From the NCBI GenBank assembly GCA_965246715.1, contig CBDFFH010000032.1, positions 1-34,692 of the forward strand: a stretch of 34,692 nucleotides of DNA, read 5' to 3'. The stretch comes from Chamaesiphon sp. (GTDB taxonomy: Bacteria; Cyanobacteriota; Cyanobacteriia; Cyanobacteriales; Chamaesiphonaceae). The notes under the pieces are model-generated. The model did not search any database, had not been told where the DNA came from, and was given only the letters and a program-made list of their open reading frames with translations. Positions 1 to 34,692 of this stretch are shown here, one piece after another; the stretch's first letter is position 1; each line of letters begins with the position of its first letter. The position numbers and the translations under genes were made by a program.

Positions 1-169
1 TGTAATTGGCGCGAATCTCCCATTAGATAGGGATCGTACAGCTAATCAAAGTTATTGGTATACCGATCGATAGAAACAAGAATGAGTCATTTGGGAGATA
101 GTTGAATTTGTTATACAGAATACAGTAAATGTATATCCAAACTAGAAGAGAAAGTCTCACTTAAGTACT

Positions 170-586
170 ATGAGTATTGAAAATCGCGCTGAAGCTGCCG
201 CTAAAAATGTTGAAGGTAAAGTCCAAGCTGCTGCTGGAGAAATTTCTGGAAACTCAGGCGACAAAATTGCCGGTAATGCCAAACAAGTAGAGTCCGAAGC
301 ACGTAATAGCGCTGAAGACCTTAAAGATAATGCCAAAGATGCTGGTGAAACTATCAAAGAGAAAGCTGGAGAACTCAAAGATAAGGTCGGCGATGCGATG
401 AATAACCTCAAAGAGAACCTCACCCATGGCGCTCAAGAAGTTAAAGCCAATGCAGAGAACGCGATGGATAACGCTAAAGCCAAAGCTAACGACATGAAAG
501 CTGAAGCAGACCGTAGTGCAGATCGCGCCGATCGTGATGCTACTAATGCTGTTGCTGATGCTAAGGCAAAAGTTAACAACCTGTAA
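170..586 (+). CDS. CsbD-family / LEA-like general stress protein
   Basis: N-terminus MSIENRAEAAAKNVEGKVQAAAGEISG..G.AKQ is typical of cyanobacterial CsbD; Ala/Lys/Asp-rich repetitive helical tail. Confidence 0.85.
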   Translation: MSIENRAEAAAKNVEGKVQAAAGEISGNSGDKIAGNAKQVESEARNSAEDLKDNAKDAGETIKEKAGELKDKVGDAMNNLKENLTHGAQEVKANAENAMDNAKAKANDMKAEADRSADRADRDATNAVADAKAKVNNL

Positions 587-681
587 TAATAATCTCTAGT
601 TAGCCTTTCGCTTTGCGATATTGCTCGAGATCGTTCACTGCACTGCTTTCTTAAGAGATCGAACTCACACTTAGCTATTTG

Positions 682-719
682 ACCAATGTTAACTAATTGT
701 TAGCATTGGTATTTTTTTT
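682..719 (+). terminator. Rho-independent terminator of the CsbD gene
   Basis: accaatgttaac-taatt-gttagcattggt hairpin followed by A and T8. Confidence 0.8.
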
Positions 720-800
720 GAAATTGCGGGATGCTCTAAAGATAAGGCTGCGGATGTAACTAAAAGCAGCAAATATCTTTGCTAATAGAGGATGGTAGGA

Positions 801-1205
801 CTACGCAATTTTTGCAGATGGATAATAACCTTTTATCTCTTCGTTATAAAAACTGCCGATCGAATCTGTCGATTGTAAATCTGCCCAAGTATGGGGATCG
901 ACTTCTGAATATTGGTAGACCGCGCCACTATTAAACTCAATTTGCAAGATCTCACGATCGTCATCATAACCGACTCGGGCTGCCATCGACGAACAGACAG
1001 GCAACATCTCAATGTCTGCGCTAGGCGCAATCGCAGGAGCAGCAGCGATAATCCGCTCGAGTAGTTGCAATCCTTCATATGCAGCGAATGGAGCCGAAAT
1101 TTCAATATACTCGATCGCATTTTCGCGTTCGATTAGCAGTTTGAGACCGTTATCATCGTGAGCGATCGCTTTCAAGCTGCTTAAATCGATTTTAGTTAGC
1201 TTCAT
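801..1205 (-). CDS. KTSC domain-containing protein
   Basis: C-terminal V.SS....VGYD....ILQIEF.SG.VYQY..V......L....S.G.FYN..IK pattern. Confidence 0.85.
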   Translation of the reverse strand: MKLTKIDLSSLKAIAHDDNGLKLLIERENAIEYIEISAPFAAYEGLQLLERIIAAAPAIAPSADIEMLPVCSSMAARVGYDDDREILQIEFNSGAVYQYSEVDPHTWADLQSTDSIGSFYNEEIKGYYPSAKIA

Positions 1206-1250
1206 CCTGCTGTGATCCTGTTAGAAGTGGGGTCGCCGACGCTCTTTCAT

Positions 1251-1265
1251 AGTACCATTATACCA
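1251..1265 (-). promoter_or_regulatory. Extended -10 (TGgTATAAT) overlapped by a LexA-box-like site upstream of the KTSC gene
   Basis: Minus strand reads TGGTATAATGGTACT; GGTAT-AAT-GGTACT has one mismatch to the cyanobacterial RGTACNNNDGTWCB box. Confidence 0.4.
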
Positions 1266-1521
1266 TAAACTTTAGTATTTGGATGGTTTTGCATAAATTC
1301 TTAACCCAAGCTGACTGTCATAACTGCCGCTGTGCCTGATGTTGAAGTCAGCAGCACATCCGATTGAGTCGATCGGTTTATTTACTTACAGCTTGTCCCA
1401 CTGCACTTAGATTATTACTATTACAGCAACAATTTACCCCTACACGATTCCAGTTGTAGGGGTCTCGTTAATGGGTAACCTCGATCTACGCGTTCGCCAA
1501 GGACTAATGTAATCGGTGAGT

Positions 1522-1875
1522 TTACCAATTACAGGCAGCTCTAGCGATCTTGCCACCAACCGTACTCGCATCGTAGCTAGAGGCATCATTCGGTTCCCAA
1601 GTCCAGCCATAAGAATCTACCTTGATTTGATACGGCGAGCAAGAGACAATCGCTTCATACGGTCTGCGATCTTTACTGTCAAGAATCATGAAAGTAATAT
1701 GCCGCCAGCCAGTTTTCCCATAGACAGTGTTCCGACTATCTAGATCGATTTGATAGCTAATACCTGTTTCGTCTCCGACTACCACCTCAGTCCAATTACG
1801 AGCGGATGCAACTGGAACTAAGCCAATTACGGCATAAGCAGTGAGTGCGAGACTGGCGAGAATATGTCGTTTCAT
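1522..1875 (-). CDS. Secreted hypothetical protein with two Cys (ORF open to 1908)
   Basis: MKRHILASLALTAYAVIGLVPVASA signal-peptide-like start; ends IARAACNW. Confidence 0.7.
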   Translation of the reverse strand: MKRHILASLALTAYAVIGLVPVASARNWTEVVVGDETGISYQIDLDSRNTVYGKTGWRHITFMILDSKDRRPYEAIVSCSPYQIKVDSYGWTWEPNDASSYDASTVGGKIARAACNW

Positions 1876-2136
1876 ATCTTTAATTGTTCCTGATTTCGAT
1901 CGAGTCAAAGTTGATAAAAATAATTATAGTTGCCATCAGACAAATAGCTTAGGCCATGTGAATTTCAGGTCAACAGGCCATACTATAAACTTTATTTCAA
2001 ATCTCACAATCCTGATTCCGCAAATTTACTCAAAAAAAATAATCTTGCAGCCAAAAAATTTATCGCTAATCGTTTAAACCCGCTCGTTCGGCTTTGCTGT
2101 CCTGCGGGAAAGAATCAGCGAGCGGGAGTCTTTGAT

Positions 2137-2160
2137 GCTCCAGAACAGAGGCTTCGCCAA
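2137..2160. repeat. Small dispersed repeat inserted into GAT|CG
   Basis: gat[gctccagaacagaggcttcgccaa]cga; 17-bp reverse-complement match to 21370-21386. Confidence 0.55.
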
Positions 2161-2369
2161 CGAGGACTAGGCGCGATCGGTTGCTACTCCTCGTATCTGA
2201 ATGGATTCGATCGCTAGTAGTATTGAAGCGGTTTGAATTATGAGCGACTCACCACAGCACATCATTGGTTTGATATTTTAGCTGAGGATGACGGCACTCG
2301 ATCTTATGGGGTCACAGCAAGTTTTTAGCGGTATACCAGGGGTATAGATCCAGCGCAGCTGGAAAACAT

Positions 2370-3707
2370 TTAGATCCGATCGCCACTGAGGACGGGATGG
2401 TTATTCCCCTCATTAGATTTTTTCACTTTGGCAATCCAGCCTCGATAGCAATCGAGAATCTCGGAGTAGGGTACCGAGCTTTCCGTCACCAGCTCAAATA
2501 GCGAAGGTGAAAAGCGAGCGGGGAAAAATCGATGCAGCAGCCTCGATATTTGCGCTCGAATGACAAATTCAATAAATAACTTGGAGGAGGTTGGGAAAGC
2601 GTAATCGCTCAACTCTACCAATGCGTGGGCATCGGCTGTGCGGCGAGCGGTAAACTGAGCCAGCGTAATCGCCCAATCGTCCCCAAACTCATCTAAAAGC
2701 CGATCGAAAATTGCGGCATCTTCGAGGGCAGCGTTGCATCCTTGCCCTAGCGAGGGAGATGTGGCATGAGCGGCATCTCCCAAAATCAGCACCCGATCGC
2801 CGTAATGATAACGGTTACAGCGAATCGTCAACACACTCGCTAGCGATCGATTTAAGAATGCGTCCGCCTCTGAGTGTGACATGAGTTGGCCGATCTGGGG
2901 AAAATGTTCGTTAAAGAATTCCAGCACTGCGGCTGGTGTTTCTAGCTCGGTAACTTGAGTGTTGTGACGGGGAAAATAGATCGCCCCGCTCATACTGTCA
3001 TCGACTTGATAGAGCAGCAAGACGACGATGCCATCCTGAGTCCGCCAAGAATGAACTTTGCCTGATTCCAAGCGAACTTCATTCGAGCGAGCCGCATCGG
3101 CTAACACGATCGATTTATAGAAGTTGGGACTGTATTTTTGCTCGATTTCAAACAGCTCGGTATTGAGAAACTGCGCTCGCACCGTCGAACGTGCGCCATC
3201 GGCACCAATTAAGCGATCGTAGTTCGCGGTTAAACTCGTGTCGCTCGCTCCAGCAGTTGAGGGTGTCGGTTGAAAGGTCACAAACTGGGCGGCAAAGTTT
3301 AGATCCGTACAAGCATAACCAAAATGCAGATTGAGGCGGCTGCTGTCGTACTTTTGGGTGAGCTGTTGGAGTAATGTGATGGCTAAATTGGTACGATCGA
3401 GCGTCAATAGCGATTTTTTTCGAGCTGTGACCCGCGTTTTCCCATTCCGTTCGTGAAAAATACTGCCATTAGACTCTAAACAAATCGCTCTGACTGCGGC
3501 TGATAATCCCTCGATTGGATCGAGTGCATTCATCCCGCGTTCGGTGAGGGAGATCGGGTAGGTTCTGGCTTTGGAGAACTCGATGGTGCGCGGATCGCCC
3601 AAGCGGTCGTAGATATCGATTTGATATCGATCGTTGCGTTGCAGCAGGTAGTGAGCCAGTAGCACACCACTAGGGCCAGCACCGATAATTACTATTTTCT
3701 CGCTCAT
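2370..3707 (-). CDS. FAD-dependent monooxygenase (kynurenine 3-monooxygenase-like)
   Basis: GAGPSG Rossmann motif, GADGARS, and GDAAHA..P.LGQG.N.ALED. Confidence 0.85.
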   Translation of the reverse strand: MSEKIVIIGAGPSGVLLAHYLLQRNDRYQIDIYDRLGDPRTIEFSKARTYPISLTERGMNALDPIEGLSAAVRAICLESNGSIFHERNGKTRVTARKKSLLTLDRTNLAITLLQQLTQKYDSSRLNLHFGYACTDLNFAAQFVTFQPTPSTAGASDTSLTANYDRLIGADGARSTVRAQFLNTELFEIEQKYSPNFYKSIVLADAARSNEVRLESGKVHSWRTQDGIVVLLLYQVDDSMSGAIYFPRHNTQVTELETPAAVLEFFNEHFPQIGQLMSHSEADAFLNRSLASVLTIRCNRYHYGDRVLILGDAAHATSPSLGQGCNAALEDAAIFDRLLDEFGDDWAITLAQFTARRTADAHALVELSDYAFPTSSKLFIEFVIRAQISRLLHRFFPARFSPSLFELVTESSVPYSEILDCYRGWIAKVKKSNEGNNHPVLSGDRI

Positions 3708-3742
3708 AGTTGGCTATCAAAATGAGTTTGAATGGAGATCTT

Positions 3743-4822
3743 CTACGCCATCATCGAGGCGTAAGGCTTGGCAAAAATCATTCGGCCAGCCGAAGTTTGG
3801 GTAGTAGAAGTGACGACAATTCTCACTTCTCCACCAACATATTTGCGACCTTCTTCGACTACTACCATCGTCCCATCTTCTAGATAACCAACACCTTGAG
3901 CGTTCTCCTTACCATCCTTAATAATCTTGATTTCTAGACAGTCGCCAGGGATGTATAACGGACGAACTGCTTGAGCGAGATCGTTAACATTCAAGACGGA
4001 TACGGCTTGGAGATTGGCTACCTTGCTGAGATTATAATCATTGGTAAGTAAAGTCGCGTTGATTTCGCTGGCAAAGTGGACTAATTTAGCATCGACAGTA
4101 TCGATATCGCGATAATCGATCGGGTGAATGATAATTCGATCGGGAAACCCATCTTTCATCCGATTGAGAATATCCAAACCTCTGCGTCCGCGAATCCGTT
4201 TCATATCGTTGCCCGCATCTGCCAACATTTGCAATTCTTGAATCACAAACTGCGGGACTAAAATTTGTCCTTCAACAAATCCGGTATTTAATAACTCTTC
4301 AATTCGCCCATCAATGATGCAACTAGTATCGATTACTTTTGGGGAGATCGCTTTCAACGTGCCCTCAGCAACCAACATCGTTTCCACATTCTGCGGATTA
4401 ATCAACCGTAAAAATGCATTACCATGAGTATCAGCCAGCGTCACGCCCGAATAGCAAAATATCACACTACCCAAAATTGCCAGCAACGGCTTAACAAATG
4501 AAAATTCTAGCGGAATCGGCAACAGGAACAACGGTGCCAGCATCAGGTTGGCAATTAATAGCCCGATTACTAAGCCGACAGCCCTAGTTAACAACACCTC
4601 GACGGGTAAACTACGTACCTGAGATTCCAAGCGGCGATAGGTGGTTTTCACTACCACGCCGATTATCCCTCCAAACAGCGCGCCAAACCCGGCAGTGACA
4701 ATGCGCAATCCTTCCTGGTTGGTAACTTGCTCTAGCATCTGAGCAGGCAAGATATCAACGATACCGTAGCCAATACCAGCCGCTCCGAGGCTTAACAGAA
4801 GGATAATAATAAAGTCGAGCAT
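3743..4822 (-). CDS. Membrane PIN/TRAM domain protein (YacL-like)
   Basis: N-terminal TM helices; DTSCIIDGRI PIN motif, TNDYNL, TRAM GVGYLEDGTMVVVE...TSAGRMIFA. Confidence 0.92.
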   Translation of the reverse strand: MLDFIIILLLSLGAAGIGYGIVDILPAQMLEQVTNQEGLRIVTAGFGALFGGIIGVVVKTTYRRLESQVRSLPVEVLLTRAVGLVIGLLIANLMLAPLFLLPIPLEFSFVKPLLAILGSVIFCYSGVTLADTHGNAFLRLINPQNVETMLVAEGTLKAISPKVIDTSCIIDGRIEELLNTGFVEGQILVPQFVIQELQMLADAGNDMKRIRGRRGLDILNRMKDGFPDRIIIHPIDYRDIDTVDAKLVHFASEINATLLTNDYNLSKVANLQAVSVLNVNDLAQAVRPLYIPGDCLEIKIIKDGKENAQGVGYLEDGTMVVVEEGRKYVGGEVRIVVTSTTQTSAGRMIFAKPYASMMA

Positions 4823-4873
4823 GGTAGGCTCCCGATCGGGTGATAGATCTCTCGTCCACCATTATATCTGCTC

Positions 4874-4961
4874 GGGGCTAGGGATTATGGGGATCGGAGG
4901 TAGGGATTAGGGAACAGGTTAAGGGGTAAGGGGTAAGGGGTAAGGGTTAAAGGGGAAGGGG
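4874..4961 (+). repeat. G-rich heptamer tandem repeats (GGGGTAA/GGGATTA, STRR-like)
   Basis: aaggggt x3 plus degenerate units in the divergent intergenic region. Confidence 0.75.
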
Positions 4962-4977
4962 ACGATCGAGTGTTAAA

Positions 4978-5031
4978 AATTCATAACTCCTCCTTCGACT
5001 ACGCTCGGTACAAGTAATTCATAATTCATAA
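4978..5031 (+). repeat. AATTCAT heptamer repeats interrupted by an SDR-like element ccttcgactacgctcggtacaag (4992-5014)
   Basis: aattcat units flank a 23-bp sequence resembling known cyanobacterial small dispersed repeats (from recall). Confidence 0.55.
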
Positions 5032-5039
5032 CTTTGTTG

Positions 5040-6227
5040 ATGTTGCCAACGGCTGCGTATATTCATATTCCTTTTTGTCGGCGGCGGTGTTATTACTGTG
5101 ACTTTCCGGTGTTTGTGGTGGGCGATCGCAAGACTGGGGCTAATTCTGGTAATATTCAATTCTATGTAGAACAGCTAGGTCGAGAAATTGCGACTCAAGT
5201 TCGTGACGATCGACCGTTAGAGACAATTTTCTTTGGTGGGGGTACACCATCATTACTTACTGTCGAGCAATTAGGCCAGATTTTAGATTGGTTGGCAACA
5301 AAATTTGGAATTGCTAACGGTGCGGAAATTTCGATGGAAATCGATCCTGGCACCTTTGATTTAGGGCAACTTCAAGGCTATCGTCAAGCTGGTATAAATC
5401 GTTTCAGTATTGGGGTGCAGGCATTTCAGGACGATATTTTGCAATTATGCGGTCGATCGCATACCGTCGCGGATATTTATCAGGCGGTAGAACTAATTCA
5501 CCAGGGAGGTATCGATAACTGGAGTTTGGATCTGATTTCTGGATTACCCCAACAAACACTCGATCGTTGGGAAAATTCGCTAGCAGCGGCGATCGCTCTC
5601 GCTCCCGCCCACATCTCCTGTTACGATCTGATCGTCGAAGCTCAAACCCCTTTTGCCAAACAGTATCAGCCAGGGGATACACCTTTACCCAGCGATGAAA
5701 CTACCGCTCAGATGTATCGCACCGCGCAACAAAGATTAACAGCGGCAGGTTACGAGCATTACGAAATTTCCAATTATGCACGATCGACTTACCAATGCCG
5801 TCACAATCTTACTTATTGGCATAATTTACCTTACTACGGCTTCGGCATGGGCGCAGCTAGTTATCTCGATGGTCATCGCTTTACGCGTCCGCGCAAGACA
5901 CAGGAATATTATCAGTGGATCGCGGCTGGATGTGATTGGCATGGAGAAGGTTTATCTGAGGAAGATCGGTTTTTAGAAACTTTAATGCTAGGGTTGAGAA
6001 TGGCTTGCGGAGTAAATCTTAACTCGATCGAGCAGGAATTTGGTAAGGATAAAGTCGATCGACTTTTGCGTTGTGTCGAGCGATATCGCAAACAAGGCTG
6101 GGTGGAGATGATTACTAAAAACAGCGAACGTTCACCACTAGCAGAGCGCTGGTTGCGGTTGGGCGATCCGGACGGATTATTATTTTCTAATGTGGTTTTA
6201 TCCGAAATATTTGGACTGGTTGATTAG
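5040..6227 (+). CDS. hemW: Radical SAM heme chaperone HemW (HemN-like); alternative TTG start at 5034
   Basis: YIHIPFCRRRCYYCDF, GGGTPS, YEISNY, HN..YW. Confidence 0.9.
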   Translation: MLPTAAYIHIPFCRRRCYYCDFPVFVVGDRKTGANSGNIQFYVEQLGREIATQVRDDRPLETIFFGGGTPSLLTVEQLGQILDWLATKFGIANGAEISMEIDPGTFDLGQLQGYRQAGINRFSIGVQAFQDDILQLCGRSHTVADIYQAVELIHQGGIDNWSLDLISGLPQQTLDRWENSLAAAIALAPAHISCYDLIVEAQTPFAKQYQPGDTPLPSDETTAQMYRTAQQRLTAAGYEHYEISNYARSTYQCRHNLTYWHNLPYYGFGMGAASYLDGHRFTRPRKTQEYYQWIAAGCDWHGEGLSEEDRFLETLMLGLRMACGVNLNSIEQEFGKDKVDRLLRCVERYRKQGWVEMITKNSERSPLAERWLRLGDPDGLLFSNVVLSEIFGLVD

Positions 6228-6375
6228 ACCTCCTACGAAAGTAAAAACCCAATCTTTTTCAGTGCTATTTAGCTAGATAATATCCCCTGTCTTGAAAAGG
6301 TGCTCGGTCGGGTCGAAGCTGGCGCGACGACTTTCGTCGTTCGACCCTACCACTTGGGGAAAACCCCTGTTCCCG

Positions 6376-6399
6376 CACTATTCACTATTCACTATTCAC
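6376..6399 (+). repeat. CACTATT heptamer tandem repeat x3
   Basis: cactatt cactatt cactatt cac. Confidence 0.7.
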
Positions 6400-6410
6400 A
6401 TTGCTAAATC

Positions 6411-8123
6411 ATGCCCGACTCACCAACGGCGATGCTTCGCCACCGATACGCACCTGCCATTATCGCGCTCAATCAAATTAGTGTTCCTACCGCTCGCCGA
6501 TTGATGGCGGCTCTGCCAGGAGCGCAGTTATACGGTTTGGCTGGCAGAACCGAGGATGTGGATCTTAGCTTCGATAACTTTGGCGATACCGTGCGGCAAT
6601 TATTTAGTCAAGGTGTGCCGATTGTGGGGCTGTGTGCATCCGGAATCTTAATTCGTACCGTAGCTTCACTGCTGACAGATACCAAGACCGAACCGCCAGT
6701 AATCGCCGTAGCTGCTGATGGTAGTGCCGTCGTGCCGCTATTGGGTGGCTTAACGGGAGTAAATACGCTCGCCGAAACAATTGCGGCAGCGTTAGACGTG
6801 TCAGCGGCAATTACAACAACAGGTAAGTTGCACTTCGATACCGTTTTACCCGATCCGCCATCGGGCTATCGAGTGGCCAATCCGGAACATATTAAAGCTT
6901 TTATCGCCGATCTGATTGCTGGGGTGAGTGTGAGTTTAGACGGCGATGCACCGTGGTTGACGGCGAGTAAGATTCCATTTAGCGATCGAGGGGAACGGAA
7001 GATAATCGTTACGCCAAAATCTATCCCTGGCACACCAACACAATTGGTTTATCATCCTACCAGCCTTGCCCTCAAGATCGAGCAACCTGCCCTATTTAAC
7101 GCAGCAGGGTGGATCGAAGTTATCCACGATCGACTGGCAACAGCCAATTTAGCCCTCGCTGCGGTATCCTGTATCGTCCTCCCCAAAACACCAGCGGGAG
7201 CCGCTATCGCCAGTATCGGTCAAACGTTAAATATCCCAATTCGCTTGATGGCATTGGCGGTAAATTTCCCGGCAAATTATGCCGTAATCGCCGAGAACGA
7301 GCTGACAATCGCGCTGGCACCACACCCGATCGAGATCGCCTCGCTCGGACAAGCTCAAGGTAAACTAACCGTAATCGGCACGGGGCCAGGTGGTAAGCAG
7401 TGGATGTCGCCAGAGGTGCGCGATACCATTTTGGCAGCGACGGATTTAGTTGGCTATCAGACATATATCCACTTAATCGGCGATCTGGCAGTTGGGAAAG
7501 CGTGCCATGCATCGGATAATCGGGTCGAACTCGATCGATCGCGATTGGCATTAGATCTTGCTGCTAGTGGGAAAAATGTTGTCGTCGTCTCATCTGGCGA
7601 TCCGGGGATATTTGCCATGGCAGCAGCCGTATTGGAAGTACTCGATCGGGAAGCGAAACCAGCATGGCAAACGATCGATCTGCACATCGCCCCAGGTATC
7701 TCGGCGATGCAAGCCGCTGCTGCGATGGTGGGTGCCCCGTTGGGACACGATTTTTGTGCGATTTCGCTCTCGGATATCCTCAAACCTTGGGAAATTGTGG
7801 AACGCCGCATTGCAGCTGCTGCTGAAGCGGACTTTGCGATCGCGCTCTATAACCCTGTTTCTAGCCAACGCAGCTGGCAATTAGCAGCAGCCAAGGAAAT
7901 CCTGCTAAAATTTCGATCGGCCACCACGACAGTTATCCTCGCCCGCAATCTAGGTCGAGTCGGGCAAGGGGTACAGGTGATTACCCTGGGCGAACTGACA
8001 CCAGCATCGGCAGATATGCGGACGGTGATTCTGATCGGTTCGAGTCAAACACGCATCATCCCCCGTGCGGATGGTAGTAGTTGGGTCTATACACCGCGAT
8101 CGTATCAGATCGATAAATCTTGA
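6411..8123 (+). CDS. cobJ: CbiG-CobJ fusion, precorrin-3B C17-methyltransferase
   Basis: N-terminal CbiG (GILIR...EPPV.AVA.DG...VPLLGG..G.N, ITT); C-terminal GTGPG, SSGDPGIFAMA, LGHDFCAISLSD, YTPR. Confidence 0.92.
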   Translation: MPDSPTAMLRHRYAPAIIALNQISVPTARRLMAALPGAQLYGLAGRTEDVDLSFDNFGDTVRQLFSQGVPIVGLCASGILIRTVASLLTDTKTEPPVIAVAADGSAVVPLLGGLTGVNTLAETIAAALDVSAAITTTGKLHFDTVLPDPPSGYRVANPEHIKAFIADLIAGVSVSLDGDAPWLTASKIPFSDRGERKIIVTPKSIPGTPTQLVYHPTSLALKIEQPALFNAAGWIEVIHDRLATANLALAAVSCIVLPKTPAGAAIASIGQTLNIPIRLMALAVNFPANYAVIAENELTIALAPHPIEIASLGQAQGKLTVIGTGPGGKQWMSPEVRDTILAATDLVGYQTYIHLIGDLAVGKACHASDNRVELDRSRLALDLAASGKNVVVVSSGDPGIFAMAAAVLEVLDREAKPAWQTIDLHIAPGISAMQAAAAMVGAPLGHDFCAISLSDILKPWEIVERRIAAAAEADFAIALYNPVSSQRSWQLAAAKEILLKFRSATTTVILARNLGRVGQGVQVITLGELTPASADMRTVILIGSSQTRIIPRADGSSWVYTPRSYQIDKS

Positions 8124-8185
8124 ACCCATATGCCGCTAGTTAGGGAGCGATCGGCATAGAATAAGCATAAGTTTTTTAGCTAAAG

Positions 8186-8266
8186 TCCAAGGTACAGGAA
8201 TCGAACCTGTCTAGAGTTTCCTCGCGGATTATGAGTCCGCTGCCTAAACCGATCGGCCAACCTTGG
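8186..8266 (-). tRNA. tRNA with CAU anticodon, probably tRNA-Ile2 (lysidine), with extended variable arm; CCA not encoded
   Basis: CCAAGGT/ACCTTGG acceptor stem, GCGGA-CTCATAA-TCCGC anticodon arm, ACAGG-TTCGATT-CCTGT T arm; CCA.GGTTGGCCGA start resembles cyanobacterial trnI-CAU. Confidence 0.9.
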
Positions 8267-8481
8267 AGAGATCGATTAGACTATTTTAACATTTACTATT
8301 GCCAGTCGATCGGATCGATCGATTATTCTCGATTCGGTAGCAATTCTAAATTTAAGAGCGCAATTCGATCTTCGTGACAGGACGATCGATCTAACCCATT
8401 GCCATTGATGGAGTTTTGCGATAAAAAATCGTGCTAGGTGAATCTCCACCTGGCACGATCGCTCTTACTCAGACTTATCTA

Positions 8482-8721
8482 TTACTCAACCGACGAGCTA
8501 TTTTCCAAGACTTCAAACGAACTAACATTAAAGACCTTGCCAATCATCGCCAGTGTCATCACATCGTCGTTTAACGTACCCTGCACCTTGACATGCAATC
8601 CAGCTTTGCGTAAATCGCGGGGACAATCTAATAACTCATAAGTAGTTCCATCCTCCGCTACCAGTGCCCAGGCACCAGTTCCCATTCCTCGATGTTCGAT
8701 ACCACCAATCAACGTCATCAT
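8482..8721 (-). CDS. Small conserved beta-rich hypothetical protein, coupled to the S8 peptidase gene
   Basis: ATGA overlap with the peptidase stop; G.GAWALV..DG.TYEL...V.G pattern. Confidence 0.75.
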   Translation of the reverse strand: MMTLIGGIEHRGMGTGAWALVAEDGTTYELLDCPRDLRKAGLHVKVQGTLNDDVMTLAMIGKVFNVSSFEVLENSSSVE

Positions 8722-10481
8722 ACTGTTTGAGAATCTCCTCTCGCCGCGAACGTAGCTAAACCAAAACATAACAAACCATTAATTACCAAGAAACTGCGCG
8801 CGAGCGCACCGTCACCCAGTAGCCAGATCTGGGGTGCGACGACCGCACTAACCAGCAAACAAGCAGCCACACCCAGACTGGTACCCACAGCGAACCATTT
8901 TCCTTGGGGCATCGACCAGCAGACCACTAGTAATACTAGCGGAATTAGGACACTTGCAAACACTGGATTTAAAATACCGTTACCTGAGACCAAATTTCCA
9001 AGTTCGGGAATCGAACTCCCCAATAAGCGGAATGGTGCTTGTGGTAGATCGAAGATATATAGTCCCTTGAGGAAAAACAATCCACTGCTGCCTGCTACCA
9101 TGCCACTCATCAGCGGTAAGCCAAAGGGGAGGTAATTGCGAATCAAGAAAGCTAAGAGGTAAGAGCCAATTACCATCCCAATTTTTGGTAATAATGCGAT
9201 CGCTCCACCATCGATCCAGAATCGGAGGTTGAGATAACCATTATCACGCAACCAGCGGAAGAAATCATTGAAGGTAATTTTGCCTTTTTGAGCGAGTTTG
9301 ACGGCTGCAGCAGCATCGAGATGTCCCGCACCGTAATAGTTTTGGGGATCGGTATCGATTTTGCGAACCGATTGCTGTAAGACGGCAAGGACTTCATCGG
9401 GTTCTTTAACACCGACAGCTTTAATCAGAGCTGCCACGCCAGCAACATGCGGAGCTGCCATACTCGTCCCTTGGAAACCCAAAATTACTGGGGTATTCGT
9501 TTCGGGATCGATCGTTTCTTGCCAGATTTTGCTGCCGTGTCCGCCGCCTGGAGCGGCGATATCGACACCAGCACCGTAGTTAGAAAATTCTGCTTTCTCA
9601 TTTTGTGCGTCGGTTGCCGCAACGCTGATGACACGAGCATAACGCGCGGGGTAGGATGCGGCATCGTTATTTTCATTTCCGGCGGCGGCAACGATGACAA
9701 CACCCTTGCTGTGAGCATACTCGATCGCGTCTTTCATGATTTGGCTTTCACCACCACCACCGAGACTCATATTGATGACATCAGCCTGATTATCGGCCGC
9801 AAATCTAATCGATTCAGCGATATCGGTAATCGTCCCCCCACCGCTACTTGCTAAGACCTTGAGCGGCATGATTTTGGCTTCATAGGCAACTCCAGCCACA
9901 CCGTAGTTATTGTTGGTAGATTGGGCGACAGTGCCCGCTACGTGCGTACCATGTCCGTTGTCGTCGTCGGCATTTTCTTTGTCGTTGACGAAATCATAGC
10001 CTTTGACAAATTCAGTTTGTTCGAGATCGGGGACTTTGCTGACTCCCGTATCGATAATGGCGACGGTAACCCCGCGCCCTTTGGTTTCGACCCAAGCCTC
10101 TTCAACATTGATCGTGTGTAAGTGCCACTGCTTGCTGTATTGCGGGTCGTTGGGTGCAATCGTGGCATGATAGATATAGTTAGGCTCGATCGCTTCGAGA
10201 TCTTGCGCTGGAATCGTCGATCGCAATTTAGCTAAGAGAGCACGATCGCCTTTAACGATATATGTATGCTCTGGCTGCGAAAATTGACTATTGAGATGCG
10301 GGGCTAATTGATATTGCTGGGTTAGTGCCTGCAATTGCCGATCGATTTCCGCTGGCGGAATATTTTCTTTGAAGTCGATCGCGATCGAGTCAAATTCTCC
10401 CTTGGTTGCTAATCCTTGGAAATTAAAGATCGCAAACCCAATACCCAAACAGAATAGACACAAGACAATCAGTTTTCGCAT
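8718..10481 (-). CDS. Subtilisin-family (S8) serine peptidase with C-terminal membrane domain
   Basis: IIDTG, HGTHVAG, AAGN and GTSMAAPHVAG motifs; hydrophobic C-terminus. Confidence 0.93.
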   Translation of the reverse strand: MRKLIVLCLFCLGIGFAIFNFQGLATKGEFDSIAIDFKENIPPAEIDRQLQALTQQYQLAPHLNSQFSQPEHTYIVKGDRALLAKLRSTIPAQDLEAIEPNYIYHATIAPNDPQYSKQWHLHTINVEEAWVETKGRGVTVAIIDTGVSKVPDLEQTEFVKGYDFVNDKENADDDNGHGTHVAGTVAQSTNNNYGVAGVAYEAKIMPLKVLASSGGGTITDIAESIRFAADNQADVINMSLGGGGESQIMKDAIEYAHSKGVVIVAAAGNENNDAASYPARYARVISVAATDAQNEKAEFSNYGAGVDIAAPGGGHGSKIWQETIDPETNTPVILGFQGTSMAAPHVAGVAALIKAVGVKEPDEVLAVLQQSVRKIDTDPQNYYGAGHLDAAAAVKLAQKGKITFNDFFRWLRDNGYLNLRFWIDGGAIALLPKIGMVIGSYLLAFLIRNYLPFGLPLMSGMVAGSSGLFFLKGLYIFDLPQAPFRLLGSSIPELGNLVSGNGILNPVFASVLIPLVLLVVCWSMPQGKWFAVGTSLGVAACLLVSAVVAPQIWLLGDGALARSFLVINGLLCFGLATFAARGDSQTV

Positions 10482-10575
10482 ACCCCGCGATCGCTCTCAA
10501 CTTAATTAATATTTCCAGCATAGCTCAACATTTTAGTTTCCGCCGATCGATGCTATGTTTCCGCCTCTTCTCCTC

Positions 10576-11937
10576 CTAACGATTCACCAACGCCTTAATT
10601 CGCTGCACCGTATCGAGATAATCGCGATCTTTACCCTCCTTGCGGTAGATCTCGGCTGCTGCTAAATAGTTGGAGAGTGCTGTTTGTTTGTTACCTAGAC
10701 GATGATAAGCAATCCCTCGACTGGTAAAGGCATAGGCTGAGGCTGGATCTAACTCGATCGCCAGATTGTAATCTGTGAGTGCGAGTTGACAATCATTTAA
10801 TTCGCATAATGCCGTCCCCCGTCCGATATAAGCGGCAGAAATGTATGGATTGAGACCGATTGCCAGATTGAAGTCTGACTTGGCTCCGCGCCAATCCGAG
10901 AGGATATTGCGGATATTACCCCGATGAACGTATGCCTCGGTATAGTCGGGATTGATGGCGATCGATCGCGTATAATCAGTCATTGCTTCCGGCCAATGTG
11001 CGAGCGAACTATGGGCGATGCCGCGCCGAAAATAGACTTCAGTAAAATTGGGATTTAAGGCGAGAGTGCTGTCATAATCATCGATCGCTTCTTGATAATT
11101 ACCGCGCTCGGATTTGTGTTGAGCGGCGATAAATAAATCGTCTGCGCTGGATCCAGAACTTGTCTTTAGCGGGGGTCGGGTGCCGAGATCTACCTGCATC
11201 TGACTGGCAATTTTGACGAATGTATCGATCGGAATCGCTAAACCGCTAACTGGTTTAACCCGATTAGGAAGATTGACATTAACATTGCCAACACTTTTAC
11301 CATTAATTCCAACCAGGATACCTTTGTCATTAAATAAGCCACCACCGCTCATTCCTGGCAAGATATCTGCATTTCCCAGCACCAAACTATAACCATAGGG
11401 ATGGACTTGATGGCTTATTGCCACAACTTTTCCGGGATAAGATCGCACAGCAGTATTTAAAAATCCAGCCGCAAAAATAGCTTGTCCTCTGACTAAAGTA
11501 CTCGAATCACCGATTTCGGCGACTGGATAATTTTGGGTACTTGCGAAGGTGACAGTTGCCAGATCGGTCGCATCAGGCGCGATGTGAATGCGATCGATCG
11601 AAGCTGTATATTCCTGTCGATCGAATGTCACGATTTTTATCGATCGATTTTGGTGCTTGGCGATTACATGAGCTGCCGTTAAGATCGTATATGTATCGCT
11701 CTCATGCTTGATGATAACTCCCGAACCCTGTCCCGATCCGGCTTGAATTAATACAACTCGATCGGTCACAACTCCAACTCGAACGGGTTGGACTGGAGCA
11801 GGCTGAACTGGGGCGGGCTGAACTGGAGCGGGTGGGACTGAATCTTCTGAGGATGGTACTTGAGCTATGGTGTTCGGAGCCATTAGCAACAGGCTAGAGA
11901 TGCTCCACAAAAGCGCTGGCAGGAATTGTTTGGACAT
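10576..11937 (-). CDS. Secreted trypsin-like serine protease with TPR repeats
   Basis: Signal peptide, (PAPVQ)n linker, TAAH / DLA / GMSGG triad, multiple C-terminal TPRs. Confidence 0.88.
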   Translation of the reverse strand: MSKQFLPALLWSISSLLLMAPNTIAQVPSSEDSVPPAPVQPAPVQPAPVQPVRVGVVTDRVVLIQAGSGQGSGVIIKHESDTYTILTAAHVIAKHQNRSIKIVTFDRQEYTASIDRIHIAPDATDLATVTFASTQNYPVAEIGDSSTLVRGQAIFAAGFLNTAVRSYPGKVVAISHQVHPYGYSLVLGNADILPGMSGGGLFNDKGILVGINGKSVGNVNVNLPNRVKPVSGLAIPIDTFVKIASQMQVDLGTRPPLKTSSGSSADDLFIAAQHKSERGNYQEAIDDYDSTLALNPNFTEVYFRRGIAHSSLAHWPEAMTDYTRSIAINPDYTEAYVHRGNIRNILSDWRGAKSDFNLAIGLNPYISAAYIGRGTALCELNDCQLALTDYNLAIELDPASAYAFTSRGIAYHRLGNKQTALSNYLAAAEIYRKEGKDRDYLDTVQRIKALVNR

Positions 11938-12237
11938 GCACGCATGATTGAATGTGGAACGGTAACTATAGATGTGAATTTTGGTAGACAATCGCACCTT
12001 AAATCTAGACAGGAGGTATTATAGCAGGCAACAAATGTTACTGCGTCGATCTCGATCGGCAGATTCGATCGCAAGTATCATCCTGGACAGTCGCCAATCC
12101 ACTCCCATCCCAACCCGCACGGGCATAAAATAGAAAATACTATTACCACTAAGCAGATGTCCTGTCGCAGATAAAGTCCCGCTTGCATCACTCGTCAAAT
12201 TTATGGACGAGCGATCGAGCATTATCCGCAACTGTCA

Positions 12238-12397
12238 GAGGGTGTCTGAAAAGTCCCAGAGTTGGTAGCCTAGCGATTGAAATCGCGGCTACATTTACAA
12301 AACCTGCCTCCGCAGGTTGCAGAAAACCTTAGTCTGTGTAGCCGACTTTGCAGCGGTAGCGGCGGTTTCAACCGCTAGCAGCTTTTCAGACACCCTC
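12238..12397. mobile_element. MITE (160 bp), IS5-like ends by inference
   Basis: 16-bp perfect TIR GAGGGTGTCTGAAAAG; TCA direct repeats at 12235-12237 and 12398-12400; internal palindromes. Confidence 0.8.
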
Positions 12398-12517
12398 TCA
12401 ATATTAAAACTATAATTGAATTAAAATAATATCGATTGCCTGAAGCTCTCTCATGGGTTGAACGAATTTACGCACAATAAATTCATGAATTTGAATGAGG
12501 ATTTAATGGTAGTAATT

Positions 12518-13054
12518 ATGGTTGATACTTTAACTAAAAAACTTACTAAAGATGAATTTTGGGCGATCGCCGATGCTGCCAATAATACCTGTGAATTAAT
12601 TGACGGAGCTGTAGTTACTAAGGTGTCGCCTAAATATTTTCATGCTAAATCTACTCTCAATTTAGTCAGAATTCTCGATCGATGGAGTGATGGTAAAGGG
12701 CGGCTAGGGATTGAGTGGGCGATCGATTTGACTGATGGTTTTACTCCTGTGCCGGATTTACTCTATGTCTCATTCGACAGGCTACCTATTACTTGGCAAG
12801 AAAACGCGGCTTGTCCGGTTGTACCTGAATTAGCGATCGAGATTATTTCGCCCGGACAAAGTTTTGGTCAAATGATTCAAAAAGCGAGTATCTATTTAGA
12901 TAATCATGTGCTACGAGTGTGGGTCGTCGATCCATCAGCCCAAAGCTTAACTGTATTTTTGGCCGATCGTGCGCCGATTACTTATACTGGCGATCGAGTA
13001 ATCATCGATCCACTATTTCCAGAGTTGTCGATTGTTACTAGTCACTTATTCTAA
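12518..13054 (+). CDS. Uma2 (DUF820) family endonuclease-like protein; start uncertain (ORF open from 12458)
   Basis: ELIDG.V...SP...H, VPDL, PELAIEIISP, K...Y...V..VWVVDP. Confidence 0.88.
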   Translation: MVDTLTKKLTKDEFWAIADAANNTCELIDGAVVTKVSPKYFHAKSTLNLVRILDRWSDGKGRLGIEWAIDLTDGFTPVPDLLYVSFDRLPITWQENAACPVVPELAIEIISPGQSFGQMIQKASIYLDNHVLRVWVVDPSAQSLTVFLADRAPITYTGDRVIIDPLFPELSIVTSHLF

Positions 13055-13253
13055 CGTCAGTGCGGGTTAAGGATATAGGCTTCGATCTCGCACTGCCTGC
13101 GGTTGAAACCGCTGCTAGTGATGCAAAGTCCGCCTACGCGGACTAATAATTCAGTCCGCGTAGGCAGGCTTTTGCCGCTCGCGGCAACAACCGGACTTTG
13201 CATCATGAGCGGAGACTTCCAGTCTCCAGACTCTTCTTATCCCGAACTGACGT
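13054..13253. mobile_element. MITE (200 bp), TIR family A
   Basis: ACGTCAGTGCGGGTTAAG ... CTTATCCCGAACTGACGT; TATTCTA direct repeats on both sides. Confidence 0.8.
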
Positions 13254-13276
13254 TATTCTAGGTTGTTGAGATCGAT

Positions 13277-13305
13277 AAAAGCGATCGAACAATACATTCG
13301 ATCGC
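13277..13305 (-). terminator. Terminator of the PEP-CTERM gene 13379-14422, built from two CGATCG arms
   Basis: gcgatcgaa-caataca-ttcgatcgc stem followed by TTTT on the minus strand. Confidence 0.6.
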
Positions 13306-13378
13306 CTATTCTAATTAACCCTGTATACATTTTTTTGGAGCTAAAACGCTCGGCTACATCTGGAGTTACAACAGCGAC

Positions 13379-14422
13379 TTAGATTTTATTGACAGATTTT
13401 AATTTCTTTTTCATCTGAAAAGCTGTCGCGCCACCGATGAGCGTACCGACGATCGTGAATGGTTCGGGCACAGATGTGCTACCCGGCGGGATCGTACTCG
13501 GTCGATTCGGTAGTTCGGCAATTAGGTCCGGTACTGAAATCCTGCTATTATCGGGTGCAGGATCGCCGCCATTAAAGGAAATCACTCTAACTTCATTGTT
13601 ATCAGAATGCAGTCCCCACGTGAGCAACATCTGAGCGTCCACGTCAGACACGGTACCCACACCTGCGCTGCTACTAGTAACTAGTGATGCCATAACGGCA
13701 AGATCGATTTGCTGACCGACATATGCAGTAATTACTTTTTGGTTCGATTTACCACTAGTCCTCGTCAGTGCTTCTGGGATTTCTACCGTATCAAAGATCC
13801 CAGTTTTGCGTTTTTGTTCGCCATCTAGGTATTGATTTGTGCGAAAGAAATCGCCCCTGAAAAAATTTTGCTCTAATGGGTTGCGCGTATTAAAAGTGAC
13901 ACTGGCAGAGCCAGTAATTTGAGCTGCCTCATTAGGGCCAAATCCGCTGCCCCCCTCACGATTTGTGACGAATTTCAGTGTATCGCGGAGTGCCACATCA
14001 GCAGTCAGGGTGATGTCAACTGGAGTACCAGCAGCCAAAGTGGCAGAAGTGATTCTGAACGAATCATTGTAAGAAAAACTACCAAATCCTGTGGCTTTGC
14101 CAAGTCCAGTCGCACCAAATATCGGTGGTGAGGAGCAAGCATGAGCATCAAGAGTTCCAGTACCAGCGGTACCATCAAAACCCATCGCAGAGAAAGCAGC
14201 ATCGAAATTTTTGGTTTCGGGAATTATCGAAGGCGAGAGGGAGCTAACCTTGACGTTTTGCTGGGATTGGGGTGCGATATGAACGTCAGTAGTATCAACA
14301 CCTTGATTGACAATTCCAGTTGCAAAAGCTGGCACTGCACACAGCACGCCAGCGATCGTTAGGGTACTCGATTTTAGGTAGCGTAATGATGAGGATTGAA
14401 TAGTCATTTTGGGGATTTGCAC
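13379..14422 (-). CDS. PEP-CTERM sorting domain protein (GTG start, or ATG at 14407)
   Basis: Signal-like N-terminus; VPEPFTIVGTLIGGATAFQMKKKLK tail. Confidence 0.85.
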   Translation of the reverse strand: MQIPKMTIQSSSLRYLKSSTLTIAGVLCAVPAFATGIVNQGVDTTDVHIAPQSQQNVKVSSLSPSIIPETKNFDAAFSAMGFDGTAGTGTLDAHACSSPPIFGATGLGKATGFGSFSYNDSFRITSATLAAGTPVDITLTADVALRDTLKFVTNREGGSGFGPNEAAQITGSASVTFNTRNPLEQNFFRGDFFRTNQYLDGEQKRKTGIFDTVEIPEALTRTSGKSNQKVITAYVGQQIDLAVMASLVTSSSAGVGTVSDVDAQMLLTWGLHSDNNEVRVISFNGGDPAPDNSRISVPDLIAELPNRPSTIPPGSTSVPEPFTIVGTLIGGATAFQMKKKLKSVNKI

Positions 14423-14548
14423 TAGGTAGCTATATTTTCTCTAATTAGCGATAGTCTTATTTTTTTAACTACCGAGAATCGTGGAACAAAATTTATCGCG
14501 CTCGACAATCTTTCCTGACAAAGATATACTGCCATTACTAAAAAATCA

Positions 14549-15375
14549 GGCGTTGCTGGATTAAGATATGATTTGGCGATCGAGAGGTAATCTGTGCCGT
14601 CGATCGCCAGAACTAACTGAATTAGGAGTTGGTACTTCACCAAATTTAAGATAATGAATTAACAATCTAATAGAATGCTTTAGCATTTGTTCGCACTTAG
14701 AATAACATAATGTTTTTCTTTTTAATCGAGCTAAGTAATGTCTGAGCCTAGTGTTTTCACCCTCAACTCTTGTCATATAAGTTTTACTCACGATTTGGTC
14801 ACCATCTGGAATAAATATTGGATAGACCCTCCACCCATCCGTCACATAAAAATAACATTTCCATGTACTTACCAAATTCTCCCATAGCGGTCTAAATGTC
14901 TTAGCACTGTGGTCGCCTAATACCCATCCTAAAATACCCATCTGAAAGTGATTTACTGCCGTCCAGAGCCAGATCTTGTTTTTTTTGAGCCAACAAACGT
15001 CTCTAACTCATCCAACTCACCAACTTCTGGTATTTGGTCTGAATTATAGTAATCTGGGAGATTTCCCCCTACTTGCTTCACCCAATCCATGACAGTTGTA
15101 TTATGCACACCCATTACTCTTTCTATTGCTCGAAATCCCATCCCATTAACATACATTGACAAACATTTCTGCTTGATTTGTGGTGAATATCCTCTGTGTG
15201 CTTCATAACAATCTATAAATTGCCGTCCGCAGTCTTTACAAATATGGTTCTGCTTTCCCTTTATTCGCCCATTTTTATTGATATTGGACGATCTACATTC
15301 AGGACATTCCATTTAGATATTTGCTCTTGTTACTTCTCTCGATCGCCTTAGATCATATCCTAATCCAGCAACGCC
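14549..15375 (-). mobile_element. IS1-family insertion sequence, 827 bp, apparently intact
   Basis: 24-bp TIR GGCGTTGCTGGATTA(A/G)GATATGAT with 1 mismatch; 8-bp TSD AAAAATCA at 14541-14548 and 15376-15383. Confidence 0.95.
14561..15312 (-). CDS. IS1 transposase InsAB (InsA 14953-15312 plus InsB via -1 frameshift)
   Basis: CPEC...CKDC zinc ribbon and HTH; ELDE; A8C slippery run at 14978-14986 leads to KIWLWTAV...YVTDGW..Y...TRVEGENTRLRHYLARL. Confidence 0.92.
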
Positions 15376-15378
15376 AAA

Positions 15379-15415
15379 AATCAATTAGTCATTTAACCCA
15401 GGCGATCGTAAAGTT
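15379..15415 (-). promoter_or_regulatory. Island operator/-35 motif copy 1 (its -10 TATCTT is at 14521-14526, separated by IS1)
   Basis: AATCAA-TTAGTCATTTAACCCA-N10-AAGTT on the plus strand, matching copies at 19873 and 28423. Confidence 0.7.
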
Positions 15416-15443
15416 CATAGCTTGGATAGAAAAATCTATCTTT

Positions 15444-16322
15444 CTATAGCTTACTGCTGGATTTTAATTTCTTTCTGAGCCGCAAAGCGACCGTACCACC
15501 GAGCAAGGTACCAACGATCGTTAAGGGTTCGGGCACTGCGGTAGCTGCACCAAAATTCTTGACTTGTGCTGAAGTGGCGAAAGTCAGATCGTCCAATCCA
15601 AATTTCTCATTAGCTTTATCGGGATCGGATACGGGCGCGATGCCGAAGGTAACGGTGGTAAAAATTTCACTAGGATTTGCAGCAACAAAACCATAATAAA
15701 GTAATGATTTATCAGTATTACCCGCCGCAGGTGTTCTGGGAATTATTAAAGTTTTAGTCGGATCGTTATCGAACTGGAGCTTAATTCCTTCTTGATTCTC
15801 AACATCTGTCGCATAAAAACCGAGCGCAGCCATCGGATTGGTAAACTTAATCGTCAATGTTCCATTACCAACCTCATAATAATTATTACCTGAAACTGCG
15901 AATCGTCCGTTCTCAGTTGGCGGGCTAGCAGTATCATTAAACCGAACACCTTTCGTTGCAAAAGAAGGTAGAGTTACATCAGTTGAGGTTGTGGTTATAC
16001 TACTCGTTCCTGGAAAATCGGCAAGGGTTAGTGGCGTTCCTGGTGTTAATCCACGAATTATCGGATTGGGATCTGGAGTAGGCAGAATGACACTATCGAA
16101 GTTTTGAGTACTCGGACTACTTAGCTTCATGAGAAAAGATCGTTGTGCCTTCCAAGCTGCTGATGAATCATCTGCGGTGAAATTTGCCCCCCCATTTGCA
16201 TAAGTATCCTCACCAAAGGAACCTAAATCGAAAGTTATAGCTATAGCTGGAGTAATCGCTCCACTAGCCATCATGCTGCTGATGGTAATCCCTGTCATCC
16301 AAGCTAAAGATTTTATTTTCAT
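15444..16322 (-). CDS. PEP-CTERM sorting domain protein
   Basis: Signal peptide; VPEPLTIVGTLLGGTVALRLRKKLK tail. Confidence 0.88.
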   Translation of the reverse strand: MKIKSLAWMTGITISSMMASGAITPAIAITFDLGSFGEDTYANGGANFTADDSSAAWKAQRSFLMKLSSPSTQNFDSVILPTPDPNPIIRGLTPGTPLTLADFPGTSSITTTSTDVTLPSFATKGVRFNDTASPPTENGRFAVSGNNYYEVGNGTLTIKFTNPMAALGFYATDVENQEGIKLQFDNDPTKTLIIPRTPAAGNTDKSLLYYGFVAANPSEIFTTVTFGIAPVSDPDKANEKFGLDDLTFATSAQVKNFGAATAVPEPLTIVGTLLGGTVALRLRKKLKSSSKL

Positions 16323-16402
16323 AAGTATTGGGTAGAGTTATTAGTTGTTAAAAGCGATCGTACACCATAATCGATCTTTCGGTTTGGAGCCGCAGTGGCG
16401 AC

Positions 16403-17224
16403 TTACATTTGCTTGACAGATTTGAGCTTCTTTCTCATCCGTAAAGCTGCCATACCACCGACGATCGTACCGATAACTGTAAATGGTTCGGGAACGGCGG
16501 TAGGAGTGGGAGCGTCATAACCTAGAGTGATTCCTAAACTAACATAAGGAAAAACATCATTAGTATCATTGATGAGAAGATCCCCACTGGCAAAGTTGGA
16601 ATCAGTGCGGCCTGAAGCATTAACATAATAGCCATTAGATGCCGCATTAGAACCTATTGTAATTGGGTACTTTGAAAATGTAAGTAAAGATGTGAAATTG
16701 TCTGTATCGACTAATCCCGATCCCGTATCTGCCTTTAAATTTATATTAACTCCATGATTGTTTAGACCAGCAAATGTTACATCTCTGAAAGAAGGATTAA
16801 AGACATAGCCAATATTGCTGTTTGAAACATTTAACGCCCCATAATTGAAACTGAAGCTTGCTAAAAGATTTGAAAAAACAGAAGTAGCTGAAGGGTTAAA
16901 GTTATCCCAAAAACTAACGTTAAGTTGAAGTTTTTTATAATTGGCATTTTGAGTAGGAAAAAAATATGCAGCCACATTATTGACGATCGGGTTGGCATAG
17001 GGGAAAGCAGGATCGGCATTAAAAGCCTGTCCCATATAGGTGTGTGGAGTGACATCAGTAAAGCCGGATATTGTTACGTTACGAGGATCGGAAAATGTAT
17101 CGTAAACTAATGTTGTCGCCCAAATCTTGTCAGTAAAGAGAGCTGAACCGATCGATACTAGAGTAGTAGTTGTCGCGAGAAGAGCAAGTTTTAGAGCAGG
17201 GGAATTTTCAGTGTATTTTTTCAT
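16403..17224 (-). CDS. PEP-CTERM sorting domain protein
   Basis: ATG at 17224 with GAGG upstream; VPEPFTVIGTIVGGMAALRMRKKLK tail. Confidence 0.88.
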   Translation of the reverse strand: MKKYTENSPALKLALLATTTTLVSIGSALFTDKIWATTLVYDTFSDPRNVTISGFTDVTPHTYMGQAFNADPAFPYANPIVNNVAAYFFPTQNANYKKLQLNVSFWDNFNPSATSVFSNLLASFSFNYGALNVSNSNIGYVFNPSFRDVTFAGLNNHGVNINLKADTGSGLVDTDNFTSLLTFSKYPITIGSNAASNGYYVNASGRTDSNFASGDLLINDTNDVFPYVSLGITLGYDAPTPTAVPEPFTVIGTIVGGMAALRMRKKLKSVKQM

Positions 17225-17315
17225 GTTTTCCTCTGGATTTGAATATTTTAAGAGTCGTTCGTGAGGACAACCAATAATCAAAGGCGATCCTTACGAACTT
17301 TTAGCAATTTCAACT

Positions 17316-19745
17316 CTAGACATTTTTTACATTGACATTGATAACTAGATCGTTAAAATCTCGATCGCCACCACCATACAGATCCTCGACACCAAAGGTA
17401 TTGTCACCGAGTAACCGGAAATGATCTACTTTGTCAGGATTGGCACCAAGATAATTGAAATACGCATGGATGGCATTACCATCGCCACCATTAGTCGGAT
17501 TTTTGCTAACAAAATCTGACAACGTGCCTTGAGCGACGAGAACTGGTGCATAAATTTTACCGCCGACAAGATCTTGGTTAGATTTGCTATCGGTTTTGTT
17601 GGCTGACAATACGGCACTTTTAATCGCTTCGATCGCGTAATTAGCATCCCCAGGCTTAAAGGTACCAGCAGCGGTTTTGATGGTGCCGATCGCATCTTCT
17701 ACAGCATAGAAACCGATATTATTGTTATAGACAGCATCACTTTTACTGACGATATCAGCCTTGAGCGTTTTGCCTGAATAGTCGGTAAGATCGATCGTGC
17801 GTCCTTGCGCTAAACCTTGTGATTTGGCACCGATGGGCACAATTGGTGTCGCACCTGCAAGCTTGGTAATATTCAAGACCAATTCATCGTTATTGACGGA
17901 TACTTTGTAGCCATCATTTGTCGAATTAGGCGTGACTGTGAATAAACTATTACCACTGGCATCGGGTTGAGCCAAGCGGACATTCGTGGGGATTTTACCA
18001 GCGGCGATTTGTTGTTGGACATCATTGATGGAACCATCTTGCACCTCGAAAAATTCGTAGATCTTGCTAGGATCGAGGGCAATTTCACGCGGGGTAGTAC
18101 TAAAGAAACTGTCATTGAGTGCGGAAAAAATGGGTTTGATTCTGCTGGCGGCAGCTTGGAGATATCCCGCTGCACCTGGAGCGATCCCACCAATTTTGCC
18201 AGTCGCATCATCGACCACAAATGCCCCGATTTCATTGACTTTACTAGTCGATTTTTGGCTGACAGGCGTAATCCTCAAGCCACGGAAAGTGCTATCGGTA
18301 ACAAACAGGTTGTCGGGGGTAATAGTAATACCTGGAATCGGTGGAGTCACTGGAGCAGGAGTCGTAATAGTAGTCAGCGTGAAGCTCTTGGTGGCATCAG
18401 GTGTCGCACCAACAGTCGGATCGTCAACGTTAACGACGGTACTAAAGCTAGTTTTTGTGCTGGACGTGATATCTACACCAGCTTTGAGGAACAGAGTATT
18501 ACCCACAATCTCAAAGCTATTGGCATCGGTACCCGTGAGGGTGAGGTTATTTGTACCTAGTCCGTCATCAGTAATTGCCAAGTCTACGACTTTAATCCGG
18601 TTAGCAGTACTAGTGGTGTTTGCAAGCGTTGTCACCGCATTGCTGAAGACAATCCCTGTCGGTGCTAAGTTAGTCGGCGTTGGGTTTGGTGTAGAGGTAA
18701 GCAGTGTCGTTGCGCCAGTAATACTTTCACCACCAAATAAACTACCACTAATAAACCGAACGAGTGTAGCTGCACCAGTAGTCGGATTGATGCTGACTCG
18801 ATTCTTGGACGTGTAACCAGTCAGTTGACCGCCTTCAAAATCAAGCCCCATGACAGCAGAGAATCCAAGCTGACCGATATTTTTTGCTTTAGTGGGATCG
18901 GCGATCGGAATCGACCAAAGTGCATCAGAATTGGGATCGGTGGATCTAGATGTCGCGAAGAACTGACTATTGGCAGCGTCATAGACTAAATCGCTGTAAG
19001 ATTGAAACCCAGTCGGTAGGGAGCCAATTAGAGTCGCTACAGCGGTAGTAGGATCGATCGCATAAAGTTTATCTCCAGCTACATCGCTGCTAATGGCGTA
19101 GAGCTTATTATCGGGCGTAGCCTCCAACGAACTCATCGTTCCAGCTACTACATTGCCGGAAGCGTCTTTAATTAAGCTGGCGGTAGGGAGGAAAATTTGA
19201 TTATTCCGATCGAGACTGGGATCGATAATATATAACTGATTGGCACTAGTACCATTCGTCAGCGTACTCCAAACTCCATAGAGTTTACCATTGGGGGTAA
19301 GAGCCAAGTCGTTTAGCAACGTACCGCCTGCTAATGGAAAATACGCACCATCAGTACCGACTGTCCCTACAGATTTAGTCCTGCCATTGAGTGTATATCC
19401 GCTAACCGATAAGATTGCCGTTGCTTTACCACCATCGACAGTCGATAGCACATAATCTTCTAGGCTAGCACCTGAGATCCGAACTTTATAACTAATCCCT
19501 GGATAGGTGGTGTTAAAAATCTTCGATGTTGGCGCACTGGAAGTGTCGATCGTGGCTCCTGTTGCGGAGTTAATCAAATCGATGACGAGCGGGTTGCTAC
19601 CAGTCTTGGGATCGCCAGTGACAGTGAGCTGTCGGAAACTATCCAAGCCAGCCAGATTGTATTCGGCGTAGTAATTGCCATCTTTATCTTTTACAGACGC
19701 ACTAAACGATCCAGTAATGCTTTGACCTAATGCGATATCTGCCAT
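17316..19745 (-). CDS. Extracellular protein: beta-propeller-like N-region, cadherin-like repeat, C-terminal DUF4114-type domain
   Basis: Repeated LY.IDP.T blades; N.APT.I....DDGLGTN.L.L.G.DA..FEI cadherin-like; FGVEDLYGGGDRDFNDLVI. Confidence 0.78.
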   Translation of the reverse strand: MADIALGQSITGSFSASVKDKDGNYYAEYNLAGLDSFRQLTVTGDPKTGSNPLVIDLINSATGATIDTSSAPTSKIFNTTYPGISYKVRISGASLEDYVLSTVDGGKATAILSVSGYTLNGRTKSVGTVGTDGAYFPLAGGTLLNDLALTPNGKLYGVWSTLTNGTSANQLYIIDPSLDRNNQIFLPTASLIKDASGNVVAGTMSSLEATPDNKLYAISSDVAGDKLYAIDPTTAVATLIGSLPTGFQSYSDLVYDAANSQFFATSRSTDPNSDALWSIPIADPTKAKNIGQLGFSAVMGLDFEGGQLTGYTSKNRVSINPTTGAATLVRFISGSLFGGESITGATTLLTSTPNPTPTNLAPTGIVFSNAVTTLANTTSTANRIKVVDLAITDDGLGTNNLTLTGTDANSFEIVGNTLFLKAGVDITSSTKTSFSTVVNVDDPTVGATPDATKSFTLTTITTPAPVTPPIPGITITPDNLFVTDSTFRGLRITPVSQKSTSKVNEIGAFVVDDATGKIGGIAPGAAGYLQAAASRIKPIFSALNDSFFSTTPREIALDPSKIYEFFEVQDGSINDVQQQIAAGKIPTNVRLAQPDASGNSLFTVTPNSTNDGYKVSVNNDELVLNITKLAGATPIVPIGAKSQGLAQGRTIDLTDYSGKTLKADIVSKSDAVYNNNIGFYAVEDAIGTIKTAAGTFKPGDANYAIEAIKSAVLSANKTDSKSNQDLVGGKIYAPVLVAQGTLSDFVSKNPTNGGDGNAIHAYFNYLGANPDKVDHFRLLGDNTFGVEDLYGGGDRDFNDLVINVNVKNV

Positions 19746-19848
19746 GATTTTATCGGGGTAGGATTGTGACGATCGACACCACTAGCGATCTAACGGGTGC
19801 AAATCTACAAACAACCGCACCCACGTTCACCAAGCTGTTGTCGTTCTC

Positions 19849-19909
19849 AACATACATTAGTGGTAGGATAAAAATCAATTCGTCATTTAACCCAGGCACT
19901 CTTGAAGTT
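19849..19909 (-). promoter_or_regulatory. Island operator/promoter copy 2
   Basis: Minus strand AACTT-N10-TGGGTTAAATGACGAA-TTGATT-N18-TATGTT. Confidence 0.7.
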
Positions 19910-19991
19910 TTTTGAAGTTTCTCGATCTGTCATTAAAGGTGCTATGCCAACTCTGAGTTAATGCGATTGGTACTTCATTTACGTCATCTGG

Positions 19992-21113
19992 TTGGAGCTT
20001 ATGCAAACTTTGTCGATTCAGGATATCGAGCAGCTCAACCGTAGTATTTTCCAGCTTTACACGTTACGCGATCTCGATACATTTGGGGTAGATGCACTAT
20101 CGATCGTCGATCGGCTCGTTCCTGGCGAATTGCCGATGTTTCATACAAATCACGGTGTCACGCCCAAGCTGGACTATGTTTGTCTGGAGGGTTTTAGGTT
20201 GACAGCAGAGATGGAAAAAACGATGCACCAAGATTTTGGTACTCATCCGATCGTTCATAATATGCCGCTGACACTTACAGGCGCACACAAGATCTCTGAC
20301 TTTGTGACGCCACAACAATTACATCAGTTCGAGGGACTGTATCAGCAGTTTTTGCGATTGCATGAAATCGAAGACCAAATGATTTTATTTCTACCCGATG
20401 CAAATCTCGATAGTTGGCAAAAGCATTCTCAACTCGGTACTAAGTTAGTGGGATTTACCCAGAATCGGACTGAACGCAATTTTACCGAACGCGATCGAAT
20501 TATCTTCAATCTCCTCCGCCCGCATTTGGCTCAATCATATACAAATGTCCAGCAATATCACCAATTACAACAAGAAAATCATCAGCTACAACGATCTCTA
20601 AATCATTTCGGCACGATCGTCTTAGATCGCCAACAGCGGATCGTCTCGATCGCCCCCCAAGCGATAATTTGGTTAGAAACTTATTTTGCTAAATCGACTT
20701 GTTCGCATCAACAACTTCCCGATCGATTGCAATCGTGGCTGAGATATCAGATCGATTGTTTGACTCAAAATTCAGCAGTAACTCACGTTTGTTTACCATT
20801 ACGAATTCAGCACGCTGGTAGGGAATTGACGATCCGACTGACGATCGAACCAGAGAGGACAAGGTATCTACTACTATTGACAGAACAGACATTATCCCCA
20901 TTAAATTCTCTAGCCTTGCTGGGATTGAGTCAGCGCGAGACTGAAGTATTAAAATTGATAATTCAAGGCAAAGACAATAAAGCGATCGCGGCTCAATTGA
21001 GGGTTAATATTAGCACGATTCGTAAGCATTTAGAAAATATTTACAGTAAATTTAGGGTCAAAAGTCGTACAGAGGCGATCTCGTATGCTTTAACAAAACT
21101 CGGACTCCTATGA
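19992..21113 (+). CDS. LuxR-family HTH transcriptional regulator with N-terminal GAF/PAS-like sensor region (start may be ATG 20001)
   Basis: LSQRETEVL.LI.QG..NKAIA..L.....TIRKHLENIY.K..V.SRTEA; no receiver-domain acidic motif. Confidence 0.9.
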   Translation: MELMQTLSIQDIEQLNRSIFQLYTLRDLDTFGVDALSIVDRLVPGELPMFHTNHGVTPKLDYVCLEGFRLTAEMEKTMHQDFGTHPIVHNMPLTLTGAHKISDFVTPQQLHQFEGLYQQFLRLHEIEDQMILFLPDANLDSWQKHSQLGTKLVGFTQNRTERNFTERDRIIFNLLRPHLAQSYTNVQQYHQLQQENHQLQRSLNHFGTIVLDRQQRIVSIAPQAIIWLETYFAKSTCSHQQLPDRLQSWLRYQIDCLTQNSAVTHVCLPLRIQHAGRELTIRLTIEPERTRYLLLLTEQTLSPLNSLALLGLSQRETEVLKLIIQGKDNKAIAAQLRVNISTIRKHLENIYSKFRVKSRTEAISYALTKLGLL

Positions 21114-21188
21114 CTTAACTTTCTGAGCATAACTGGATTTAATCCTAAGTAGACAAGGATGAAAAGACAACTCGACTTAGGTTTTATG

Positions 21189-21306
21189 GGGAGCATCCCA
21201 CTTTTTATTAGTTGTTTGTAGAATAAAGTATCAAGAACCAGTCATCAGGCTATTCAGCGATCGTACTTATTTTATCTTTGAGAATTTTAAAAAGTGGGAT
21301 GCTCCC
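21189..21306. mobile_element. MITE (118 bp)
   Basis: 19-bp perfect TIR GGGAGCATCCCACTTTTTA; 9-bp TSD GGTTTTATG at 21180-21188 and 21307-21315. Confidence 0.9.
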
Positions 21307-21372
21307 GGTTTTATGCAGACGATGAAGCCATGACTCGATCGAATAGCAAAAAGCGATCGAGCGTGATGTTCG

Positions 21373-21397
21373 TTGGCGAAGCCTCTCCCAAAGGAGA
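21373..21397. repeat. 25-bp small dispersed repeat inserted in CG|ATCG of a terminator arm
   Basis: ttcg[ttggcgaagcctctcccaaaggaga]atcgc; removal restores a hairpin like 13281-13305. Confidence 0.7.
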
Positions 21398-21462
21398 ATC
21401 GCTATTATCCATAAACCCTGTTTTCTAATTATTTTTCTAGTGTCTGGAGCAAAAGAATCGAG

Positions 21463-22470
21463 CTACACTTCAGCATTAGATTTGAGTTTCTTTCTCATCC
21501 TTAAGGCTGCTGCGCCACCGATGAGCGTACCGATAATGGTAAATGGTTCGGGAACAGCAGTACCACCACTCGGAATACCTCCATCCGGTCTACCAGGATT
21601 CGTACAGTTAAATATCCCTGTATCGCTGCCAGTCGGCGCACTAGCAACAATCCTCGAACTACCACCCCCAGTAGCGACGCTCGCGCTACAGCCGCTCGCG
21701 CCACCACTGATGTCAGGTGGCCTCTGTGTGCCTAGAGTCCCTGCTTTGAGAAATACCGCCGAGTCATAAATCCCATCGCCGACATCGCCAATCGTCACGA
21801 TGAGTGTATTTGTCTGTCCTGGCTTGAGGGCACCTGTAAACAGCAGTGGTTTGGAGTAGCCATCGAGCTTTGTCTCCTGGTTTGCCGCACCCGTACTAGG
21901 CGGATTGAGAATCAGGTCATTACTATTAGCGAGGTTAGTAATGTTGACAACCGAGCCATTCGAGAGTTTAGCCAAGCTCTGCCCGTTCAATGTCAGTGAA
22001 AAAGTATCATTAAATGACGAACCGACCCACTCCGGCAGCTCTTCTGAGCCAAACACGTACTGGAAGTACAGGGTATTAGCGGTAGTGGCAGTGAAGTCAA
22101 TTCGCAGTTGATTCGTGTCACTAGTAGTGCCACCTGGTGGAAAATCCGTGCTGACATCGGTACAAGTCTTATAGCACTTATTTACACCTGGAATATCGGT
22201 GACTTTTCCGGTGCTGACAACTACCCCAGACGCTAATCCAAATGGGTCTTTTTGGAATGTCCCGAAAGCTTGAGCATTGCCGATCGTCTGAACGTTAAAA
22301 CTACTAACGTCCAATCCAGTAGTATCTCCCAGTATGGCGTTAATTAAAGCCGTCGGGTTATTATTTTGAGTAGTTGTCAAGCTTGTAGCTTGTCCTGGAG
22401 TAGGATTGAGGCAGAATGACGCTGTGGTGACAGCAGCAAGTAAGCAAGCATAATTATGGAAACGTTTCAT
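21463..22470 (-). CDS. PEP-CTERM protein with a choice-of-anchor L-like domain
   Basis: GVVVSTG, FQYVFGSEELPEWVGSSFND.F, IGDVGDGIYDSAVFL; VPEPFTIIGTLIGG tail. Confidence 0.85.
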   Translation of the reverse strand: MKRFHNYACLLAAVTTASFCLNPTPGQATSLTTTQNNNPTALINAILGDTTGLDVSSFNVQTIGNAQAFGTFQKDPFGLASGVVVSTGKVTDIPGVNKCYKTCTDVSTDFPPGGTTSDTNQLRIDFTATTANTLYFQYVFGSEELPEWVGSSFNDTFSLTLNGQSLAKLSNGSVVNITNLANSNDLILNPPSTGAANQETKLDGYSKPLLFTGALKPGQTNTLIVTIGDVGDGIYDSAVFLKAGTLGTQRPPDISGGASGCSASVATGGGSSRIVASAPTGSDTGIFNCTNPGRPDGGIPSGGTAVPEPFTIIGTLIGGAAALRMRKKLKSNAEV

Positions 22471-22572
22471 GGCTGTTTTTGGGTTTGATAATCATCTTGG
22501 AGAGTTGAGTTTGGGATCGGGGGTACGGCTGTGTAGGCAAAAGAAAGCGATTCTCTTGACGAGAAATTTAGA

Positions 22573-25500
22573 TTAGCGTGGGCCAGGAGGTGCAGGATCG
22601 CCAACGTATTTAAAGGCTGAGGAATTCAGATTGAGGCTACCGAAATTACCCGTAATAGTAGCCATATAGTCCAATTGCGCTTGGCCATTTTTGTCTGTGT
22701 AGCCGAGGTAGAGCAGCTCTTCACCACCAAAATTGAAGAGGGTGTATTTCGCTGCATATCCTGTTAAATTTCGCAGTTGAATCACATCACCTTTACTAGG
22801 ATCGAAGTTGACGATATTGGCATAATCGTTACCTGCGTTACTACCGTCATAGAAACTATGAGTGTAGTAGATGCCACCTGGTGCGATCGGGTTGATAATG
22901 CTGTTGGTATTGCCGAACGCATCTCCTAAGACGAATGTATCTGCTCCCGCGCCGCCATAGAGGGTATCCTGGTCGCGCGCGAGGTCGTATGTGTGAGTGT
23001 TGAAGCCAAAGCCGCCAGGAACTGGAGTGAATGTATCAAAGCCTCGATCGGTATTATCAGTACCTTGTAGTGTGCTACCACCAGCACTAGCTCTGAGCGT
23101 ATCGTTACCACGTCCGCCGATCAGGTAATCGTAGCCACCAGATCCGCCGCTCAAGTCATCGTTACCGTCACCACTGCTGATGTAGTCATCCTTGCTGGTA
23201 CCAGTCACCTCAAAGCGATCGAAGTTGGTGAAATCGACGCGATCGAGTAGTGGCACGGTACCATCTTCATCATCAACGCTGATGTATCGCTTGCCATAGC
23301 CGCTCTTGTCGGAACTAACATAAAACCCCATTCCACCCCCAGTATCGCCTTGGGAATAATCCACATGCAGCGTGCGGGTAGATAAATTACCTGTAAAAAG
23401 TCCGAATAAACTAGTACCGAGACCACCATTGACGGTATCGAATCCTAGCCCTGGATCTACATAGTTAGAACCGTAACCTGTCTTGCTGAAATTGTTATTA
23501 ACTCGACCTGGCTGGACGATCCGATCGTCGGTTCCCGATCCGGTGGTAATGTCTTTGAAGACTTCAAAGTTTTTAATCGTAGTCGAGCTGTCAACAAAAT
23601 TCGTGCCGTCAAATTGCTTGGCGTTAGGATCGTTAGGATCGATACCTGTGAGTTTAATCGAGACAGTTTTGTCTCCGAGATTATCGGACAAAGTGTCGAT
23701 CCCATCGCCGCCATCGAGGTAATCGTTGCCGCCACCACCAGTTACGGTGTCATTACCTGCTTCGGTAAAGATGACATCACCTTTGGCATTGGAGCCGCCT
23801 GTAATATTGTCATCTTGAATGGTGCCAGTGAAGAATAAGCGATCGATGCTAAGAAAGCTCACCGCATCGAGAACAGTTTTGCCATCACTGCTCGATCGAG
23901 TAATACTACCAAAGCGAGAACCTGTAAATCCACCCTTAGCTCCAGCACCATAGTCGCCGAGAGAATAGTCTATAGTCAGGCTATTGGTAGCAAATGTGCC
24001 CCCTACGACAACATCAGTACCACCTTTACTCAGCCCAGGATTGAAGTCACTGCTAAACTCATTACCACCAAAAAAAGTATCCGCTCGATCGGAACCGATG
24101 AGATTCTGGATACCAAATAGCTGGTCTCCTTCAGCATCCGATCGCTGACCCAAACGTGTTGCGAGATTGACTGTGACTGCACCTGGAGAATCTGCATAGC
24201 TGGCAATATTACCACCACCTCGGTTGCCACTAGCAATACTAGCTGAATCTAAGTCTGCGCGGAGGGTACCTGTATAGCCATCCCCAGAGAGGTAGTCGGC
24301 ACCCGCACCACCAATGAGGAGATCGTTCCCGTCGCCACCGAAGATATTGTCGTTGCCTGCACTGCCGCGAATGATGTTGTCACTGCGATCGCCTCTCAAA
24401 GTATCATTGTAAATCGAGCCTTCGAGATTTTGGAACGAACTCCGATTGGTATCGACACCTTTATCGTCTTTGTCTGCAAGTATTTTGTCTCCTGCTGCAT
24501 GACCACCACTTTGAGTGGTTCCTGGCGTAAGATCGACATTTACTGCTGCTGTAGAGAGCGCGTAGGATAGCCAGTTAATCCCCGCATCCCCGTCTAGTAC
24601 GTCACTACCCGCCCCTGCATAGATGAGGTCGTTCCCCAAGAAACCATTAATGTAGGCACCTGTGTAGACATAACCATTTTTTGACTTATAAGTACCAGAT
24701 GGAGCAGCATTTCCCGCCACCAAGATATCATCGTAAACCGATCCGACGATGTTCTGAACATTTTTGATGGTATCGTCTACGACATCATAGCCACCCACCG
24801 CACTATTAGCAGATAGGTAGATCGGTGAAGCAGTAGTGGGTGCAATTATAGGGAAAGTCTCACCCACACTCTGACTGGATAGATTCACATAAATGGGGCC
24901 TGGAGCCAGCGCGTAGAATACCGTATTGGTGCCACCGCCACCATCTAAATAGTTCTTGCCAGAGCCGCCGACCAACAGATCGTCTCCCTTACTACCTAGT
25001 AACGTATCGTCACCTGCTTCACCTTCGAGCACTGCATCAGCATCACCTGCGATCAGCGTATCGTTGAATCTCGAGCCGACAGCATTTTCAATATTTATCA
25101 GCGTATCTACGCCACCGTAGCCATTTTTTACTGCCGCACCCGTACCTAGATTGACAAAGACATCAGTAGCCGCAGCGGAATAGTCAACAGTATCGTTACC
25201 ATCACCTCCGTCTAGAAAATTGTTACCCGCTCCACCAAAGAGGAAATCTTCGTCTGCGCCGCCATAAAGTTGGTCATCTCCCGCACCACCATAGAGAGAG
25301 TCATTACCACCCTCGCCTTTGATAAGATCGTTACCGCTCCCACCAAAAAGTTGGTCGCCAGGTTTGTCGGCACCTTCATTTCCGCCTGTTAATTCCGCTG
25401 AGGTGAAAACTTGGTCGCCGATCGCGATCGTATCGCCTTGATTACCACCATTTGCAACAATTTTATTAACGTTTTTATACTCTTTGGTAATGTCTGAATA

Positions 25501-28248
25501 ACCAATAATTAATGTGGCATCATTAGCAGCACCTGATTTGTAATTGACGGTAAATGCTTCCGCGTCATCGATACCAGCTTTACCATCGATTACTCGCGAG
25601 GCAGCCGTCGTACCCATATTTAGAGACAAATTGCCATTAGCCAAAGCAGTTGCTAAGAAGCTGCTAATCGCAATTTTACCTTTCTCGGCACTATTACAGC
25701 CCAGTGAAAAATCTAGCAGCGTAGTTTTAGCAATATCGAATTTCTTCTTAATCCCAAATGGGCCGATCCCAATTTTGACAAAGGCATTTAAGTATGCATA
25801 AGCATTACCCTCAACTGGAGTAAAGATACAACTCGAATCGAATTCATTTAAATGTAGCTTATTAATATCGCCGTCTAAATTTTTATTTCCTACAAGCCCC
25901 ACGCCTAGATTACTGCGGATCTCGCCGCCAACTCCCGCACTTGCTAAGACCACATTGAGAGCAGCATACGCACCGATATTGGCAATGACTTCACCGCCTG
26001 ACTTCCGCCCCGCCGGACCAGTCGGATCGGGCGAATTGTCGATATAAAATCCATCAAAAATCTGACTGGCATCGCTACTGGTGCTGAATCGTTTGATGCC
26101 ATAGCTGTCATAACCTACGGCTAATTGTACTCTGGCTTTAAAGTTACCTGTAAACTGAGCACCCAATGGGCCGATAATTGGGATAAATTTATCGAAACCT
26201 TTTTCAAAAGACAGCTCTGGCAAGGTATATTTAAAAAATTCTGCATCCTTGCCCAGCAGCAGATTAAATACTTGAGTGGGATCGGTTAAAATCGGAAACT
26301 CTGGTGGCGTAGCTTTCTTGGAACCGCCGCCCCCCGATGCCGCCTTAATCAAACTCGTAAAGTCACCAGCTTTTGTCCCATTTATTTCGATCCCACCTAG
26401 CTCTGCTAGAATTGCATCGGCAGTCTTTTTGACCTCATTGGCTAGTGGGGCTTTGGAGAGATCGAAACCTCCCACGCGGACATCACTCGCTCCTCCCAAA
26501 CTAAAGCTGCCAACATTGAGCGGAATCTTGCCCGTTCCTGATAGATCGGCGATTGTTTTCGTCAGTTTGTCGATTTTAATTAACTCATCAATAAAACCGA
26601 TCGCAGCGGAGTCTGGCTGATAAAGTTTGGCTAGATCGATAAATGAAACCTTACCATCACTATTTTGATCCAAGAAGCTTTTGCCCAAGTCATCAAGCAC
26701 TGGCAGTCTGCCATCGACGACATTTATTAAGGGACGAATCGGCTCCAAAACATCATTTAATTTGCCAAATACAGGACTGGCTAGATCCTTGAAAAACGAT
26801 CCCACATCTATGGTCACATTATCGAAAGTCACTGTAGGTGCGCTACCTGCATAGACACCGCCAGTCTTACCATCGGTACCCGCCGCAAACCCCCAGGCTA
26901 ATTTGAAATCCGCACCGATCTTGGGCAATTTATCCGAGCCACCAAAACTGGCATCTAGTCCCAGATTTAAGTTGGCATTACCATTAAACTTGGCAGCAAC
27001 CGTCAGATTATCTGGATTGAAGATCGCTCCGATATTTTTGAGATCGACGCTAAAATCTCCCTGGATCAGGCTCCCTTGGTCTTTCGCATCTAGCTGTAGG
27101 AAGCCGAGCTTACCCGTGAGTGCTAGTGGCTTGTCGAGCGCATCTACCAGTTGGGTTTTGAGCTTCAAGCTCAATTCTGGAGCCGCACCATCGGTCTTGA
27201 CAAAGAAACCATTAGTTTTATCGACCCCAAATTCCAGATTCCATTCGAATGATAGATCGGGGGTAACGCCACCATTGAGTTTCAATCCTAGAGCTGGCAG
27301 TCCAATATTTTCATCAAGACTAATCCCTTTTTTGACTTCTTGTCCTAGTTTGAGCTTGAAGCTGACACTATCGGTACCTTCGATCGCATCGATATCCGCG
27401 ATGTCGATGACATTATCCCCATTACTATCCCGCAACAGATCCAACGCCCCATGCAGCACGTCTAGCAATGCCTGTCTGGCTTCTAAAACGGGAGCGTCAC
27501 CAGGAATCGCATTTAATTTGGCAACTATTTGAGTTTTAAACCCGTCGAACAGCGAATCGAGCGGATTTGCCAATCCCAACTTATCGCCTAAAATCGGCAA
27601 TCCTTTCAGGACTTCGGTGTTGATATAGCCCTTAACTTTATCCAACAGCACGGGAATATTGTCGCTCAGTTTGGCTTTGAGATTGGTGCCTGTATAAGTA
27701 CCAGCTTGCTCGATGTCGATCCTACCGAGATTGGGGAGGACGATCTGGTTCCGGTCGTCTTCTGTCCCGATCTGCTGGAGCTGAGTATCGCTAGTGGGAA
27801 TATTCCGAACGATCCGCGAAAACAGCTCGCCCTCATCGCCAAGACTATCGACGCGATTTAGCCTAGCATCGATCCGATGTCCTGCCTCTTCCAACAAAAC
27901 GCTAGCAATCACTTCGGGTCGATCGAGATTGGCAAGGAGAAAATCCTGGGAGAGATAGATGCGATCGGTTGCTGCGGCATACGCTCCCTTAGCATTACCC
28001 ATTACGGTACTGGGCAAAATCTCAATCCCCAATAGCACGCTAAAATCACCATCTTGCCAATCCAACCGATACGAGTCTACATTTACCCCAACGCCAAAAG
28101 CTGCTGACAATTGCTGCTGAAACTGTGGATTGCTAGCAAATTTTTGTAACTGCGATCGTACTAAAGTTAGCGACTGTTCTAGCGATGGTAGCAAATCGGG
28201 AGCGGTGGTGAGGGTTGAGTGGTTAGTCAGGGCAGAGGTGGTAGGCAT
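22573..28248 (-). CDS. Large RTX (hemolysin-type Ca-binding repeat) surface protein
   Basis: Many GGxGxDxLx nonapeptides in the C-terminal half; N-terminal GAYAA.TD.IYLS...LLEEAGH.ID...D..GDEGELF module; no Sec signal. Confidence 0.88.
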   Translation of the reverse strand: MPTTSALTNHSTLTTAPDLLPSLEQSLTLVRSQLQKFASNPQFQQQLSAAFGVGVNVDSYRLDWQDGDFSVLLGIEILPSTVMGNAKGAYAAATDRIYLSQDFLLANLDRPEVIASVLLEEAGHRIDARLNRVDSLGDEGELFSRIVRNIPTSDTQLQQIGTEDDRNQIVLPNLGRIDIEQAGTYTGTNLKAKLSDNIPVLLDKVKGYINTEVLKGLPILGDKLGLANPLDSLFDGFKTQIVAKLNAIPGDAPVLEARQALLDVLHGALDLLRDSNGDNVIDIADIDAIEGTDSVSFKLKLGQEVKKGISLDENIGLPALGLKLNGGVTPDLSFEWNLEFGVDKTNGFFVKTDGAAPELSLKLKTQLVDALDKPLALTGKLGFLQLDAKDQGSLIQGDFSVDLKNIGAIFNPDNLTVAAKFNGNANLNLGLDASFGGSDKLPKIGADFKLAWGFAAGTDGKTGGVYAGSAPTVTFDNVTIDVGSFFKDLASPVFGKLNDVLEPIRPLINVVDGRLPVLDDLGKSFLDQNSDGKVSFIDLAKLYQPDSAAIGFIDELIKIDKLTKTIADLSGTGKIPLNVGSFSLGGASDVRVGGFDLSKAPLANEVKKTADAILAELGGIEINGTKAGDFTSLIKAASGGGGSKKATPPEFPILTDPTQVFNLLLGKDAEFFKYTLPELSFEKGFDKFIPIIGPLGAQFTGNFKARVQLAVGYDSYGIKRFSTSSDASQIFDGFYIDNSPDPTGPAGRKSGGEVIANIGAYAALNVVLASAGVGGEIRSNLGVGLVGNKNLDGDINKLHLNEFDSSCIFTPVEGNAYAYLNAFVKIGIGPFGIKKKFDIAKTTLLDFSLGCNSAEKGKIAISSFLATALANGNLSLNMGTTAASRVIDGKAGIDDAEAFTVNYKSGAANDATLIIGYSDITKEYKNVNKIVANGGNQGDTIAIGDQVFTSAELTGGNEGADKPGDQLFGGSGNDLIKGEGGNDSLYGGAGDDQLYGGADEDFLFGGAGNNFLDGGDGNDTVDYSAAATDVFVNLGTGAAVKNGYGGVDTLINIENAVGSRFNDTLIAGDADAVLEGEAGDDTLLGSKGDDLLVGGSGKNYLDGGGGTNTVFYALAPGPIYVNLSSQSVGETFPIIAPTTASPIYLSANSAVGGYDVVDDTIKNVQNIVGSVYDDILVAGNAAPSGTYKSKNGYVYTGAYINGFLGNDLIYAGAGSDVLDGDAGINWLSYALSTAAVNVDLTPGTTQSGGHAAGDKILADKDDKGVDTNRSSFQNLEGSIYNDTLRGDRSDNIIRGSAGNDNIFGGDGNDLLIGGAGADYLSGDGYTGTLRADLDSASIASGNRGGGNIASYADSPGAVTVNLATRLGQRSDAEGDQLFGIQNLIGSDRADTFFGGNEFSSDFNPGLSKGGTDVVVGGTFATNSLTIDYSLGDYGAGAKGGFTGSRFGSITRSSSDGKTVLDAVSFLSIDRLFFTGTIQDDNITGGSNAKGDVIFTEAGNDTVTGGGGNDYLDGGDGIDTLSDNLGDKTVSIKLTGIDPNDPNAKQFDGTNFVDSSTTIKNFEVFKDITTGSGTDDRIVQPGRVNNNFSKTGYGSNYVDPGLGFDTVNGGLGTSLFGLFTGNLSTRTLHVDYSQGDTGGGMGFYVSSDKSGYGKRYISVDDEDGTVPLLDRVDFTNFDRFEVTGTSKDDYISSGDGNDDLSGGSGGYDYLIGGRGNDTLRASAGGSTLQGTDNTDRGFDTFTPVPGGFGFNTHTYDLARDQDTLYGGAGADTFVLGDAFGNTNSIINPIAPGGIYYTHSFYDGSNAGNDYANIVNFDPSKGDVIQLRNLTGYAAKYTLFNFGGEELLYLGYTDKNGQAQLDYMATITGNFGSLNLNSSAFKYVGDPAPPGPR

Positions 28249-28399
28249 AGCAAAAATTTTGTAATTGGGTAGAAATGTTCAGCGCATGGAAATCTGCCGA
28301 TCGATCGCACTCAATAGCGATAAATAGCTCATTTGTGACTAACATTTGGACTCGATCGCTGCCCGCAACGACTTGTGCTCTAGATGTAACCTTGGTATG

Positions 28400-28459
28400 A
28401 GGATACTTTTTTGCTACCAGGAAATCAATACGTCATTTGACCCACTCAATTATGAAGTT
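28400..28459 (-). promoter_or_regulatory. Island operator/promoter copy 3
   Basis: Minus strand AACTT-N10-TGGGTCAAATGACGTA-TTGATT-N17-TATCCT. Confidence 0.7.
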
Positions 28460-28524
28460 TGTTAAATTTTTTTGACAATACCTTGAAATTTTTGGCTTAA
28501 TTCAATATGCAGAAACCTAAGTTA

Positions 28525-28700
28525 ACCTCAGTTCGGGTTAAGGATTTCCCTTTTAGACCATTCTTGGACTGGTGCTTAGTCTTAAAGTTAGTGGTGCTAA
28601 GGAACCCGGATCTGGGGGAGGCTTCCCCCAGATCCGGGTTTTTGCCTCTCACAAGAACATTTGCAATTCTAATCGATCGATTCTCATCCCAAACTGACAT
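28525..28700. mobile_element. Degenerate MITE, TIR family A, with a 17-bp perfect internal hairpin (28603-28640)
   Basis: ACCTCAGTTCGGGTTAAG left end, ATCCCAAACTGACAT right end; no clear TSD. Confidence 0.6.
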
Positions 28701-28973
28701 TATTCATCAAAAAAGATCGATATTTTATCGATCGAATATTATATCGATGGACAGATGAAAATCATCACGATCGCCACTAGAATCGATTACAGAGTTCGTA
28801 AAGTTTGCGCTCTAATCGCCCGATCGACATAGGTTGCAGAGCGTCTTTCCAAACCAAATATCTTGCTGTTTAGCAGATAGCCGATTGAGTGTCTCATCGA
28901 GCGGCAACACAAGAACGGCAGTCGTACCGCACGGTAGAATAGGATTATTCTCTCCCAGCTATCATCAAGCCTA

Positions 28974-31316
28974 ATGACTAAGCACCAAGTCGGAGCAGAG
29001 CCGATCTCAGCAACTAGCGAACTCGCAAATCTGACTAACTGCGATCGCGAACCCATTCAGATTCCAGGTTGTATCCAACCACATGGAGTCCTGTTCGTTC
29101 TCAGCGAACCAGAATTAAACATCGTTCAACTTAGTACCAATACATTGCAGTGGCTGGGTCGAGCGCCAGAAGACTTTTTAAACAAACATGTAAGTATCCT
29201 GCTAGGTGCAGCAGAAATTCAGGCGATCGGGCAGTGTTTGGCCGGAGATTTTGAATATGTCAACCCCTTACGCGTCAATCTCAAAACATCAAGCGGTACG
29301 ATTTCGGCCTATTGTATTACCCAGCGGGTGGAGGGCGCGATCGTCATCGAGATCGAGCTAGGCTATGCCGAACCCACCCGCGAGGATATCACTTATTTTG
29401 ACTTCTATCGGCAAGTTAAAGCGCCGATCGCCGCACTCCAGAGCGGTGGCAGTTTTGAACAGCTATCCGAACACCTAGTCGAGAGCGTCCGCCATATTAC
29501 CGGATTCGATCGGGTGATGCTGTATCGGTTCGAGCCATCGGGCGATGGTAATGTGCTTGCCGAAGCTCGGCATCCAGAACTCGAGCCATATTTGGGCTTA
29601 CACTACCCCGCAGCGGATATTCCAGTGCAAGCGCGACGGTTATACGTGCTCAATCACCTGCGGCTAGTGCCGGATGTGACCTACGAACCGATCGAACTAT
29701 TACCCAAGCTCAATCCGCTGACGCAGGACCCCTTAGATCTGAGCTGGTCGGTATTGCGCAGTATCTCACCCCTGCATATCGAGTATTTGCAAAATATGGG
29801 CGTGCGGTCATCGATGTCGATTTCATTGGTGCGCGATGGGAACTTGTGGGGATTGATTGCTTGCCATCACCGTGAGCCAAAACTGATCCCTTATTACTTG
29901 CGGACTGTGTGCGAATTTATCGGTCAGATGGCTGCATTTGAGTTGACTGCCAAAGCTGACTTGCAAGATCGCGACTATCAGATCGAGATCGATGCGCTCA
30001 AAACGTCGTTTTTTGAGTCAATTTCGCGCCAAACTGATGTCTTGACTGCCCTGACGCAATCGCCAACCGACTTATTAAATCTTGTCGGCGCGACTGGGGT
30101 AGCGATCGCGATTCAAGATGAATTTACGGTCTTGGGCAATACCCCCAGTATCGATCGATTACGCGAGCTGCTAGTGCGGCTCGCACCGCGCCTCCAAGCC
30201 GAAGGTGTCGTTCAAACCGTCCGGCTGGTACAAGACTATCCGGAGTCCGCAGCCTATAGCGATATCGCCAGTGGGATGCTAGCGATGATGGTGTCGCGCG
30301 CTCAAGATTTCTATATCTTGTGGTTTCGGCCAGAAGTCGCTCGGGTCGTTACGTGGGGCGGCGATCCCTCCACAACCGGGTCGACTGAGGAAAATGGTGA
30401 GATTCGGCTCTCCCCACGCAAATCCTTTAGTGCTTGGCAAGAGACAGTCCGCCAGACGGCATTACCCTGGAAAACCAGTGAATCCGCAGCCGCGATCGAA
30501 TTGAAAAGTGCGATCGTCAACGTCGCTTTACGACACGCAGCGGAAGTATCCCAGTTAAATCTGGAATTGACGCGCAGCAATATCGATCTAGATTCATTTG
30601 CCTACGTCGCTTCGCACGATCTCAAGGAACCCTTGCGCGGGATTCATAACTATTCTAGCTTCCTGCTCGAAGACTATGGCGAGATTTTGGATGGCGATGG
30701 CGTATCGAAACTCGAAACGCTGATTCGCCTCACCCGCCGGATGGAACACTCGATCGACTCGTTATTGCATTATTCGCGATTGGGGCGCTCCGAACTAGCT
30801 ACTAGTCAACTCGATCTCAATCTCCTCGTTCGGGAAGTAGTCGAGTTATTTAAAATTACGGCTGCTAATGCGCTAGAGGTCACCGTGCTGCCGCTACCCA
30901 CGATTTGGGGCGATCGCCCGCAGCTGAGCGAATTGTTTACCAACTTAGTTAGCAATGCGATCGAATACAACACCAATACCCCCGTCAAAATTGAAATCGG
31001 TGTCCTCGATCCGGCAATCGCCACCCGTAAATATCGAGATCGATTGCCATCAGAGCTGCGCGATCGCGCCCACATTTTTTACGTCCGCGACAATGGCATC
31101 GGGATCGAATCGATCCACCTCGAAGATATCTTTCGGATTTTCAAACGCTTGCACGTTCGCGATGAATATGGTAGTGGGACGGGCGTGGGCCTGACGATCG
31201 CCCAAAAAATTGTCGATCGTCACGGCGGCAAAATTTGGGTCGAGTCAGTCCTCGGACAGGGAAGTACATTTTACTTTGCCCTGCCCGATCGATCCACCAC
31301 GCAGCCGCAGGCTTGA
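28974..31316 (+). CDS. Bacteriophytochrome-type sensor histidine kinase (PAS-GAF-PHY-HisKA-HATPase), CphB-like
   Basis: CDREPI..PG.IQPHG, DRVMLYRF, ADIP, SPLHIEYL, PRKSF, SHDLKEPLR, DNGIG, GTGVGL. Confidence 0.93.
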   Translation: MTKHQVGAEPISATSELANLTNCDREPIQIPGCIQPHGVLFVLSEPELNIVQLSTNTLQWLGRAPEDFLNKHVSILLGAAEIQAIGQCLAGDFEYVNPLRVNLKTSSGTISAYCITQRVEGAIVIEIELGYAEPTREDITYFDFYRQVKAPIAALQSGGSFEQLSEHLVESVRHITGFDRVMLYRFEPSGDGNVLAEARHPELEPYLGLHYPAADIPVQARRLYVLNHLRLVPDVTYEPIELLPKLNPLTQDPLDLSWSVLRSISPLHIEYLQNMGVRSSMSISLVRDGNLWGLIACHHREPKLIPYYLRTVCEFIGQMAAFELTAKADLQDRDYQIEIDALKTSFFESISRQTDVLTALTQSPTDLLNLVGATGVAIAIQDEFTVLGNTPSIDRLRELLVRLAPRLQAEGVVQTVRLVQDYPESAAYSDIASGMLAMMVSRAQDFYILWFRPEVARVVTWGGDPSTTGSTEENGEIRLSPRKSFSAWQETVRQTALPWKTSESAAAIELKSAIVNVALRHAAEVSQLNLELTRSNIDLDSFAYVASHDLKEPLRGIHNYSSFLLEDYGEILDGDGVSKLETLIRLTRRMEHSIDSLLHYSRLGRSELATSQLDLNLLVREVVELFKITAANALEVTVLPLPTIWGDRPQLSELFTNLVSNAIEYNTNTPVKIEIGVLDPAIATRKYRDRLPSELRDRAHIFYVRDNGIGIESIHLEDIFRIFKRLHVRDEYGSGTGVGLTIAQKIVDRHGGKIWVESVLGQGSTFYFALPDRSTTQPQA

Positions 31317-31422
31317 GCCATCCAGCGTCACCCTACCATCGCTCCAACTAGAATTAATGTCAAATTGCCACAATTTTGCGAATGTCCTGTGGTTACTAAT
31401 CTCTAGCCCTTAACTATATTTA

Positions 31423-31601
31423 ACCTGAATTCGGGATAAGGATCTACACTCAATGGCTTCTAGCTTTGTTCTTGCGCCACCGCCGATTGAAATCGGGGCT
31501 AACAATACGAAGTCCGCCTACGCGGACTTTGCAACACGAGCCACGATTTCACTCGTTGGCGGTGCGGGAACGGAGCAGATATCCCGATCCCGAATTCACG
31601 T
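31423..31601. mobile_element. MITE (179 bp), TIR family A
   Basis: ACCTGAATTCGGGAT ... ATCCCGAATTCACGT; TATTTA direct repeats; internal AGTCCGCCTACGCGGACT shared with 13054-13253. Confidence 0.78.
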
Positions 31602-31629
31602 TATTTAAATAAACTACCGCTCGTCGCTC

Positions 31630-32154
31630 ATGAATTCCTCCACCACAGCAGCTCGATCCTCACAACTTTCCACTCAGCCAGTACCGCCGCTGGTGCTAGT
31701 CATTGAGGATAGTGACGAAGATTATGAAGCACTCAGGCGAGCGTTCGATCGCTCGCCGATCCTGACGCGACTGCATCGCTGTCATACTGGTCAGCAAGCA
31801 TTAGACTATCTTACTGTCTCCGTGCAGTCGTCGTCTGCCAGGGCAACAACTATCCCCGCCTTCATCCTGCTCGATTTAAATCTGCCAGGGATCGACGGAC
31901 GGCAAGTATTGAAGACGATCAAACAAGACCCAGTGTGGCAATACATCCCGACGATCGTCCTAACGACATCTAATTACGGCAAAGATATCGAAGAATGTTA
32001 TCGGTTGGGAGCCAATAGTTACCTGCTCAAAGCTCTCGATTTACAACAGTTTAAAAAATCGATTCACACCACGATCGAGTTCTGGCTCGATATTGCCAAA
32101 TTACCCAAAATTGCTGATGTCATTCGCATGCAATCGCAAAACTCGATCGATTAA
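31630..32154 (+). CDS. Single-domain response regulator, phytochrome-associated Rcp type
   Basis: IEDS.ED, LLDLNLPGIDG, LTTS, Y.LGANSY..K, FW. Confidence 0.92.
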   Translation: MNSSTTAARSSQLSTQPVPPLVLVIEDSDEDYEALRRAFDRSPILTRLHRCHTGQQALDYLTVSVQSSSARATTIPAFILLDLNLPGIDGRQVLKTIKQDPVWQYIPTIVLTTSNYGKDIEECYRLGANSYLLKALDLQQFKKSIHTTIEFWLDIAKLPKIADVIRMQSQNSID

Positions 32155-32892
32155 CTCACTGGTGGCGATCTGTTTATCCGTTATTGAGGTGACTGAGTGC
32201 GGCAGTTTCTCACCTAGAACAGCAGGATGCCCCCACCACAACGGTACTCCGCTCAGTGGCGGGTAATTGAGTGCGGTTCGTTTCTATGAAACATAGGTAT
32301 TACCTATGGGAATTAGAGTTCTTACACCGCCTTGGTTGACATTAAAAAACCTCAAAGAAAGTAAGAATAACTTTAATCTAGTGTGAGTGAGTCGAACTTA
32401 AATTTGACAAGTCTCACCCGTTGGGAATGACGTGAAGCCAAAATTGCCCACATGGACAAAGAATAAAACTTTGAAAATGAAGCTGGGAGCAAAACGAGGA
32501 CAACAAACCTGAGATGGGGGTAACTCGTACAGGCAGGTAGTCATGGTTAAACATCAGTTGAATTCTCGGAAAAAGCGTCCAACCCGCATCACCCAAAATC
32601 AAGGGCGATAACGACACATATACCCGCATCGTTTTTCAATTAATAGATGCAATTCTGGGTAGTCGTGGGCGAAGTGAGAAAACCTAAAACTACAAACCAA
32701 CTAGATTAAGGAACGAATAAAACGGCTCTTTCAACCTCCAGTCACAAAGAGAAATCACTGAAGCTGTGGACTCCTTAAATAAGAGTTAGCGGGTAGAGTT
32801 GGTAAGATGTACTCGAAAATCCAACAGGTAAGGACTGTTAGACAACTGGGTACGGTTTGCATAATCAATGTTCAAAATGCGTAGAGAATGTT

Positions 32893-34470
32893 ATGACAAC
32901 GGAGTTAAATCCAGTTGATAAATGGAAATCGCTACCGTGGCGCAAGTTGCGGAAGATTGTATTTCGCCTACAAGTGAGAATATTTAAGGCTCAAAAGAAC
33001 GGTAACGCGCTCCTAGTGCGTAAGCTTCAGAAACTTCTATTAAGCTCTAGAGCAGCAAAATTACTAGCCATTCGGCAGGTGACGCAGCTAAATACTGGAC
33101 GGAAAACCGCTGGGGTGGACGGAAAGAAAGCCCTTGAACCCTCCCAAAGATTAACACTGTATGAAGTGTTAGTTAAGAACTGGAAGCAATGGAAGCACCA
33201 GCCATTAAAGCGAGTGTACATCCCCAAAGCAGACGGAACAAAAAGAGGATTAGGAATACCAACCATTAGCGATAGAGCATATCAATGTCTAATTAAATAT
33301 GCCTTGGAACCAGCAGCAGAAGCTACATTCAACGCCCGTTCATATGGGTTTAGACCAGGCAGAAGTTGTCACGATGTCCAAAGACTACTATTCAGTAACT
33401 TAAACGGTGGTCAAGCCAACGGTCTAAGTAAAAGAATTTTAGAGCTAGACATCGAAAAATGTTTCGATAAGATCGACCACAAATTCTTAATGCGATCTGT
33501 CCAATTACCAAAGGCAGCAAAACAGGGGATTTATCGGGCAATTAAAGCCGGAGTTAGAGGGGAATTTCCCTCTTCAGATTCTGGCACACCTCAAGGCGGC
33601 GTAATTAGTCCGTTACTGGCAAATATAGTCCTACATGGATTAGAAAATGTCGGTCATGAATTAAGATACAAAGTCAGAAGTGGGGGCAAACAAATAGATA
33701 CTATCAAAGGATTCCGATATGCGGACGATGTAGTTTTCTTATTAAAACCCGAAGATAACCCAGAAGTCCTCAGACAACACATTGATACCTTTCTGGAAAC
33801 AAGAGGATTAAAAGTTAAAGAAGCCAAAACCAAGATGGTACATAGTACAGACGGTTTCGACTTCCTTGGGTGGCACTTTAGAGTTAAACCTAATGGTAAA
33901 TTCATTTCAACACCAAGTCAAAAAGCTACCTTTAGCATCAAGACGAAAGTTAAAGAAGTGATGAAAGACAGTCGTTTTACCCTCGAACAACGAATCGACA
34001 AGTGCGGTGCAATAGTTCGAGGGTGGAGAAACTATCATCGGTTCTGCGATATGAGTCAACACAACCTGTGGGCTTTAAACCACTGGACGTGGAAATTCAT
34101 CCGAAAACAGGGAAGATACGACCGTACCCAAACCAATCAGGTAATATCAAGAGCATTTCCCTCAGTTAAATGGTCTATTTGTAGATTCAACAACGTTATT
34201 GGAGATAAATCTCCATACGATGGGGACTTTATATACTGGTCAAAGCGAGAAAATGTTAACTACGAAGGGGTAACGGCACGACTTCTCAAGAAGCAGAATC
34301 ATAAATGTACAGAATGTAACCTATCGTTCATTTCTGGGGACATCGCAGAGCTTCACCACATTGACGGCAACCATTCAAATTGGAAACCTAATAATTTGGA
34401 AGTACTGCACAGAGAATGTCACCAGCATCAAACCATTCATGGTCGGATGAGAGTCCGAACAGCGGGGTAG
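32893..34470 (+). CDS. Group II intron reverse transcriptase/maturase with HNH endonuclease (ORF open from 32857)
   Basis: TAGVDG, RGLGIPTISDR, SYGFRPGRS, GTPQGGVISPLLANI, YADD, FDFLG, GWRNY, CTEC..HHIDGN..N...N...H..CH. Confidence 0.95.
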   Translation: MTTELNPVDKWKSLPWRKLRKIVFRLQVRIFKAQKNGNALLVRKLQKLLLSSRAAKLLAIRQVTQLNTGRKTAGVDGKKALEPSQRLTLYEVLVKNWKQWKHQPLKRVYIPKADGTKRGLGIPTISDRAYQCLIKYALEPAAEATFNARSYGFRPGRSCHDVQRLLFSNLNGGQANGLSKRILELDIEKCFDKIDHKFLMRSVQLPKAAKQGIYRAIKAGVRGEFPSSDSGTPQGGVISPLLANIVLHGLENVGHELRYKVRSGGKQIDTIKGFRYADDVVFLLKPEDNPEVLRQHIDTFLETRGLKVKEAKTKMVHSTDGFDFLGWHFRVKPNGKFISTPSQKATFSIKTKVKEVMKDSRFTLEQRIDKCGAIVRGWRNYHRFCDMSQHNLWALNHWTWKFIRKQGRYDRTQTNQVISRAFPSVKWSICRFNNVIGDKSPYDGDFIYWSKRENVNYEGVTARLLKKQNHKCTECNLSFISGDIAELHHIDGNHSNWKPNNLEVLHRECHQHQTIHGRMRVRTAG

Positions 34471-34497
34471 ACCCGACTTAGTAGGTGTTAAAACTAG

Positions 34498-34531
34498 GAG
34501 CCGTGTGCGGTTAACGTCGCACGCACGGTTC
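34498..34531 (+). ncRNA. Group II intron domain V
   Basis: GAGCCGTG-TGCGGT-TAAC-GTCGCA-CG-CACGGTTC, 34 nt with AGC triad and 2-nt bulge. Confidence 0.93.
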
Positions 34532-34537
34532 TGAACG

Positions 34538-34692
34538 GTGCGGTTCGTTTTTAGCGCAAATCTCGTAAGAGACTAGTTCTAGAGTCCTCATACCGCCTGG
34601 GTTTTGACCCAAAATAATGTGAGGATAACTTCAATTTAGTGCAAGTGCGCTGCATGAGCAGCAAGTCTTGTCCGTTAGGGATGACGTGATGC
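34538..34692 (+). mobile_element. 5' end (domain I) of a second group II intron, truncated by the window edge
   Basis: GTGCGGTTCGTTT start and colinear similarity to 32271-32448 with compensatory stem changes. Confidence 0.85.

Follow-up and report, generated by a model that had tools for sequence, protein, structure and literature searches.

Group II introns lodged within one another raise the question of whether the inner element came to its place by accident or recognises some part of its host. The window considered here, i.e., the whole stretch of DNA analysed (34,692 nt, the entire contig C32, CBDFFH010000032.1, of the Chamaesiphon sp. assembly GCA_965246715.1, genome label G000), poses it at a particular position, with one group II intron (outer intron B) giving way shortly past its DV to the 5′ end of another (inner intron C). 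How did C come to lie at the catalytic end of B, and is this site a property of its lineage? With a probability of roughly 0.88, we consider the locus to be a three-deep group II twintron in which C, itself split by an innermost intron D, stands 6 nt past the DV of B and one base into its DVI, where it likely arrived by ordinary retrohoming, since its exon-binding loops pair with the conserved DV-DVI junction.

The nested stack and its continuation beyond the window

Upstream of the stack, the window holds one tRNA gene (8186-8266, minus strand), a 1,891-aa protein with RTX calcium-binding repeats (22573-28248, minus strand), and a phytochrome and response-regulator pair (28974-32154). The 5′ exon of B (32203..32270, plus strand, as are all window features of the stack given below) is a short remnant that ends in TTGA and looks like the right-hand terminus of an IS200/IS605 (TnpB) element. 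In its place, relatives have about 850 nt that form the front of a response-regulator/GAF kinase gene. A sister intron in locus L042 stands 4 nt after a TnpB ORF and has the same end motif in front of it. The clade of B (L040, L042, and L044) targets the ends of TnpB/IS605-like elements, at TTGA followed by a cytosine, and such ends are another mobile-element safe haven for this clade.

Intron B begins at 32271 with GTGCGGTTCGTTT and extends through its DV and the first base of DVI to 34537. EBS2 (32583-32587) and EBS1 (32636-32642) pair with its own 5′ exon over 5/6 and 7/7 positions, respectively, and EBS3 is a G (32674). The intron-encoded protein (32857..34470, 537 aa) is intact and comprises RVT_N, RT with YADD, maturase, and a C-terminal motif that appears HNH-like, as judged from the motif itself and a weak ZorE match with no Pfam hit. 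Besides its Pfam domains, the protein scores 319.7 bits against TIGR04416 (cut-off 300), and the best solved relative of its RT is 6ME0 (E 1.5e-74). RVT_N together with a length of 521-537 aa would fit CL2B as described in PMC8919778. The DV of B (34498..34531) carries the AGC triad, and its loop (34510-34515) has TAAC where relatives carry GAAA, a change that might weaken the B ribozyme or hide B from D, whose EBS1 reads GAAAGT/GAAACT. The Rfam model RF00029 fits tightly over DV and loosely past it (34496-34598, 37.8 bits, below the 40-bit cut-off), as is expected once DVI is displaced; Rfam searches gave no DI-DIV family and no omega-RNA family match.

After the last base of the DV at 34531 come TGAACG (34532-34537) and, from 34538, the same 13 bases that open B at 32271. 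As originally noticed, the 5′ part of C is colinear with DI of B but diverged (69.9% identity over 219 nt), the paired changes noticed earlier are present in the alignment, and C is thus a different intron; its reading as a tandem duplicate of B is rejected at 70-72% identity. The window stops 155 nt into C (34538..34692). Contig C43 carries the B ORF, the identical B-C junction, and the sequence downstream of the window end: C starts there at 38797, is interrupted by D (41063-43490), and continues to 43547, so that its entire 2,323 nt are 38797-41062 plus 43491-43547. The last 37 nt of B follow (43548-43584), including the remaining DVI, branch A, and AY end. D (2,428 nt, with an LtrA-like RT) splits the DV loop of C after GAAACT, and this third nesting level, outside the window, was missing from the earlier view. 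It had been proposed that the DVI and AY end of B be sought right behind C, and they do resume at the first base past its end, starting with AGAGG. Both halves of B therefore flank an entire C, and the structure of B is restored once C is removed. The placement of the insertion at the DV-DVI junction holds insofar as C follows the end of DV by 6 nt, but the cut falls one base inside the DVI stem and not between the domains.

C has both the 5′ GUGYG and the 3′ AY ends. With inserts removed in silico before folding, B and C each fold cleanly into DV and DVI hairpins, the branch A being unpaired in DVI, 8 bases from the end; the DV of C, folded without D, carries the AGC triad and its DVI a bulged A. 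RF00029 reaches 53.3-53.4 bits in the uninterrupted orthologs L033, L034, L036, and L039, ending at the same base. In subgroup IIB, EBS3 pairs with the first base of the 3′ exon and the branch A lies eight bases from the end. C displays the IIB features, and one alignment column tracks the expected +1 base in five introns, for three of which this base was deduced from uninterrupted relatives. The ORF of C in DIV encodes an RT/maturase and is frameshifted after 84 aa in the assembly, where contigs of the sequencing runs X1 and X2 are one base shorter; its 433-aa fragment scores 286.7 bits against TIGR04416, under the cut-off of 300, and the ORF is an intact 521 aa in 4/4 orthologs checked.

The relation between the two contigs requires some care. 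The B copy of C43 is identical to the window B over no more than the last 1,766 nt, its 5′ half being different. Two genomes of the same genus (G425 and G421) place the left flank of the window, i.e., the phytochrome and response regulator, about 850 nt upstream of the right flank of C43, a GAF-kinase fragment, and the EBS3 of window B (G) fits the cytosine that follows B on C43, a fit not provided by the A found at this position in the C43 5′ half. Owing to this synteny and the EBS3 fit, the tail of C43 is taken as the continuation of the window locus. By the same comparison, C43 is misjoined or recombined inside B, and the junction copies on C32 and C43 are probably one locus assembled twice; they are therefore counted once, their treatment as two independent copies being rejected by the synteny test. 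The DVI of another intron on C43, labelled A, was sought after the stack and is absent, as results from the misjoin or recombination within this contig. The ORF of intron A (L001:4859-6464) contains four single-base frameshifts, all missing from X1 contigs, hinting at indel errors in the assembly. Further upstream on C43 lies a 319-aa ORF with no Pfam or NCBIfam match (L001:392-1351, minus strand; G000:C43:30391-31350). It presumably resembles the C-terminal part of eukaryotic Penelope-like RTs and may represent foreign DNA or a chimeric contig join.

Across four runs, no read contig has at least 31 bases on both sides of the exact B-C junction. The run contigs support the boundaries of D and of the insertion in B: some contigs of X1 pass over D with exact ends, and a B-like DV-DVI free of insertion is present in X2. 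Such uninterrupted forms may be empty DNA alleles and are not used as evidence of splicing. Two RNA runs compared with the final 363 nt of the window, which do not include the far side of the joint, contained no spliced joint.

Target recognition and constancy of the insertion site

The EBS positions of C were set by alignment with four sister introns, each intron fitting its own exon best in the 5x5 cross-table. EBS2 (AACCG) pairs 5/5 with CGGTT in the DV 3′ strand of B (34526-34530), EBS1 (CUUUUAG) pairs 6/7 with CTGAACG (34531..34537, comprising the last DV base, the DV-DVI linker, and the first DVI base) with one C-U mismatch at -2 and one G-U, and EBS3 (U) pairs with the A at +1. Positions scoring as well as the site of C number 243 among 12,234,730 in the genome. 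Thus IBS2 is located in the DV 3′ strand, as had been supposed, and IBS1, expected to be about TGAACG, is the seven-base CTGAACG with six pairs formed. The complementary forecast of CGTTCA as EBS1 proved wrong, the true loop being CUUUUA(G); the sole CGTTCA word in the 5′ region of C adjoins the start codon and lies outside the Id3 loop.

The range of usable hosts was gauged on 36 distinct uninterrupted DV-DVI junctions, which were collected from fetched RT loci by a home-made finder and lean to relatives of the C RT. The EBS set of C matches none of them perfectly, 14 with one mismatch, 10 with two, and 12 with three or more, compared with 437 positions in 12.2 million (3.6e-5) of the genome under the one-mismatch rule. 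Since 14/36 junctions fit, the earlier description of C as a hyperparasite of group II introns generally is overstated, although the site is indeed kept in other host introns; judging from these pairings, the hosts open to C likely include many CL-type introns but fall short of group II introns as a whole. Self-avoidance by C is unsupported: its own junction would pair 7/7 at EBS1 and 3/5 at EBS2, its DV variant occurs too in relatives targeting elsewhere (L044 and those on contigs C2 and C34), and the host found in X24 would pair just 3/5 with its EBS2.

A metagenome search with the C RT returned 156 loci, and the best 80 were used. Seven near-orthologs were found among these best 80 of 156 (L033-L037, L039, and L067; 89-97% nucleotide identity where aligned). 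Inspection of the flank upstream of the C 5′ end, a check suggested together with the original prediction, revealed insertion 6 nt past a DV (DV+6) in 4/4 orthologs with a visible 5′ end (L033-L036, 96-97% identity), which span three different hosts, L033 and L034 sharing a host type and thus not being independent. The host DVI resumes in 4/5 loci reaching past the ORF end (L033, L034, L036, and L039), L035 being deleted at its 3′ end; no intron ends are visible in L037 and L067. The RT of the L036 host is 33% identical to that of B, the L034 host has no ORF in 487 nt, and EBS1 changes with the host linker, a CTGAGGG linker being matched by CCUUCAG. Two further hosts carry the C 5′ end at DV+6 according to loose ends of X1 and X24 read contigs. 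The five DV+6 RTs form one clade (SH-aLRT 100) in a quick tree built from 72 RT rows, with site labels assigned from flanks. The lineage of C thus keeps DV+6 in different host introns.

The surroundings of this clade are more diverse. Among the 18 closest loci in the best 80 of 156, 12 have a 5′ end, which lies at DV/DVI in 7, at IS-like ends in 3, and elsewhere in 2; the relative L148, with 85% identity across 149 N-terminal residues, has inserted at a place other than a DV. A GTDB-wide pattern scan gave 0/13 matches at DV+6, in a set that may exclude the source genome, and no ortholog of C occurs in 26 other genomes of the genus, so that few loci of the lineage are known. The phylum DNA search matched 8/401 genomes with no C ortholog, 3 matches in a scan of viral contigs included no intron junction, and none of 6 records from a plasmid search covered 80%.

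Order of splicing and competing readings

According to established group II biology, pairing of EBS1-3 selects the DNA site into which the intron RNP reverse-splices, with RT then copying the intron. For C, EBS2 would anchor on the conserved DV 3′ strand while the U-rich EBS1 would absorb A/G variation of the linker via G-U pairs, so that one intron could land in many different introns. At the RNA level, since D breaks the DV of C and C separates the DV of B from its branch A, splicing would run sequentially inside-out: excision of D would restore the DV of C, excision of C would restore the DVI and branch A of B, and only afterwards could B branch-splice or retrohome. C is in this respect likely a parasite of introns, which the host would have to shed before splicing. 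As the 7 kb stack occupies a TnpB-element end within a gene that had already been disrupted, the cell likely needs none of its splicing, and no intact gene would seem to need B, C, or D spliced.

An assembly misjoin, or a scar of recombination or deletion between neighbouring introns, might mimic such a junction, and the locus is not free of suspicious joins: C43 is connected to the wrong left flank through the 1,766-nt identical stretch of B, the DV halves around D on C2 and C34 are mismatched, and the exact junction is unbridged in the run contigs. We nevertheless regard an artefact at the B-C junction as highly improbable, because an outer-type DVI resumes at the exact base needed, EBS1, EBS2, and EBS3 of C all fit, and the same register recurs in other hosts in four independent metagenome assemblies and two read contigs. 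There is just as little to recommend the view that C is an ordinary intron which landed once, by chance or loose retrotransposition, with no DV-DVI-specialised lineage behind it. The RT family does retarget easily, the 5′ end lying outside DV/DVI in 5/12 of the closest loci and L148, despite its similarity, standing away from a DV, but all 5/5 rows of the tight clade are at DV+6 of different hosts with EBS1 tracking the linker, and one-mismatch agreement with other junctions (14/36) far exceeds the genomic background of 3.6e-5.

A further possibility bears on splicing order alone and can be reconciled with retrohoming of C into B: once D is gone, the 5′ splice site of B may use the near-identical DV-DVI of C, so that B and C leave, and perhaps move, together and 37 nt stay behind. 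The DVIs of B and C share stem sequences and the end motif, a similar pairing of host and inner intron has different downstream flanks in L033 and L034, and in the "zombie" twintrons of plant mitochondria the outer intron is spliced although splicing of the inner one is undetectable (available text of PMC7049729). Such joint excision is still unlikely, given that EBS3 of B is G but the base after the end of C is A, that Trichodesmium yielded an intermediate lacking the inner intron alone (available text of PMC4649490), and that the host DVIs of L033 and L034 differ, as separate invasions predict. Three-step excision beginning with D thus stays the favoured scheme.

No part of a group II intron is less free to change than DV and the DV-DVI linker, which therefore offer a renewable landing site, free for the cell and hard for the host intron to mutate away. 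If retrohoming is confirmed, the system will allow the shaping of ribozyme sequence by parasites of parasites to be tested, and it will provide a proposed three-step natural splicing cascade whose intact components are available from orthologs. For one published pipeline, failure to detect the outer intron of twintrons is on record (PMC8919778), so nested stacks are probably undercounted, which leaves a gap in annotation.

Known nested introns and other lineages at the catalytic end

Bacterial twintrons were initially said to sit mostly in the host intron ORF, a statement to be corrected in that published ones are not confined to ORFs, the Trichodesmium inner intron lying in DI. Homing of introns into other introns is already published for the RT motif, DIV, and DI, no description of a bacterial DV/DVI site having been found in the full-text literature searched. 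Among euglenid chloroplast introns, the Euglena gracilis psbF twintron reportedly has its inner intron in DV. In Eutreptiella petG I1, the inner element is 3 nt from the 3′ splice site (available text of PMC5572947). Like C, the inner intron of these chloroplast twintrons occupies a domain that the outer intron needs for splicing, but they are degenerate organellar introns at single loci, and the text available describes no mobile RT lineage tracking the site.

Closer in behaviour are B.th.I3, M.a.I5, UA.I3, and P.l.I2, which home into the RYADD motif of RT genes in other introns (available text of PMC2504315). Their IBS1/IBS2 also fall in a conserved part of group II introns, and they share with the nested intron arrays of Methanosarcina acetivorans (PMC4424553, in the part available) and with the present genome repeated nesting balanced by recombination between copies. 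As far as those texts extend, however, they recognise RT active-site codons and possess an RT without endonuclease, whereas the lineage of C recognises the DV 3′ strand plus a DVI base and has an RT with the HNH-like motif. For TeI3 inside TeI4 of Thermosynechococcus elongatus, insertion at a conserved site of another intron was named as a proliferation mechanism (available text of PMC2882425). That case is likewise cyanobacterial, with identical inner introns in diverged hosts; it differs in that the nesting has two levels only and the inner intron is ORF-less and lies outside the catalytic core, in the part of DIV that separates the first two ATGs, whereas C has an ORF and is located past DV. 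Two RT-bearing IIB introns are nested in another cyanobacterium, Trichodesmium erythraeum (Tr.e.I7/Tr.e.I8), where inside-out splicing was shown in vivo (PMC4649490, in the part available). There the inner intron is in DI, as in a similar insertion found here on C2 and C34, and the host gene is functional, in contrast to the DV/DVI position, three levels, and broken gene of the present stack. A full-text literature search found no bacterial lineage homing into DV or DVI, though supplements may list such twintrons, and the available portions of PMC12584367, PMC3534033, PMC4476101, and PMC2853384 contain no DV/DVI insertion.

In the source genome and elsewhere, further lineages use this end of the ribozyme. 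The RT of D is LtrA-like (LtrA 5G2X, E 5.3e-115 over residues 10-584; next match E 8e-36), which would place D in the ML class/IIA as far as the RT is concerned. All 5/5 full near-identical copies of D in the genome (C2:26006, C20:257365, C34:19905, C39:116140, and C43:41063) follow GAAACT in a DV loop, and among 12 loci of its relatives from other genomes, 6 have a 5′ end, each in a DV loop, two of them sharing one flank. The DV halves around D on C2 and C34, which do not match each other, suggest a recombination event or an assembly error spanning D. A stretch of 1,778 nt in the D ORF (L001:11615-13394) is missing from run contigs of very high depth (840 in X1 and 168 in X2), and these samples may be rich in a form of D that lacks the ORF.

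Insertion right after DV (DV+0) characterises a sister clade of B, to which 9/13 of the GTDB-wide pattern matches belong; more cases (L010-L013, L043, L049, L050, and L126) came from searches without site bias, and eleven DV+0 rows group together in the quick tree (support 94). Their EBS loops differ according to the host DV, and the source genome itself holds two of the variants (C39 and C43). These two B-type introns, L001:6508 (G000:C43:36507) and L004:5583 (G000:C39:118582), are 91% identical and follow the DV of two host types; their EBS1/EBS2 fit their own hosts at 7/7 and 5/6 and at 5/6 and 6/6, respectively. An extra base is present in the own DVs of the clade, 7/8 of which were parsed, and EBS2 pairs with 0-1 of 6 positions there vs 4-6 at the target, a pattern suggestive of self-avoidance; the picture is blurred by L042, whose target is an IS end but whose DV contains this extra base as well. 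L169 has a DV+0-type 3′ end, its 5′ end not being found by pattern. The remaining 4/13 matches (three Moorena, one Phormidesmis), together with L068 and L075, are at DV+11 and occupy a distant part of the tree.

It is tentatively conceivable, though we would sooner doubt it than assert it, that unrelated lineages at the DV loop, DV+0, DV+6, and DV+11 form a guild of intron parasites that converged on the catalytic end, disabling their hosts until spliced out, with DV changing to escape in an arms race, as the extra DV base of the DV+0 clade, abolishing pairing to its own EBS2, might illustrate.

Several other nested introns were encountered. An IIB2-like intron (L006:400, minus strand; G000:C9:158839) lies in the DV loop of another intron after GAAACTTG and is itself interrupted by IS-like sequence; its closest relative, L131, is not in a DV. 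B-like introns at L002:4123 and in L003 (G000 C2:24122 and C34:23310) are inserted in DI of A-type introns with 6/6 pairs at EBS1, and related introns at L127:603 and L134:661 interrupt RT ORFs of other introns, each at a position of its own.
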